Positions 1 through 64,000 of a DNA stretch of 64,000 bases are shown here, piece after piece. Below the pieces are notes generated by a model, which was given only the letters and a program-made list of their open reading frames with translations, was not told the DNA's origin and searched no databases. Position 1 is the first letter of the stretch, and the number at the start of each line of letters is the position of its first letter. The position numbers and the translations under genes were made by a program. Source of the stretch: Alphaproteobacteria bacterium (lineage in GTDB: Bacteria; Pseudomonadota; Alphaproteobacteria; UBA9219); assembly GCA_028866275.1 (NCBI GenBank), contig JAGWIK010000008.1:10707-74706 (forward strand), given 5' to 3'.

Positions 1-1283
1 TGTGGGATGGCGAGGAAGAAGCGCGCTGGGTCGGCGATGAAATCGAAAGCCTGCAACGCGCGCGCGTGCCGTTGAACGAAATCGCGGTAATGGTGCGCGC
101 GGGGTTTCAGACGCGTGCGTTTGAAGAGCGTTTTATCCAGTTGGGCATCCCCTATCGCGTGCTGGTCGGGGCGCGGTTTTACGAACGCGCCGAAATCCGC
201 GACGCCATGGCGTATTTCCGTTTGCTGGCGGGGCCCGAAGACGATCTGGCCTTCGAACGCATCGTCAATTTGCCCAAACGCGGCGTCGGCCCCGCTGCCG
301 TTCAGCAATTGCAGGTTTTTGCGCGGGCGCAACGCATATCCTTGATGGAATCTACGGCGCGGCTGGTCGAGACCGACGAGCTAAAGCCGAAATTGCGCCA
401 GACCTTGCGCGATTTTGTTGAAAATTTCGCGCGCTGGCGCGGCGCATTGGAACAATTGCCGCATCACGAGGTGGCGCAGATCATTCTCGACGACTCCGGC
501 TATACCGGCATGTGGCAGGCCGACAAATCGCCCGAAGCGCCGGGGCGATTGGACAATCTGAAAGAGCTTGTCAACGCGATGGCGGAATTTGATACGCTGC
601 CCGCGTTTTTGGAACATGTCTCGCTGGTGATGGAGGCGACGACGAACGCGGAAGGCGAACAAGTCAGTTTAATGACGCTGCACGGGGCCAAGGGATTGGA
701 ATTCGACATTGTGTTTTTGCCGGGGTGGGAGGAGGAAATTTTTCCCAGCCGTCGATCGATCGATGAAAATGGCACGGCGGGGCTGGAGGAAGAACGGCGT
801 TTGGCCTATGTCGGCATCACGCGCGCCAAGAAACGCGCTTTTATTTCGCATGTCGCCAATCGCCTGTTATACGGCAGTTGGGTCAATGCCTTGCCGTCGC
901 GCTTTCTGGAAGAACTGCCGGATCCGCATGTGCGTCGGGAATCGACCATCGGCGCCGGCGCGGGGTCGGGCATGCGCTTCGGCGGCGGCAGAAATCGCGA
1001 TGAGGATGGTGATCGTCCGCCGCCTTTATGGCAGCAAATCCGCGCCGGTCATTATGGCGCGGGGCAGGGTACAAGCCGTCAGGCACCGCGCCAGATCGAA
1101 GGCCGCGCGACGCCGGTAGCCCCCGCGCGTCGCGAAGGCGAACCCAATATCGGCGACCGCGTCGTGCATGAAAAATTCGGGGCCGGCACCGTGCGCCGCG
1201 TCGAGGGTGACAAGCTGGAGGTTGCTTTCGACAAGAAGGGCTTGCTAAAAGTGATGGCGGGGTTCGTGCGGCTGGCGGGATAG
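1..1283 (+). CDS. uvrD: UvrD/Rep/PcrA-family DNA helicase, C-terminal part (5'-truncated by window edge)
   Basis: The reading frame is open from position 3 (WDGEEEARWVGDEIESL...). It has the helicase motif VI region LMTLHGAKGLEFDIVFLPGWEEEIFP and ITRAKKRAF. Confidence 0.85.
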   Translation, partial: WDGEEEARWVGDEIESLQRARVPLNEIAVMVRAGFQTRAFEERFIQLGIPYRVLVGARFYERAEIRDAMAYFRLLAGPEDDLAFERIVNLPKRGVGPAAVQQLQVFARAQRISLMESTARLVETDELKPKLRQTLRDFVENFARWRGALEQLPHHEVAQIILDDSGYTGMWQADKSPEAPGRLDNLKELVNAMAEFDTLPAFLEHVSLVMEATTNAEGEQVSLMTLHGAKGLEFDIVFLPGWEEEIFPSRRSIDENGTAGLEEERRLAYVGITRAKKRAFISHVANRLLYGSWVNALPSRFLEELPDPHVRRESTIGAGAGSGMRFGGGRNRDEDGDRPPPLWQQIRAGHYGAGQGTSRQAPRQIEGRATPVAPARREGEPNIGDRVVHEKFGAGTVRRVEGDKLEVAFDKKGLLKVMAGFVRLAG

Positions 1284-1339
1284 GCAAGGCCTGCGGGTTA
1301 TTGTTATTAACATATTGGTTGATAATGATAAATTTCCTC

Positions 1340-1368
1340 TTGCAATCATGCCCTTGCCCCGCCATATT
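1340..1368 (+). promoter_or_regulatory. putative sigma70-type promoter for rpoB (TTGCAA-N17-CATATT) in an AT-rich leader
   Basis: Hexamer spacing was read directly from an unusually AT-rich 190-bp segment upstream of rpoB. No experimental support. Confidence 0.3.
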
Positions 1369-1475
1369 GCCCCGACAATTTGCTTGAAAAGCAGGCCTGC
1401 TCAACGAACCGGGAAAACTTACCGTGTCGTCGTGCGGTTTTGTTTGCTTTTCAGATATATAAACGAGGGGAAAGC

Positions 1476-5762
<4,287 letters not shown>

Positions 5763-5798
5763 AACATCGATTGAACGCTTCAACGTTTGCGGAGATAA

Positions 5799-9968
<4,170 letters not shown>

Positions 9969-9995
9969 CCGCCATATCTTTGGGCGAAGAAATCA

Positions 9996-10029
9996 CCCCG
10001 TTCCGGTTGCCGGAACGGGGTTTTTCTTT
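9996..10029 (+). terminator. rho-independent terminator after rpoC
   Basis: Perfect 11-bp stem CCCCGTTCCGG-TTG-CCGGAACGGGG followed by TTTTTCTTT. Confidence 0.8.
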
Positions 10030-10080
10030 GCCAGAATTTCATGCTATCAATGGCGGGAAACCATTCAGGGAATGCAAGAC

Positions 10081-12759
10081 ATGACCAAAACGCTGGCCGA
10101 TATTCGTTCGACTTTCACCGGTTATTTTGTGGGCAAGGGCCATACCCATGTCGAATCCAGCCCCCTCGTGCCGCGCAACGACCCGACCCTGATGTTCACC
10201 AATTCGGGCATGGTGCAATTCAAGAATGTTTTTACCGGCGCGGAACATCGCCCTTACACGCGCGCCACCACGGCGCAGAAATCGGTGCGCGCGGGCGGCA
10301 AGCATAATGATCTGGAAAATGTCGGCTACACCGCGCGGCACCATACTTTTTTCGAAATGCTCGGCAATTTTTCCTTCGGCGATTATTTCAAAGCCGAAGC
10401 TATCGAATTCGCATGGGAACTGATCACCAAACATTTTGGATTGAACAAGGAAAAGCTTCTGGTCACCGTGTATCACGAAGATGAAGAAGCGGCGGCGTTA
10501 TGGAAGAAAATAGCCGGTTTTCCCGACAGTAAAATTTTGCGCATTAAAACGAACGACAATTTCTGGCGTATGGGTGATGTCGGCCCGTGCGGCCCTTGCA
10601 CCGAAATTTTCATCGATCAGGGCGACAAATTACAGGGCGGCCCGCCGGGCAGCCCGGACGAGGATGGCGACCGTTTTCTGGAATTCTGGAATCTCGTCTT
10701 CATGCAGTTTGAAGAACAGCCGGGCGGCGGGCGCATCAAACTGCCCAAGCCGTCGGTCGACACCGGCATGGGGCTGGAACGCATGGCGGCCGTCATGCAG
10801 GGCGTTACGTCGAACTATGACATCGATTTATTCCGCGCCCTGATCGCCGCGATCGCCGATTTGGTGAGCGTTAACCCCGAAGGCCCGCAAAAACCGTCAT
10901 TCCGCGTCATTGCCGACCATTTGCGCGCGACCGCGTTCCTGATCGCCGACGGTGTGTTGCCGAGCAACGAAGGCCGCGGTTACGTTCTGCGCCGCATCAT
11001 GCGCCGCGCCATGCGTCATGCCCATTTGCTGGGCGCGCGCGAACCCGTGATTTATCGCCTTGTGCCCGAACTGGTCAAACAGATGGGCGCAGCCTATCCG
11101 GAATTGGGCCGCGCGCAGGCGTTGATTACCGAAACGCTGAAGCTGGAAGAAACGCGGTTTAAATCAATGCTCGATCGCGGACTGAAACTGCTCGACGAAG
11201 AAAGCGGCAAGATCACCGGCGACGGCGCGTTGCCCGGCGAAATTGCCTTCAAGCTTTACGACACTTTCGGGTTTCCCCTGGATTTGACGCAGGACGTTTT
11301 GCGCGGACAGGGCAAGAAAGTCGACGCCGCGGGTTTTGAAGCCGCGATGCAGAAACAGCGTGAAACCGCCCGCGCGGCATGGGCGGGATCGGGCGAAACC
11401 GGCACGGCCAGAATCTGGTTCGAATTGCGCGATAAACTTGGCGCGACAGAATTTCTGGGCTACAGCACGGAAAAAGCCGAAGGGCAAGTGACAGCCTTGG
11501 TCAAAAACGGCGCGGAAGCGGCGGAAGCCAGGCAGGGCGACGCCGTGATGGTGATTGTGAATCAAACCCCGTTTTACGGCGAATCCGGCGGGCAAAAAGG
11601 CGATATCGGCACCATGACAACGGCATCCGGCGCGGTGATAACCGTGACCGACACGCAAAAAGAAGCCGACGGGCTGTCGGTGCATATCGGCCATGTGACC
11701 AAAGGTACGATCAAAACCGGCGATATGGTGGTGCTGGACGTCGATCATGCGCATCGGTCGGCCCTGCGCGCGCATCATTCCGCCACGCATTTGCTGCATG
11801 AAGCCTTGCGCCGCGAATTGGGCGAGCATGTGTCGCAAAAAGGCTCGCTGGTCGCGCATGACCGGCTGCGTTTCGATTTCACCCAACCGACGCCGATTTC
11901 AGCGGAATCCTTGGCGCGCATCGAAGCGGAAGTCAACGCGCGCATCCGCATGAATGACAGCGTCGAAACCCGTTTGATGTCGCCGCAGGAAGCGACAGAG
12001 CAGGGGGCTATGGCCCTGTTCGGCGAGAAATACGGCGACGAAGTCCGTGTTTTATTCATGGGCGGCCGCGAAGAAAAAGCGGCAAACGGCAAGGAATTCT
12101 TCTCGGTCGAATTATGCGGCGGCACGCATGTGCGCCGCACCGGGGATATCGGCTTGCTGAAAATCACGAGCGAAGGCGCGGTGTCTTCGGGCGTGCGTCG
12201 TATCGAAGCGGTGACGGGCGCGGCGGCGCTGGCGTGGATCGATGAACAGGAAAAAATGCTGCGCGCGGCGTCGGATGCCTTGAAAACGCCTGCCGCGGAA
12301 TTGCCCGTGCGTATTACGCAATTGCTGGAAGACCGTAAAAAATTGGAACGCGAAGTGGCCGATTTGCGCAAACAGGCTGCGTTGGGCGCCTCGGCCAACA
12401 GCAACGATGCGCCGCGCCAGATTGCGGGTATGAATTTCATCAGCCGTGTTTTGGCCGACGTGCCCGCCAAGGATTTGAAGCCGATGGCGGACGCTTTCAA
12501 GGCGCAGGTGAAATCGGGCGTTATTGCGCTGGTCGCGAGTTTCGAAGGCAAGGTTTCGCTGGTCGTCGCCGTGACCGATGATCTGACCAAACGCGTCAGC
12601 GCGGTCGATCTGGTCAAAACAGGCGCGGAACAGGTCGGTGGCAAAGGCGGCGGCGGCCGTCCAGATATGGCGCAGGCCGGCGGCGCGGATGCCGAGGCGA
12701 TGCCTTCGGCAATTGCGGCGATTGAAAAAGCGTTGGAAGGCGCGGCGCAGGCGGCATAG
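10081..12759 (+). CDS. alaS: alanine--tRNA ligase
   Basis: [16 protein letters not shown]...[10 protein letters not shown], class II motifs, the HxxxH/CxxxH editing/Zn region ([11 protein letters not shown] ... CGGTHV) and a C-terminal DHHA1-like Gly-rich tail. The ORF-track start at 9898 overlaps rpoC. 10081 (or 10072) fits AlaS N-termini. Confidence 0.93.
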
Positions 12760-12760
12760 T

Positions 12761-13813
12761 TTACGCCACCGGAACCCACAAAACATCGTCGATATTTTCC
12801 GTGCCCGCGCACAGCATGACAAGCCGGTCGAAGCCCAGCGCGATGCCCGCGCTGTCGGGCATGCCGTGGTGCAGGGCGGCGATAAAATCGGCGTCGACGG
12901 GGTAACGTTCGCCGTACAGTTTTTCTTTTTCATCCATATCGGCGGCGAAACGCCGCGCTTGTTCACCGGCATCCGTCAATTCGTCAAACGCATTGGCGAT
13001 TTCATAACCGCAGATATAAAGTTCGAACCGTTCGGCCAGCCGCGCGTCGCCGCGCTTGGGCCGCGCCAGCGCCGCCATATGCACGGGATAATCGCACAGA
13101 AAGACAGGATGTTTGTCGCCCAGACGCGGTTCGATATGTTCGCCCAACGCGCGGAAAAACAAATCATCCCATGTGTCGGATTCCGTAGCGCGGATATTGT
13201 TCGCCGTCATTTGTGCGCGCAACGCCGCCGTGTCGCCAATGGTCGCCATTAAATCTATATTTGCATAACGCCGGAACGCATCGGATACGGTAAGGCTTTC
13301 CCATGCGCCAAAGGGATCGCATGACAGGCCTTGCGCCGTAAAATTTGTCACGCCGCATGCCGCCGCCGCTGCGCGTACCAGCGCCACGCAATCTTGCATG
13401 ATGTCAGGCAGGCCCGCGCCCGCGCGATACCATTCCAGCATGGAAAATTCGGGGTGATGCCGCGACGACCGTTCGCCGTTACGGAATGCGCGTGCAATTT
13501 GGAATATTTTGGGCATGCCCGCCACCAGCAATTTCTTCATCGCAAATTCTGGGCTGGTATGCAGGTAATAATCGCGGCTGTCACGGGTCAAGTAGTCGGT
13601 GAATTGCGTTTTGAAAGCATGCAGATGGGTTTCGTTGCCGGGCGATACTTGCAACGCGGGCGTTTCGACTTCGGCAAAGCCTTGAGATTCAAAATAGCCG
13701 CGCACGGCACGCAACGCATGTTGCCGTTTATCAAGCATGGGCCGCCGCCGCGCGAATTGATCGGGCCGCCACCAAGGCGATGGGTTCAATGTTTCTGTCA
13801 TTTGGGTCATCAA
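12761..13813 (-). CDS. epmA: EF-P lysyl-lysine ligase EpmA (PoxA/GenX; truncated LysRS class II paralog)
   Basis: Aligns by eye along its full length with E. coli EpmA (VETP, TSPEFAMKKLLVAG, FRNGE..HHPEFSMLEWY, ERFELYICGYEIANAFDELTD, GIALGFDRLVML). Confidence 0.75.
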   Translation of the reverse strand: MMTQMTETLNPSPWWRPDQFARRRPMLDKRQHALRAVRGYFESQGFAEVETPALQVSPGNETHLHAFKTQFTDYLTRDSRDYYLHTSPEFAMKKLLVAGMPKIFQIARAFRNGERSSRHHPEFSMLEWYRAGAGLPDIMQDCVALVRAAAAACGVTNFTAQGLSCDPFGAWESLTVSDAFRRYANIDLMATIGDTAALRAQMTANNIRATESDTWDDLFFRALGEHIEPRLGDKHPVFLCDYPVHMAALARPKRGDARLAERFELYICGYEIANAFDELTDAGEQARRFAADMDEKEKLYGERYPVDADFIAALHHGMPDSAGIALGFDRLVMLCAGTENIDDVLWVPVA

Positions 13814-13870
13814 CCTGTAAATGCGGCAAAAATTATCGCCTGCGGCCCTGATTTATGCTACGAAAAACGC

Positions 13871-14521
13871 ATGACAACCGCGAAAAAACTTCGCCCGGCC
13901 AACGACCTGCATCCGCGGGCGTCGCGGCCTATGTCCTATGTCGCCCTGCCGCGTGCGCGTCGGCCTGTGGCGCATTGGGCGGCGACAGGGATTCTGGTGG
14001 TCGCAGCGGTAAGCGTCGGCGTTTTTTTTGCCCTGATGCCGCACCCGGTCTTGCGGCAACAACCCGCTATTCATGTCGCGCTTGCCAATTCGGTGGTTCG
14101 CCCTGAGGTTCCGGAAGATATTACGGTCGACGGTGCACCGCCGGAATCCGCCGCGCCGGACATTCAACAAACGGAAACACCGCCGTCTTTACCGCAAGAC
14201 GCACATGTTACAGTTCAGGTCGACAATGATGGGCAAGACGCGGCGCAATTGGCGCGGCAGGCCGAACGGCTGCAGCACGACGGCGATGCTCGTCAGGCAA
14301 TGGTTGTGATGCGCCGCGCCGCCGCGCAAGACCCCGATAACATGATGTACCGCCTGCGTTTGGCCATAATGTATGACGGCGCCGGTGACCGTGACGGTGC
14401 AGCCCGCCTTTATCACGAAGTGCTGCGGGCCTATGACGATGACAGCGCGGTTTTTCCGGCCTCTGTCGATATTGATGCCATTCGTCGTCGCGCCGATTAT
14501 TTATCGGTTAACGCGCCGTAA
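13871..14521 (+). CDS. hypothetical membrane-anchored protein with a C-terminal TPR-like repeat
   Basis: The internal start MTTAKKLRPAND sits in a long artefactual ORF (13331..14521) that runs antisense through epmA. It has one TM helix (WAATGILVVAAVSVGVFFAL) and a DPDNMMYRLRLAIMYDGAGDRDGAARLYHEVLRAY repeat-like tail. Confidence 0.5.
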   Translation: MTTAKKLRPANDLHPRASRPMSYVALPRARRPVAHWAATGILVVAAVSVGVFFALMPHPVLRQQPAIHVALANSVVRPEVPEDITVDGAPPESAAPDIQQTETPPSLPQDAHVTVQVDNDGQDAAQLARQAERLQHDGDARQAMVVMRRAAAQDPDNMMYRLRLAIMYDGAGDRDGAARLYHEVLRAYDDDSAVFPASVDIDAIRRRADYLSVNAP

Positions 14522-14885
14522 TCTGTCCCGTGGCAATTTGATAGGTTTCGCCGTCGCGCAATGTGATGTCGCGTTCGTCGCCGTTATCGTCGCGCCACAA
14601 TAATTCTGCGCTGGCGGGGGTGACGTCGAGAATTTTCAGGCCATCTTCATGCGTTTGCGGCGTCCAGCGTTTGTGTTGCAGCCATAATGTCCAATCATTC
14701 CTGTCGTAATAGATGATCGCGCCCAGATGAATGCCCGCCGCGCCCGCGGGCAGGCTTTGATCCGCAAGTTTTTCGGCATCACGCGTTTGTTGCGGCGACA
14801 AGAAGAGCGATTGTTGCGGCATATCGTCCGCCGCCGCGGGCAGGGCATAAAACAGGATGACAAACGCCAGCGCGAAATATTTCAT
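14508..14885 (-). CDS. small secreted hypothetical protein, last gene of the pilus/secretion-like cluster
   Basis: Signal peptide MKYFALAFVILFYALPAAA. It is translationally coupled (4-bp overlap) to the upstream GspM-like gene. I have no family assignment. Confidence 0.5.
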   Translation of the reverse strand: MKYFALAFVILFYALPAAADDMPQQSLFLSPQQTRDAEKLADQSLPAGAAGIHLGAIIYYDRNDWTLWLQHKRWTPQTHEDGLKILDVTPASAELLWRDDNGDERDITLRDGETYQIATGQITAR

Positions 14886-15490
14886 GGGGCCGCGCCTCCG
14901 ACCAGATTCTTGGGCGCGCCATTCGACAGCCATACGCCATTGATTGCCAGATGAATGTTCGTGGCGGCGGCCGGGGCGTCGGGCGAAACGATGCGCGTGA
15001 TCGACATATGGCGCAACGTAAAACGTCCCGGAAAAGCCGTATGCATCAGGTTCAGGAATGTATAGGCGTCAAGATCGGTCGGCGCATCGGCATTGAGCGT
15101 TAATTGGCTGGTGGTAAAATCTTGCACCCCCGCGCCGATTGTCTCGATCGGCGTTTTCGTTTCCGGCGACAATGTATAGGTAACGTTTGATAATCTGGAT
15201 TCGGCCGCGCGATGTTCAAGGATCTTCATCGCCTGTAATCGGTCGATGGGGGCGAGAAATTTGGCCGTTTCCGCCTTGTCTATTTCGCTTTGCAGTTTTT
15301 TCGTCAGAGCTATGTCGCTTTTCAGTTGCGCGACCGCCTGCATCGCTTTGGTGTTTTCTTTGGTGACTGCGGACAGATGCGCCGCGGCCTTGTTCTTCGC
15401 ATAATGCAACAATGGCGCATTGACGGCGGCCAGCGTCAATGCCGCTATCATTATGCCGAGCCATAAACGATGTGCGCGCCAATCGATCAT
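14882..15490 (-). CDS. GspM/PilO-like bitopic inner-membrane assembly protein
   Basis: About 200 aa with a single N-terminal TM (LWLGIMIAALTLAAV), a coiled-coil and a periplasmic domain. It sits in operon position after the GspL-like gene. Assigned by architecture and context, not by a motif. Confidence 0.5.
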   Translation of the reverse strand: MIDWRAHRLWLGIMIAALTLAAVNAPLLHYAKNKAAAHLSAVTKENTKAMQAVAQLKSDIALTKKLQSEIDKAETAKFLAPIDRLQAMKILEHRAAESRLSNVTYTLSPETKTPIETIGAGVQDFTTSQLTLNADAPTDLDAYTFLNLMHTAFPGRFTLRHMSITRIVSPDAPAAATNIHLAINGVWLSNGAPKNLVGGAAP

Positions 15491-16947
15491 GGTGTTTTTG
15501 CCTTCAGGATCATTTCGCCTGTCGGGTCTTGATGCGGGGCATCCCGCGTCGTCGTCACCGCTTGCTGTGGCAAATCGGGGTAGGGGGTGCGCGCGACGGT
15601 CGCTTCGTAATCCGGCATAGCGTGTGCGATTTTTTGCGTCGCTGCGGTGAAATCCGCAACGCTTTGTGCGCGATCCTGCGGTGCGGCAGGCACGGCCAGA
15701 TCAACGGTGAAGCTTTCCGGCTTGTCGTCGCCTGCATCCCATTCAATGCCCATGACTGAAATATCCGAACCAAGACCCTGTGCCAGCTCGTCAAGCCCGT
15801 GCCACGGCATGGGCGTCGGTTGGTCATAAATGCGACGTCGTTCGATGGCCTGCCGTAACTGGCCCAGCGGGGCCGTTAATGGCGCGGCGCTGGCTTGCAT
15901 GCGCGCCAGATCGGCCTGATTTTTTGCCAGCATATGTTCTTGCCGGCGACCGGCGGCAATATCTGATACAATCGAATTTGCTGCCCAAACGGTTTGGATC
16001 GTTGCCAAAAACAGAAAAATGATGGCAACGCGCAATCCCCATTTTTTGATCGTTTCTGTTCGTAGAGCCTGTTTTGTGTGGGGCAGCATCAGAGGCAAAA
16101 CAGGCTTTCGCGCCGCCAGCGCGGCGGCAAACAATAAATCGCCGCAATCATCCTCGGGCGCGGGGGCAAAGGGCAGGGCAAGCCTTTGTGCTGCCTTGAA
16201 CGGCGATAAAGACGCGATAGATTTCAACCCCAGATCCATAAAATCCTGATGCAGGTGATCGATCCCCGTCATTAACAACAGCACGGACAAATCTGTCGCA
16301 TGACGCAGCCCATGCCGCGACAGGTAATCAAGGCTGGCCTTGATATCCCGTGTGATGATGACGGCCGCATCATCATGCGGCGCGGGCAGGGGCGTCAGGC
16401 GGGTAAAAATTAAATCGCCTTTATGCGTTACAATCTGTCGATAACCGCCGGTCTGATGACGGCTGACGGTCATAACCCATCCTGCCGTCGCTTCGGGCAT
16501 CAGGCTTGCGGCCAACCGCGCCCCTTCGACCGGTAAAAGAGCAATGGAAGGAAACCGCGCATGCAGTTTTTCCGCCCATAAAAATACAGGATTGCCTTCA
16601 TGCAACCCTGCCAGCAAAAATTGATCGTTGGCGGTTTTATGGCGCAGGCTGGCGGTCAGGCGCGCGGCAGGGAAATGCTGGCGCAACCGGCGGCGCAGTA
16701 ATTGGGCGCGGTCGACAGGATTAAGGCGAGGCATGTTGTCGGCGCGATAATCCTGCGCCAGATTGTCGACCAGAAGAGTCAGCTGCGCGGCAGGATGCCG
16801 CGCGATAAAGCTGGTGATTTCCTGCATGCCGTTGCCCACACCGTTTACCGAGGCAAAAAACGGTGCGGGCGCCGGCACGTTATGCGGCACGACGGCGCAA
16901 CCGTCGTCGCCGATCATGATAATGATATGGGGGCGTGTCCCGGTCAT
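15487..16947 (-). CDS. GspL-like (PilM-PilN-type) assembly protein: cytoplasmic actin-like domain + TM + periplasmic domain
   Basis: ~330-aa cytoplasmic domain, one TM (VAIIFLFLATIQTVWAANSI) and ~150-aa periplasmic tail. The chosen start MTGTRPHIII abuts the platform-gene stop. Confidence 0.55.
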   Translation of the reverse strand: MTGTRPHIIIMIGDDGCAVVPHNVPAPAPFFASVNGVGNGMQEITSFIARHPAAQLTLLVDNLAQDYRADNMPRLNPVDRAQLLRRRLRQHFPAARLTASLRHKTANDQFLLAGLHEGNPVFLWAEKLHARFPSIALLPVEGARLAASLMPEATAGWVMTVSRHQTGGYRQIVTHKGDLIFTRLTPLPAPHDDAAVIITRDIKASLDYLSRHGLRHATDLSVLLLMTGIDHLHQDFMDLGLKSIASLSPFKAAQRLALPFAPAPEDDCGDLLFAAALAARKPVLPLMLPHTKQALRTETIKKWGLRVAIIFLFLATIQTVWAANSIVSDIAAGRRQEHMLAKNQADLARMQASAAPLTAPLGQLRQAIERRRIYDQPTPMPWHGLDELAQGLGSDISVMGIEWDAGDDKPESFTVDLAVPAAPQDRAQSVADFTAATQKIAHAMPDYEATVARTPYPDLPQQAVTTTRDAPHQDPTGEMILKAKTP

Positions 16948-18167
16948 TGCATGCGTCCGCCAAGGACGGACAGGCTGCCATATAGGGGGCCCATTACCGC
17001 CATAACGGTCCATATCATCACCAACCCTATGGACAAAGTCAGGGCGGGTTCCAATAAACCGATCAGGGCATCGGTTGATTCCTGCGCTTCACGGTCGAAT
17101 ACCGTGGCAATGTCGTCGAGGCTTTTGCCGATATTGCCGCTGCGTTCGCCGGTGCGCAGCAATCCGGCGGCATAAGGCGGGAAAAGACCGGGCAGGCATG
17201 ACGGCAATGCAGCCGACAGGGCCGAACCTTCGACCACGCGTTGTTCGGCGCGGCCCAGCATGAATTCGAGTGCCGCGTTTCCGGTCGTCGCGCGCGCCTG
17301 ACGCAGGCAGTCGGGCGTGGGGCAGCCGTTGCGGAACAACAGGGTAAAATTGTGGATAAATCGCGCCAGCGCGGCTTTGGCGATGATAGGGCCGATGACG
17401 GGCGTGCGCAGCAGCAAGGCATCGAGCCGTAATAGGATTGCGGGCGATAATCGTCGCGCGATGAATATCGTCAGAATACCAAGGCACAGCAGGATGGCAG
17501 CCTGTCCGCCATAATCGGCTGTCGCCGCCGACACGGCAACCAGCGCGCGCGTCGACCACGGCAGATGCGCATCCAGCCCGTCAAGAAATTGAATCATCTT
17601 GGGCACGACGGCGATCAACATAAAAGCCACCGAGCTGCCGGCCACGATGAAAAGAAATAATGGGTAGCGCAGGGCGCGGCGCAGTTTTTCCTGTGTCTGC
17701 GCTTGCCGTGCAATGTCGGCGGCCAGCGCGCCGAACACGGCGTCCATCGCGCCGCTGGCTTCGCCCGCCGCCAAAGTCGCGGTGACGATAGGCGGGAACA
17801 GGCGCGGGCAGGCGGCAAAAGATGCGGCGATGCCGCCGCCGCTGGAAATGGCGCGCGCAATCTGCGTCAGCGCATTAGACAGAATCTCGTTGTCGACAGC
17901 GTGGATCGCGTCATGCATGGCGTCCGGAAATGCGACGCCGGATTGCAGCAAATCCTGCATGCGCGCGCAAAAACCGGCAATGGCGCGCGGCGGCACTTTT
18001 CCGGCAAAAAGCGCGGCGCCTTGACGCGCTTTTTTCTCGCGCGCGTCGATCAGTTCCAGCCCGTTTTCTTTCAACGCGGCGAGCAATTCGTTTTCATTGG
18101 CCGCCGTCATTTCGCCGCGCATGACGCGGCCCGTTTCGTGCACGGCTTTGTAGGCATAAGCCGGCAT
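16944..18167 (-). CDS. gspF: type II secretion / type IV pilus inner-membrane platform protein (GspF/PilC family)
   Basis: Duplicated T2SSF domain architecture with 3 TM segments. N-terminus MPAYAYKAVHETGRVMRGEM is typical of GspF/PilC. Its start overlaps the ATPase gene stop. Confidence 0.85.
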   Translation of the reverse strand: MPAYAYKAVHETGRVMRGEMTAANENELLAALKENGLELIDAREKKARQGAALFAGKVPPRAIAGFCARMQDLLQSGVAFPDAMHDAIHAVDNEILSNALTQIARAISSGGGIAASFAACPRLFPPIVTATLAAGEASGAMDAVFGALAADIARQAQTQEKLRRALRYPLFLFIVAGSSVAFMLIAVVPKMIQFLDGLDAHLPWSTRALVAVSAATADYGGQAAILLCLGILTIFIARRLSPAILLRLDALLLRTPVIGPIIAKAALARFIHNFTLLFRNGCPTPDCLRQARATTGNAALEFMLGRAEQRVVEGSALSAALPSCLPGLFPPYAAGLLRTGERSGNIGKSLDDIATVFDREAQESTDALIGLLEPALTLSIGLVMIWTVMAVMGPLYGSLSVLGGRMQ

Positions 18168-19933
18168 CAACGCCCCCTTGTCATATCGACGCAACGCCGC
18201 AATTCGTCCAAACCAGTTTCCTGGCGCAGAACCTTGCCGATGCCATCGGCGGCCATGGGGCGAAAACCGTCTTGCGCCGCTTGCCTGCGCAAAACGGCGC
18301 GCGGCGCGTCGTCAGCGATCAGCGCGTCGAGTTCCGGCGTCACGCGCAGGATTTCCGTGACGGCAATGCGACCGCGATATCCGCTGTGCCCGCATTGGGC
18401 GCAGCCGCGGGCTTCGGCGATGCTGACGGGGGCATCGATGCGCGCCTGTGCGGTTTCGCCAAACCCGGCAAAGGCAGGCGGTGCCGGTGTGGTGTTGTGC
18501 AGTAATGCAGATTCGGAATCCGTGGCCGCGCGCACATGTTTGCAATGCGGACATAATTTACGCACCAGCCGTTGCGCCACGATGCTTGAAATGTTTTCGC
18601 TAAGCATGCGCGGCGACAGCCCCAGGTCATGCAGGCGCGGCAAAGCCCCGAAGGCATCGTTACTGTGCAAAGTGGTGAACACCCTGTGTCCTGTCATCGC
18701 GGCACGCAATGCCATTTGCGCGGTGTCGGCGTCGCGGACTTCACCGATGAAAATAATGTCCGGCGCTTGCCGCAAAATACCCCGAATTCCGTTGGCGAAA
18801 GTAAGTCCATGCTGTTCGCGAATGGCGGTCTGGCGGATCATCTCGAATTGATATTCAACCGGCTCTTCCAACGTCATGATGTTGGTCTCGACATGGCACA
18901 GTTTTTTTAAAATGGCATATTGCGTGGTCGTTTTGCCGCTGCCGGTCGGGCCCGTGACCAAGGTTATGCCGTCGGGGCGTTGCAGCAGCAAATCAAGCTG
19001 CGCCAGCGCATGCGCGTCGTAACCCAGTTTTTCCAAGGGCAATACGGCGCGGCGGTGATCAAGGATTCGAATAACGATATTCTCGCCCTGCACCGTCGGC
19101 ATTACCGCCATGCGGAAATCGATATCCGCGCCGCCGATTTGCAGGCGGAAACGCCCGTCCTGCATGCTGCGCGTGTCGGCGATATTCATATTGGCCATAA
19201 TCTTCAGGCGATGCGACAATTCCGGCCAATGGTCGCGATGCAGCGCGCGCACCTGCCGCAACACGCCGTCGACGCGAATGCGTAAACGCACGAAACTGCT
19301 TTCCGGTTCCAGATGAATGTCGCTGGCGCCCGCGCGCACCGCCTCGCCGATAATGGAATCGACCATACGGATAACGGGGTGCTGCCATGCGTGCGTCCCC
19401 GCGTCGGCGTCGCGGGCCTGCGCCGCGGCGCCTTCCAGTTCGCGCAGAATATCATCGAAATCGGCGTCGCTGCGCGCGTAATCGGCCAGTGCGTCCTTGA
19501 TGTCTGTGGCAGAGGCTACAAACGGTTTTATGTCGATAGGCCGCGGGAAATATCGCCGCACTTCGTCCATAGCTGCGATGTCGTAAGGGTCGGCCATGGC
19601 CAGACGCAAGGTTTCTCCATCGAACGACATAGGCACGGAGCGACAACGTTCGGCAACCGCGCGCGGCAGGCGGCGGGCGATGTCGGGGGCGACAGGCTCT
19701 GTTTTCAAATCGACGGGTTCGTGTCCGCTATGGGCTGCCAGAACGGCCGCCAGTTTCTCGTCGCTGATAAAGCCCAGCCGCACCAGCACCGCGCCGAGCC
19801 TGCCGCCGTTGCGGCGTTGTTCGTGCAGCGCGATCTGCATCTGATCCGATGTCAACATGTCGTCGCGCAACAGCCTTTCCCCCAGTTTTAGCGGGGCGGC
19901 GGGTTGAGTGCGTAGCGGCATGATTTTATTCAT
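18167..19933 (-). CDS. gspE: GspE/PilB/MshE-family secretion ATPase with N-terminal MshEN (c-di-GMP-binding) domain and C-terminal tetracysteine Zn motif
   Basis: Walker A GPTGSGKTTT, Asp/His boxes, CPHC...CAQC. The N-terminus carries two tandem 24-aa LGxxLxxxGxIxxxxLxxALxxQ-type motifs. Confidence 0.9.
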   Translation of the reverse strand: MNKIMPLRTQPAAPLKLGERLLRDDMLTSDQMQIALHEQRRNGGRLGAVLVRLGFISDEKLAAVLAAHSGHEPVDLKTEPVAPDIARRLPRAVAERCRSVPMSFDGETLRLAMADPYDIAAMDEVRRYFPRPIDIKPFVASATDIKDALADYARSDADFDDILRELEGAAAQARDADAGTHAWQHPVIRMVDSIIGEAVRAGASDIHLEPESSFVRLRIRVDGVLRQVRALHRDHWPELSHRLKIMANMNIADTRSMQDGRFRLQIGGADIDFRMAVMPTVQGENIVIRILDHRRAVLPLEKLGYDAHALAQLDLLLQRPDGITLVTGPTGSGKTTTQYAILKKLCHVETNIMTLEEPVEYQFEMIRQTAIREQHGLTFANGIRGILRQAPDIIFIGEVRDADTAQMALRAAMTGHRVFTTLHSNDAFGALPRLHDLGLSPRMLSENISSIVAQRLVRKLCPHCKHVRAATDSESALLHNTTPAPPAFAGFGETAQARIDAPVSIAEARGCAQCGHSGYRGRIAVTEILRVTPELDALIADDAPRAVLRRQAAQDGFRPMAADGIGKVLRQETGLDELRRCVDMTRGR

Positions 19934-19936
19934 TGG

Positions 19937-20746
19937 TTACCACACTGTTGTGCAGCTGTCGTTGCCGAACATGGCGACCAGCGTATTGCGGTCGGCATAG
20001 GCAAGGATATCGTCGTAAATATCGGTCGCGGTCGATATCGCCTGCGCATCGTAAAAATGTCCCGTCGATTGCGATGTCTGAACGCCATTGCATTGCGCAT
20101 AGCCGCTGTAGGAAGACGGGCTGCACGCGGCATAAGCCGATGAAAAAGGCAGGCCGGAACCATTATTCCCGTTGCCCACAGGCTGGGCAAAATACGATCC
20201 GTATCCTTCCTTGCCGTGGCTGACGAAAATGACGGCGGCTTGCTGTGTTGCGCCACCCGGCGTTGTGACCAAAACGCGATAGGATGTCGCTAGTCCTGCG
20301 GCGCACATGCCCTGGCTCGATGAAGGCGGCGCGGTCGTAAATTTCGCCGTCAGCGCAGGGTCAACGCGCATCGTGATCCAATGCCCCCACCCGTCGTGCG
20401 CGGTCGACGCCGGAATGCCCAAGGACGCGAAAGGGGCAATGCCTTCGGCTATGGACGCGGCACACCCGCCGCATGCCGCGCCCGTACCGCCGACAATGCC
20501 GAATTTCGCGCCGACCGCGCCGGGGCTGGCCGGACAGGGCACGCACCCGTTGGCCTGAACATAGGCGGCAGTCGCCAGCATCAGGCTGTGCAGATTGCTT
20601 TGCGTCAGTTGATACTGGTTGGCGGCACGCAATGCGGTCAAAGCGGGGAAAATCGTCAACATGACAATCCCCGCAATGATCATCACCATCGCCATTTCGG
20701 CGAGGGTAAAGCCCGCATGATCCGATTGCGCGCGCCAAACCCGCAT
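19937..20746 (-). CDS. prepilin-type N-terminal cleavage/methylation domain protein (minor pilin/pseudopilin)
   Basis: Leader MRVWRAQSDHAG then FTLAEMAMVMIIAGIVM with Glu at +5. The C-terminal region is Cys-rich. Confidence 0.7.
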   Translation of the reverse strand: MRVWRAQSDHAGFTLAEMAMVMIIAGIVMLTIFPALTALRAANQYQLTQSNLHSLMLATAAYVQANGCVPCPASPGAVGAKFGIVGGTGAACGGCAASIAEGIAPFASLGIPASTAHDGWGHWITMRVDPALTAKFTTAPPSSSQGMCAAGLATSYRVLVTTPGGATQQAAVIFVSHGKEGYGSYFAQPVGNGNNGSGLPFSSAYAACSPSSYSGYAQCNGVQTSQSTGHFYDAQAISTATDIYDDILAYADRNTLVAMFGNDSCTTVW

Positions 20747-20751
20747 CGCCG

Positions 20752-21399
20752 TTACATTCTGATGCAGACGGTATAGGTCTGACCCGTAACATAGCCGGTG
20801 TTTGCCGCGGCGCCGTCGGCAGCGCCGGGGGCGGTTGCGGTCAATACGGCTTGAACCGTGCCTGCGTTAATGACGCCATCGTCGAGCCGCGAGTCAATGG
20901 CCTGCGCAGCGTCGGAAGGCACATCGCTCAGGCACAGGACGTTGGTGGTGATGCCGCCGCTGAATGCGCCATGCTGGTAACCGTAAATACCGCCGAACGG
21001 GTTGGCGGGTTGCAACGTCTGGTCTGCGCCAGAGATCTGTTTGACAAGACCGGCGGCGCGCAATTCCTGCCAGACCAGACGGGTTTCGTCGCTGGCGGTC
21101 TGGCTGTCGAAATCGCCGTTCAGCGTGCCGTCGCCGTTACCCGCCGTGCCGGTCAATGAAAAGCGCGATAATCCACTGGTGTCGTCGCCGGGCATGGCGT
21201 TGTAATTTTGCATATAGGTCTGGAATTGCGCTTCGAACGCCTGAATGGAATTGACGGCGTTGGTAATCTGGGCGTTTTCCATGATCTGTCGCCCCGTCAA
21301 AACGCCGCCGATGATAAGGCCGATGATGACAAGGACGATTGACAGTTCGACCAAGGTAAAACCCGAAGTCCGGTTACGATGTATTGGCTGGCGTTTCAT
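20752..21399 (-). CDS. type IV pilin / major pseudopilin-like protein
   Basis: Leader MKRQPIHRNRTSG then FTLVELSIVLVIIGLIIGG (class III signal with Glu+5). It ends with a C-terminal Cys pair region. Confidence 0.75.
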   Translation of the reverse strand: MKRQPIHRNRTSGFTLVELSIVLVIIGLIIGGVLTGRQIMENAQITNAVNSIQAFEAQFQTYMQNYNAMPGDDTSGLSRFSLTGTAGNGDGTLNGDFDSQTASDETRLVWQELRAAGLVKQISGADQTLQPANPFGGIYGYQHGAFSGGITTNVLCLSDVPSDAAQAIDSRLDDGVINAGTVQAVLTATAPGAADGAAANTGYVTGQTYTVCIRM

Positions 21400-23186
21400 G
21401 ATTTTTCTCCGTCTTTTTGGGGTGTGGGTGTGCCTGTGTGGTCTTCATCATCCGCCTTGTCGGCTGGCAAAGGCGGCAATGTCATCTGGCGAGGGTCTTT
21501 GCCGAAACGGCGATAGACGGCATCGTCCGCCGCGTCGGGCGCGGGGGTATCGGCGATGGTGGCGCGCAACAGGATGATCAATTCGCTCGTCTTGCCGTCG
21601 TTGCTGCGTGATTTGAATAAACTGCTGACATAAGGCAGGTCGGACAGCAATGGCACGCCCTGATCCTGATTGATCGAACTGTCCTGCATCAATCCGCCCA
21701 TCACGGCGATTGCGCCGGAATGAAGCTGGATAACCGAATCCATTTCGCGCACCGCCAGCACCGGGATCTGCGACGGCACACTGTCGGCGACGCCCGCAAT
21801 GGCGGCGTTGAGATTGATCGACGGGTCGTCAACCTCGCCGACGATGCGCGAAATGGTGGGGCGCAGCGTCATCGTCACGCGGTCATGCGCGGCATCAATG
21901 GCGGGTTGCACGGTCATGACCAGCCCGACGGGAACGGTGCGCGGCGTGCTGGTATAAACGGGGTTGGTGGTGACAGACGACCCGTTGGCGTTGGTCGTCG
22001 TGGTGAATTGCGCCTGCGTGACAAAATAAACCTGATTGGTGGCGACCTTCATCACGGCTGTCTGGTTGTTCAGAACGGTAATGCGCGGCGCGGACAATAC
22101 CCGCGTCGTGCCGAAAGTCTGCACCAGGTTAATAAGCGAACTAAAATTGGTTCCGGTTAATCCCGCCGTGAAATAGCCGTTGGTATTGTTCGCGACCTGC
22201 GTGCCGAAATTGGCGGCTGCGCCGAACGCGTTGGAAAAAACGCCCGTCCAGTCGATGCCGGATTGATAATTGTCGTCAAGTTCGACTTCGATAATCCGCG
22301 CGTCTATCAACACCTGTGCATAGGCCTTGCGTCGCAATTGCGCGACATAGGCGGCGACGGCTTGCTGTTGCGCCTGTGTGCCGTAAACGGTGACAAGTCC
22401 GGCTTGTTTGTCGGTGCTGAAATCGCTTTTGCTATTGTCGCCGGTTGTGCGCGCATGCGCGGCCAGAATCTGGGCCAGCGATTTTTGCGTTTCGGCCCAG
22501 AAATCGGCTTCCGACAGGCTGGCAACTTTAGCGGTGGAATTGTTTTGTGTCGCGGCGACGCCATTGCCGCCGCCGCCCGCCGCGCCGCCGATGCCGCTGT
22601 TGTTGCCGCTGACATCGACATCGAACACGTTGGTGGCGATGCCGGTCTCGCCGGTGGTTTTACGCGACAGATTCAGGTAATCGAGCTGATATGTTTTTTC
22701 ATAAGGATCATCGGGTTCGATATGAATAAATCCGCCATCGTCGATGCTGTATCGCAATCCGGCGGAATCGCATATGCGTTGCAAGACCGTCTGTAGCGGT
22801 TCGTCATGCGCGGAAATAATCACGCTGCCCTGCACGCGGGGGTCGAGTTCAAGATTCGCGCCAGTTTTGTTGACCAGCTCCATCAACACATCACGCACAG
22901 GCACGCTGTCGCTGACTTCCAGATTGACGCGCTTGGCCAAAGGCCCGGTCGGGGCTTCATCGGCATTATCGGGAATGGATGGGATGGGCGGCGCTTTTTT
23001 GGCGTTCAGTCCGTCGTCCGTGCCGTGGCGATTGCGCAGGGCCAGATAATCGGCGCGGCTCAATCCGCCTGCCGGATCGATATCATTGGTTGTTACGATG
23101 TTGTCGGAGTCGGCAAGAGAGCAGGCGTTCAAAAGAACGACAGCGTTAACCATAAGTAAAACAACAAGAAAATGTCGTAACTTCAT
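21396..23186 (-). CDS. secretin (GspD/PilQ family) outer-membrane channel, predicted lipoprotein
   Basis: Signal plus lipobox (LLNAC|S), N0/N-domains and a secretin C-domain (VPLLSDLPYVSSLFKS...SELIILLRATI). It has a Gly/Asn-rich low-complexity insert. Confidence 0.85.
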   Translation of the reverse strand: MKLRHFLVVLLMVNAVVLLNACSLADSDNIVTTNDIDPAGGLSRADYLALRNRHGTDDGLNAKKAPPIPSIPDNADEAPTGPLAKRVNLEVSDSVPVRDVLMELVNKTGANLELDPRVQGSVIISAHDEPLQTVLQRICDSAGLRYSIDDGGFIHIEPDDPYEKTYQLDYLNLSRKTTGETGIATNVFDVDVSGNNSGIGGAAGGGGNGVAATQNNSTAKVASLSEADFWAETQKSLAQILAAHARTTGDNSKSDFSTDKQAGLVTVYGTQAQQQAVAAYVAQLRRKAYAQVLIDARIIEVELDDNYQSGIDWTGVFSNAFGAAANFGTQVANNTNGYFTAGLTGTNFSSLINLVQTFGTTRVLSAPRITVLNNQTAVMKVATNQVYFVTQAQFTTTTNANGSSVTTNPVYTSTPRTVPVGLVMTVQPAIDAAHDRVTMTLRPTISRIVGEVDDPSINLNAAIAGVADSVPSQIPVLAVREMDSVIQLHSGAIAVMGGLMQDSSINQDQGVPLLSDLPYVSSLFKSRSNDGKTSELIILLRATIADTPAPDAADDAVYRRFGKDPRQMTLPPLPADKADDEDHTGTPTPQKDGEKS

Positions 23187-23295
23187 GGAAAGAAAGAAAA
23201 ATAAACACAACACACGAATGTGTGCGCGTTGTTTCTATTATAGGTTGCCGATGTGTGTCAAAAGGATGTTCTAGTAACACCCTGTGGATAAGTGT

Positions 23296-24042
23296 TTATT
23301 TCTGGGGATAAGTTACGTTCCAGAAACAAAGAGCATGCGCCGGGGCGGTCGGGCCGCCCTTGCTGCGGTCGCAGGCGGCAAAGGCGGTACGGAAATCGTC
23401 GAGGCTCCATTGCCCCGTGCCGACCATCGCCAAAGTACCGGCCATATTGCGCACCTGGTGATACAAAAACGACCGCGCTGCCGTTTCGATGACGATAGTT
23501 TCGCCGTCGCGCGTAACATTCAGCCTGTCCAGCGTTTTCACCGGCGAATTTGACTGGCAATTCTGCGCACGGAATGTCGAAAAATCATGTTGCCCGATCA
23601 GCAGATCGGCCGCGGCCTGCATCGCGGCGATATCCAGCGGGCGCGGCACATGCCATGCGCGTTCGGCGTCGATCGCCAGCGGCGCACGGCGGTTGACGAT
23701 GCGGTAACGATAGCTTCGTTGAATGGCGCTGAACCGCGCATGAAAGGCCTCGTCGACGTGTTCCGCGCCAAGGATGGCGATTTTGTGCGGGCGCAGATAA
23801 AAATTCACGGCATCGCGCACGGTGTCGCCGTCGGTGTTTTTGGTTATATCGAAATGCGCGACTTGCGCGCGGGCATGCACGCCGGTATCGGTTCGTCCCG
23901 CGCCATGCAGCGTGGCGGTCTCGCCGCAGAATCTTTCGATCGCCTCCTCGATGCATTGCTGGATCGACGGCGCATGCGGTTGCCGTTGCCAGCCGCAAAA
24001 CGCGCCGCCTTCATATTCGATTGTCAGCTTCCAGCGCGTCAT
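23296..24042 (-). CDS. truA: tRNA pseudouridine(38-40) synthase
   Basis: [19 protein letters not shown] catalytic Asp motif, 248 aa. Confidence 0.9.
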
Positions 24043-24962
24043 AGCAAAGATCCGACCGGCAAACGCAGTCCGCGCAACATCGATGCGCCGTCCGTCGCGG
24101 CTTTTCCGGCGCGTTGCACGGTATCCAGCCGCAACGCCCTGTCGCCGCAGGCGACGGTGAATTGGTCGTCAAGCAAAGTTCCCGGCGCGCCCGATTTGTC
24201 GATGATCGTGGCGGCCAGGAGTTTGATCACCTCGCCGTCCAGCGTAAAATAACATCCGGGCCACGGATGCAGGGCGCGCAATTGCCGTTCGATGGCGGCG
24301 GCGGGGGTCGTCCAATCAATCTTGCCGTCGTCGCGGGTCAGCTTGGCGGCATAGGTCGCGCCCTCCGGCGGCTGGGGGGTCGCGTGCAGTGCGCCGGCAG
24401 CCAAATCCGCCAATGCCCGCACCACAAGCCGCGCGCCCATGTCGGCCAGCGCATCGTGCAGGGTTTGCGCGGTGGTTTGCGGCGTGATCGCCACATGGTC
24501 GCGCAACAGCATCGCGCCTGTATCCAGTCCCGCATCCATCTGCATGATCGTAACGCCGGTTTCGGCATCGCCCGCCAGAATGGCGCGTTGGATAGGCGCC
24601 GCACCGCGCCAGCGCGGCAGCAACGAACCGTGGATATTGATGCATCCATAGCGCGGCGCGTCGAGAATAGCCTGCGGCAATATCAACCCATAGGCGGCAA
24701 CGACGGCGACATCGAGCTTTAATGCGCGGAATTTTTCCTGTTCTTCGGCGTTGCGTAAAGTCCTGGGCGTATGGACGTTCAGGCCCATTTCTTCCGCGGC
24801 GCGGTGCACCGGCGTTTTTTGCAGCTGATGCCCTCGTCCGGCGGGTTTGGGGGGCTGGCAATAAACGGCGGCGATGTCGTGCCCTGCGGCATGCAGGGCG
24901 CGCAAAGCGGTCACGGCAAAATCGGGCGTGCCCATAAAGGCGATGCGGAGGGGATGTGTCAT
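24039..24962 (-). CDS. fmt: methionyl-tRNA formyltransferase
   Basis: N-terminal formyltransferase fold ([29 protein letters not shown]) and a C-terminal domain. It lies between def and truA. Confidence 0.92.
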
Positions 24963-24988
24963 GCCGGTGTTATACTACAAAACACCAA

Positions 24989-25516
24989 TTACAGGACATG
25001 CCCGTCTTCGGCGCGTTGTTCTTTGTCTATTTTGCGCAAAATCATGTCGCGCTTCAGCTTCGACAGGTGGTCGATGAACAGGACGCCATTCAAATGGTCG
25101 ATTTCATGCTGAATGCACTGGCTCAGCAAATCCTCGGCCTCCAATTCGCATTTTTTGCCTGCGGCATCCAGATAGGTCATACGAATGCGTTTGGGCCGCG
25201 TGACTTTGGCATAATGGCCGGGGATCGACAGACAGCCTTCGTTATAGGTGAAAGTTTCATCCGGATCGTGCCACACCACTTCGGGGTTTGCCATCAACAG
25301 CACATTTTTCCCGTCGCGCTCGTCGGAAACGTCCACAGTGATGACGCGGTCAAGGCTGCCGACCTGATTGGCCGCCAAACCGATACCGTTGCCTTTGTAC
25401 ATGGTTTCGGCCATGTCATGCATGAATGCGGCGATACGTTTGTCGACGGCGGCGACAGGCTGCGCAACCTTGCGCAGCACGGCAGCGGGAATAATCTGAA
25501 TAGGCAGTTGAGACAT
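24989..25516 (-). CDS. def: peptide deformylase
   Basis: Motifs GIGLAANQVG, EGCLSIPG and QHEIDHLNG. Confidence 0.93.
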   Translation of the reverse strand: MSQLPIQIIPAAVLRKVAQPVAAVDKRIAAFMHDMAETMYKGNGIGLAANQVGSLDRVITVDVSDERDGKNVLLMANPEVVWHDPDETFTYNEGCLSIPGHYAKVTRPKRIRMTYLDAAGKKCELEAEDLLSQCIQHEIDHLNGVLFIDHLSKLKRDMILRKIDKEQRAEDGHVL

Positions 25517-25579
25517 GCGTCTTTCCTGAAATAAGAATTATTCCAATATAATAAAGTAACGCCAAGATTAAGGCAAATG

Positions 25580-26782
25580 TTACGCCGCGTCATCCTTGGC
25601 GGCGGGCAGGGCCGGCGTGCGCGTTTGCAGATCAATAGGCGCGGTGTTTTCGCTGATTTCCTTGTCTTCCTTATTCGCGCCGTAATCGCGCAATTTGCGC
25701 GCCTTAACCAAAACATTGCGTTCCAGACTGCCGACCATCCGGTTATAGCTTTCCATCGATCCGGACAATTTGCGGCCCATGTCAACGACATGGTCGGTCA
25801 TGGTCGCCACGGCGGTATAAAGCTCGCCGCCCAGCGCGCCCAGCCTGACCGCGTTTTCCCGCAAATTTTCCTGCCGCCAGCTCATCGATACTGTACGCAG
25901 CAGGGCTACCAGCGTCAGCGGCGTCGCCAGAACGACATCATTCGACGCGCTATATTCCATCAAATCGGGGTCGCAATCCAAAGCGCCGGCCAGAAAATGG
26001 TCACCGGGGACGAATAACACAACAAAATCAACAGCACCCTCGATCTGGTCCCAATAAGCCTTGGCGCTCAACGCGCGCACATGGTCGCGCATCGCGCGGG
26101 CATGCTGTTTCATCGCCGCTTGCCGGATATCGGGATCATCGCTCTGCGCGCCGTCCATATAGGCGTTAAGGGGAACCTTGCTGTCGATAACGACACAACG
26201 CTGGCCGGGCAGGGACACAACATAATCGGGGCGCAGGCTGCCTGCGCCGTCTTCGCCGGGGATATGCTGTTGCGCGGCAAAGTCACGGGTATATTCCGAC
26301 ATTCCGGTCATTTCCAGAATACGGCGCACCTGAATTTCGCCCCAACGGCCGCGCGTGGCGGGCGCGCGCAAGGCCTGCAACAATTGTCCCGTTTCCTGAC
26401 GCAACTGCTGCTGGGCTTCGTTCGACAGGCTGACGGCTTTCAACACTTCCCTGTACGCGCCCTCGCGCTGCGTTTCCATGGCGCGGATATGGGCGTCCAT
26501 CTTGGTCAGGGTTTCCTTGACCGGCTTGACAATTTCGTCAATGGCGGTCGATTTTTTGTCGAACAGGGCAGCCGTGGTGTTTTCGGCCTGTTTCAGCCGG
26601 GTTTCGGCCAGTTGCAGAAAGCTTTCATTGCTCTGCCGCAGGGCTTCGGCGGCGATCCCGCGGAACCGTTCGCCCCATTCGGTTTCGGTGCCGATGCGCG
26701 CGCGCGTGAACAACCACACGGCGCAGCCGCCGGTGATAATGCCCAGCATCAGGGCTATGGCGAAATAGTCATAAATGCGCAT
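25580..26782 (-). CDS. rmuC: DNA recombination protein RmuC
   Basis: N-terminal TM, a long coiled-coil and a C-terminal RmuC nuclease-like domain (GRWGEIQVRRILE...VVIDSKVPL). Confidence 0.85.
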   Translation of the reverse strand: MRIYDYFAIALMLGIITGGCAVWLFTRARIGTETEWGERFRGIAAEALRQSNESFLQLAETRLKQAENTTAALFDKKSTAIDEIVKPVKETLTKMDAHIRAMETQREGAYREVLKAVSLSNEAQQQLRQETGQLLQALRAPATRGRWGEIQVRRILEMTGMSEYTRDFAAQQHIPGEDGAGSLRPDYVVSLPGQRCVVIDSKVPLNAYMDGAQSDDPDIRQAAMKQHARAMRDHVRALSAKAYWDQIEGAVDFVVLFVPGDHFLAGALDCDPDLMEYSASNDVVLATPLTLVALLRTVSMSWRQENLRENAVRLGALGGELYTAVATMTDHVVDMGRKLSGSMESYNRMVGSLERNVLVKARKLRDYGANKEDKEISENTAPIDLQTRTPALPAAKDDAA

Positions 26783-26895
26783 GAAATTCCGATCATCGGT
26801 CGCGTTATTTATATCTGATTCGCGCGGCGACGTGCTTGTTTATTTTGTTCATTTGATGCATTAGATTAATCTTCTATCATTTTGCGGAGTTTCGC

Positions 26896-28218
26896 TTGTC
26901 GTTGGGCGCCGAGATAGCCATCGTTCTTCTGCTGATTCTCGTCAACGGCTTTTTCGCCATGTCGGAACTGGCTATCGTATCGGCGCGCCGCGCGCGGCTG
27001 CGCCAATTGGCGGACGAGGATAATGCCGGGGCCAAGCTTGTTCTGGGGCTGGCCGAAGACCCGTCCCGTTTTTTATCCATCGTTCAAATCGGCATGACGC
27101 TGAACAGCGTTCTGGCCGGGGCTTACAGCGGTGCCACGCTGGCGGGCAGACTTGGGGATTATCTCAACGGCATCGCGTGGATTGCGCCCGACGGCAATGC
27201 CGTCGCGCTGGCCCTGACGGTGGCGGGCGTCACTTACCTTAATCTGGTCATCGGCGAATTGGTTCCCAAACGCATTGGCTTGGCCTATGCCGAAAAAATC
27301 GCGGTGCGCGTGGCGCATGCTATGGGGATTTTCGCCGCCATCGCCGCGCCTGTCGTCTGGCTTTTGAAGCAATCGACCGAAACCGTATTGTATCTGCTGC
27401 GCCTTCATAACACGCCTCAGGCGGGCGTAACGGAAGAAGAAGTGCGCAACGTCATCGCCGAAGGCACGCAATCCGGCGCCTTGAAACCTGCCGAACAAAG
27501 CATGCTGGAAGGCGTCATGCGTCTGGCCGACCGGTCGGTGCGCACGATTATGACGCCGCGCATGGATGTGGTGTGGCTGAATATCGACGATACGCCGCGC
27601 GACCATAAAAACATCATTCGTTCCAGCGGCTATAGCCGCTTTCCCGTGGCGCGCGGCGATATGGAAGAAATTCTGGGCGTCGTTCATGCCAAGGATTTGC
27701 TGAACGCCAGTTTCGACGGCGCGACCTTGTCCCTCAAGCCCGTCATGCGTCCGGCCCTGGCCGTTCCCGACACGACGCCGGTGTTGCGCTTGCTTGAACA
27801 GTTCAAAAAATCCGGCCAGCATATCGCGCTGGTCGTCGACGAATATGGCAGCGTCGAAGGGCTGGTTTCCGTCACCGATATCATCGAATCCATCACCGGC
27901 GGCTTGCCGGAACGTGGTCGCGAAGGCACGGAAAAACCGGTGCGGCGCGAGGATGGCAGCTGGCTCATCGACGGTATGGTGCCGATTGACGAAATCGAAG
28001 CTCTGACGGGATTAAAGGATATGCGCGGCGACGGCGATTTTCAAACGCTGGGCGGATTTATTATCGAACGTCTGGGCCGTATCCCTGCGACAGGCGACCA
28101 CTTCGTTTGGGAAGACGCGCATTTCGAAGTCGTCGATATGGATGGCCGCCGCGTCGATAAGGTCATCCTTATGCCCCCCGCCGAAGAAAGCGACCGCGCC
28201 TCAGGCGAAGATAGATAG
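26896..28218 (+). CDS. hemolysin/CNNM-family (DUF21-CBS-CorC_HlyC) membrane protein, TlyC-like
   Basis: DUF21 TM domain, tandem CBS domains and a CorC/HlyC C-terminal domain. The start is TTG at 26896, preceded by GGAG. Confidence 0.85.
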   Translation: MSLGAEIAIVLLLILVNGFFAMSELAIVSARRARLRQLADEDNAGAKLVLGLAEDPSRFLSIVQIGMTLNSVLAGAYSGATLAGRLGDYLNGIAWIAPDGNAVALALTVAGVTYLNLVIGELVPKRIGLAYAEKIAVRVAHAMGIFAAIAAPVVWLLKQSTETVLYLLRLHNTPQAGVTEEEVRNVIAEGTQSGALKPAEQSMLEGVMRLADRSVRTIMTPRMDVVWLNIDDTPRDHKNIIRSSGYSRFPVARGDMEEILGVVHAKDLLNASFDGATLSLKPVMRPALAVPDTTPVLRLLEQFKKSGQHIALVVDEYGSVEGLVSVTDIIESITGGLPERGREGTEKPVRREDGSWLIDGMVPIDEIEALTGLKDMRGDGDFQTLGGFIIERLGRIPATGDHFVWEDAHFEVVDMDGRRVDKVILMPPAEESDRASGEDR

Positions 28219-28220
28219 GC

Positions 28221-29288
28221 CTACCGCACCGCGCGATGATATTGCGGCGGCCATTCGGCATCGACACCCAATGTTTTCGCGGCATGCAACGGCCAATAAG
28301 GATCGCGCAACAGGGCGCGGGCCAGAAAGACCGCATCGGCTTGGCCTTGGGCGACGATGTCTTCGGCTTGCTGGGCCTCGGTGATCAGGCCCACGGCGGC
28401 AGTGGCAATGCCGGCCTCGGCGCGGATTTTCTCGGCGAACGGAACCTGAAACGAGGGCGCGACCGGAATTTTGGCGTCGGGAACCAACCCGCCGGTCGAA
28501 CAATCGATCAGGTCAACGCCTATTTCCTTCAAATGCCGCGCCAGCGTGACCGATTGCGCGGCGTCCCAACCGCCGTCAACCCAATCCGTTGCCGACAGGC
28601 GCACAAAAACCGGCAAGGTCGCCGGCCACGCCTCGCGCACCGCGCGGGAAACCTCCAATGCCAACCGCATGCGGTTGTCGGGCGTGCCGCCGTAATCATC
28701 GGCGCGTTTGTTGCTCAACGGCGACAGAAATTGATGCAACAGATAGCCATGCGCGGCATGAATCTCGACGACGTCGAATCCGGCGGTGGCGGCGCGGCGG
28801 GCGGCAGCGGCAAAATGCTTGATGACTTCATCAATATCTCCTCGCGTCATTTCTCTGGGGATTGGGTCTTCGGCATGAAACGGGATGGCCGACGGCGCCA
28901 GCGTTTGCCAGGCGCGTTGATCCGTGACGGGCAAAGCGCGGCCCCCCTGCCACGGGGCGGCGACCGAGGCTTTGCGTCCGGCATGGGCCAACTGCACGGC
29001 GGGAACGGCGCCTTGATCGCGTATGAAGGTCGTCATGGGTTTGAATGCCGCGGCGTGAGCATCGGACCACAATCCGCAATCGTCCGGCGAAATGCGCCCT
29101 TCCGGCGATACCGCTGTCGCTTCGACCACCACCATACCCGCGCCGCCGACGGCGCGGCTGCCCAGATGCACCATGTGCCAGTCGTTGGGGATGCCGTCCC
29201 GTGCCGAATATTGGCACATCGGCGACACCCAGACGCGATTTTTTATAGTCAGGTCGCGTATTTTAATCGGCGAGAATAGCTGGCTCAT
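28221..29288 (-). CDS. NADH:flavin oxidoreductase, Old Yellow Enzyme family (NamA/YqjM-like)
   Basis: MSQLFSPIKIRDLTIKNRVWVSPMCQYS...HAAHGYLLHQFLSP. The start was chosen at the internal Met. The ORF-track extension upstream overlaps xthA. Confidence 0.85.
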   Translation of the reverse strand: MSQLFSPIKIRDLTIKNRVWVSPMCQYSARDGIPNDWHMVHLGSRAVGGAGMVVVEATAVSPEGRISPDDCGLWSDAHAAAFKPMTTFIRDQGAVPAVQLAHAGRKASVAAPWQGGRALPVTDQRAWQTLAPSAIPFHAEDPIPREMTRGDIDEVIKHFAAAARRAATAGFDVVEIHAAHGYLLHQFLSPLSNKRADDYGGTPDNRMRLALEVSRAVREAWPATLPVFVRLSATDWVDGGWDAAQSVTLARHLKEIGVDLIDCSTGGLVPDAKIPVAPSFQVPFAEKIRAEAGIATAAVGLITEAQQAEDIVAQGQADAVFLARALLRDPYWPLHAAKTLGVDAEWPPQYHRAVR

Positions 29289-30070
29289 GGGGTCTCCTTT
29301 GACAACAGTTCGAGCATCACAGGTGTGTGGTCGGACGCCTTGTCCTTGCCGCGCGGCGTACGGTCGATAAAACATTGCTTTGTTTTGTCTGCCGCTTCGG
29401 GCGATAACAGAAAATGATCGATGCGGATGCCGTCGTCGCGCATCCATGCGCCGGCCTGATAATCCCAATATGTATAGGCGTTCTGTTTGTCGGGGTGCAG
29501 GGCGCGAAAAATATCGGTGTAGCCGAGGTGAAGAATCTCGCGCCACGCCGCGCGGGTGGCGGGCAGGGCCAGCGCGTCATTTTCCCACGCTTTGGGGTTA
29601 TGCGCGTCGGCGGTATCGGGGATGACGTTATAATCGCCGCCCAGAACAACAGGCCTTTCATCGCGCAACAACGCGGCCGCATGGTTTTTCAACCGCGCCA
29701 TCCATGCCAATTTATAATCGTATTTTTCCGTGCCGACGGGATTGCCGTTGGGCAGGTAAATGCTGGCGACGCGCACGCCTTTGATTGTGGCCTCGATATA
29801 GCGGGCCTGCGCGTCGGCATCGTCGCCGGGCAGGGTTTCGCGGACATCTTCGACAGGGTAAAGGCTGGCAATCGCCACGCCGTTATAGGATTTCTGCCCC
29901 AACGCGCGCACCTCGTACCCGGCGGCTTTGAATTCCATAAAGGGAAACGCCGCCGTTTCACATTTGATTTCCTGCATCAATAAAACGTCCGGCTTCATCT
30001 GCCCCAGCCATTCGACGATATTGGGCAGCCGCGCGCGGACGGAATTAACGTTCCATGTGGCGATTTTCAT
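29285..30070 (-). CDS. xthA: exodeoxyribonuclease III
   Basis: MKIATWNVNS...LLMQEIK...SDHTPV, the EEP-family AP endonuclease signature. Confidence 0.9.
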   Translation of the reverse strand: MKIATWNVNSVRARLPNIVEWLGQMKPDVLLMQEIKCETAAFPFMEFKAAGYEVRALGQKSYNGVAIASLYPVEDVRETLPGDDADAQARYIEATIKGVRVASIYLPNGNPVGTEKYDYKLAWMARLKNHAAALLRDERPVVLGGDYNVIPDTADAHNPKAWENDALALPATRAAWREILHLGYTDIFRALHPDKQNAYTYWDYQAGAWMRDDGIRIDHFLLSPEAADKTKQCFIDRTPRGKDKASDHTPVMLELLSKETP

Positions 30071-30167
30071 GGGGGTATCCTTGTTCGACCGCGAAAAGGC
30101 TACCACATTTGCGCGTTGCAGGCTGTAAAAATTCGGCTATGTTGCCGCCGAAAGGTTTGAAGGCGAA

Positions 30168-30899
30168 ATGATTTTATACCCATCCATCCATATCAAGGAC
30201 GGCGCGGTGGCGCGGCTGACGCGCAGCAGCAGCGACTCGCGTCAGGCCGAAATGCTGTTTCCCAATCCGGCCGAACGGGCGCGTATTTTCGAACAGGACG
30301 GCTTTCAATGGCTGCATGTCGTCGATCTCGACGGCGCCTTTTCGGCGACCGCGACCAATGCCGCGGCTATCGATGCCATTCGCAGCTCTATCAAAATCCC
30401 CATGCAATTGTCGGGCGGGCTGCACAGCATGGAGGCCATCGAGACCTGGCTGAACCGTGGCATCGACCGTGTGGTTCTGACTTCGGCGGCGATTGAAAAT
30501 CCGGTTCTGTTGCGCGACTCCTGCGCGCGCTTTCCGGGGCGCATTCTGGTCAAGATAGACTCCGTCGGCGGTTATGTCGTGCGCACCGGCTGGTCGAACA
30601 CGACTTCGCTCAAGGCTCTCGATCTGGCTCTGCGCGTCGAAGATTCCGGCGTCGCCGGTATTATCTATGCCGACATCAATTCCGATGGCGCGCTCAGCGA
30701 AGTGGATATGGAAGCGATCATGGATCTGGCCTTCGCCCTGACCGTGCCCGTTATCGCATCGGGTGGCGTGCATTCGCTGCACGATCTGGCCGAACTGAAA
30801 GCCTGCGCGCCCGCGGGTGTCGAAGGGCTTATTCTGGGCCGCGCATTGTATAACGGTTCGATCAAGGCCAAGGACGCGCTGGCGCTGGCCGCGGCGTAA
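30168..30899 (+). CDS. hisA: phosphoribosylformimino-5-aminoimidazole carboxamide ribotide isomerase
   Basis: HisA/HisF (beta/alpha)8 signatures throughout: IKDGAVARL, VVDLDGA, SGGLHS, SGW and GLILGRALY. It sits alone, away from other his genes. Confidence 0.75.
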   Translation: MILYPSIHIKDGAVARLTRSSSDSRQAEMLFPNPAERARIFEQDGFQWLHVVDLDGAFSATATNAAAIDAIRSSIKIPMQLSGGLHSMEAIETWLNRGIDRVVLTSAAIENPVLLRDSCARFPGRILVKIDSVGGYVVRTGWSNTTSLKALDLALRVEDSGVAGIIYADINSDGALSEVDMEAIMDLAFALTVPVIASGGVHSLHDLAELKACAPAGVEGLILGRALYNGSIKAKDALALAAA

Positions 30900-31550
30900 T
30901 CACATTGTTCCATACATGCGGTCGCCCGCGTCGCCCAGACCCGGCACAATATAGGCGTTTTCATTAAGTTTCTCGTCCAATGCGGCGCAATAAATGCGAA
31001 TGCCGGGATGGCGCGCCGCGAATGTGCGCACGCCTTCAGGCGCGGCGACTAGCGACATCACGCGTATTTTTTCCGCCGCGACGCCGTGGCGCATCAAGAT
31101 ATCGCAGGCATGAATCAGCGAATTGCCGGTCGCCAGCATCGGGTCGACGACGAAAAAATCCTGTCCGACATTTTGGGGCAGGCGTACCAGATATTCGACC
31201 GGCATTTTGGTGTCGTGATCGCGATACACGCCGATATGGCCGACCGATGCCGCGGGAATAAGATCTTGCAGCCCTTCGGCCATCGCCAAACCCGCGCGCA
31301 GCACCGGCACGATGCAGGGCGCTTCGTCGGCCAGCACGGGCGCGTCCATATCGCACAAAGGCGTATGGATCCGGCGCGTCGTCAGGCGCAGGTTGCGCGA
31401 TATTTCATAGCCGATCAGCGCCGATATTTCGCGCAGCAGAATGCGAAAACTCAAGGATGTGCAGGACTCCTCGCGCATCAGGGTAAGTTTATGCGCGATC
31501 AGGGGATGGTCGACATGGAAAAAGCTGGGGAATTGGGGGTGTGGGTTCAT
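30900..31550 (-). CDS. upp: uracil phosphoribosyltransferase
   Basis: PRTase motif FVVDPMLATGNS and a C-terminal YIVPGLGDAGDRMYGT. The start was chosen at the internal MNPHPQF. Confidence 0.9.
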   Translation of the reverse strand: MNPHPQFPSFFHVDHPLIAHKLTLMREESCTSLSFRILLREISALIGYEISRNLRLTTRRIHTPLCDMDAPVLADEAPCIVPVLRAGLAMAEGLQDLIPAASVGHIGVYRDHDTKMPVEYLVRLPQNVGQDFFVVDPMLATGNSLIHACDILMRHGVAAEKIRVMSLVAAPEGVRTFAARHPGIRIYCAALDEKLNENAYIVPGLGDAGDRMYGTM

Positions 31551-32641
31551 GCAGCGGCCTCTTTCTTGAAATCCGCGCCGACGGCGTCGGCGACAGTGGA
31601 AAAGCCGTCGCGTTTTAACAGCACGGCAAGCTCGGCCACGATCGACCGGACGACGTCCGGCCCTTCGTAAATCATCGCGGTGTATAGCTGCACCAGCGAA
31701 GCGCCGGCGCGGATCTTGGCATAGGCGTCGGCGCCGCTGGAAATGCCGCCGCACCCGATCAGGGGTATCTTGCCGCCGGTGAGCCGGTACATCAGCCCCA
31801 GTTTTTCGGTCGACAGCGTGAATAAAGGTTTGCCCGACAATCCGCCGGTTTCCCTGGCCATATCGGCGGGAATGGATGCGGGGCGCGACACTGTGGTGTT
31901 GCCGACGATCATTGCATCTATGCCCGATGCCAAAGCCACCTCGGCAATGTCCTGCGCCTGCATATCGTCGATGTCGGGCGCGATTTTCAGGAACACAGGC
32001 GTATGCCCGCCGCCTTGCTGTTCGACGCGCGCACGCACTTTCATAACGCGGTCCAGCAAGTCGGCCAGCGCCGCACGGCCCTGCATGTCGCGCAGGCCCG
32101 GCGTGTTGGGCGACGACACATTGACGGTCAGAAACGCAGCCTTGCCCGCGAACGCGGCGACGCCCTTGACATAATCATCGGCGGCATCGGCGGTTTCCTT
32201 GTTCTTCGCCAGATTGATGCCGACGACCTGATGGCTTTGCCGATGCGCGGCATGATAGGTTTCCAGCCGTTGCGCAAAAACGTCCGCGCCGACGCTGTTG
32301 AAACCGAACCTGTTGATGACGGCCTGCGCCGACGGCACGCGAAACAAACGCGGGCGCGGATTGCCGGGTTGGGGCAGGGGCGTCACGCCGCCCAGTTCGA
32401 TAAAACTGAATCCCAAATCGAAAAGCGGCCCCATCGCTTCGGCATGTTTGTCGAACCCGGCGGCAAGCCCGACCGGATGGGCGAAATCCAAGCCGCATAA
32501 TGTCGTACGCAAAACCGCGTCGTCGGGAACGGCGACGCGCGGTATCAACCCAAAACGCAACGCCTTGATCGCCAGCCCGTGCGCCGTTTCGGGATCGATC
32601 CGGAATAACGCGGGGCGCAGCATCTTATACAGGATAGACAT
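31547..32641 (-). CDS. pyrD: dihydroorotate dehydrogenase (quinone), class 2
   Basis: N-terminal membrane-association helix MLRPALFRIDPETAH, plus IELGGVTPLPQPGNPRPRLFR and GCGGISSGADAY. Start at the internal MSILYK. Confidence 0.9.
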   Translation of the reverse strand: MSILYKMLRPALFRIDPETAHGLAIKALRFGLIPRVAVPDDAVLRTTLCGLDFAHPVGLAAGFDKHAEAMGPLFDLGFSFIELGGVTPLPQPGNPRPRLFRVPSAQAVINRFGFNSVGADVFAQRLETYHAAHRQSHQVVGINLAKNKETADAADDYVKGVAAFAGKAAFLTVNVSSPNTPGLRDMQGRAALADLLDRVMKVRARVEQQGGGHTPVFLKIAPDIDDMQAQDIAEVALASGIDAMIVGNTTVSRPASIPADMARETGGLSGKPLFTLSTEKLGLMYRLTGGKIPLIGCGGISSGADAYAKIRAGASLVQLYTAMIYEGPDVVRSIVAELAVLLKRDGFSTVADAVGADFKKEAAA

Positions 32642-32642
32642 G

Positions 32643-33134
32643 TCAGTCCTCGACGATGGAATGCAGCAAACGCAACGCCTCATGCGCGGCTTGCATGCGG
32701 ATGGCGGCGCGGTCGCCCTTGAAATCGCACCGGTAATGCATGCGCACGCCATTTCTACGCGCGATGCCGAAAAACACCAATCCCACGGGTTTCAACATCG
32801 TCCCGCCGTCGGGCCCCGCGATGCCGGTAACCGATACGGCGACGTCGGCGCGCGAAAATTCCAACGCGCCCTGCGCCATTTCTTCGGCCGTATCCGCGCT
32901 TACCGCGCCAGATACCTGCAGCAATTCGGGCATCACGGCCAGAACCTCAACCTTCGCGTCGTTGCTATAGGTCACAAAACCGCGCTCGACCACGGCCGAC
33001 GCGCCGGGAATTTCCGTCAAAGCCGCCGCCACCAACCCGCCGGTGCAGGATTCCGCCGTGACGATTTTCAACCCGCGCGCGGTGTAGTCGGCGATAATTC
33101 TGGCGGCGAGATCGGTGATGTCCGGCGCCGGCAT
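32643..33134 (-). CDS. pncC: CinA C-terminal domain protein / NMN amidohydrolase PncC-like
   Basis: 163 aa with TAESCTGGLVAAALT and SVTGIAGPDGG. Confidence 0.8.
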   Translation of the reverse strand: MPAPDITDLAARIIADYTARGLKIVTAESCTGGLVAAALTEIPGASAVVERGFVTYSNDAKVEVLAVMPELLQVSGAVSADTAEEMAQGALEFSRADVAVSVTGIAGPDGGTMLKPVGLVFFGIARRNGVRMHYRCDFKGDRAAIRMQAAHEALRLLHSIVED

Positions 33135-33137
33135 GCG

Positions 33138-34292
33138 TTATCCCGGAAAACGTAAAGTTGCCACCGCCTGCGCCGCGATCCCTTCCTCGCGGCCGGTAAA
33201 GCCCAGCCGTTCGGTGGTCGTGGCCTTGACGCTGACGCGGCTCGGCGAAATTTCCAGCAATTCCGCCACGCGTTTGACCATTTTGTCGTGATGCGGGCGG
33301 ATCTTCGGCGCTTCGCACATAAAGGTCACATCGACATGGGCGATGATGCCGCCCCGTTCGGAGACCATGCCGACGATATGGCGCACGAAATGCGCACTGT
33401 CCTTGCCCTTCCATTGCGGGTCGCTCGGCGGGAAATGCGCGCCGATATCGCCCGCGCCCATCGCGCCCAGAATGGCGTCGCACAGCGCGTGCAATCCGAC
33501 ATCGGCGTCGGAATGGCCTTCCAATGTGCGGTCGTGGGGAATGGTAACGCCGCACAAATGGATTTTATCGCCGGGGATCAGGCGATGCACGTCAAACCCC
33601 ATGCCTGTGCGGATATCGCCGTAATTATGGCCCAGAAGGCGGGCGGCGCGGTCAAGATCGTCTGGATTGGTGATTTTCATGTTGTCCGGATTCGATGGAA
33701 CGATGGTAACGGCAATGCCCGATTTTTCCGCGACGGCGGCATCATCCGTCAATTGCGCGCCGGCCGCGGCGCGGTGCGCGACCAGAATATCGTTAAAATG
33801 AAACGCCTGCGGCGTATGCGCCTGCCACAAATTGGCGCGGTCGATCGTCGTGGTGATGGTCGCGCCATTGGCGCGCTTCAGCGTATCGACTAACGGCTTG
33901 GCGGCAATCGCGCCTTTGGCGTCGTCCAGCGCGCGGCGCACGTCGCTGATGGTCGCGGCGTCGATCAAAGGCCGCGCGGCATCGTGAATCATCACCATAT
34001 CCGGTTTCGGACCTTTGGCCAGCGCCTCCAGCCCGAACAGCACGCTTTCCTGCCGCGTGTCGCCGCCGGCCACCGGTTCGGGCAGGCCCAAATCGCCTAC
34101 GGCGGCGTCATACATATCGCGATGCGCGGGGTTGATGACGATGCGTACGCCGTCGATATGCGGGTGGTTTAAAAACGCCAGCACGCTGCGGCGCAGGATG
34201 GGTTCGCCGCCAAGTTCGTGATACTGTTTGGGCAGGGATCCGCCGAAACGCGACCCGACACCCGCCGCGACGATAAGAGCGATAGTCGTCAT
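33138..34292 (-). CDS. ispDF: bifunctional 2-C-methyl-D-erythritol 4-phosphate cytidylyltransferase / 2-C-methyl-D-erythritol 2,4-cyclodiphosphate synthase
   Basis: IspD N-terminal half (ALIVAAGVGSRFGGSLPKQY) fused to IspF (GFDVHRL...GHSDADVGLHAL). This fusion is typical of alphaproteobacteria. Confidence 0.92.
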   Translation of the reverse strand: MTTIALIVAAGVGSRFGGSLPKQYHELGGEPILRRSVLAFLNHPHIDGVRIVINPAHRDMYDAAVGDLGLPEPVAGGDTRQESVLFGLEALAKGPKPDMVMIHDAARPLIDAATISDVRRALDDAKGAIAAKPLVDTLKRANGATITTTIDRANLWQAHTPQAFHFNDILVAHRAAAGAQLTDDAAVAEKSGIAVTIVPSNPDNMKITNPDDLDRAARLLGHNYGDIRTGMGFDVHRLIPGDKIHLCGVTIPHDRTLEGHSDADVGLHALCDAILGAMGAGDIGAHFPPSDPQWKGKDSAHFVRHIVGMVSERGGIIAHVDVTFMCEAPKIRPHHDKMVKRVAELLEISPSRVSVKATTTERLGFTGREEGIAAQAVATLRFPG

Positions 34293-34350
34293 GATAACCT
34301 ATTGAAATCTTTTATGAGAAACTACAGCCCGTCCCGGATATTGCAAGCAT

Positions 34351-34384
34351 GAAAAAAGCCCGGCTGCCAAAGGCTGGCCGGGCT
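34351..34384 (-). terminator. rho-independent terminator downstream of ndk
   Basis: On the minus strand, an 8-bp GC stem AGCCCGGC/GCCGGGCT is followed by a TTTTTTC run. Confidence 0.6.
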
Positions 34385-34406
34385 TTCGTCTATTAAAAAT
34401 CAGGTT

Positions 34407-34829
34407 TTAGCTGACGATTTCGCATTCGCTAAAGAAATAGGCGATTTCGATTTTGGCGTTTTCCGGACTGTCGGAACCGTGTACCGAATTGGCTTCGATG
34501 CTTTCGGCAAATTCCTTACGGATCGTGCCGGGGGCCGCGTTGGCCGGGTTGGTCGCGCCCATGATTTCACGATTTTTTGCCACGGCGTTGTCGCCTTCCA
34601 GAACCTGAATAACAACAGGGCCGGAGATCATGAATTCGCACAAATCGTTAAAGAAGGGGCGTTCTTTATGAACCGCGTAAAAACCTTCGGCCTGTTTGCG
34701 CGTCATCAAAATGCGGCGTTGGGCGACGATGCGCAAGCCCGCTTCTTCGAATTTGGCGTTGATCTTGCCGGTCAGGTTGCGACGCGTGGCGTCGGGTTTC
34801 AGAATAGAAAAGGTCCGTTCAAGGGCCAT
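34407..34829 (-). CDS. ndk: nucleoside-diphosphate kinase
   Basis: RTFSILKPD...NSVHGSDS active-site His region, 140 aa. Confidence 0.95.
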
Positions 34830-34904
34830 GATATGCTCCAGATAAGGGTCGCTGAAAGTTGCCGCCTTATATACGGGGGCCGAGGCGAAGGCAAGTTCCC
34901 GTTT

Positions 34905-35300
34905 TCAGGCAAAAACAGCCGAAGCGGCCAAAACCAGCCAGCCCAGCATTAAAGAAATGCCGCCAATCGGGGCCAGATGAAGCAGGAACGGGGCCTGCAA
35001 GGCGATTCCGGCATAAATGCCGCCGCTGAACAAAGCGACGCCCACGCCAAAACATCCGGCTGCCAGAGCCAGAAGACGCGTCGTTTGCGGGGGAATCGTC
35101 ACAAAACGCGTCAGGCCAAGCGCGCACAGAAGACCGGCATGAATCAACGCATACCGTACGGCAATTTGCAGGTTGGCGAAATCACCGGCAGGCACAACGG
35201 GGCGCAACACATGATCGGCCGCCGCGCCCAGCCCGACGGCGACCAAGCCAAAAATACCGCCGGCCAAACTAGCCGCACGCAAAATGGGCGCCGGTGTCAT
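34905..35300 (-). CDS. DUF423-family small membrane protein
   Basis: 131 aa with four predicted TM helices and a Gly-rich hydrophobic composition. Confidence 0.6.
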   Translation of the reverse strand: MTPAPILRAASLAGGIFGLVAVGLGAAADHVLRPVVPAGDFANLQIAVRYALIHAGLLCALGLTRFVTIPPQTTRLLALAAGCFGVGVALFSGGIYAGIALQAPFLLHLAPIGGISLMLGWLVLAASAVFA

Positions 35301-35659
35301 GCCTGCGGGGCGTCCTGCGGCGTCGCAAACTGATCGAACGCGCGCAAAGCATCCGCCGCATACATCAAGGACGGCCCGCCGCCCATATAAACGGCCATGC
35401 CCAGCGTTTCCGCGATTTCCTCGCGCGTCGCGCCCAGTTTGGCCAGCGTCTTGGTATGAAAACCCAAACAGCCGTCACAGCGGGCGGCAACGCCAAGGGC
35501 CAGCGCGATCATTTCCTTGGTTTTTTCGTCCAGCACCTTGGTTTGCGTCGCCGCTTTGGCCATGCTGCCGAATCCCTGCATGACATCGGGGATCAGCTTG
35601 CGCAATTCACCGGTATAGGCGCCGATATCGCCGATGATGGATTTGTAGTCTTTGCTCAT
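35297..35659 (-). CDS. carboxymuconolactone decarboxylase / AhpD-like peroxidase-fold protein
   Basis: Characteristic CxxxH-like core ARCDGCLGFHTK. Confidence 0.8.
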   Translation of the reverse strand: MSKDYKSIIGDIGAYTGELRKLIPDVMQGFGSMAKAATQTKVLDEKTKEMIALALGVAARCDGCLGFHTKTLAKLGATREEIAETLGMAVYMGGGPSLMYAADALRAFDQFATPQDAPQA

Positions 35660-35668
35660 GCGTGCCTC

Positions 35669-35872
35669 CTATTTAAACGCGGCGCCCGGTTTGACGCCAA
35701 GCTTTTTCAAGAAAATGGCGGCCGGGCAGAAGCCGGTAAAGCTGGTTTGTAGCAGGTTAAGACCGACGAAAGCGGTTGATAGGAACCAGTAAGAGCTGAC
35801 CCATTGGCCCAGCCCAAGGCTGACCAAAATCATGATGCCTGCGAAGCGCAGGATGGCTTTGTCGATATTCAT
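35669..35872 (-). CDS. DUF2892 (YgaP C-terminal-like) small membrane protein
   Basis: 67 aa with two TMs, conserved GxxR/LSxG composition and a C-terminal CPAAIFLKKLG. Confidence 0.6.
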   Translation of the reverse strand: MNIDKAILRFAGIMILVSLGLGQWVSSYWFLSTAFVGLNLLQTSFTGFCPAAIFLKKLGVKPGAAFK

Positions 35873-37194
35873 GTTATACTCCTTGTTTCCTTGAGGGTTT
35901 TCAGTTTGCGTACACCCAGCAATTGCAGGCCCCAGCGTTCGTAAAAAGGTTCAGCAGTGCCACGGCGTATTTTGTAGATGAAGAATTTTTCAAACGCCAG
36001 TTTGGCTATATGCACCCATCGTCCTTGCGATGACCAATTAAGGTTGCGCGGCGGAATTTGTGGTTGGGCAACGAAGGCCACTCCTTTATCGCCAAAGTCG
36101 GCGAGGCAAATGGCGTTCCATGTCGCCAGCGTATTTACGGGACGTCCGCGCAGCAACTGGCCGATATTGCGCGCCGTTGCCGTGACCATAGATTCGATCA
36201 TGAATCCGGTTTTAGGCACGCCGACTGGCACCGGCGTGGGGCCGATGGGTGGAATGGCGACGCAAACGCCAATGGCGAACACGTTAGAGAATGTCGGGTT
36301 GCGTTGATATTCGTCGATTAATACAAAGCCTTTGGAATTGACTAACCCGTCGATGCCACGTACGGCCTCGACACCGCGGAACGCGGGCAGCATCATGGCG
36401 TATGAAAATAAAATTTCGTGCGTTTTAACGACCTCTCCGTTTTCGCTGACTTCTTCCGCAGTCAACTTGTTGTCTTCGAATTTCTTGACGCGTGCGCTGG
36501 TCATCCACTTAATATGACGGTTGCGCAATTCGCTTTCCAGCAAGCCCTTGGTATCGCCGACGCCGTCTAGCCCCAGGTGGCCGATATAGGGTTCCGAGGT
36601 AACAAAAGTTATTGGCACTTGATCGCGAATCTGGCGGCGACGCAATTCAGTGTCGAGGATAAAGGCGAATTCATAGGCGGGGCCAAAGCACGACGCGCCC
36701 TGCACCGCGCCAATCACGATGGGGCCGGGTTTCTCGAGAAATTTCTGGAATGCCATATGGGCAGATTCGGCGTGGTCGATGTGGCAGATCGACTGCGTAT
36801 GACCGGCGGGGCCGAACCCTTCGATATCGTCGAAAGCAAGATCGGGTCCGGTAGCGATGACAAGGTAGTCATAGGATATTTCCCGACCGTCATTCAATGT
36901 CACGGTTTTTTGGGCCGGATTAACCCTCTTCGCGCCCTGTTCCAGATAGTTGATGTGTTTTTTCTTCATCACCTTGATAAGATCAACATCAACATCCTTG
37001 CGTTCGCGCCAGCCAATCGCGACCCACGGATTCGATGGCACGAAATGGTAGACATGCCCCTGACCGATGACGGTCAGTCTATCTTCGGGGCGAAGTTGGT
37101 GATGGAGTTCATAGGCCATCAATGTGCCGCCGAGGCCGGCGCCGAGGACAATGACTTCCGCCATGATTTTCTCCGTTGCTGGGGCTTGTTTCAT
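35869..37194 (-). CDS. sqr: sulfide:quinone oxidoreductase (SQR-type FAD-dependent pyridine nucleotide-disulfide oxidoreductase)
   Basis: Rossmann motif VIVLGAGLGG, plus conserved redox Cys residues (...GASCFGP..., ...ICLADFG...) and a C-terminal amphipathic membrane anchor. The start may be the internal MAEVIVLGAG (37164). Confidence 0.8.
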   Translation of the reverse strand: MKQAPATEKIMAEVIVLGAGLGGTLMAYELHHQLRPEDRLTVIGQGHVYHFVPSNPWVAIGWRERKDVDVDLIKVMKKKHINYLEQGAKRVNPAQKTVTLNDGREISYDYLVIATGPDLAFDDIEGFGPAGHTQSICHIDHAESAHMAFQKFLEKPGPIVIGAVQGASCFGPAYEFAFILDTELRRRQIRDQVPITFVTSEPYIGHLGLDGVGDTKGLLESELRNRHIKWMTSARVKKFEDNKLTAEEVSENGEVVKTHEILFSYAMMLPAFRGVEAVRGIDGLVNSKGFVLIDEYQRNPTFSNVFAIGVCVAIPPIGPTPVPVGVPKTGFMIESMVTATARNIGQLLRGRPVNTLATWNAICLADFGDKGVAFVAQPQIPPRNLNWSSQGRWVHIAKLAFEKFFIYKIRRGTAEPFYERWGLQLLGVRKLKTLKETRSIT

Positions 37195-37210
37195 CTTTTC
37201 ACTTTACATC

Positions 37211-37228
37211 ATACATTAATTCATGTAT
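37211..37228. promoter_or_regulatory. palindromic candidate operator ATACAT-N6-ATGTAT in the sqr / arsR-like divergent intergenic region
   Basis: A perfect 6-bp inverted repeat read directly from the sequence, 10 bp upstream of the regulator start codon. Confidence 0.4.
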
Positions 37229-37238
37229 ATACGCAAGT

Positions 37239-37610
37239 ATGAATATAAAGCCTGATCATATGATGAAGGTCGCCGCGGAGGCCTGCGACCTGTTGAAGGC
37301 GGTGGCCAACCCGCATCGCCTTGTTATGCTGTGCCAGCTGGTTGATAGTGAAAAGTCGGTCGGCCAATTGGCCGCATCCCTGAATATTCGGGATTCTGCT
37401 GCGTCGCAAAATCTTTCGCTGATGCGAAAGCAGGGCATCGTTGCGGCGCGGCGTGACGGGCAAATCATGTGGTATTCAATCGCGAGCGCCGAAATTCGCG
37501 CCATCCTTGAGGTCTTGTATGGTATATATTGCGTCGAACGGCCATTGTGCGAATCCGTACCGTCGTCGCGCAAACCTAGAAAAACGTCGAACAAAAGGAA
37601 GTCGCGATGA
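37239..37610 (+). CDS. ArsR-family transcriptional regulator, SqrR/BigR-like (candidate persulfide sensor)
   Basis: wHTH region (LLKAVANPHRLVMLCQL) with a Cys preceding it (EAC16) and a C-terminal Cys (YGIYC98). These positions match the two sensing cysteines of SqrR/BigR. Confidence 0.8.
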   Translation: MNIKPDHMMKVAAEACDLLKAVANPHRLVMLCQLVDSEKSVGQLAASLNIRDSAASQNLSLMRKQGIVAARRDGQIMWYSIASAEIRAILEVLYGIYCVERPLCESVPSSRKPRKTSNKRKSR

Positions 37611-37960
37611 TGTCCGCTCTTAGACGTCTGTTCTCTGTGAAGGAATCTTCCATGAAAAATCTTTCCCCTGCCGAAGTCCATAATCTGCTTGCCGCGGGCA
37701 AGATCTGTCTTATCGATGTGCGCGAAGACGGTGAATATGCGGACGAACGCATCGCCGGTGCCGTATTATGCCCTTTATCTTCCTTTGACCCGAAGCATCT
37801 GCCCGACGCTGGAAGCAAGCCGGTGGTGTTTCATTGCGCGGGAGGTGTGCGTTCGGTGCGCGCGGTTGACGCCTGTTTGCGCGCCGGACTGCCTCACAAC
37901 GCGCATATGGCGGGCGGGTTGTCGGCATGGAAGGCGGCGGGTCTGCCCACCCTTCGATAA
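37607..37960 (+). CDS. rhodanese-domain sulfurtransferase
   Basis: Single rhodanese domain with the active-site loop FHCAGGVRS. It overlaps the regulator gene by 4 bp. Confidence 0.85.
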   Translation: MMSALRRLFSVKESSMKNLSPAEVHNLLAAGKICLIDVREDGEYADERIAGAVLCPLSSFDPKHLPDAGSKPVVFHCAGGVRSVRAVDACLRAGLPHNAHMAGGLSAWKAAGLPTLR

Positions 37961-37978
37961 CAGAAAGACGGAGGCGGT

Positions 37979-39055
37979 ATGTCGCGATCCGGTTGGCGCA
38001 CAATAGGAGTGGGCGGCGCGCTGTTGATGTTGGCGGTTGCGATTGTGTGGATGCGTGCACCGTCGTCCGTCGTGCCTGCGTCCAGTGAAGCCGCGGCAAC
38101 GCGGGAGTTCGTCGTCGCAACGCAAAAAATAACCGATGAAAAAGCAGTCTTCGCTACAGTTGAAAGCGCCAATACCGTGTTTGCACGCGCGCGCATCGGC
38201 GGTACGATTGCGGCATTAAAGGTCAGGCAGGGTGACCATGTAGCGCAGGGGCAGATTATCGCCGTGGTCGGCGACCGCAAGCTGGGGCTGCAGATTCAGG
38301 CCCAGGGCGCGCAGGTGCAGGCCGCCAAATCCGAAATGGATAAGGCGCAACGCGATCTGGCTCGCGGGCAAGCGTTGGCCAAGGATGGTTTTGTCACCAA
38401 GGCGCGACTGGATCAATTGCAGGCGGTTTATGACGTCGCCGTCAATACTTTTAAGTCCTTATCGGCGCAACAATCGGTGACTGAGCAGCAGCAAAATGAG
38501 GGCGAGGTTCTGGCTCCCACATCGGGACGCATTCTGACCGTGCCGGTGACGGCAGGAACCGTAGTCATGCCGGGCGAAATAGTTGCGACTATGGCCGAGC
38601 AGAATTATATCCTGCGTCTAAGCGTTCCCGAACGCCACGCCGTTTTTATCAGGCAAGGTGACGCAGTGCGCGTTGATACCGCCGATTTGCAGGTATCGCC
38701 TTCGTTTTCACGATCTTCATCGTCTTCGGACGACAATGGAACGATTACACTAGTCTATCCTAAAGTCGTCGATGGGCGGGTCGAAGCTGACGCCACGATT
38801 GAAGGGTTGGGTGATTATTTTGTTGGCCAGCGCGTGCGCGTCTGGATTCCGGTGGGCGAACGCGAAACCATCGTCGTTCCTGTTGATTACCTGATAACGC
38901 GCGACGGTATCGACTATGCCCGTCTTGAAATCAAGGGCGGGCAAACCATAGACGTTCCGGTACAGCGTGGCGACGCCGCGCCACCGGATGATATGAAGGA
39001 CGGCATTGAAATTCTGACCGGTCTGAAACCCGGCGATGTTCTGGTGCGCCCATGA
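37979..39055 (+). CDS. efflux RND transporter periplasmic adaptor subunit (MFP/HlyD family)
   Basis: Signal/TM, a lipoyl-like half (RIGGTIAALKVRQGDHVAQGQII), a coiled-coil hairpin and a beta-barrel domain. Confidence 0.85.
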   Translation: MSRSGWRTIGVGGALLMLAVAIVWMRAPSSVVPASSEAAATREFVVATQKITDEKAVFATVESANTVFARARIGGTIAALKVRQGDHVAQGQIIAVVGDRKLGLQIQAQGAQVQAAKSEMDKAQRDLARGQALAKDGFVTKARLDQLQAVYDVAVNTFKSLSAQQSVTEQQQNEGEVLAPTSGRILTVPVTAGTVVMPGEIVATMAEQNYILRLSVPERHAVFIRQGDAVRVDTADLQVSPSFSRSSSSSDDNGTITLVYPKVVDGRVEADATIEGLGDYFVGQRVRVWIPVGERETIVVPVDYLITRDGIDYARLEIKGGQTIDVPVQRGDAAPPDDMKDGIEILTGLKPGDVLVRP

Positions 39056-42000
39056 CCCCGGAATCGCCTTTGGGGATGCGTCTCGGCCTGTCTGGCTTAT
39101 TAACGCGTGCCACCATTCGGTCGCCGCTGACACCGTTGTTCTTGATCGCGGCGTTTATTTTCGGCCTCATCGCGTTGAGCGTCATTCCACGCGAGGAAGA
39201 GCCGCAGATTAGTGTGCCGATGGTAGACATTCTGGTGTCGGCCAACGGGCTGAAGGCGCCAGATGCCGCCGAGCTGGTTACCAAGCCGCTTGAGGAGATC
39301 GTCAAGAGCATCAACGGCGTCGATCATGTCTATAGCGAAACGCAGGATGATCGCGTCATGGTTACCGCGCGTTTCAAGGTCGGCACCAATGAAGATGATG
39401 CCGTCGTGCGCGTCAACGAAAAGATCCGCGCCAATTACGATCGTATTCCGTTGGGCATTCCCAAACCATTAATTATCAAGCACGGCATCAACGACGTTGC
39501 CACGGTGGTGTTGACTTTATCGCCTAGGCCCGACGCTGCCGGTCGGTGGAGCGACCCCGGCCTTGTTGAATTGGCGCGCAAGGTGCAAACCGATATGATG
39601 AAGGTGAACAATATCGGGCTGACCTATATCGTCGGCGGGGCTGGGCATGAAATCAGCGTTGAACCTGATCCGGAAAAGCTTAATCTTTATGGCGTGACGT
39701 TGGAGCAGGTCGCAGCCAAGTTGCGCGGTGCGAACAGGTCTTTTCTGGCCGGTTATGTGCGTGCCGACGGCCATATGATGCAGGTTGCGGCGGGGCAGAC
39801 CTTGTCTGGCGTTCCAGATATAGGGCTGTTGCTAATCACCACGCGCGACGGTCGCCCGGTTTATCTGCGCGACGTCGCCGCGGTGCGGTTCGACGACAGC
39901 ACGGCGGAACGCCATGTCTGGAATATCGAACCAGGTGCGGGAAAAAACTGGGTCGCGGTGCCTGCCGTTAGCATCGCGCTGGCCAAACGGGCGGGGGCCA
40001 ATGCCGTTGTCGTGGCGCACGACATCTTGCACCGGCTTCAAGTCGAGCGCGGTTCTATCATTCCCGCGGATATCCGTGTCGATGTTACCCGTAATTACGG
40101 TCAGACCGCCAATGACAAGGCGAATGAGCTTTTGTTCCATTTGGGGCTTGCCACGGTTTCCATCGTTATCCTGATTTGGTTTGCCATTGGGCGGCGCGAA
40201 GCGGCGGTTACCGCGGTGGTTATTCCGACTACAATTCTTTTGACTTTATTTGCGTCGAACCTGATGGGCTATACTATCAACCGCGTCAGCCTGTTTGCAT
40301 TGATTTTCTCCATCGGCATTTTGGTCGACGACGCCATCGTCGTTATCGAAAACATCGCACGCCATTGGGCCATGAACGACGGGCGCAGCCGCATGCAGGC
40401 CGCGATTGAGGCCGTGGCCGAAGTCGGAAATCCCACTATCGTGGCAACCCTAACCGTCATCGCAGCCCTCCTGCCGATGATGTTCGTGTCGGGTATGATG
40501 GGGCCCTATATGGCTCCGATCCCGGCTAACGCATCTGCCGCGATGCTGTTTTCCTTCTTCGTCGCCATGACCATCGCGCCGTGGCTGCTGTTAAAGCTGG
40601 CCAAAAATCATGCAGTGGCTGCCAGTGAAGCCGACCAAGACCACAAACTGGGGCGGCTGTATCGCCGTTTTGCCGAACCTATCGTGCGTTCGCGTCGAAG
40701 TGCCAAGCGGTTTCTGGTCATCGTTGGAATTGCAACGGTTCTGGCCTGTGGATTATTCGCGACGCGCAGCGTGACTGTCAAATTGCTGCCTTTTGACAAC
40801 AAGTCTGAACTTGATGTTCTGGTGGATTTATCCGCGGGCGCGAGCGTCGAGGAGACGGGCCGAGCGTTGTTCGAGGCCGCGCGCGCCGTTGAAACCGTGC
40901 CGGAAGTTCGTTTGATGCAGGTCTATGCCGGTACGGCGGCGCCGTTCAATTTCAATGGGCTCGTCCGCCATTATTATATGCGGCATTCGCCCGAACTGGG
41001 TGAGCTGGAAATCGAATTATCCGACAAGGCCGACAGGTCACGCAGCAGCCACCAGATAGCCATTGAGATTCGCAACAGGCTCAAGATGTTGAACCTGCCT
41101 GTAGGCAGCGTGACCAAAGTTGTCGAAGTGCCGCCTGGCCCGCCCGTGCTGTCAACTCTGTTGGCGGAGATTTATGGCCCCGATAGCAAGACGCGGCGCG
41201 CGGTGGCCGAGGAAGTGAAGAAAATTTTTCATCAGGTTCCTTATATCGTGGATATTGACGATTCCTACGGCCATCCGCGTCCGCGTCTGCGGTTGGGGCT
41301 TGATGAAGATCAGTTAGAATATTTCGGTGTCGAACAGCGCGACGTTTATGACACAATCGGCAAGTTGTTGGGGGGTGTATCGGTCGGCTATTCGCAGCGC
41401 GGGGAAAATCGTGACCCGATCGAAATTGTTATGCACTTGCCCAAATCGTCTTTGGTGTGGACGCGGAAGCTGGCCGCGACCCCTGTGCCTGCCGACGCCA
41501 TCCCAGGCAACCGCGGCGTCGTCGATCTGGGCGATGTCGTGCATGTGGCCAAGGAACAGGGCACGCCGGTGATTTTCCGTCGCGACGGCTACTATGTCGA
41601 TATGGTCACGGCCGAATTGGCTGGCGCCTATGAGGCGCCGATTTACGGCATGCTTGACGTCGACAGGCTGATCGATAGCCATAATTGGGGCAAACTGCCC
41701 AAGCCGATGATTGCCTTTCACGGCCAACCACAGGATGAAACCCATCCGACCCTGCTGTGGGATGGCGAATGGGAAGTTACCTATGTAACTTTCCGCGACA
41801 TGGGGGCGGCCTTTGCCGTCGCCATTCTGGGCATTTATGTTCTGGTCGTGGCGCAATTCAAGAGCTTTAAATTACCGTTGGTCATCCTGACACCGGTGCC
41901 GCTGACCTTGATCGGTATTATCTTTGGCCATTGGCTGTTTGGTGCACCTTTTACCGCGACGTCGATGATCGGGTTTATCGCGTTGGCCGGCATTATCGTA

Positions 42001-42288
42001 CGCAACTCTATTCTTTTGGTCGACTTCATTCGTCATGGCGCGGGACAGGGCAAGACGTTGCGCGAAATTTTGCTCGACGCTGGGGCAATACGATTTCGCC
42101 CTATTTTATTGACAGCGCTGGCGGCAATGATCGGTGCGGCGACGATTCTGTCCGACCCTATTTTCCAAGGGCTGGCGATTTCATTATTGTTCGGGCTGGC
42201 ATCGTCGACGCTGTTGACCGTTCTTGTCATTCCCGCCATTTATGTCGTGCTGAAAGACGCTGACGCAGTTCCGGAGAAATGCGCATGA
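39052..42288 (+). CDS. efflux RND transporter permease subunit (AcrB/CzcA superfamily)
   Basis: 1078 aa with 12 TMs and two large periplasmic loops. The TM4 region FALIFSIGILVDDAIVVIENI carries the proton-relay Asp residues. Confidence 0.93.
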   Translation: MTPESPLGMRLGLSGLLTRATIRSPLTPLFLIAAFIFGLIALSVIPREEEPQISVPMVDILVSANGLKAPDAAELVTKPLEEIVKSINGVDHVYSETQDDRVMVTARFKVGTNEDDAVVRVNEKIRANYDRIPLGIPKPLIIKHGINDVATVVLTLSPRPDAAGRWSDPGLVELARKVQTDMMKVNNIGLTYIVGGAGHEISVEPDPEKLNLYGVTLEQVAAKLRGANRSFLAGYVRADGHMMQVAAGQTLSGVPDIGLLLITTRDGRPVYLRDVAAVRFDDSTAERHVWNIEPGAGKNWVAVPAVSIALAKRAGANAVVVAHDILHRLQVERGSIIPADIRVDVTRNYGQTANDKANELLFHLGLATVSIVILIWFAIGRREAAVTAVVIPTTILLTLFASNLMGYTINRVSLFALIFSIGILVDDAIVVIENIARHWAMNDGRSRMQAAIEAVAEVGNPTIVATLTVIAALLPMMFVSGMMGPYMAPIPANASAAMLFSFFVAMTIAPWLLLKLAKNHAVAASEADQDHKLGRLYRRFAEPIVRSRRSAKRFLVIVGIATVLACGLFATRSVTVKLLPFDNKSELDVLVDLSAGASVEETGRALFEAARAVETVPEVRLMQVYAGTAAPFNFNGLVRHYYMRHSPELGELEIELSDKADRSRSSHQIAIEIRNRLKMLNLPVGSVTKVVEVPPGPPVLSTLLAEIYGPDSKTRRAVAEEVKKIFHQVPYIVDIDDSYGHPRPRLRLGLDEDQLEYFGVEQRDVYDTIGKLLGGVSVGYSQRGENRDPIEIVMHLPKSSLVWTRKLAATPVPADAIPGNRGVVDLGDVVHVAKEQGTPVIFRRDGYYVDMVTAELAGAYEAPIYGMLDVDRLIDSHNWGKLPKPMIAFHGQPQDETHPTLLWDGEWEVTYVTFRDMGAAFAVAILGIYVLVVAQFKSFKLPLVILTPVPLTLIGIIFGHWLFGAPFTATSMIGFIALAGIIVRNSILLVDFIRHGAGQGKTLREILLDAGAIRFRPILLTALAAMIGAATILSDPIFQGLAISLLFGLASSTLLTVLVIPAIYVVLKDADAVPEKCA

Positions 42289-43601
42289 AGAAGACACTTC
42301 TTTCTTGGGTTGTCTGCGCGACGTTGCTGATCTCCGTTGCCGTGGCGCGAGCCGATACGCTGGAGCAGGCCATGGTCAAGGCGTACCGCGCCAATCCGGG
42401 GCTAGAGGCGCAGCGCGCGCAATTTCGCGCCGACTGTGAACAAATCGATCAAGCCGAAGGCGGATGGCAACCGCGCATCAACGGCATTACGTCGGTCGGG
42501 AAATTATATACCTATACGCCCAATAATGCATTTCTGCCGCCGACGGGAGCGCATACGTCGCGGGCCGTGGGCGTCGAGATTGTCCAGCCGATCTTTCGTG
42601 GCTTTCGCACCGAGAATGGCATTGACGCGGCGGAAAAGAAGGTTTTGGGCAGCCAGGCCAAGCTGCAGGCCGCCGAACAGCAATTGCTGTTCAATGTCGG
42701 CAAAACCTATTTGAATCTATTGCGCGACCGCGCCGTCGTCGATTTATATCGCCACAACGAAGTAGAATTGACGGCGCGCGCTGCCGAAGCGCGCAAACGC
42801 TTTGCTGTTGGCGATGCGACGCGCACCGACGTGTTGCAGGCCGAGGCACGGCTGCAAGGGGTAAAGACCAGTTTGACTGAGGCGCAGGGGCGCATGGAAA
42901 ATGATGGCGCCGCCTATCTGCGCTATGTTGGCGATCCGCCCGCTGATTTGCAGGAACCGAAAATGCATTTTGATCTGCCCCAATCTGCTGAAGATGCCAT
43001 CGACGATGCCGTGAAGCACAACCCCGCCGTGGTTGCTGCGGCCTATGGCGAAGACGCGGCGTTAGCCGATGTCGATGTCAGCGAAGGCGCTTTGTTGCCC
43101 GAAATCGATGTTGTTGGCAGCGCGTCACGAGCGTGGGCGCAAAGCGATTTTATTCCAGGCATGCAGGATACAACAGCGGTGATGTTGCGGATGACTATAC
43201 CGTTGTACAATGCGGGGGTTGAATATTCGCAAACTCGTGCTGCTGAACAAACGGCGACGGCCAAGCATATGGAATTGGCGGATATGCGGCTGGCGGCCCG
43301 GCAAGCGACGGTTGAGGCGTGGGATTCCCTGCAAACTGCCAAGGCGGCGGAGCTGTCCAGCCAAGCGCAGGTTGACACCGACGCCAGGGCGCTCGACGGC
43401 GTCAAAAAAGAAGCCAGCGTCGGCACGCGCACGGTTCTTGACATTTTGAATGCCGAACAGGAATTGCTGGCGGCCAAGGTCAATCTTGTGCAGGCGCGGT
43501 ACGACGGAGCGCTTGCTTCACTGCAAATCGAAGCGGCGATCGGCAGGTTGACGGCCGACGGGTTGCACCTGCCAGTCGACTTGCAAGGTGACAGCAACTA
43601 A
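42279..43601 (+). CDS. TolC-family outer-membrane efflux protein
   Basis: Signal peptide plus duplicated OEP repeats (LEQAMVKAYRANPGLEAQRAQ...). It overlaps the end of the RND gene. Confidence 0.85.
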   Translation: MRMKKTLLSWVVCATLLISVAVARADTLEQAMVKAYRANPGLEAQRAQFRADCEQIDQAEGGWQPRINGITSVGKLYTYTPNNAFLPPTGAHTSRAVGVEIVQPIFRGFRTENGIDAAEKKVLGSQAKLQAAEQQLLFNVGKTYLNLLRDRAVVDLYRHNEVELTARAAEARKRFAVGDATRTDVLQAEARLQGVKTSLTEAQGRMENDGAAYLRYVGDPPADLQEPKMHFDLPQSAEDAIDDAVKHNPAVVAAAYGEDAALADVDVSEGALLPEIDVVGSASRAWAQSDFIPGMQDTTAVMLRMTIPLYNAGVEYSQTRAAEQTATAKHMELADMRLAARQATVEAWDSLQTAKAAELSSQAQVDTDARALDGVKKEASVGTRTVLDILNAEQELLAAKVNLVQARYDGALASLQIEAAIGRLTADGLHLPVDLQGDSN

Positions 43602-43746
43602 TCGCGTCCGCAAGCCAATAGGGTGAGTAAGGCATTTTCTGGTTGCGTAATCCGGCGCTGGATCCACAGTGCTTCCAAATATTAAAATGGGGATGCAAGA
43701 AAAAATGGCCCCGAACGGGCTGTTTAACTGATATAATAAGTAAGTT

Positions 43747-43777
43747 TGGTTGCGGGGGCGCGATTTGGTTCAAATAT
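43747..43777. repeat. imperfect direct repeat of the tRNA-Met 3' end (candidate attR / island distal boundary)
   Basis: TGGTTGCGGGGGC (13/13) then GCGATTTGGTTCAAAT, matching TGGTTGCGGGGGCCAGATTTGAAC at 48863-48886. Same orientation. Confidence 0.55.
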
Positions 43778-44264
43778 TAACCCGCCGCTGCTCGTGCCAC
43801 TAGTCTACGAAGGCCAGCGGCTTAAGGCAAGCCCCATGCAGGCCGCCATCCCCGATTGCCCTGTGCCTGCCGGACAGCCAGCCGAACAGGCTGCGCAACC
43901 GATAGCAGCCTAGCCAAGCCCATAGCGCCCCTTGGCTGTGCCTTGGCAGGGCTTATAGCGGATGCTCTTTGACCGCCCGCCGCCACAAAAAGGGTGATCT
44001 CCCTAAACATCGGGGCGACACCCACGGCGAGACACCCTTAAATTAGGGTGGTAAGGGGTGCAGGCGTGGCCAAGCGTATGTATAATGCTCCAATGGTCGA
44101 GGCAGCAATTTTCTGCTAACAATGATGCATAAAAAGCTCACAACCATAGCTGTAAAGCCTTGGTTAACAAATCATTGCTAAAATTATTGGCGGCCTAAGT
44201 TTTGCTGTGTGTATAGTACGCTGTACCCAGCCACACCATCAACCCAGTTGCCTGAGGGGCAGTC

Positions 44265-45245
44265 ATGACAAGCGGCAAATTATTAAGACAACTGGTAAAA
44301 GCGGCAGCAGAAGGCAACCCAAGGTCGCTCGAAGATGCCATATCGCAGGTCGTGCATGAAGAACGGGACAAGCAGCACCACTTGTTGGCGAATGACCTGG
44401 AGAGAATTCTCTACGGCATGGGGGGCAAGGCGGGAGATAATTTAAAGAACACCTATGGGGTCGTTCCTTCAGATAAAGAACGAGGACTCGATCTTCTGGA
44501 AATATTTGAACCTGCGCGTTCTTTGAATGATGTTATTTTGTCTGAACAAAATAAAAAAATTGTAGACAGGGTAATAGTTGAGAACAATCAACGCGCTTTA
44601 CTTAAAAGCTTCGGTCTGAAACCTGCACAAAAAATTCTATTCTATGGCCCCCCAGGCTGCGGCAAGACTGTAACCGCAGAAGCGATGGCTTCCGACCTAA
44701 GCCTCCCTCTCGTTCTTGTAAGGATTGACAGCGTTATTTCCTCTTATCTGGGCGAGACGGCGGCCAATCTGCGTCGTGTGTTTGAGTTTATTCGAGGGCA
44801 GACCTATGTGGTGCTTTTCGACGAATTCGATTCCTTGGCCAAAGAACGCTCCATAGCAGGAGATCACGGCGAACTGAAACGAGTGGTGAACGCATTTCTG
44901 CAAATGTTAGATGCTTATAAAGGCGATAGCATTCTTATTGCTGCTACCAATCATGAGGCGTTATTAGATAATGCTATATGGCGACGTTTTGATGAAATCA
45001 TCCCCTTTAAGTATCCGAGCAAAGCCCAAATTAAAGAACTGGTTTCCAAAAAGTTAAAGAGCGTTCGACGCGACTTTGATATGGATGACGCAAAACTTAT
45101 TGGCAGCCTTTCAAAGAAATCGCATGCTGATATCGAAAGGGTAATAATTCGCGCACTGAAGGACATGGTCTTAGGGGGGGGGCAATTTTTAACTTTGAAA
45201 CATTTAAATGAGGCAATAAAGTTAGATCAGTCTCGGAACGCATAA
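44265..45245 (+). CDS. AAA+ ATPase (classical AAA clade), IetA-like
   Basis: Walker A GPPGCGKT, Walker B VVLFDEFD, sensor-1 ATN and an Arg-finger region, preceded by a ~110-aa unique N-terminal extension. It is 15 bp upstream of the peptidase gene. Confidence 0.8.
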   Translation: MTSGKLLRQLVKAAAEGNPRSLEDAISQVVHEERDKQHHLLANDLERILYGMGGKAGDNLKNTYGVVPSDKERGLDLLEIFEPARSLNDVILSEQNKKIVDRVIVENNQRALLKSFGLKPAQKILFYGPPGCGKTVTAEAMASDLSLPLVLVRIDSVISSYLGETAANLRRVFEFIRGQTYVVLFDEFDSLAKERSIAGDHGELKRVVNAFLQMLDAYKGDSILIAATNHEALLDNAIWRRFDEIIPFKYPSKAQIKELVSKKLKSVRRDFDMDDAKLIGSLSKKSHADIERVIIRALKDMVLGGGQFLTLKHLNEAIKLDQSRNA

Positions 45246-45260
45246 AGTCTTGGCTGGTCT

Positions 45261-47633
45261 ATGGCAGAACATATACGTTTGACGCGGGAACAGCGCGGAA
45301 GCACAAGACGTCCTTCATCTAGGCGTCCCAGAGGGATACGCCCCCCTGAAGATATAGTGAGCTTTTGCCAGAGGACAGAACAAATCATTCAAAGTTTCCG
45401 TAGCACTGCAACGGATCAAATCGATGGATACGATGTTCGGCGGTTAGTGAAGCTTGAACTCGACACCGGCCTATCAGTTGATGATATTGCAAAAATCGAC
45501 GGCATTGAGTTTGTCGATCAAGACGATGGGGGCGTTGTCATTGCCCTCGCGTCAGAAAACTCTCTTGCTGAGTTTGAAGCTAGGCTTTCTGCAATAGTCC
45601 GGCATGAAAAAGTTAAAGGGGCTGAGGTTATATATGCTCTGAAAGATATGACGTCTTGGGGAGAGGAAGACAGAAAAGGACCACGCCTAAAATCAGAGCG
45701 CATACCAGATAATGAGTTCTTGGTAGACGCGGAATTGTGGTCACTTGACGGGAAGGCTGCTGAAGTCACAAAGATGCGCTCAGCATTCGAAACGTGGGCG
45801 CAGCGTACGAATATTGATATCACTGATAAACTGGCAAGCGCTCCATATTATAGACTATCAGTTGATGCCAATAAACTGAGCTTGCTATTGAAGCATAGGG
45901 ATGTTCGCTTTGTTGACCTCCTTCCGAGGTACGGCATCTCCCCTTGCGATACCTCGGTAGACATACAAGATTTGACTGTCCAGTCATCGCTCACAAATAA
46001 TGCGGGCGTGCTGGCCATTTTGGATTCAGGGATAGCAAGCAACCATCCGCTTCTATCTTCCGCTGTGGGCGATGCGCAGTCGTTTATTCAGGGGGCTGAT
46101 GCACAAGATAGTCATGGCCACGGAACATGGGTTTCTGGGGTTGCCCTGTATGGAGATGTAAGAGCAGCAATTGAGGCGAGAACATTTGTTCCAAAAATCC
46201 GACTGCTGAGTGGCAAGGTTCTCGATGACTCTGCGGAATATGAAAGAAAAATCATACTCAATTCGGTTAAAGAAGCCGTCGAGTACTTTTCAAGCAACTA
46301 TGGCTGCAAGGTTTTTAATCTGTCTTTTGGCGATAATAAATTTCAATATAACGGAGGACGGTTGCAGGCTTTTGCCATCGGGCTAGACCAGCTAGCACGG
46401 AAACATGATGTTCTTTTTGTTGTATCGGCAGGCAATTTTGATATTGAGGGATTCGCGCATAATGCGAACAAGACGGTTGAGGAAGTTTACCCCAGTTGTT
46501 TGCTTGATTCAGAAGCCAAAGTTCTTGATCCCGGCTCAGCTGTAAACGCAGTTACAGTTGGTAGCATGGCTGAATACGATAGGCCGCCCATCTACGACGA
46601 TGAGGAGATAACAAAAACACCAATTTCTTCACGTCTCCATCCATCGCCATTCACACGATCTGGGCAATCTATTAAGGGGGCTATCAAACCAGATTTTGTA
46701 GATTATGGGGGCAATTACACTCGGCATCACGGCAGACAGAATCTGCATTTAACCGAGTTGGGGCAAATAACTTTTAATCAAGCATTTGCCACTGACGGCA
46801 GGCTTTTCAAATTGGTGAATGGGACAAGCTTTTCTGCTCCGAGAGTTTCTCATTTAGCGGCGCGACTGCATGGACTGATGCCGCAAGTCAGGGCAACCAC
46901 AATACGCGCTATCCTTGGTGTTCACGCATACCTTCCCCTAAATGAAGCGCAACAAGAAGCCTTGGTAACTGCGTTGGCGAACGGCGGAGATAGCCCTCAT
47001 CTAAGCCGCCTATATGGTTTTGGTCACGTGAGTGATGATTGGATTTTTACCTCTGGAGACGAAGCTGTAACGCTTTATGCCGAGGACAACATAAGCAACA
47101 ATGTAAATCACTTTTACGAGATACCTATTGTCGATGAATTTATTACAGGAAAGAAAAGAACGAGAAAATATACAATCGCTTTAGCTCATACCCCTGTTGT
47201 GAGGGCGTCACGTTTGGACTATATCGCAACAAGAATATTTTTCAGATTGAAGTTAGCTTCCTCACTTGATGAGGTTGCAGATATTTTTTCGAATAAAGAG
47301 AACGCCATTAGAGCAAACGAAAATGGAATTGGCAGCCCCGAATATAAGATCGGTCCGCAGATGAGGGATAGAAGCACCCTTCAGGTTTCGAGCTTTTCTT
47401 TCCAGCTTAATCCAAGGAAAATGCAGGGCAAGAAGCTTTATCTAGCAGTTGTAAGAAATGATCGTCCTTGGGCTAAAGGCGATCCGTTAGTCAAAGAGGA
47501 AGAGCCTTATTCGCTAGCTGTCCATTTCCAAGACCGAGAAGCTGAGCAGGCGAACTTATACAACGCCATTCAGGCAAGCCTGCAAGCCAAGATGCAAGGC
47601 CGCACACAAGGTAGGGTTCGCCACAACAGGTAA
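45261..47633 (+). CDS. subtilisin-like serine peptidase (MEROPS S8), IetS-like, 790 aa
   Basis: Complete Asp-His-Ser triad in canonical order (ILDSGIA, HGHGTWVSG, NGTSFSAPRVSHLAARL). It has large non-catalytic N-terminal (~230 aa) and C-terminal (~250 aa) regions. Confidence 0.85.
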   Translation: MAEHIRLTREQRGSTRRPSSRRPRGIRPPEDIVSFCQRTEQIIQSFRSTATDQIDGYDVRRLVKLELDTGLSVDDIAKIDGIEFVDQDDGGVVIALASENSLAEFEARLSAIVRHEKVKGAEVIYALKDMTSWGEEDRKGPRLKSERIPDNEFLVDAELWSLDGKAAEVTKMRSAFETWAQRTNIDITDKLASAPYYRLSVDANKLSLLLKHRDVRFVDLLPRYGISPCDTSVDIQDLTVQSSLTNNAGVLAILDSGIASNHPLLSSAVGDAQSFIQGADAQDSHGHGTWVSGVALYGDVRAAIEARTFVPKIRLLSGKVLDDSAEYERKIILNSVKEAVEYFSSNYGCKVFNLSFGDNKFQYNGGRLQAFAIGLDQLARKHDVLFVVSAGNFDIEGFAHNANKTVEEVYPSCLLDSEAKVLDPGSAVNAVTVGSMAEYDRPPIYDDEEITKTPISSRLHPSPFTRSGQSIKGAIKPDFVDYGGNYTRHHGRQNLHLTELGQITFNQAFATDGRLFKLVNGTSFSAPRVSHLAARLHGLMPQVRATTIRAILGVHAYLPLNEAQQEALVTALANGGDSPHLSRLYGFGHVSDDWIFTSGDEAVTLYAEDNISNNVNHFYEIPIVDEFITGKKRTRKYTIALAHTPVVRASRLDYIATRIFFRLKLASSLDEVADIFSNKENAIRANENGIGSPEYKIGPQMRDRSTLQVSSFSFQLNPRKMQGKKLYLAVVRNDRPWAKGDPLVKEEEPYSLAVHFQDREAEQANLYNAIQASLQAKMQGRTQGRVRHNR

Positions 47634-47648
47634 GAGGCACCTGGCCGA

Positions 47649-48383
47649 CTAATCGCAGGACTGTTTAACAAGGGCATCGGCAAGTTGTTCGTGCAGGGTG
47701 TTGGCTTGAGCTAGGTGAGCCTTTAGCGCGTCGCATAGAGCTATCAACTCATCGACCTTAGCAACGATGCGCCTTGTCTCTGCGGCGGGGGGGAGTGGCA
47801 CGCATATGTTGCTTAAGATGTCTAGATTGATGTTCTTTTGAGCAGTGGCAGGCGCAAAACTTTCAAGATGTGTTTTTGCTGTTTTGATAAAGAAATCAAA
47901 GTAACGAACTTCAAAAATGTTTTCAAAAGGAAGAAAGCCAACAACACTGTCTGGAAAACACGCCTCAAAGCCAAGCAGCGCGGTGTCCGCAATGTTAGCG
48001 GCAATAGTGATGCACATTGTTCCTTTTGGCCACAGCCTGCTTTGTTCTAACCCACGTTTATTGTAAGAGCTGCTATAAGTTTTTATCCACCCCTTCGCTC
48101 TTGCTACGTCACCGGTTTGAATAAGTGGGTAAGTTCCATTGCTAAAAAGAGCTGGATCATTCCTCGGTCTATGTTTTGATTTTCCACGAGACAATTCACC
48201 TATATCCGGCAGTTTTGTCCATGACCAACCAGTGGGAAGGTCGAAGGGCGCACTGGCTTCGGAAGCACTCTTTATGGATTTGCTAGATTGTTTTCTTTTG
48301 GCCGCAATTAACTCAAGGGATTTGCTTGCTGGTAGTTCAGTAGAATTTTGAGCGACTAACTTCCCCGTTACTGCTAACTGCAA
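47649..48383 (-). CDS. hsdS: Type I restriction-modification specificity subunit fragment (single-TRD half HsdS), orphan
   Basis: 244 aa, i.e. one target-recognition domain plus the conserved C-terminal coiled-coil region LPPAAETRRIVAKVDELIALCDALKAHL. No hsdM or hsdR in the window. Confidence 0.8.
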   Translation of the reverse strand: MQLAVTGKLVAQNSTELPASKSLELIAAKRKQSSKSIKSASEASAPFDLPTGWSWTKLPDIGELSRGKSKHRPRNDPALFSNGTYPLIQTGDVARAKGWIKTYSSSYNKRGLEQSRLWPKGTMCITIAANIADTALLGFEACFPDSVVGFLPFENIFEVRYFDFFIKTAKTHLESFAPATAQKNINLDILSNICVPLPPAAETRRIVAKVDELIALCDALKAHLAQANTLHEQLADALVKQSCD

Positions 48384-48591
48384 AATTGTTTGTTCTAGCG
48401 TGTTAATGCTACAACCTTATCCGCATTCCCAAACTGGTCGCTACATAAGGCGCAATCCGTCCAAAATCGGGATGCAGCCGCGAAAACAAGCCCAGAAACC
48501 GCAAGTACCGCAGAAACAACAACCAAAAACCCGCGTCAAAACCTCGCACCGCAGAAAAATCGTCACATCATCGGGTTTTTCAGCAGACTGC

Positions 48592-48723
48592 TAGTGGAGA
48601 TGCGCCACTGCTTGCCACCTACGGAAGCCGAGCACTGCCAGATTTTTCCGTCGCCTCGCCGGTAAAGCTGAAGCTTTCCATCCATCAAATTGAGGTCAGC
48701 CATGGGCACCTCCTGGGTCTGAT
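48592..48723 (-). pseudogene. tyrosine integrase N-terminal (arm-binding, DUF4102-like) remnant, truncated after ~43 codons
   Basis: My minus-strand translation is MADLNLMDGKLQLYRRGDGKIWQCSASVGGKQWRISTSSLLKNPMM*. It resembles the P4-type integrase N-terminal block (GGGLYLxVxxxGxKxWxxRY). It sits next to the tRNA 3' end. It is not in the ORF track because it is under 60 aa. Confidence 0.5.
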
Positions 48724-48811
48724 TCTGGGAGTTCGACCTAAGGGTATCAGGTTTTTATTTCGGCGTTCAGATGTGTTAGCGACGTGCTAGTGATTTTGGA
48801 GGCTTAAAGCG

Positions 48812-48838
48812 ACAAAAGCCGCCCAGAGGGCGGCTTTA
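48812..48838 (-). terminator. intrinsic terminator downstream of tRNA-Met
   Basis: Stem AAAGCCGCCC-AGA-GGGCGGCTTT, then on the minus strand a run TTTTGTC about 25 nt after the tRNA 3' end. Confidence 0.6.
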
Positions 48839-48862
48839 TCCATTTGATTTATTTATGAAACT

Positions 48863-48939
<77 letters not shown>

Positions 48940-49067
48940 TCACCAAAGGAACGGAAAAACCACCCGTTCGCGTGAAGAGGCGTTCTTTTGGCCCTTCGGC
49001 GGGTAAAAGTCAACCCGCTTTTCTGTCAAACGGCGACATTCGCTTTTCCCGGGGCGCAACAGATGAT

Positions 49068-49811
49068 ATGGTCGCGCGTCTTAATCTTAACAAGCCGTGC
49101 GGAATGCCGATGTGGTCTCTTCTCAAGCATAAATTCTCGAAAAAAGAGAAACTGGTGGCGAAATGGCGTTTTCGCCATCTCGTGCTGGCATTGATCGTCG
49201 GCATCGCCTTGGCGGGAGTTTTAATTGCCGTGCAAATGGGGCGCGACGTGTCCCGTGTCGATACGATGGATGCGCAAGCCCGCGCCACGGCCGATACCGC
49301 GTTGCCTGTGCCGCCCGACACCGGCAAAATCGGCGGGCCGTTCGCCTTGATTGACCAGGATGGCAAACCCGTTACCGACAAAGACTTTGCCGGAAAAGAC
49401 CTGTTGATCTATTTCGGCTACACATCGTGTCCGGATATGTGCCCGACCGGCCTGCAAAGCATGTCGCGCGCGCTTGACATGCTGGGGGCCGACGCCGACA
49501 AGGTCAAATTGCTGTTTATCACGGTCGACCCGGCGCGCGATACGCCGGATAAGATCAAGGAATATGACGCGGAATTCAGCCCCCGGATCGTCGGCCTGAC
49601 CGGAACGGCCGCGCAAATTGCCGCCGTGGCCAAGGAATATCAGGTTTATTATAAGAAAGAATCCGATGACGAAGATTATGTCGTCGATCATTCGACCCAA
49701 CTCTTTCTTATGGGGCCGTCGAACAATCTGGTGACGACCTTTGACGAACAGGTGCCGCCGCAGGTCATTGTTGACGCGTTGCACAAGCTCTGGGCCCAGA
49801 AAAAGCCATAA
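49068..49811 (+). CDS. SCO1/SenC-family copper chaperone (thioredoxin fold)
   Basis: N-terminal TM and a CPDMCP metal-binding motif with the downstream His (DHSTQLFLMGP). The start is uncertain (49068, 49104 or 49110). The ORF-track start at 48903 overlaps the tRNA. Confidence 0.8.
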   Translation: MVARLNLNKPCGMPMWSLLKHKFSKKEKLVAKWRFRHLVLALIVGIALAGVLIAVQMGRDVSRVDTMDAQARATADTALPVPPDTGKIGGPFALIDQDGKPVTDKDFAGKDLLIYFGYTSCPDMCPTGLQSMSRALDMLGADADKVKLLFITVDPARDTPDKIKEYDAEFSPRIVGLTGTAAQIAAVAKEYQVYYKKESDDEDYVVDHSTQLFLMGPSNNLVTTFDEQVPPQVIVDALHKLWAQKKP

Positions 49812-49816
49812 CAAAC

Positions 49817-49830
49817 CTTGACTTGACCGT
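49817..49830 (+). promoter_or_regulatory. possible -35-like TTGACT tandem upstream of atpB
   Basis: CTTGACTTGACC read from the 66-bp intergenic region. Speculative. Confidence 0.25.
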
Positions 49831-49877
49831 TCCGGCCCCCTACTTTGCGGCCAAACGAATCGCGACACGGGCGGAGC

Positions 49878-50624
49878 ATGGCGTCACTTCTTGAAGAATT
49901 CGAAATCCATTCGATCAGCGCACCCCTGTTTTCCGTGGACGGCCACGCCGTCACCTTTACCAATTCCGCTTTGTTTATGGTCATTGCGATCACCGCCTGT
50001 ACGGCGTTGATGGTGGGGGCGATGCGCCCGCAGGCCGTTGTGCCGGGCCGCTGGCAGATGCTGGCCGAAAAAATTTATAATCTTGCCGCCGATATGCTGC
50101 AGGCGGGCGGTGGTGAAAAAGCCCGGCCATTCTTCCCGTTCATCTTTACCATTTTTACCTTTATCCTGTTTTGCAACCTGTTCGGCATGTTGCCGGGGTC
50201 GCTGTCGGTGACCAGCCATATCATCATCAATTTTGCCATCGCGATGTTTTTGTTCGCGGTCATTATCGTCACCGGCTTTGTCCGTCAGGGCTGGCATTTC
50301 CTGTCTTTATTCGTGCCGTCCGGCCTGCCCAAAGTTATGGTGCCGCCGATGGTATTGATCGAAATCCTGTCTTTTGCGGTGCGGCCTTTCAGCCTGTCCA
50401 TCCGGCTTTTCGCCAATATGCTGGCGGGGCATATTTTGTTGCAGGTGTTTGCGGGCATGGCGGCGACCATGCTGGCGGCCGGCTGGCTGGCCGGCTTTAG
50501 CATATTGCCTATGGGCGTCAACATTGCTATCACCGGCTTCGAGTTCTTCGTCGCGTGTTTTCAGGCCTATATCTACGCCATTCTGTCGTCGATATATCTG
50601 CGCGATGCGCTGGAGCATCACTAA
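49878..50624 (+). CDS. atpB: F0F1 ATP synthase subunit a
   Basis: Start MASLLEEFEIHS is preceded by GGAG. It has five TM helices and the essential Arg region LSIRLFANMLAGH. Confidence 0.92.
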   Translation: MASLLEEFEIHSISAPLFSVDGHAVTFTNSALFMVIAITACTALMVGAMRPQAVVPGRWQMLAEKIYNLAADMLQAGGGEKARPFFPFIFTIFTFILFCNLFGMLPGSLSVTSHIIINFAIAMFLFAVIIVTGFVRQGWHFLSLFVPSGLPKVMVPPMVLIEILSFAVRPFSLSIRLFANMLAGHILLQVFAGMAATMLAAGWLAGFSILPMGVNIAITGFEFFVACFQAYIYAILSSIYLRDALEHH

Positions 50625-50656
50625 ATCCTAATCCTCTAACATCCGGGAGTAATCTA

Positions 50657-50884
50657 ATGGAAGACAATGGCATGAAATTGGTTGGCGCGGGTATCGCGAT
50701 GATCGGGTCGGCTGGCGCGGGCGTCGGTCTCGGCCTTATCTTCTCGCAATGGATCGCGGCCATTGCCCGCAATCCCGGCGCCGAAGCCAAATTTTCGCGC
50801 ATCGGCTGGATCGGCTTTGCTTTGACCGAACTCGTGCTGCTGATGTGCTTTACGGTGTCGATGATCATCCTGATGGGGAGCTAA
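50657..50884 (+). CDS. atpE: F0F1 ATP synthase subunit c
   Basis: 75 aa with two TMs. The Gly-rich helix 1 is GAGIAMIGSAGAGVGLG and the proton-binding Glu lies in FALTELVLL. The start was chosen at the internal MEDNGMK with a GGGAG RBS. Confidence 0.92.
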   Translation: MEDNGMKLVGAGIAMIGSAGAGVGLGLIFSQWIAAIARNPGAEAKFSRIGWIGFALTELVLLMCFTVSMIILMGS

Positions 50885-50889
50885 CCCCC

Positions 50890-51426
50890 ATGCGGCTGTT
50901 CCGCGGCGTCTTCTCCGCTGTTGCCGTAATGGCTACCCTGACCGCCATGCCTGCCTTTGCGCAGGAAGGCGGCAAGGGCCTGCCGCAATTCGACACCAGC
51001 CTGTTCCCGGAACAAATTTTCTGGCTCATCGTCACTTTCGCTTTTCTGTACATTATGATGGCGTTCGTCGCCTTGCCGGGCGTCACCAAGACGCAGGACC
51101 GGCGGGCGCAAACCATCGCGGAAGAAATGAATGCGGCCAGGGTGGCGAACGACGCCGCGCAAAAAGCCGCCGCCGATATGGAAAAAACGCTGGCCGATGC
51201 GCGGTCGCGCGCCAGCCACCATGTCAACGACATGCTGGCCAGTCTGGCCGATGAAACGCTTGAAGAAAAAACGGCAAAAGACCATCAGCTTAAAAACCAT
51301 CTGAACGCCGCGGAATCGAATATCGCCTTGGCGCGTGAAACGGCTTTGCGCAAGCTGCATGGTGAAATTGCCCCCTTGGCCGATGCCATCGTGTCGGCCG
51401 TTTGCTGTAAAGGGGAACGGACATGA
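50890..51426 (+). CDS. atpF2: F0F1 ATP synthase subunit b'
   Basis: Signal/TM plus a long Ala/Glu-rich coiled-coil. It is the first of two b-type genes, as in alphaproteobacterial and photosynthetic F0 operons. Confidence 0.85.
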   Translation: MRLFRGVFSAVAVMATLTAMPAFAQEGGKGLPQFDTSLFPEQIFWLIVTFAFLYIMMAFVALPGVTKTQDRRAQTIAEEMNAARVANDAAQKAAADMEKTLADARSRASHHVNDMLASLADETLEEKTAKDHQLKNHLNAAESNIALARETALRKLHGEIAPLADAIVSAVCCKGERT

Positions 51427-51935
51427 CAGGGCTGCTCCACAATCCGCAATTCCTCTATGCCGTCGCATTCTGCATTTTCGTGGTTCTGGCTTTCAAATAT
51501 GGCCGCCGGCCGCTTTTCGACTGGCTTGACGCGGGCATAGCGGAAATTCGCACCGAGCTGGAAAAAGCGCGTCAATTGCGCGTCGAAGCCGAAGCGATGC
51601 TGGAATCCTGCAAACAAAGAAAAGCCGAGGCTGACGCCGACGCCCAGGCGATCATCGCGCGCGCCAAACAGCAAGTCGTCCATATGCGCGAACAGGCCAG
51701 AGCCGATTTGGCCGCCGCCATCGCGCGCGACGAACAACTCGTCGAACAACGTATCCGCATGGCTGAAATCGATGCTTTGGCGCAGGTGCGTGCTGCCGCT
51801 GTGGAAGCCGCCATGACAGTGGCGCGCGCGACATTGGAAAAAAACATATCGCCGGATGTCGCCGCCACTTTGGTCGACCAGGCGATCACCGCCGTTGGTG
51901 CGGCCAAATCCGGCATCAAGCCGCGCGCGGCATAA
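51423..51935 (+). CDS. atpF: F0F1 ATP synthase subunit b
   Basis: N-terminal TM (FLYAVAFCIFVVLAF) plus a coiled-coil stalk. It overlaps atpF2 by 4 bp. Confidence 0.85.
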   Translation: MTGLLHNPQFLYAVAFCIFVVLAFKYGRRPLFDWLDAGIAEIRTELEKARQLRVEAEAMLESCKQRKAEADADAQAIIARAKQQVVHMREQARADLAAAIARDEQLVEQRIRMAEIDALAQVRAAAVEAAMTVARATLEKNISPDVAATLVDQAITAVGAAKSGIKPRAA

Positions 51936-51959
51936 CAATCCAAACGATGTATCTTTCGT

Positions 51960-54644
51960 TTATGGCTTGGCCGTCATGACCGTCGGCAGGCGGATGACGA
52001 TGCTGGTTCCGACGCCGTTGTCGCCGGGTTTGGCCTTGATGCTGCCCTGATGCGCTTCGACGAAACCACGACAAATCGACAGACCCAGCCCTACGCCGCC
52101 CGACGCGTTCTGGGCGGCGCCGCTTTTAATGCGATAAAACATGTCGAACACACGTTCGCGTTCGCTTTCCGGTATGCCGGGGCCGCGATCCGTCACGGTA
52201 ATTTTCAAATGCGCGCCGCGCGGCTGGACGGTGATGGAAATGGGTTGATCCGGCGGCGAATAGGCGCAGGCATTTTCGATAACGTTGATAAAAACGCGCT
52301 GCAAAAGCGCGGGATCGCCGTCCAGGTCGGGCAAGGCGGCGGGGCAATCGACCCTGACCGTGCGTCCCGCCGTTTGCCGCGACAAATGCGCCAGAACATT
52401 GGATAAAAGCAATTGCGCCGCAATAGGTTGTCGGGACAACCGCACCGCGCCGGTGACGAGTTCCGTCATATCCAGCAGATTCTGGACAAAGCGGTCCAGC
52501 CGCTCGGCTTCGGACTCGATGGAAATCACCAATTTCTGATGTTGGTCAGGCTCAATTTCGTTCCATCGTTTATGCAGGTTGCGCGACATTGATATGATCT
52601 GGTCCAAAGGCCCGCGCAAGTCGCGGCTGATCGACGACAGAAGATTGGCGCGCAATTTCTCCGTTTCCGATTGCAGCCGGGCTTGTTCGACATCGGTTAC
52701 CAATCGCGCACGCTCAATAGCCGCAGCCGCCTGATAGGCAAGACTCGATAAAAACAAATTCTGTTCGGCAGTCAGCGCGGCATTGCGTTCGGGCTTGATG
52801 GCGATCACGCCGACCGCCGTTCCCCCCGCCATCAGCGGCAAGCCGTAAAATGTCGCGCCTGGCAATGTATCCGAACGGAAACCTGCGGGTTTTCCGTGCC
52901 GCCAGGCCCAGTCCATCGCCGCATTCGACGCGGTGTCGAGCCGCAAATCCGTGGGCACTGCCGCCGCGATGTCCAGCCGATCATGGTGCGGCAATAAAAT
53001 GGCCGCTCGCGCGTCCAACGCTGCGGCGACACGGCGTGTCGTGACTTGCGCCACGTCGCCGAGCGTTCCTGCCGCCGCGATGCTTTTGGTGAAATCGTAA
53101 AGAGCCTGGGTGCGCGCGGCGTTGCGGCGCGTCGCCCGCACTTGCCGATGCATTCTGTCGCCGATCAGGCCGATAGCCGCGCCGACGGCAAGAAAAAATA
53201 AAATGGCGACAAAGTCGTGGCTGTGCACGGGCAGGAGATCGAAATCAGGCGCCGTCATCAAAAGATCAAGGGCGACACCGCCAAGGAACGTCGCGAATAT
53301 AGACGGGCCAAGCCCGACATCGTAAGTAATCAGCAAAATGGCAATCAGATAGATAAAGGGCAGGGCCTCGATCCCGATGGCCTGGCTGACAGCGGCGGCA
53401 ACGACACTCGCAATGGCGATGACCAGCGCGCTTTTACCGTAAGAAAGCCAATTCAAATGCCAGTTGCGGCCATCGCGCGGTTCGGCGCGACGGTCGCCGC
53501 TGCGCTTGGCCTCCCCGCTGCTGACCAGCAGAATGTCAAATCCCTCGCCGCGGTCAAGAATCGCGGCGGCGACCGAAGGCCGCGCCAGCCGCGACCACAG
53601 CGACCGCACCGACTTGCCGATGATGATCGTGCTGACATTGCGTTCGCGCGCCACGCGCAGGATTTCACCCGCGATATCTTCGCTGGCCACGGTGACGGTC
53701 TCGCCGCCCATATTTTCGGCGATTTCCAGAGCCTGCGCGACGTCGTTGCGTTGCGAATCCGATTGTGCGCTGTGGCGGCTGGTTTCCACATACATTGCCA
53801 TCCACGGCGCCTGCCGCCGTTCCGCGCTGCGCCGCGCCGTACGCACCAACGCCGTCGCCTGCCCGTCGTCGGATATGCACACCATGATGCGGCTGCTGGT
53901 GGGCCACGGGCCGGTAATGGCGTGCCGGCGCATATAGCTTGCCATGTCGTCGTCGACGCGCGCGGCCGCCTGCCGCAACGCCAGTTCGCGCAACGCCGTC
54001 AAATTGCCGGGCGTGAAAAACCGGTTGATGGCCAGCCGCGCCTGTTCCGGAATGTAAACCTTGCCGTCTTTCAGGCGCTGTAACAATTCTTCGGGCGGCA
54101 GATCGATCAATTCGATGGCATTGGCGCCCTGAATCATCGTGTCGGGCACGGTCTCCCGCACCGTCACGCCGGTGATACGGGCGACGATATCGTTCAGGCT
54201 TTCGACATGCTGGATATTCAATGTGGTATAAACGTCGATGCCGGCGTCCAGAATTTCCTGCACGTCCTGATACCGTTTGCGATGACGCGCGCCCGGAATA
54301 TTGGTGTGGGCCAGCTCGTCAATCAAGGCAAGCGCGGGTTTGCGCTGCATAATGGAATCGATATCCATTTCCTCAAACGGCAGCCCGCGATAAATCAGGC
54401 TTTGCCGCGGGGCGGATTCGATGCCCGCCGCCAAGGCTTCGGTTTCGCTGCGGCGATGGGTTTCGACGATGCCGATGACGGTGTCCACCCCCTCGGCAAT
54501 GCGGGCGCGCGCCGCGCTCAGCATCGCATAGGTTTTTCCGACGCCGGGGGCCGCACCCAGAAATATTTTCAGCTTGCCGCGCTTTTCGTTCTGCGCTTCG
54601 GCCAGCAGGGCATCGGGAGAAGGGCGATTTTCTTCGGATGTCAC
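51960..54644 (-). CDS. kdpD: osmosensitive K+ channel sensor histidine kinase KdpD
   Basis: 894 aa. N-terminal KdpD domain with Walker A (GAAPGVGKT), a USP domain, four TMs, GAF, the HisKA H-box (ISRDLRGPL) and a HATPase_c. Confidence 0.93.
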   Translation of the reverse strand: MTSEENRPSPDALLAEAQNEKRGKLKIFLGAAPGVGKTYAMLSAARARIAEGVDTVIGIVETHRRSETEALAAGIESAPRQSLIYRGLPFEEMDIDSIMQRKPALALIDELAHTNIPGARHRKRYQDVQEILDAGIDVYTTLNIQHVESLNDIVARITGVTVRETVPDTMIQGANAIELIDLPPEELLQRLKDGKVYIPEQARLAINRFFTPGNLTALRELALRQAAARVDDDMASYMRRHAITGPWPTSSRIMVCISDDGQATALVRTARRSAERRQAPWMAMYVETSRHSAQSDSQRNDVAQALEIAENMGGETVTVASEDIAGEILRVARERNVSTIIIGKSVRSLWSRLARPSVAAAILDRGEGFDILLVSSGEAKRSGDRRAEPRDGRNWHLNWLSYGKSALVIAIASVVAAAVSQAIGIEALPFIYLIAILLITYDVGLGPSIFATFLGGVALDLLMTAPDFDLLPVHSHDFVAILFFLAVGAAIGLIGDRMHRQVRATRRNAARTQALYDFTKSIAAAGTLGDVAQVTTRRVAAALDARAAILLPHHDRLDIAAAVPTDLRLDTASNAAMDWAWRHGKPAGFRSDTLPGATFYGLPLMAGGTAVGVIAIKPERNAALTAEQNLFLSSLAYQAAAAIERARLVTDVEQARLQSETEKLRANLLSSISRDLRGPLDQIISMSRNLHKRWNEIEPDQHQKLVISIESEAERLDRFVQNLLDMTELVTGAVRLSRQPIAAQLLLSNVLAHLSRQTAGRTVRVDCPAALPDLDGDPALLQRVFINVIENACAYSPPDQPISITVQPRGAHLKITVTDRGPGIPESERERVFDMFYRIKSGAAQNASGGVGLGLSICRGFVEAHQGSIKAKPGDNGVGTSIVIRLPTVMTAKP

Positions 54645-55216
54645 GGGGCTTTTGTCTCCAGCATGTCGATCGCGCGGTTCAATGCCAGAACGTTAACCCG
54701 GGGTTCGCCGATAAACCCCAATGTCCGCGGCCTGGTATTTTGGGCAATGATCTGCATCACTTGCGGCGCCGGCAAGCCACGCGCGGCGGCGACGCGCGGC
54801 GCCTCATACTGCGCGGCGGCGACAGAGATGTCGGGATCCAACCCGCTGCCCGATGCCGTCAGCAAATCCGCGGGAATAGGGTTTTTCGAACCATTTGCGC
54901 GCAAAGCCGCGGCGCGCGCGGCGACGGCCTTGATAAAATCCGGCGCGGTCGGCGCCTCGTTGCTGCCCGACGAATTGGCGGCATCGTAACCGTCACCCGC
55001 CGCCGAAGGGCGTCCATGAAAATACCTGTCCGTGGTGAAATTCTGCCCGATCAATTCGGATCCGATGATCGTGTCGCCTTGCGTCACAAGGCTGCCATTG
55101 GCCTGATGCCGGAACAGGCTTTGCCCCAGGCCGGTCATGGCCCACGGATAGGCAAGCCCCGTTATCAAGGTAAACAGGATCACAATGGACAGGCTGGCGC
55201 GGAGTTCCTGAAACAT
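54641..55216 (-). CDS. kdpC: potassium-transporting ATPase subunit C
   Basis: 191 aa with an N-terminal TM (LSIVILFTLITGLAYP) and the KdpC signature GSGLDPDIS. Confidence 0.92.
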   Translation of the reverse strand: MFQELRASLSIVILFTLITGLAYPWAMTGLGQSLFRHQANGSLVTQGDTIIGSELIGQNFTTDRYFHGRPSAAGDGYDAANSSGSNEAPTAPDFIKAVAARAAALRANGSKNPIPADLLTASGSGLDPDISVAAAQYEAPRVAAARGLPAPQVMQIIAQNTRPRTLGFIGEPRVNVLALNRAIDMLETKAP

Positions 55217-57250
55217 CTATGCCCCCATGAAAAGGTTGACGATCATATCAATCGCCTTGATGCAGACAAAAGGCACAGCGATCCCGCCGACGCCGTAAAT
55301 CAACAAATTGCGCCGCAGCACCAGGCTGGCGGGCGCCGGCGAATATTTCACCCCGCGCAGCGCCAGCGGCACCAGCGCGATCAGCACCAGCGCGTTGAAA
55401 ATAATGGCCGACAAAATCGCGCTTTGCGGGCTGTGCAAGCGCATAACATTTAACGCCGCCATGCCGGGATAAACCCCCATGAACAAAGCCGGGATAATGG
55501 CAAAATATTTGGCGACGTCGTTGGCGATGGAAAAGGTCGTCAAGGCGCCGCGGCTCATCAAAAGCTGTTTGCCGATCATGACGATTTCGATCAATTTTGT
55601 CGGATCGCTGTCCAGATCGATCATATTGCCGGCTTCGCGCGCCGCCATCGTGCCGGTATTCATCGCCACGCCGACATCGGCCTGCGCCAAAGCGGGGGCA
55701 TCGTTCGACCCGTCGCCGCACATGGCGACCAGCTTGCCCGACGCCTGTTCGCGGCGGATGAGGTCGAGCTTTTTCTCCGGCGACGCTTCGGCCAGAAAAT
55801 CATCTACCCCGGCCTCGGCGGCAATCGCCGCGGCCGTTATGGGGTTGTCGCCGGTAATCATGACAGTGCGAATGCCCATGCGGCGCATCATCATAAACCG
55901 TTCGTGAATGCCGGGCTTGATGATGTCTTTTAAATGCACCGCGCCTAAAATAACTTGATTGCGGGCGACGAGAAGCGGTGTGCCGCCGGTTTTGGCGATG
56001 CGTTCGACGGCCCGCAAAATCTCCGCGCTGCCGCTATTGCCGCTAAGGCGCAGAATGGAATCCGGCGCGCCCTTGCGGATGGAAATGCCGCCGGTATCGA
56101 CGCCGCTAAGCCGGGTGTGGGCGCTGAAGGCGACAAACTGCATATCGGGCGTGCGGCGTTCCACGGCTTTCATGCCGAATTTCTCCTCGGCCAGCCGCAC
56201 GATGGATTTTCCTTCCGGCGTATCGTCGGCCAATGACGATATCATCGCGGCTTCGGCCAGTTCTTCCTCGCTCGCGCCCATGACGGGGATAAACGCGCTG
56301 GCCATGCGGTTGCCCAGCGTGATGGTTCCGGTTTTATCAAGCAGCAACGTGTCAATATCGCCCGACGCTTCGACCGCGCGGCCCGATTTGGCAATGACGT
56401 TGAATGTCACCAGCCTGTCCATGCCCGCAATGCCGATGGCCGAAAGCAGGCCGCCGATCGTCGTGGGGATCAGCGTCACCATCAAGGCGATCAGGTAAAC
56501 CACCGGTATCATCGTCCCGCTATAGGCGGCAAAACCCTGCAGCGTGACGCAAACAATCAGAAAAATCAGCGTCAATCCGACCAGAAGGATGTTCAACGCC
56601 ACTTCGTTGGGCGTTTTCTGCCGCTTCGCGCCTTCGACAAGACCTATCATCTTGTCGAGAAAAGACTCGCCGGGATTGGCGCGGATTTCAATAACGACGC
56701 GGTCGGAAATAATGCGCGTGCCGCCGGTTACCGCCGACCGGTCGCCGCCGGATTCGCGAATGACGGGGGCGGACTCGCCTGTAATGGACGACTCGTCGAC
56801 CGTGGCGATGCCATGCACGATATCGCCGTCGCCGGGGATGATATCGCCCGCTTCGGCGACCACCAGATCGCCTTGCCGCAGTTCGGTCGCCGGCACGGTT
56901 TTGCAAGCCGTCGCGTCGATGGATGCTACTTTCTTGGCCGTGGTTTCCACTTTTGTTTTACGCAGACTGTCGGCCTGCGCCTTGCCGCGTCCTTCGGCCA
57001 GGCTTTCGGCAAAATTGCCGAACAGAACCGTAAACCACATCCATAAAGTGATTTGCAGATTGACGGCAAAAGCTTGTCCGGCCAACGCTTCGCGCAACGT
57101 CAACAACGTGGCCAGAAAACTGCACGCGCCCACGGTAAACATGACGGGGTTGCGTGCCAGCTGGCGCGGATCGAGTTTGACAAACGACCCGCGCACGGCA
57201 TCGCGGATCAAGGCGGGGTCGAACAGGGCGGCTGTGGTTTTCTTGGCCAT
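55217..57250 (-). CDS. kdpB: potassium-transporting P-type ATPase subunit B
   Basis: P-type ATPase motifs DKTGTIT, TGDN and [10 protein letters not shown]. Confidence 0.95.
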
Positions 57251-57259
57251 TTTTGAATC

Positions 57260-58951
57260 CTAATGCGCAAACAGCGACAAATGTTCCGCCACCGGCCCCA
57301 GCGCCAGCGCGGGGAAATAGGTCAACCCGCCGAACATGACAATAACCCCGGTCAGCAACACCGTGAACATCAACCCATGGGTCGGGAATGTGCCGGTTGA
57401 CGGCGGCGTCGCCTTTTTGCCCGCCAACGAACCGGCGATCGCCAGAACGGGCACAATGACGCCGAACCGCCCGACCAGCATGACAAGGGCCAGCACGACA
57501 TTCTGGTAAACCGTATCGGCATTGAAACCGGCAAAAGCCGTGCCGTTATTCGCGGCGGCAGAGGCATAGGCATAGACCGTCTGCGTCAGCCCATGCGGCC
57601 CCGGTGCGGTAATCGACGCCGCGCCCGCGGGCAGCAGCAAACTGATGACGCTGCCCCCCAGAACGCAAACGGGGTAAATCATCATCGCGATAATCGCGAG
57701 TTTCATCTCATAAGATTCTATTTTCTTTCCCAGATATTCCGGTGTGCGCCCGACCATAAGGCCGGCGATAAAAACGGTGATCAGCACGTAAATCAAAATG
57801 CCGTACAAACCGCATCCCACGCCGCCAAAAATGACTTCGCCGATCAGCATATTGAATAAAGGCGCAATGCCGGTCAGCGGCATCGCGCTGTCCAACATGG
57901 AATTAACCGCGCCATTCGATGTCGCCGTGGTCGCGACCGTCCATAAAACCGAATTGAAAACGCCAAACCGCGTTTCCTTGCCTTCCATATTGGCGTGGCC
58001 GCCCAAAGCCGCGAGGGCAGGGTGGATTTCCATTTCCGCCGCGACGCCAAAGGCCAGAACGACCAGAAACAGCACCGTCATGCTCGTGATCAAGGGCCAG
58101 CTTTGCCGCCGGTCGCCCGCCATGCGCCCGAATGCCAGAACCAGCGCGACCGGCAACAGCAAAATAGCCACCATTTCGGCAAATCCGGTCAAAGGCGTGG
58201 GGTTTTCATACGGATGCGCGCCATTGGCGTTAAAAAATCCGCCGCCGTTCGACCCCAGCATCTTGATCGCTTCCTGACTGGCGACAGGGCCTTGGGCGAT
58301 CGTCTGTTTGACGCCTTCCAGCCCGACAGCCTGCACATAGGCGTGCATGTTCTGCGGCACGCCCTGCCAGATAAGGAACAGGGCAAAAATAAACGCCAGC
58401 GGCAGCAAAATATAAAGCGTCACACGCACGACATCGGCATAAAAATTCCCCAATGCGGGGTTTTCCTTGCGCGCGAACCCGCGGATGACGGCAAATGCAA
58501 CCGCCAATCCCGTAGCCGCGGACAGATAATTCTGCACCGTAAGGCCCGCCATCTGGCTGAAATAACTCAGGGTCGTCTCGCCGCCGTAGGATTGCCAATC
58601 GGTATTGGTCATGAACGCGACGGCAATGTTAAAGGCCTGCGCCGGATTGACGCCCGCCAGGTGCTGCGGATTCCACGGCAACCACCCCTGCGCCAGCAGA
58701 ATAATGAACAACAACGCGCCGCCCGTGACGTTGAATATCAGGGCCGAAAAAGCATAGGCCGTCCAATTTTGTTGCCGTTCCATTTGCGGCCCGGCGATAA
58801 CAATGACGGCGTTTTCAATGCGGCTGAACAGAAAATCGGCAAAAACGGGGGCTTTGGCAAAAACGCGCGCCAGATAGCCGGCGCAGGGCACGGCCATCGC
58901 CACGGTCACGGCAACGAAAGCCAGAAATTGCAGGATGTCGAAAGATGTCAT
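57260..58951 (-). CDS. kdpA: potassium-transporting ATPase subunit A
   Basis: Start chosen at MTSFDILQFLAF. The ORF-track extension upstream would overlap kdpF. It has ten or more TMs and KdpA selectivity-filter-like Gly motifs. Confidence 0.93.
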   Translation of the reverse strand: MTSFDILQFLAFVAVTVAMAVPCAGYLARVFAKAPVFADFLFSRIENAVIVIAGPQMERQQNWTAYAFSALIFNVTGGALLFIILLAQGWLPWNPQHLAGVNPAQAFNIAVAFMTNTDWQSYGGETTLSYFSQMAGLTVQNYLSAATGLAVAFAVIRGFARKENPALGNFYADVVRVTLYILLPLAFIFALFLIWQGVPQNMHAYVQAVGLEGVKQTIAQGPVASQEAIKMLGSNGGGFFNANGAHPYENPTPLTGFAEMVAILLLPVALVLAFGRMAGDRRQSWPLITSMTVLFLVVLAFGVAAEMEIHPALAALGGHANMEGKETRFGVFNSVLWTVATTATSNGAVNSMLDSAMPLTGIAPLFNMLIGEVIFGGVGCGLYGILIYVLITVFIAGLMVGRTPEYLGKKIESYEMKLAIIAMMIYPVCVLGGSVISLLLPAGAASITAPGPHGLTQTVYAYASAAANNGTAFAGFNADTVYQNVVLALVMLVGRFGVIVPVLAIAGSLAGKKATPPSTGTFPTHGLMFTVLLTGVIVMFGGLTYFPALALGPVAEHLSLFAH

Positions 58952-58953
58952 TG

Positions 58954-59043
58954 TCAGAATTTTTCCGGGTTGAACAGGGCATAGGTCAGATAGGCGGCCA
59001 ATGCCAGCGCGCAACCGCCGGCCAGATACAGCTCGAAGGACAT
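58954..59043 (-). CDS. kdpF: K+-transporting ATPase subunit F (29-aa micro-protein)
   Basis: My minus-strand translation is MSFELYLAGGCALALAAYLTYALFNPEKF*. It is a single-TM peptide whose stop lies 2 nt upstream of the kdpA ATG. It is absent from the ORF track (<60 aa). Confidence 0.65.
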   Translation of the reverse strand: MSFELYLAGGCALALAAYLTYALFNPEKF

Positions 59044-59146
59044 GGCAAAACCCTTGGATTAAGGAAATCGTAGGTTATTTGGTTGCCGAATCGTCAAAAA
59101 AGCAATCGGAATCCCCCGCAAAAACCGCTACATAATCTTATGCTCT

Positions 59147-60877
59147 ATGCCGAGGACAGCTATGACAACATCGCCACGTGTTCCAGACTCGCTTCATGCC
59201 GCGCCGAAATCGGATATCGAAATCTCGCAAGCCGCAGCATTAAAGCCCGTTATCAGTATCGCGCGCGAACGTCTTGGCATTCCTGACGAATATGTTCTGC
59301 CTTACGGGCATCACAAGGCGAAAATTTCGCTCGACTACATCGCGTCGCTGAAAAACCGCCCCGACGGTAAAATGATTCTGGTCACCGCCATCAGCCCGAC
59401 CCCGGCGGGTGAAGGCAAAACAACCACGACCATCGGGCTTAACGATGCACTGAACCACATCGGCAAGAAATCGCTGATCTGCATCCGCGAACCCAGCCTC
59501 GGCCCCTGTTTCGGGCAAAAAGGCGGCGCGACCGGCGGCGGTTACGCCCAAGTCGCCCCGATGGAAGACATCAACCTGCATTTTACCGGCGATTTTCACG
59601 CTATCGGCGCGGCCAATAACCTGCTGGCCGCGCTGATCGACAATCATATTTACTGGGGCAACGAACTCGGCATCGATGTGCGGCGCATCGCGTGGCGCCG
59701 GTCGGTCGATATGAATGACCGCGCGTTGCGCCATATCGTGCAATCGCTGGGCGGCGCGGGCAACGGCTATCCGCGCGAAGACGGATTCGACATCACGGTG
59801 GCCAGCGAAGTCATGGCGATTTTCTGCCTTGCCGAAAATTTCGCCGATTTGCAGCGCAGGCTGGGCAATATCATTGTCGGCCAGACCCGCGCGCGCCGCA
59901 ATGTCCGCGCCTCGGAATTACAGGCGGCGGGCGCGATGTCGGCGTTGTTGAAAGACGCGCTGATGCCGAACCTTGTGCAAACGCTGGAAAACAATCCGGC
60001 GCTGGTTCATGGCGGCCCGTTCGCGAATATCGCCCACGGATGCAATTCCGTGATCGCGACCAAGGCGGCATTGAAAATGGCCGATTATGTCGTGCTGGAG
60101 GCCGGTTTTGGCGCCGATCTGGGCGCGGAAAAATTCTTCGACATCAAATGCCGCAAAGCGGGGCTGCGGCCCGATTGCGCCGTCATCGTCGCCACGGTGC
60201 GCGCGCTTAAAATGCATGGCGGCGTGGCCAAGGAAGATTTGAAAGCCGAAAATATCGACGCGCTGCGGCGCGGCTTTTCCAATCTCGACCGCCATATATC
60301 CAATGTCAAAAAATTCGGCGTGCCGGTCGTCGTCTGCGTCAACCGCTTCAGCTCGGACACGGAAAATGAAATGGACGCATTGCGCGCCCTTGTCGCCGAA
60401 CGCGGCGTTGCGTGCGTGCTGTCCGACCATTGGGCGTCGGGCGGAGCAGGGGCGGCAGACCTTGCGCGCGAAGTCGTGCGCACGATCGACACCACACCCG
60501 CGCAATTCAAATTGCTGTACCCCGACGCCATGCCGTTGGCCGATAAAATCCGCACCGTGGCGCGGGAAATTTATGGCGCCGCGGACATCGCCGTGGACGC
60601 CGCGGCGGCCAAAAAACTGGCGGAATTCGAAAAAGACGGTTTCGGCCATTTACCGGTCTGTATTGCCAAAACCCAATACAGCTTTTCAACCGACCCGTCG
60701 CTGCGCGGCGCGCCGTCGGGCCACACCATCCCCGTGCGCGAAGTGCGCCTGTCGGCGGGGGCGGAATTCATCGTTGCGGTGTGCGGCGATATTCTGACGA
60801 TGCCCGGCCTGCCGCGCGTTCCTGCGGCCAACGCGATTTCTGTGACAGCGGACGGGCGCATTACCGGGCTTTTTTAA
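59147..60877 (+). CDS. fhs: formate--tetrahydrofolate ligase
   Basis: P-loop [15 protein letters not shown] and a full-length FTHFS fold. The start may be the internal MTTSPRV (59162). Confidence 0.93.
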
Positions 60878-62784
60878 GCCCGTTTTTGCACGCTATCCTG
60901 CGGCCGTTCGAATTCAGGCACCAGCCGTTGCAAGGCGGCAATCGTCGCGCCTTCCTCCAGCCCGTCGCGCAGCCGCGCGCCATAGGCATCGATATCACGG
61001 CGCAAATCGGCCAGATCGACGGTGGTGGCTTTGGCCAATTGCACGCCGTCGGCGGCAGAAGGGATAAGCTCTTCTGCCTCGGCGAAGAGTTCTTCATGCA
61101 GCTTTTCCCCGGGGCGCAAACCGGTATAAGTGATCTTGATATCTTCGTCGGGGCGCAAGCCCGCCAGCCGTATAATCTGCCGCGCCAGATCGGCGATCTT
61201 GACCGGCGCGCCCATATCCAGAACCAGAACCTTGCCGCGTTCGTCACCCGGGCGCGCGCCCAAAGCCGACGCCTGCAACACCAGTTCAACCGCTTCGCGC
61301 ACCGTCATGAAATAGCGGGTGATATCGGGATGGGTAACGGTGATCGGCCCGCCTTTGGCCAATTGTTCCTGAAAACGCGGCACGACGGAACCGGTCGACC
61401 CCAGAACATTGCCGAACCGCACGGTGATAAAGCGCGTGTGATCGGATGCCAGATCCAGCGCCTGACAATACATTTCGGCCAACCGCTTGGTCGCGCCCAT
61501 CACGCTGGACGGGTGCACGGCCTTGTCGGTTGAAATCAGAACCATCGCCGTGATGCGCGCGGCGGCACAGCAATCGGCGACAATGCGCGTGCCGATAACA
61601 TTGGTCAAAACGGTATCGCGGGCGTTTTCTTCGGCAATCGGCACATGTTTGATGGCGGCGGCGTGGAAGACCAGATCGGGCCTCTCGGCGGCAAAAATCT
61701 GCGCCACGCGCGCGCCGTCGCGCACATCGCCGATCAGCGATTTCAGGCTTTGATACGGATGCGCCTCGCGCATTTCCATGTCGATCTTGTACAGATTATA
61801 TTCGCTGAATTCGACCAAGGTCAGATGCGACGGCTCCAGCGCCGCAATCTGCCGCGCCAGTTCCGAGCCTATCGTGCCGCCCGCGCCGGTGACCAGCACG
61901 CGCCGCCCGCGGACAAGGGTGCGGATTTCGCTGCGGTTCAGCTTGGTTTCCGGACGGCCCAGCAAATCTTCCAATGCCAACGGCTGGTCGTGAACCGTGG
62001 CCGTCACGTCGCTGCGCAGCTCCGTCAAAGACGGCAGGCGCGACAGGCTCAACCCCAGTTCGCCGGCTTGCTCCAGCATTTGCATCACTTGCGCGTTATT
62101 AAAACGCGTCACGGCGCGGGTCAGTATCAACCGGCTCGGCGTCTTCATGCGTTCGCGCAGCCGCGCCACCAGCGCAGGCAATTCGTCAACCGTGCCGATA
62201 ACATCGACCCCGTGGATGGATCGGCCCACGCGTTTGGCGTTTTCGCCGACAATACCGACAACATGATAGGGGGCTTGCGGATTGGCATTTAACGCGCGCA
62301 TGAAAATATCCGCCTCGTCGCCCGCGCCGACCAGCAGGACATTGACGCGCCCCGCGCCTGATTTCTCCCACAACGCGCTTAACCGCCGTTCGCGCATCAA
62401 ACGGAACGCCATGCGCGACCCGCACAGCCCCGCCAGCATGACAAACCACGCGATAAACGGAACCGTGCGCGGCACGCCCGCCAAACGCATGGTGACAAAG
62501 GCGATGACAAGGAATAATGCCACGGCAAGGCTGGCGGCGCGCAGAATTTCGGTCAGGTCGCGCAGCGAGGCAAAGGCCCATATGCTGCGATACAGCCCAT
62601 AGGCCCAAAACACGAACCCGCACGTCACCGTGAACAGAACCGACGCGATGGCCGAGTCGTGCAGCGACAAGGTCGAAAAATCGCCGCTGACGCGCAGATA
62701 AAGCGCCAGCCAGAAAGCTATGGCGGCGACCGCGACATCGTGCAAAAAGGCTAAAAACCGGCGATTGGCATAAATAAAATTCAT
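60874..62784 (-). CDS. membrane-bound polysaccharide biosynthesis protein CapD/WbpM/PglF-type (nucleotide-sugar 4,6-dehydratase)
   Basis: Four N-terminal TMs and two Rossmann-like regions ([12 protein letters not shown]; [14 protein letters not shown], with the YxxxK-type SDR fold). Confidence 0.85.
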
Positions 62785-63809
62785 GGGATTCCACGCGTTA
62801 AAGACGCAACTTTATGCATTTTTTTCAGCAAAACCGCAACAATGACAACACCCGCGACGCCGCCCGCCCATGGGGCGGAAACGGCGGCTATGGCAGCGAC
62901 GACAAGCCCAATATTGGCCACCGCGATCATCAGGGCCACGATATCATGCCGCCCGACCCCGCGCGTGGCTTGCTGGTAGAAATGCTGGCGATGCGCTTGC
63001 CATATTTTTTCGCCGCGGACCGCGCGTTTGACGATGGTGATGCCGCTGTCGGCCAGATAATAAAGCGGCAAAATCAGGGCAGGGATCAAATGCCCGTGCA
63101 CCGCCAGCGTGATCAGGCAAAAAGCGACGATATAGCCTAACGGCACGCTGCCGATATCGCCCAGAAAGATTTTTGCCGGATGCCAGTTGTGGGCCAGAAA
63201 ACCCAGACACGCGCCGGTCAGAAGCAGCGTCGCGCACGACACCACCGGATCGACGATACCCGCCGCCGTCATAACGAGACAGGTGCCGGTCGCAACAGAC
63301 ACGGTTTCGACGCCGGTAATGCCGTCGATGCCGTCCATAAAATTGTACAAATTGATAAACCACGCCCAGCCGATAATCATGACCGTGCGGTCAAGCCAGA
63401 ACGGCACGGCGCCGCCCAGCAGCAATTGGTCGGGCATAAAGGCCAAACTGCCCAGACAGGCGGCGATCAGATGCAAACTCAATCGCTGCGCCGCGCCCAT
63501 GCCCTTACGGTCGTCCAGCCATGAAATGCCCGCCAGCAACATAATGCCGATGATCAAGGGCACTTGGCGTATATCGTGGTCGAAAACGAATGACGCTCCG
63601 GCAAGGCCGGGCAGCATGACAGCCACAATCGCCCATCCGCCGCCGCGCGGCACCGGCGCGCTGTGCGAACTGCGTTCGTTGGGAATGTCCAGCATGGCGC
63701 GGCGCAACAATATTTGGCGCACCAGGGCGGTCAGAATCATCGACGCCGCAAAACTCGCGGCGATAACGGCCGCGGAAAAAGACAGGCTGTCGGGGTTCAC
63801 GTTAAACAT
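62781..63809 (-). CDS. undecaprenyl-phosphate N-acetylhexosamine-1-phosphate transferase (MraY/WecA/WbpL family)
   Basis: Multi-TM protein with the conserved DD and NxxNxxDGIDG-type motif (NLYNFMDGIDGI). ATG at 63809. The ORF-track start is a GTG two codons upstream. Confidence 0.85.
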   Translation of the reverse strand: MFNVNPDSLSFSAAVIAASFAASMILTALVRQILLRRAMLDIPNERSSHSAPVPRGGGWAIVAVMLPGLAGASFVFDHDIRQVPLIIGIMLLAGISWLDDRKGMGAAQRLSLHLIAACLGSLAFMPDQLLLGGAVPFWLDRTVMIIGWAWFINLYNFMDGIDGITGVETVSVATGTCLVMTAAGIVDPVVSCATLLLTGACLGFLAHNWHPAKIFLGDIGSVPLGYIVAFCLITLAVHGHLIPALILPLYYLADSGITIVKRAVRGEKIWQAHRQHFYQQATRGVGRHDIVALMIAVANIGLVVAAIAAVSAPWAGGVAGVVIVAVLLKKMHKVASLTRGIP

Positions 63810-64000
63810 CCGCACGGTTTTCCATATAGGTTTTAATGGCGGTGATCAGATCTTCGCGCCACGGGCGTTGGGCAATGCCGTAAACGCGCTGGATTTTCCC
63901 ACAATCGAGAACGGAATAGGCGGGGCGGGGCACGCGGCCCGCGATGTCGGCGGCGCGCAGGGGGACTAGCTTCGTCCGCCGTCCGGTATAGGGCGCATAG
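63802..64000 (-). CDS. rfbD: dTDP-4-dehydrorhamnose reductase, C-terminal fragment (3' end only; gene continues beyond window)
   Basis: My translation is ...RTKLVPLRAADIAGRVPRPAYSVLDCGKIQRVYGIAQRPWREDLITAIKTYMENRADV*. RPAYSVLD is a typical RmlD C-terminal block. Confidence 0.55.
   Translation of the reverse strand, partial: YAPYTGRRTKLVPLRAADIAGRVPRPAYSVLDCGKIQRVYGIAQRPWREDLITAIKTYMENRADV

What the first reader, a model, noticed from the sequence alone, without database searches (positions are those of the whole stretch)
44265..47633. Two-gene AAA+ ATPase + S8 subtilase operon on a low-GC island: candidate IetAS-like anti-phage module
A 326-aa classical AAA+ ATPase has intact Walker A and B motifs and an unusual ~110-aa N-terminal extension. 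It is separated by only 15 bp from a 790-aa subtilisin-like peptidase with an intact Asp/His/Ser triad, large uncharacterised N- and C-terminal regions and no signal peptide. The pair sits on horizontally acquired DNA beside a restriction-modification fragment, which is typical of defence islands. An ATPase plus S8-protease pair is the architecture reported for the IetAS (Gao_Iet) defence system, whose mechanism is essentially unknown. This locus may be a divergent member or a related protease-effector abortive-infection system.
Basis: partly seen in the sequence, partly recalled or inferred. Interest (0 to 1): 0.82.

Follow-up and report, generated by a model that had tools for sequence, protein, structure and literature searches.

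The report
IetAS protease–ATPase anti-phage module
This is an intact copy of the already described two-gene IetAS system: an AAA+ ATPase that restrains a cytoplasmic subtilisin-like protease, used for phage defence and for stabilising mobile DNA. It sits on a small, decayed island at a tRNA-Met gene, so it is a routine new member of a known family whose mechanism is still unsolved.

Summary

- **The genes.** ORFs 44265-45245 (326 aa) and 45261-47633 (790 aa) lie 15 nt apart on a low-GC stretch (0.46-0.49 against 0.55-0.64).
- **Family.** They match the PADLOC IetA model (8e-96) and IetS model (2e-198) over essentially their full length. This is a standard member of one IetAS subfamily (Pfam Y4kK_N + Y4kK_2nd + Peptidase_S8), not a divergent relative.
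- **Active sites.** All ATPase and protease catalytic residues are invariant across relatives.
- **Pairing.** An IetA gene sits directly upstream of IetS in all 80 relative loci that could be judged, across many phyla. The recurrent neighbours there are restriction-modification and DISARM genes.
- **Island.** The cassette lies on a ~5.1-kb island bounded by tRNA-Met and a partial repeat of its 3' end. The island also carries an integrase stub and half an hsdS gene.
- **Distance from tested members.** Identity to the founding pTiC58 pair is 34% (IetA) and 27% (IetS). Both proteins score below NCBIfam's IteA/IteS cut-offs.
- **Mechanism (inferred).** From the literature and the models, IetS is a cytoplasmic protease toxin, held off by ATP-driven IetA remodelling until phage infection triggers abortive infection.

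Verdict: new member of a known kind. Interest is modest.

The parts
43729..43767 (.). Left island boundary: an imperfect direct repeat of the tRNA-Met 3' end plus adjacent bases (core TTGGTTGCGGGGGC), an attL-like site
   Evidence: the repeat finder family D2 pairs 43729-43767 with 48845-48883: 77% over 39 nt, a 14-nt exact core, spacing 5116 nt. The sequence was read.
44265..45245 (+). ietA: AAA+ ATPase of 326 aa (the antitoxin/regulator component)
   Evidence: - PADLOC IetA PDLC02196 8.3e-96; Pfam AAA 3e-30.
- 36-sequence alignment with all motifs invariant.
- Model pLDDT 80.5.
44646..44669 (+). IetA Walker A, GPPGCGKT (K134)
   Evidence: Motif position; invariant.
44739..44756 (+). IetA pore-loop-1 region, SSYLGE (Y161-L162-G163)
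   Evidence: Motif position. S159, S160, L162, G163, E164 and T165 are invariant; position 161 is Y in most sequences and F or L in a few.
44814..44831 (+). IetA Walker B, LFDEFD (D186, E187)
44943..44990 (+). IetA sensor-1 (ATNH, N229) through the arginine fingers (WRRF, R240 and R241)
45246..45260 (+). 15-nt ietA-ietS spacer (AGTCTTGGCTGGTCT), consistent with one operon
   Evidence: Sequence printed. Relatives show short tblastn gaps between the IetA match and the IetS match, mostly 25-120 nt.
45261..47633 (+). ietS: cytoplasmic S8 subtilase of 790 aa (the toxin/effector component). Layout: N-terminal alpha/beta modules, S8 catalytic domain, C-terminal beta-sandwich, terminal helix.
   Evidence: - PADLOC IetS PDLC02198 1.9e-198; Pfam S8 1.4e-38.
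- Relatives carry Y4kK_N + Y4kK_2nd + S8.
- Model pLDDT 87, pTM 0.82.
46020..46031 (+). IetS catalytic Asp motif, LDSG (D255)
46113..46127 (+). IetS catalytic His motif, HGHGT (H287)
46425..46436 (+). IetS oxyanion Asn motif, SAGN (N392)
46821..46841 (+). IetS catalytic Ser motif, GTSFSAP (S523)
47649..48383 (-). Orphan half of a Type I R-M specificity gene (hsdS): one target-recognition domain plus the C-terminal conserved helix. It is island cargo, not part of IetAS.
   Evidence: - Pfam Methylase_S 1.9e-15.
- PADLOC Specificity_I 2.7e-46, matching model positions 203-379 of 387.
- No hsdM or hsdR was detected in the window with neighbour-derived queries.
48563..48703 (-). 46-codon stub of a tyrosine integrase N-terminus, followed by a stop codon (a decayed island integrase)
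   Evidence: - Translation.
- tblastn against plasmids aligns it to the first 39 residues of an annotated tyrosine recombinase (CP041206, 4e-5; the match begins at the CDS start) and to a site-specific integrase (AP018829, 1e-3).
- No Pfam or phage-collection hit.
48863..48939 (-). tRNA-Met (CAT): the integration target and right island boundary. Its 3' end is the right-hand copy of the direct repeat (48845-48883).
   Evidence: ARAGORN; Rfam tRNA 59.4 bits; repeat D2.

Best explanation
The locus is an intact two-gene IetAS module of the subfamily matched by PADLOC models PDLC02196 and PDLC02198 (Pfam Y4kK-type IetS). It arrived by horizontal transfer on a ~5.1-kb tRNA-Met integrative island that has since lost its integrase.

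**Shown here**
- Family membership of both proteins, with intact active sites.
- A cytoplasmic location for the protease.
- Strict two-gene linkage across many phyla.
- A defence-island or mobile-element context in relatives.
- Strong protein-level conservation, indicating purifying selection.

**Taken from the literature on other IetAS members**
- IetS is a protease toxin, and active IetA is its antitoxin.
- The system defends by abortive infection and needs the protease active site.
- It can be triggered by a single phage protein.

**Inferred mechanism**
- IetA is a classical-clade AAA+ protein with an aromatic pore loop and arginine fingers. It probably forms a ring that uses ATP to keep IetS inactive, by remodelling or resetting it. 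This would resemble the way Trip13 keeps CBASS HORMA signalling off.
- IetS may be further restrained by its own N-terminal pro-domain-like module.
- A phage product that blocks, titrates or outcompetes IetA would release IetS. IetS would then cleave essential cytoplasmic proteins and stop growth before phage release.
- The same toxin-antitoxin logic makes the cassette self-stabilising on mobile DNA.
For: **Membership**
- PADLOC IetA 8.3e-96 and IetS 1.9e-198, both near full length.
- Large families share the same architecture: 1099 IetS-type hits and 5962 IetA-type hits at E<=1e-10.

**Active sites**
- IetS D255, H287, N392 and S523 are invariant.
- IetA K134, D186/E187, N229 and R240/R241 are invariant, as is the pore loop S-S-[Y]-L-G.

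**Structure**
- IetS is cytoplasmic.

**Linkage and context**
- IetA is immediately upstream of IetS in 80 of 80 evaluable loci, and no third gene is conserved.
- Recurrent neighbours are MTase_III, REase_III, DrmD, DrmMI, REase_I, HKD+Snf2 and PDC-S02.
- The closest clade lies next to integrases, a conjugative type IV secretion system (T4SS), IS elements and a RES-domain gene.

**Selection and transfer**
- Against the L001 homolog, amino-acid identity is 90% (IetA) and 79% (IetS) while nucleotide identity is 75% and 71%. dN is 0.065 and 0.147, and dS is saturated.
- DNA homology with L001 covers exactly 44265-47623.
- The cassette GC is 0.45 in both hosts.

**Island**
- tRNA-Met, direct repeat and integrase stub.

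**Literature**
- The toxin-antitoxin roles, the failure to clone an ietA mutant and the need for protease activity: PMC13069673.
- Abortive infection and triggering by SPbeta yosG: 10.1101/2022.08.27.505566.
- Co-localisation of Type III R-M with ietAS: 10.1101/2022.08.21.504612.
Against: - No experiment exists for this locus or, as far as I could establish, for this subfamily.
- The members I could compare directly are distant. The founding pTiC58 pair, characterised as a plasmid toxin-antitoxin system, is 34% (IetA) and 27% (IetS, S8 domain only) identical. Both window proteins fall below NCBIfam's IteA/IteS equivalog cut-offs, 246 against 510 bits and 120 against 900 bits. I did not obtain the sequences of the phage-tested E. 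coli and B. cereus systems.
- The rest of the island is decayed, so the cassette could be a recently stranded relic.
- No promoter was identified. The sigma-70 pattern scan found no more sites than in shuffled sequence and none upstream of ietA.
Confidence: 0.8

Rival explanations
1. The cassette works mainly as an addiction (post-segregational killing) module that stabilises mobile DNA. Phage defence would be secondary or absent in this host.
For: - IetAS was first described as the stability and incompatibility toxin-antitoxin system of pTiC58 (cited in PMC13069673). The pTiC58 pair was located.
- The closest homolog (91% and 79% identity) sits inside a conjugative element between IS66 copies.
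- Other close relatives lie next to an integrase or IS1595.
- The window copy is on a tRNA-Met island.
Against: - Across 80 more distant loci the recurrent neighbours are defence genes, not mobility genes.
- Other IetAS members have demonstrated anti-phage activity.
- The island here can no longer excise, because only an integrase stub remains. Stabilisation would give no present benefit, yet the genes remain intact.
- The two roles are not mutually exclusive.
Confidence: 0.3
2. IetA and IetS form a two-component ATP-dependent protease, analogous to ClpXP or PAN-20S. In this reading IetA unfolds substrates and feeds them to IetS, acting as an activator or specificity factor rather than an antitoxin.
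For: - IetA belongs structurally and by sequence to the unfoldase clade and keeps an aromatic pore loop.
- An unfoldase gene directly upstream of a peptidase gene is the classical operon logic of ATP-dependent proteases.
Against: - Genetics in other IetAS members point to IetA restraining IetS. IetS is the toxin, and ietA mutants could not be cloned (PMC13069673).
- Nothing in the monomer model indicates a chambered peptidase.
Confidence: 0.12
3. The locus is a non-functional relic: a stranded cassette on a decaying island, no longer expressed.
For: - The neighbouring island genes are broken: a 46-codon integrase stub and half an hsdS gene.
- No promoter-like site was found upstream of ietA.
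- One close relative (L086) appears to have a split IetA, called as 140 + 159 aa.
Against: - Both ORFs are full length relative to more than 90 homologs and to the PADLOC models, and every catalytic residue is intact.
- Divergence from the nearest homolog is overwhelmingly synonymous.
- A toxin-antitoxin pair resists loss of the antitoxin gene.
Confidence: 0.07
4. The pair is a housekeeping secreted subtilase with a dedicated chaperone or maturation ATPase.
For: S8 proteases are commonly secreted. Weak NCBIfam similarity to the type VII secretion (T7SS) proteins mycosin (2.8e-12) and EccA (9.5e-10) recalls a secretion-linked ATPase/protease pair.
Against: - There is no signal peptide or membrane segment.
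- The mycosin and EccA scores are far below their cut-offs, and the IetA/IetS models score vastly higher.
- The cassette is on a low-GC island and is patchily distributed across phyla in defence contexts.
Confidence: 0.01

Closest known systems
IetAS of Agrobacterium pTiC58 (founding member; Yamamoto et al. 2009, cited in PMC13069673)
   Same: - Same gene order and tight spacing: a 328-aa AAA+ ATPase followed by an S8 peptidase.
- IetA aligns from residue 1 over 277 residues at 34% identity (1e-50), including the N-terminal helices.
- The S8 catalytic motifs are shared.
- Both pairs hit the same PADLOC IetA/IetS models.
   Different: - IetS is only 27% identical, and only across the S8 domain. 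The N- and C-terminal regions do not align by BLASTP.
- The pTiC58 IetS is 836 aa and scores 85.6 bits on PDLC02198, against 659 bits for the window protein.
- The pTiC58 copy is plasmid-borne; the window copy is on a chromosomal island.
Gao_Iet / IetAS anti-phage systems tested in E. coli and B. cereus (Gao 2020; Stokar-Avihail 2022/23; Wu 2023)
   Same: A two-gene AAA+ ATPase plus S8 protease module, detected by the same PADLOC family and found near Type III R-M.
   Different: - The window proteins score below NCBIfam's IteA/IteS equivalog cut-offs, 246 against 510 bits and 120 against 900 bits. They therefore belong to another subfamily.
- No phage data exist for this subfamily, as far as I could find.
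- The trigger and the target are unknown.
ietHAS (Liu-DS4; PMC13069673)
   Same: IetA plus IetS form the core. In several relatives of the window pair a DrmD-like SNF2 helicase lies directly upstream (L037, L045, L049, L064, L066).
   Different: The window has no helicase. Upstream of ietA there is only ~0.5 kb of non-coding DNA and the island boundary.
Y4kK/Y4kL-type proteins (source of the Pfam names PF27160 Y4kK_N and PF27210 Y4kK_2nd)
   Same: Relatives of the window IetS carry exactly the architecture Y4kK_N + Y4kK_2nd + Peptidase_S8.
   Different: The local Pfam copy lacks these two models, so the window protein itself could not be scored against them. The match is inferred from the 79%-identical homolog P0002.
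CBASS Trip13-HORMA regulation (a functional analogy only)
   Different: IetA is closer to the FtsH, p97 and PAN AAA+ proteins. There is no HORMA protein, cyclase or nucleotide signal, and the effector is a protease.
Subtilase KP-43 and pro-subtilisins (structural neighbours)
   Different: - Those enzymes are secreted and autoprocessed, whereas IetS is cytoplasmic.
- IetS has two extra N-terminal modules and a paired ATPase.
- There is no sequence-level match to Inhibitor_I9.

Membership tests
IetAS (PADLOC ietAS / DefenseFinder Gao_Iet) | An IetA-family AAA+ ATPase detected by the family profile | tested here: met
   PDLC02196 8.3e-96, residues 4-322 of 326. Three further IetA models score between 1e-83 and 5e-50.
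IetAS (PADLOC ietAS / DefenseFinder Gao_Iet) | An IetS-family S8 peptidase detected by the family profile | tested here: met
   PDLC02198 1.9e-198, residues 3-787 against model positions 5-792 of 795. Seven further IetS models also match.
IetAS (PADLOC ietAS / DefenseFinder Gao_Iet) | The two genes are adjacent on the same strand, with ietA first | tested here: met
   15-nt spacer. The same arrangement holds in 80 of 80 evaluable relative loci and in pTiC58.
IetAS (PADLOC ietAS / DefenseFinder Gao_Iet) | Intact ATPase and protease catalytic residues | tested here: met
   IetA K134, D186/E187, N229 and R240/R241; IetS D255, H287, N392 and S523. All are present and conserved.
IetAS (PADLOC ietAS / DefenseFinder Gao_Iet) | IetS is toxic and active IetA neutralises it (toxin-antitoxin behaviour) | not testable with these tools
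   Known only from other members (PMC13069673).
IetAS (PADLOC ietAS / DefenseFinder Gao_Iet) | Protection against phage infection that depends on the protease | not testable with these tools
   Known only from other members.
NCBIfam IteA/IteS anti-phage equivalogs (NF042959, NF042956) | Whole-protein score at or above the curated equivalog cut-off | tested here: not met
   IteA scores 246.3 bits against a cut-off of 510. IteS scores 120.4 bits against a cut-off of 900. The proteins are homologous but are not the same equivalog group.
ietHAS (helicase-containing IetAS variant) | A SNF2/DrmD-like helicase gene adjacent to ietAS | tested here: not met
   There is no ORF of that kind between 43601 and 44265 or downstream of ietS. 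It is present in some relatives.
Type I restriction-modification system | hsdM and hsdR together with a full two-TRD hsdS | tested here: not met
   Only a 244-aa single-TRD hsdS fragment is present. tblastn with neighbour-derived R-M proteins found no hsdM or hsdR in the window. That test is limited to those query proteins.
tRNA-targeted integrative island | A tRNA gene at one end and a direct repeat of its 3' part at the other end | tested here: met
   tRNA-Met is at 48863-48939. Repeat D2 pairs 43729-43767 with 48845-48883. About 0.06 exact 14-nt matches would be expected by chance in this region (my estimate).
tRNA-targeted integrative island | A functional tyrosine integrase next to the tRNA | tested here: not met
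   Only a 46-codon N-terminal stub ending in a stop codon remains.

The most novel reading that the evidence does not exclude
In this Y4kK-type subfamily, IetS may be an intracellular zymogen. Its own uncleaved, pro-domain-like N-terminal module would block the active site. IetA's pore-loop-driven unfolding of that module, or of a conserved terminal segment, would then be the switch that gates protease activity during infection. That would be an AAA+-gated subtilase zymogen, a regulatory logic not yet described in bacterial immunity.
Probability: 0.15. Interest if true: 0.6.

Novelty: new member of a known kind. Interest (0 to 1): 0.28.

Why it matters
- **Annotation.** The public record labels the two proteins only 'ATP-binding protein' and 'S8 family peptidase', and it truncates IetS by 62 residues. 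The locus should be re-labelled as IetAS.
- **A possible study subject.** The mechanism of IetAS is still unknown in the literature available here. This compact helicase-free copy belongs to a very large and diverse subfamily, and its monomers model well (pLDDT 87 and 80.5). It would suit structural and biochemical work.
- **Testable leads.** These are the pore-loop-bearing unfoldase-type IetA, the pro-domain-like module and KP-43-like core of IetS, and the strict two-gene co-inheritance.
- **Overall.** None of this would surprise a specialist.

Tried and rejected
**Integrase stub**
- Pfam gave no meaningful hit, and tblastn against phages gave no match.
- It was resolved only by tblastn against plasmids.
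- It does not resemble the integrase next to the related cassette in L083.

**Sequence searches with no result**
- An exact look-up of the NCBI 728-aa protein found nothing on record.
- The search of solved structures found only generic subtilisins and p97/Cdc48, with no IetA or IetS structure.
- A DNA search of the 0.5-kb region upstream of ietA against plasmids found no match.
- Rfam found only the tRNA between 43000 and 49500.

**Regulatory signals**
- The promoter and terminator scan found no more sites than in shuffled sequence and nothing upstream of ietA.

**Literature**
- Yamamoto 2009 and Gao 2020 are not held. Their content is cited second-hand from PMC13069673.
- No mechanistic IetAS paper turned up.
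- A 2026 review and the 'embedded defences' preprint do not mention IetAS.

**Analyses that fell short**
- dN/dS could not be computed as a ratio because dS is saturated.
I therefore could not map which IetS residues align to the pro-domain, or check whether the conserved N-terminal strand docks in the active site.

**Rejected explanations**
- A secreted protease with a chaperone: rejected because IetS has no signal peptide and sits in a defence context.
- A functional Type I R-M neighbour: rejected because only half an hsdS gene is present.


Full report
**1. Observation**

The two ORFs are present exactly as described. They are 44265-45245 (+, 326 aa) and 45261-47633 (+, 790 aa), separated by 15 nt.
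- Pfam places an AAA domain at residues 124-249 of the first (3e-30) and a Peptidase_S8 domain at residues 250-588 of the second (1.4e-38).
- The quoted motifs are real. GPPGCGKT is at residues 128-135 and LFDEFD at 184-189 of the ATPase. LDSG (D255), HGHGT (H287), SAGN (N392) and GTSFSAP (S523) are in the peptidase.
- The peptidase has no hydrophobic N-terminus or membrane segment (maximum 19-residue hydropathy 0.99), so it is cytoplasmic.
- GC falls to 0.46-0.49 between 44001 and 49000, against 0.55-0.64 elsewhere.
- The window is otherwise core chromosome: rpoB, rpoC, alaS, an RND efflux operon, SCO1, ATP synthase F0 genes and kdp.

**2. What it is**

PADLOC profiles settle the identity.
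- The ATPase matches IetA model PDLC02196 at 8.3e-96 over residues 4-322.
- The peptidase matches IetS model PDLC02198 at 1.9e-198 over residues 3-787, against model positions 5-792 of 795.
- NCBIfam's best hits are also the anti-phage IteA/IteS models, but below their equivalog cut-offs: 246 against 510 bits and 120 against 900 bits.
- The founding pair on pTiC58 (L082 37874-38860 and 38864-41374) is 34% identical for IetA. It is 27% identical for IetS, and only across the S8 domain.
- The pTiC58 pair scores lower on the PADLOC models than the window pair does: 239 and 85.6 bits, against 320 and 659 bits.

The locus is therefore a typical member of one large IetAS subfamily. It is distant from the members that have been studied experimentally.

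**3. Family size and conservation**
- The IetS-type protein has 1099 relatives at E<=1e-10 among the candidates scored. All carry the precomputed architecture PF27160 (Y4kK_N) + PF27210 (Y4kK_2nd) + PF00082.
- IetA has 5962 relatives at the same threshold.
- The IetS triad and oxyanion residue are invariant in 20 aligned sequences. In the 93-sequence alignment H287, N392 and S523 stay invariant and D255 is at least 90% conserved. Many positions in the N- and C-terminal regions are also conserved.
- In IetA, these are invariant: Walker A K134, Walker B D186/E187, sensor-1 N229, arginine fingers R240/R241 and the pore-loop segment S159-S160-[Y161]-L162-G163-E164-T165. An N-terminal helical segment is also invariant (E33, R34, H38, L40-A42, D44-E46, L49-G51).
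- The public NCBI version of the window's IetS starts at V63 and is 728 aa. Homologs and the PADLOC model align from residue 3, so the ATG at 45261 is the better start.

**4. Linkage and context**

A scan of one genome per species found 446 stretches encoding relatives. The best 80 loci come from many phyla.
- tblastn with the window IetA finds a full-length homolog (48-60% identity) directly upstream on the same strand in every locus with upstream sequence available.
- L042 could not be judged because only 150 nt precede the gene. L012 and L077 are cut by contig ends but still show the IetA C-terminus.
- Clustering all neighbouring ORFs found no third conserved gene.
- The most recurrent neighbours are all defence genes: Type III methyltransferase (14 + 4 loci), DISARM DrmD (8) and DrmMI (7), Type III restriction enzyme (5), HKD+Snf2 (4), Type I restriction enzyme (4) and PDC-S02 (4).
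- Recurrent gene orders include helicase-IetA-IetS-MTase III-REase III. This matches the published 'ietHAS' variant and the reported co-localisation of Type III R-M with ietAS.
- The window's closest clade (53-79% identity) is on mobile DNA. L001 lies inside a conjugative element between IS66 copies. L083 and L084 lie next to a tyrosine integrase and an IS1595. L085 lies next to a RES-domain gene.

**5. The island**
- A tRNA-Met gene lies at 48863-48939 (-).
- Its 3' end and adjacent bases (48845-48883) recur as an imperfect direct repeat at 43729-43767. The repeat is 77% identical over 39 nt, has a 14-nt exact core and is spaced 5116 nt away.
- Next to the tRNA, a 46-codon ORF ending in a stop codon aligns to the first 39 residues of an annotated tyrosine recombinase (4e-5; the match starts at the CDS start). 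It also aligns to a site-specific integrase (1e-3).
- Between this stub and ietS lies the 3' half of an hsdS gene. I found no hsdM or hsdR partners.

The cassette therefore arrived on a tRNA-Met integrative element that has since been reduced to about 5.1 kb.
- DNA homology to the nearest relative (L001) covers exactly 44265-47623.
- The cassette GC is 0.45 in both hosts, while the L001 contig as a whole is 0.55.
- Amino-acid identity (90% and 79%) far exceeds what 75% and 71% nucleotide identity would give without constraint. dN is 0.065 and 0.147 and dS is saturated, which indicates purifying selection.

**6. Structure-based inference**

*IetA model (pLDDT 80.5)*
- It shows a three-helix N-terminal bundle (residues 4-50), a disordered linker (51-62) and a canonical AAA+ module.
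- The sequence search of solved structures agrees, with p97 D2 at 1e-48.

*IetS model (pLDDT 87, pTM 0.82)*
- It begins with a short conserved N-terminal strand, followed by a disordered Arg-rich segment (residues 17-26).
- Next come alpha/beta modules at 61-113 and 127-220. The last of these is a beta-alpha-beta-beta-alpha-beta unit directly preceding the catalytic domain.
- The S8 domain spans residues 249-590.
- It ends with a beta-sandwich (602-757) and a basic C-terminal helix (766-789).

**7. Most likely mechanism**

*Reported for other IetAS members*
- IetS is a protease toxin and IetA is its antitoxin.
- Plasmids carrying mutated ietA could not be constructed.
- The protease active site is required for defence (PMC13069673).
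- The B. cereus system acts by abortive infection, and expression of the SPbeta gene yosG makes it toxic (10.1101/2022.08.27.505566).
- That literature states that the mechanism is unknown.

*Inferred for this locus*
- An IetA ring continuously spends ATP to keep the cytoplasmic protease IetS inactive. It would do so by remodelling or resetting IetS, possibly through the conserved termini or the pro-domain-like module.
- A phage factor would disable or outcompete IetA.
- IetS would then cleave essential proteins and abort the infection.
- The same circuit acts as an addiction module on mobile DNA.

*Rivals*
- **A mainly addiction role** is not exclusive of defence.
- **A ClpXP-like unfoldase-peptidase pair** is disfavoured by the published genetics.
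- **A decaying relic** is disfavoured by the intact ORFs and active sites and by the strong protein-level conservation.
- **A secreted protease with a chaperone** is excluded by the lack of a signal peptide and by the context.

**8. Verdict**

The locus would be called by standard defence-finder tools, so it is a new member of a known kind, not a new system. What interest remains lies in the unsolved IetAS mechanism. This compact copy offers testable structural leads and belongs to a large subfamily for which I found no experimental data.

Noticed in passing
window 45261-45449: The public NCBI protein for this gene (P0001, 728 aa) starts at a GTG 62 codons downstream (V63). Homologs and the PADLOC IetS model align from residue 3, so the deposited annotation probably truncates the N-terminus.
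   Followed up: yes
L037, L045, L049, L064, L066; L028, L079: Two gene orders recur in relatives. One is DrmD-like SNF2 helicase - IetA - IetS - Type III MTase - (PDC-S02) - Type III REase. The other is DrmD - DrmMI - IetA - IetS. IetAS therefore often sits inside or against DISARM and Type III R-M operons, which resembles the published ietHAS variant.
   Followed up: partly
window 43800-44040: A GC-rich stretch (~0.63) lies inside the otherwise low-GC island, between the left repeat and ietA. It has no convincing ORF, no Rfam hit and no DNA match in the plasmid collection. Its origin is unexplained.
   Followed up: partly
[not shown]
   Followed up: no
window 48903-49811: The mechanical ORF for the SCO1/SenC-family protein (Pfam hit at residues 144-275) starts inside tRNA-Met on the opposite strand. 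The real start codon must lie further downstream.
   Followed up: no
phage records H31-H37 (for example OR818368, Pseudomonas phage PfAC08; Paenibacillus phages Yyerffej, Dash and Callan): IetA-like ATPases (33-37% identity, about 90% coverage) are encoded in temperate and filamentous phage genomes. This agrees with reports of IetAS carried by Pf prophages.
   Followed up: no
L086 2-1085: In one close relative (P0003 locus) the IetA gene is called as two pieces (140 aa and 159 aa) upstream of an intact IetS. It may be a frameshifted antitoxin gene or an assembly error.
   Followed up: no
window 47649-48383 and 48384-48562: The hsdS half begins in what looks like the central conserved region and abuts the integrase stub. 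This suggests a single deletion removed the 3' part of the integrase gene together with the 5' half of hsdS and any hsdM/hsdR genes.
   Followed up: partly
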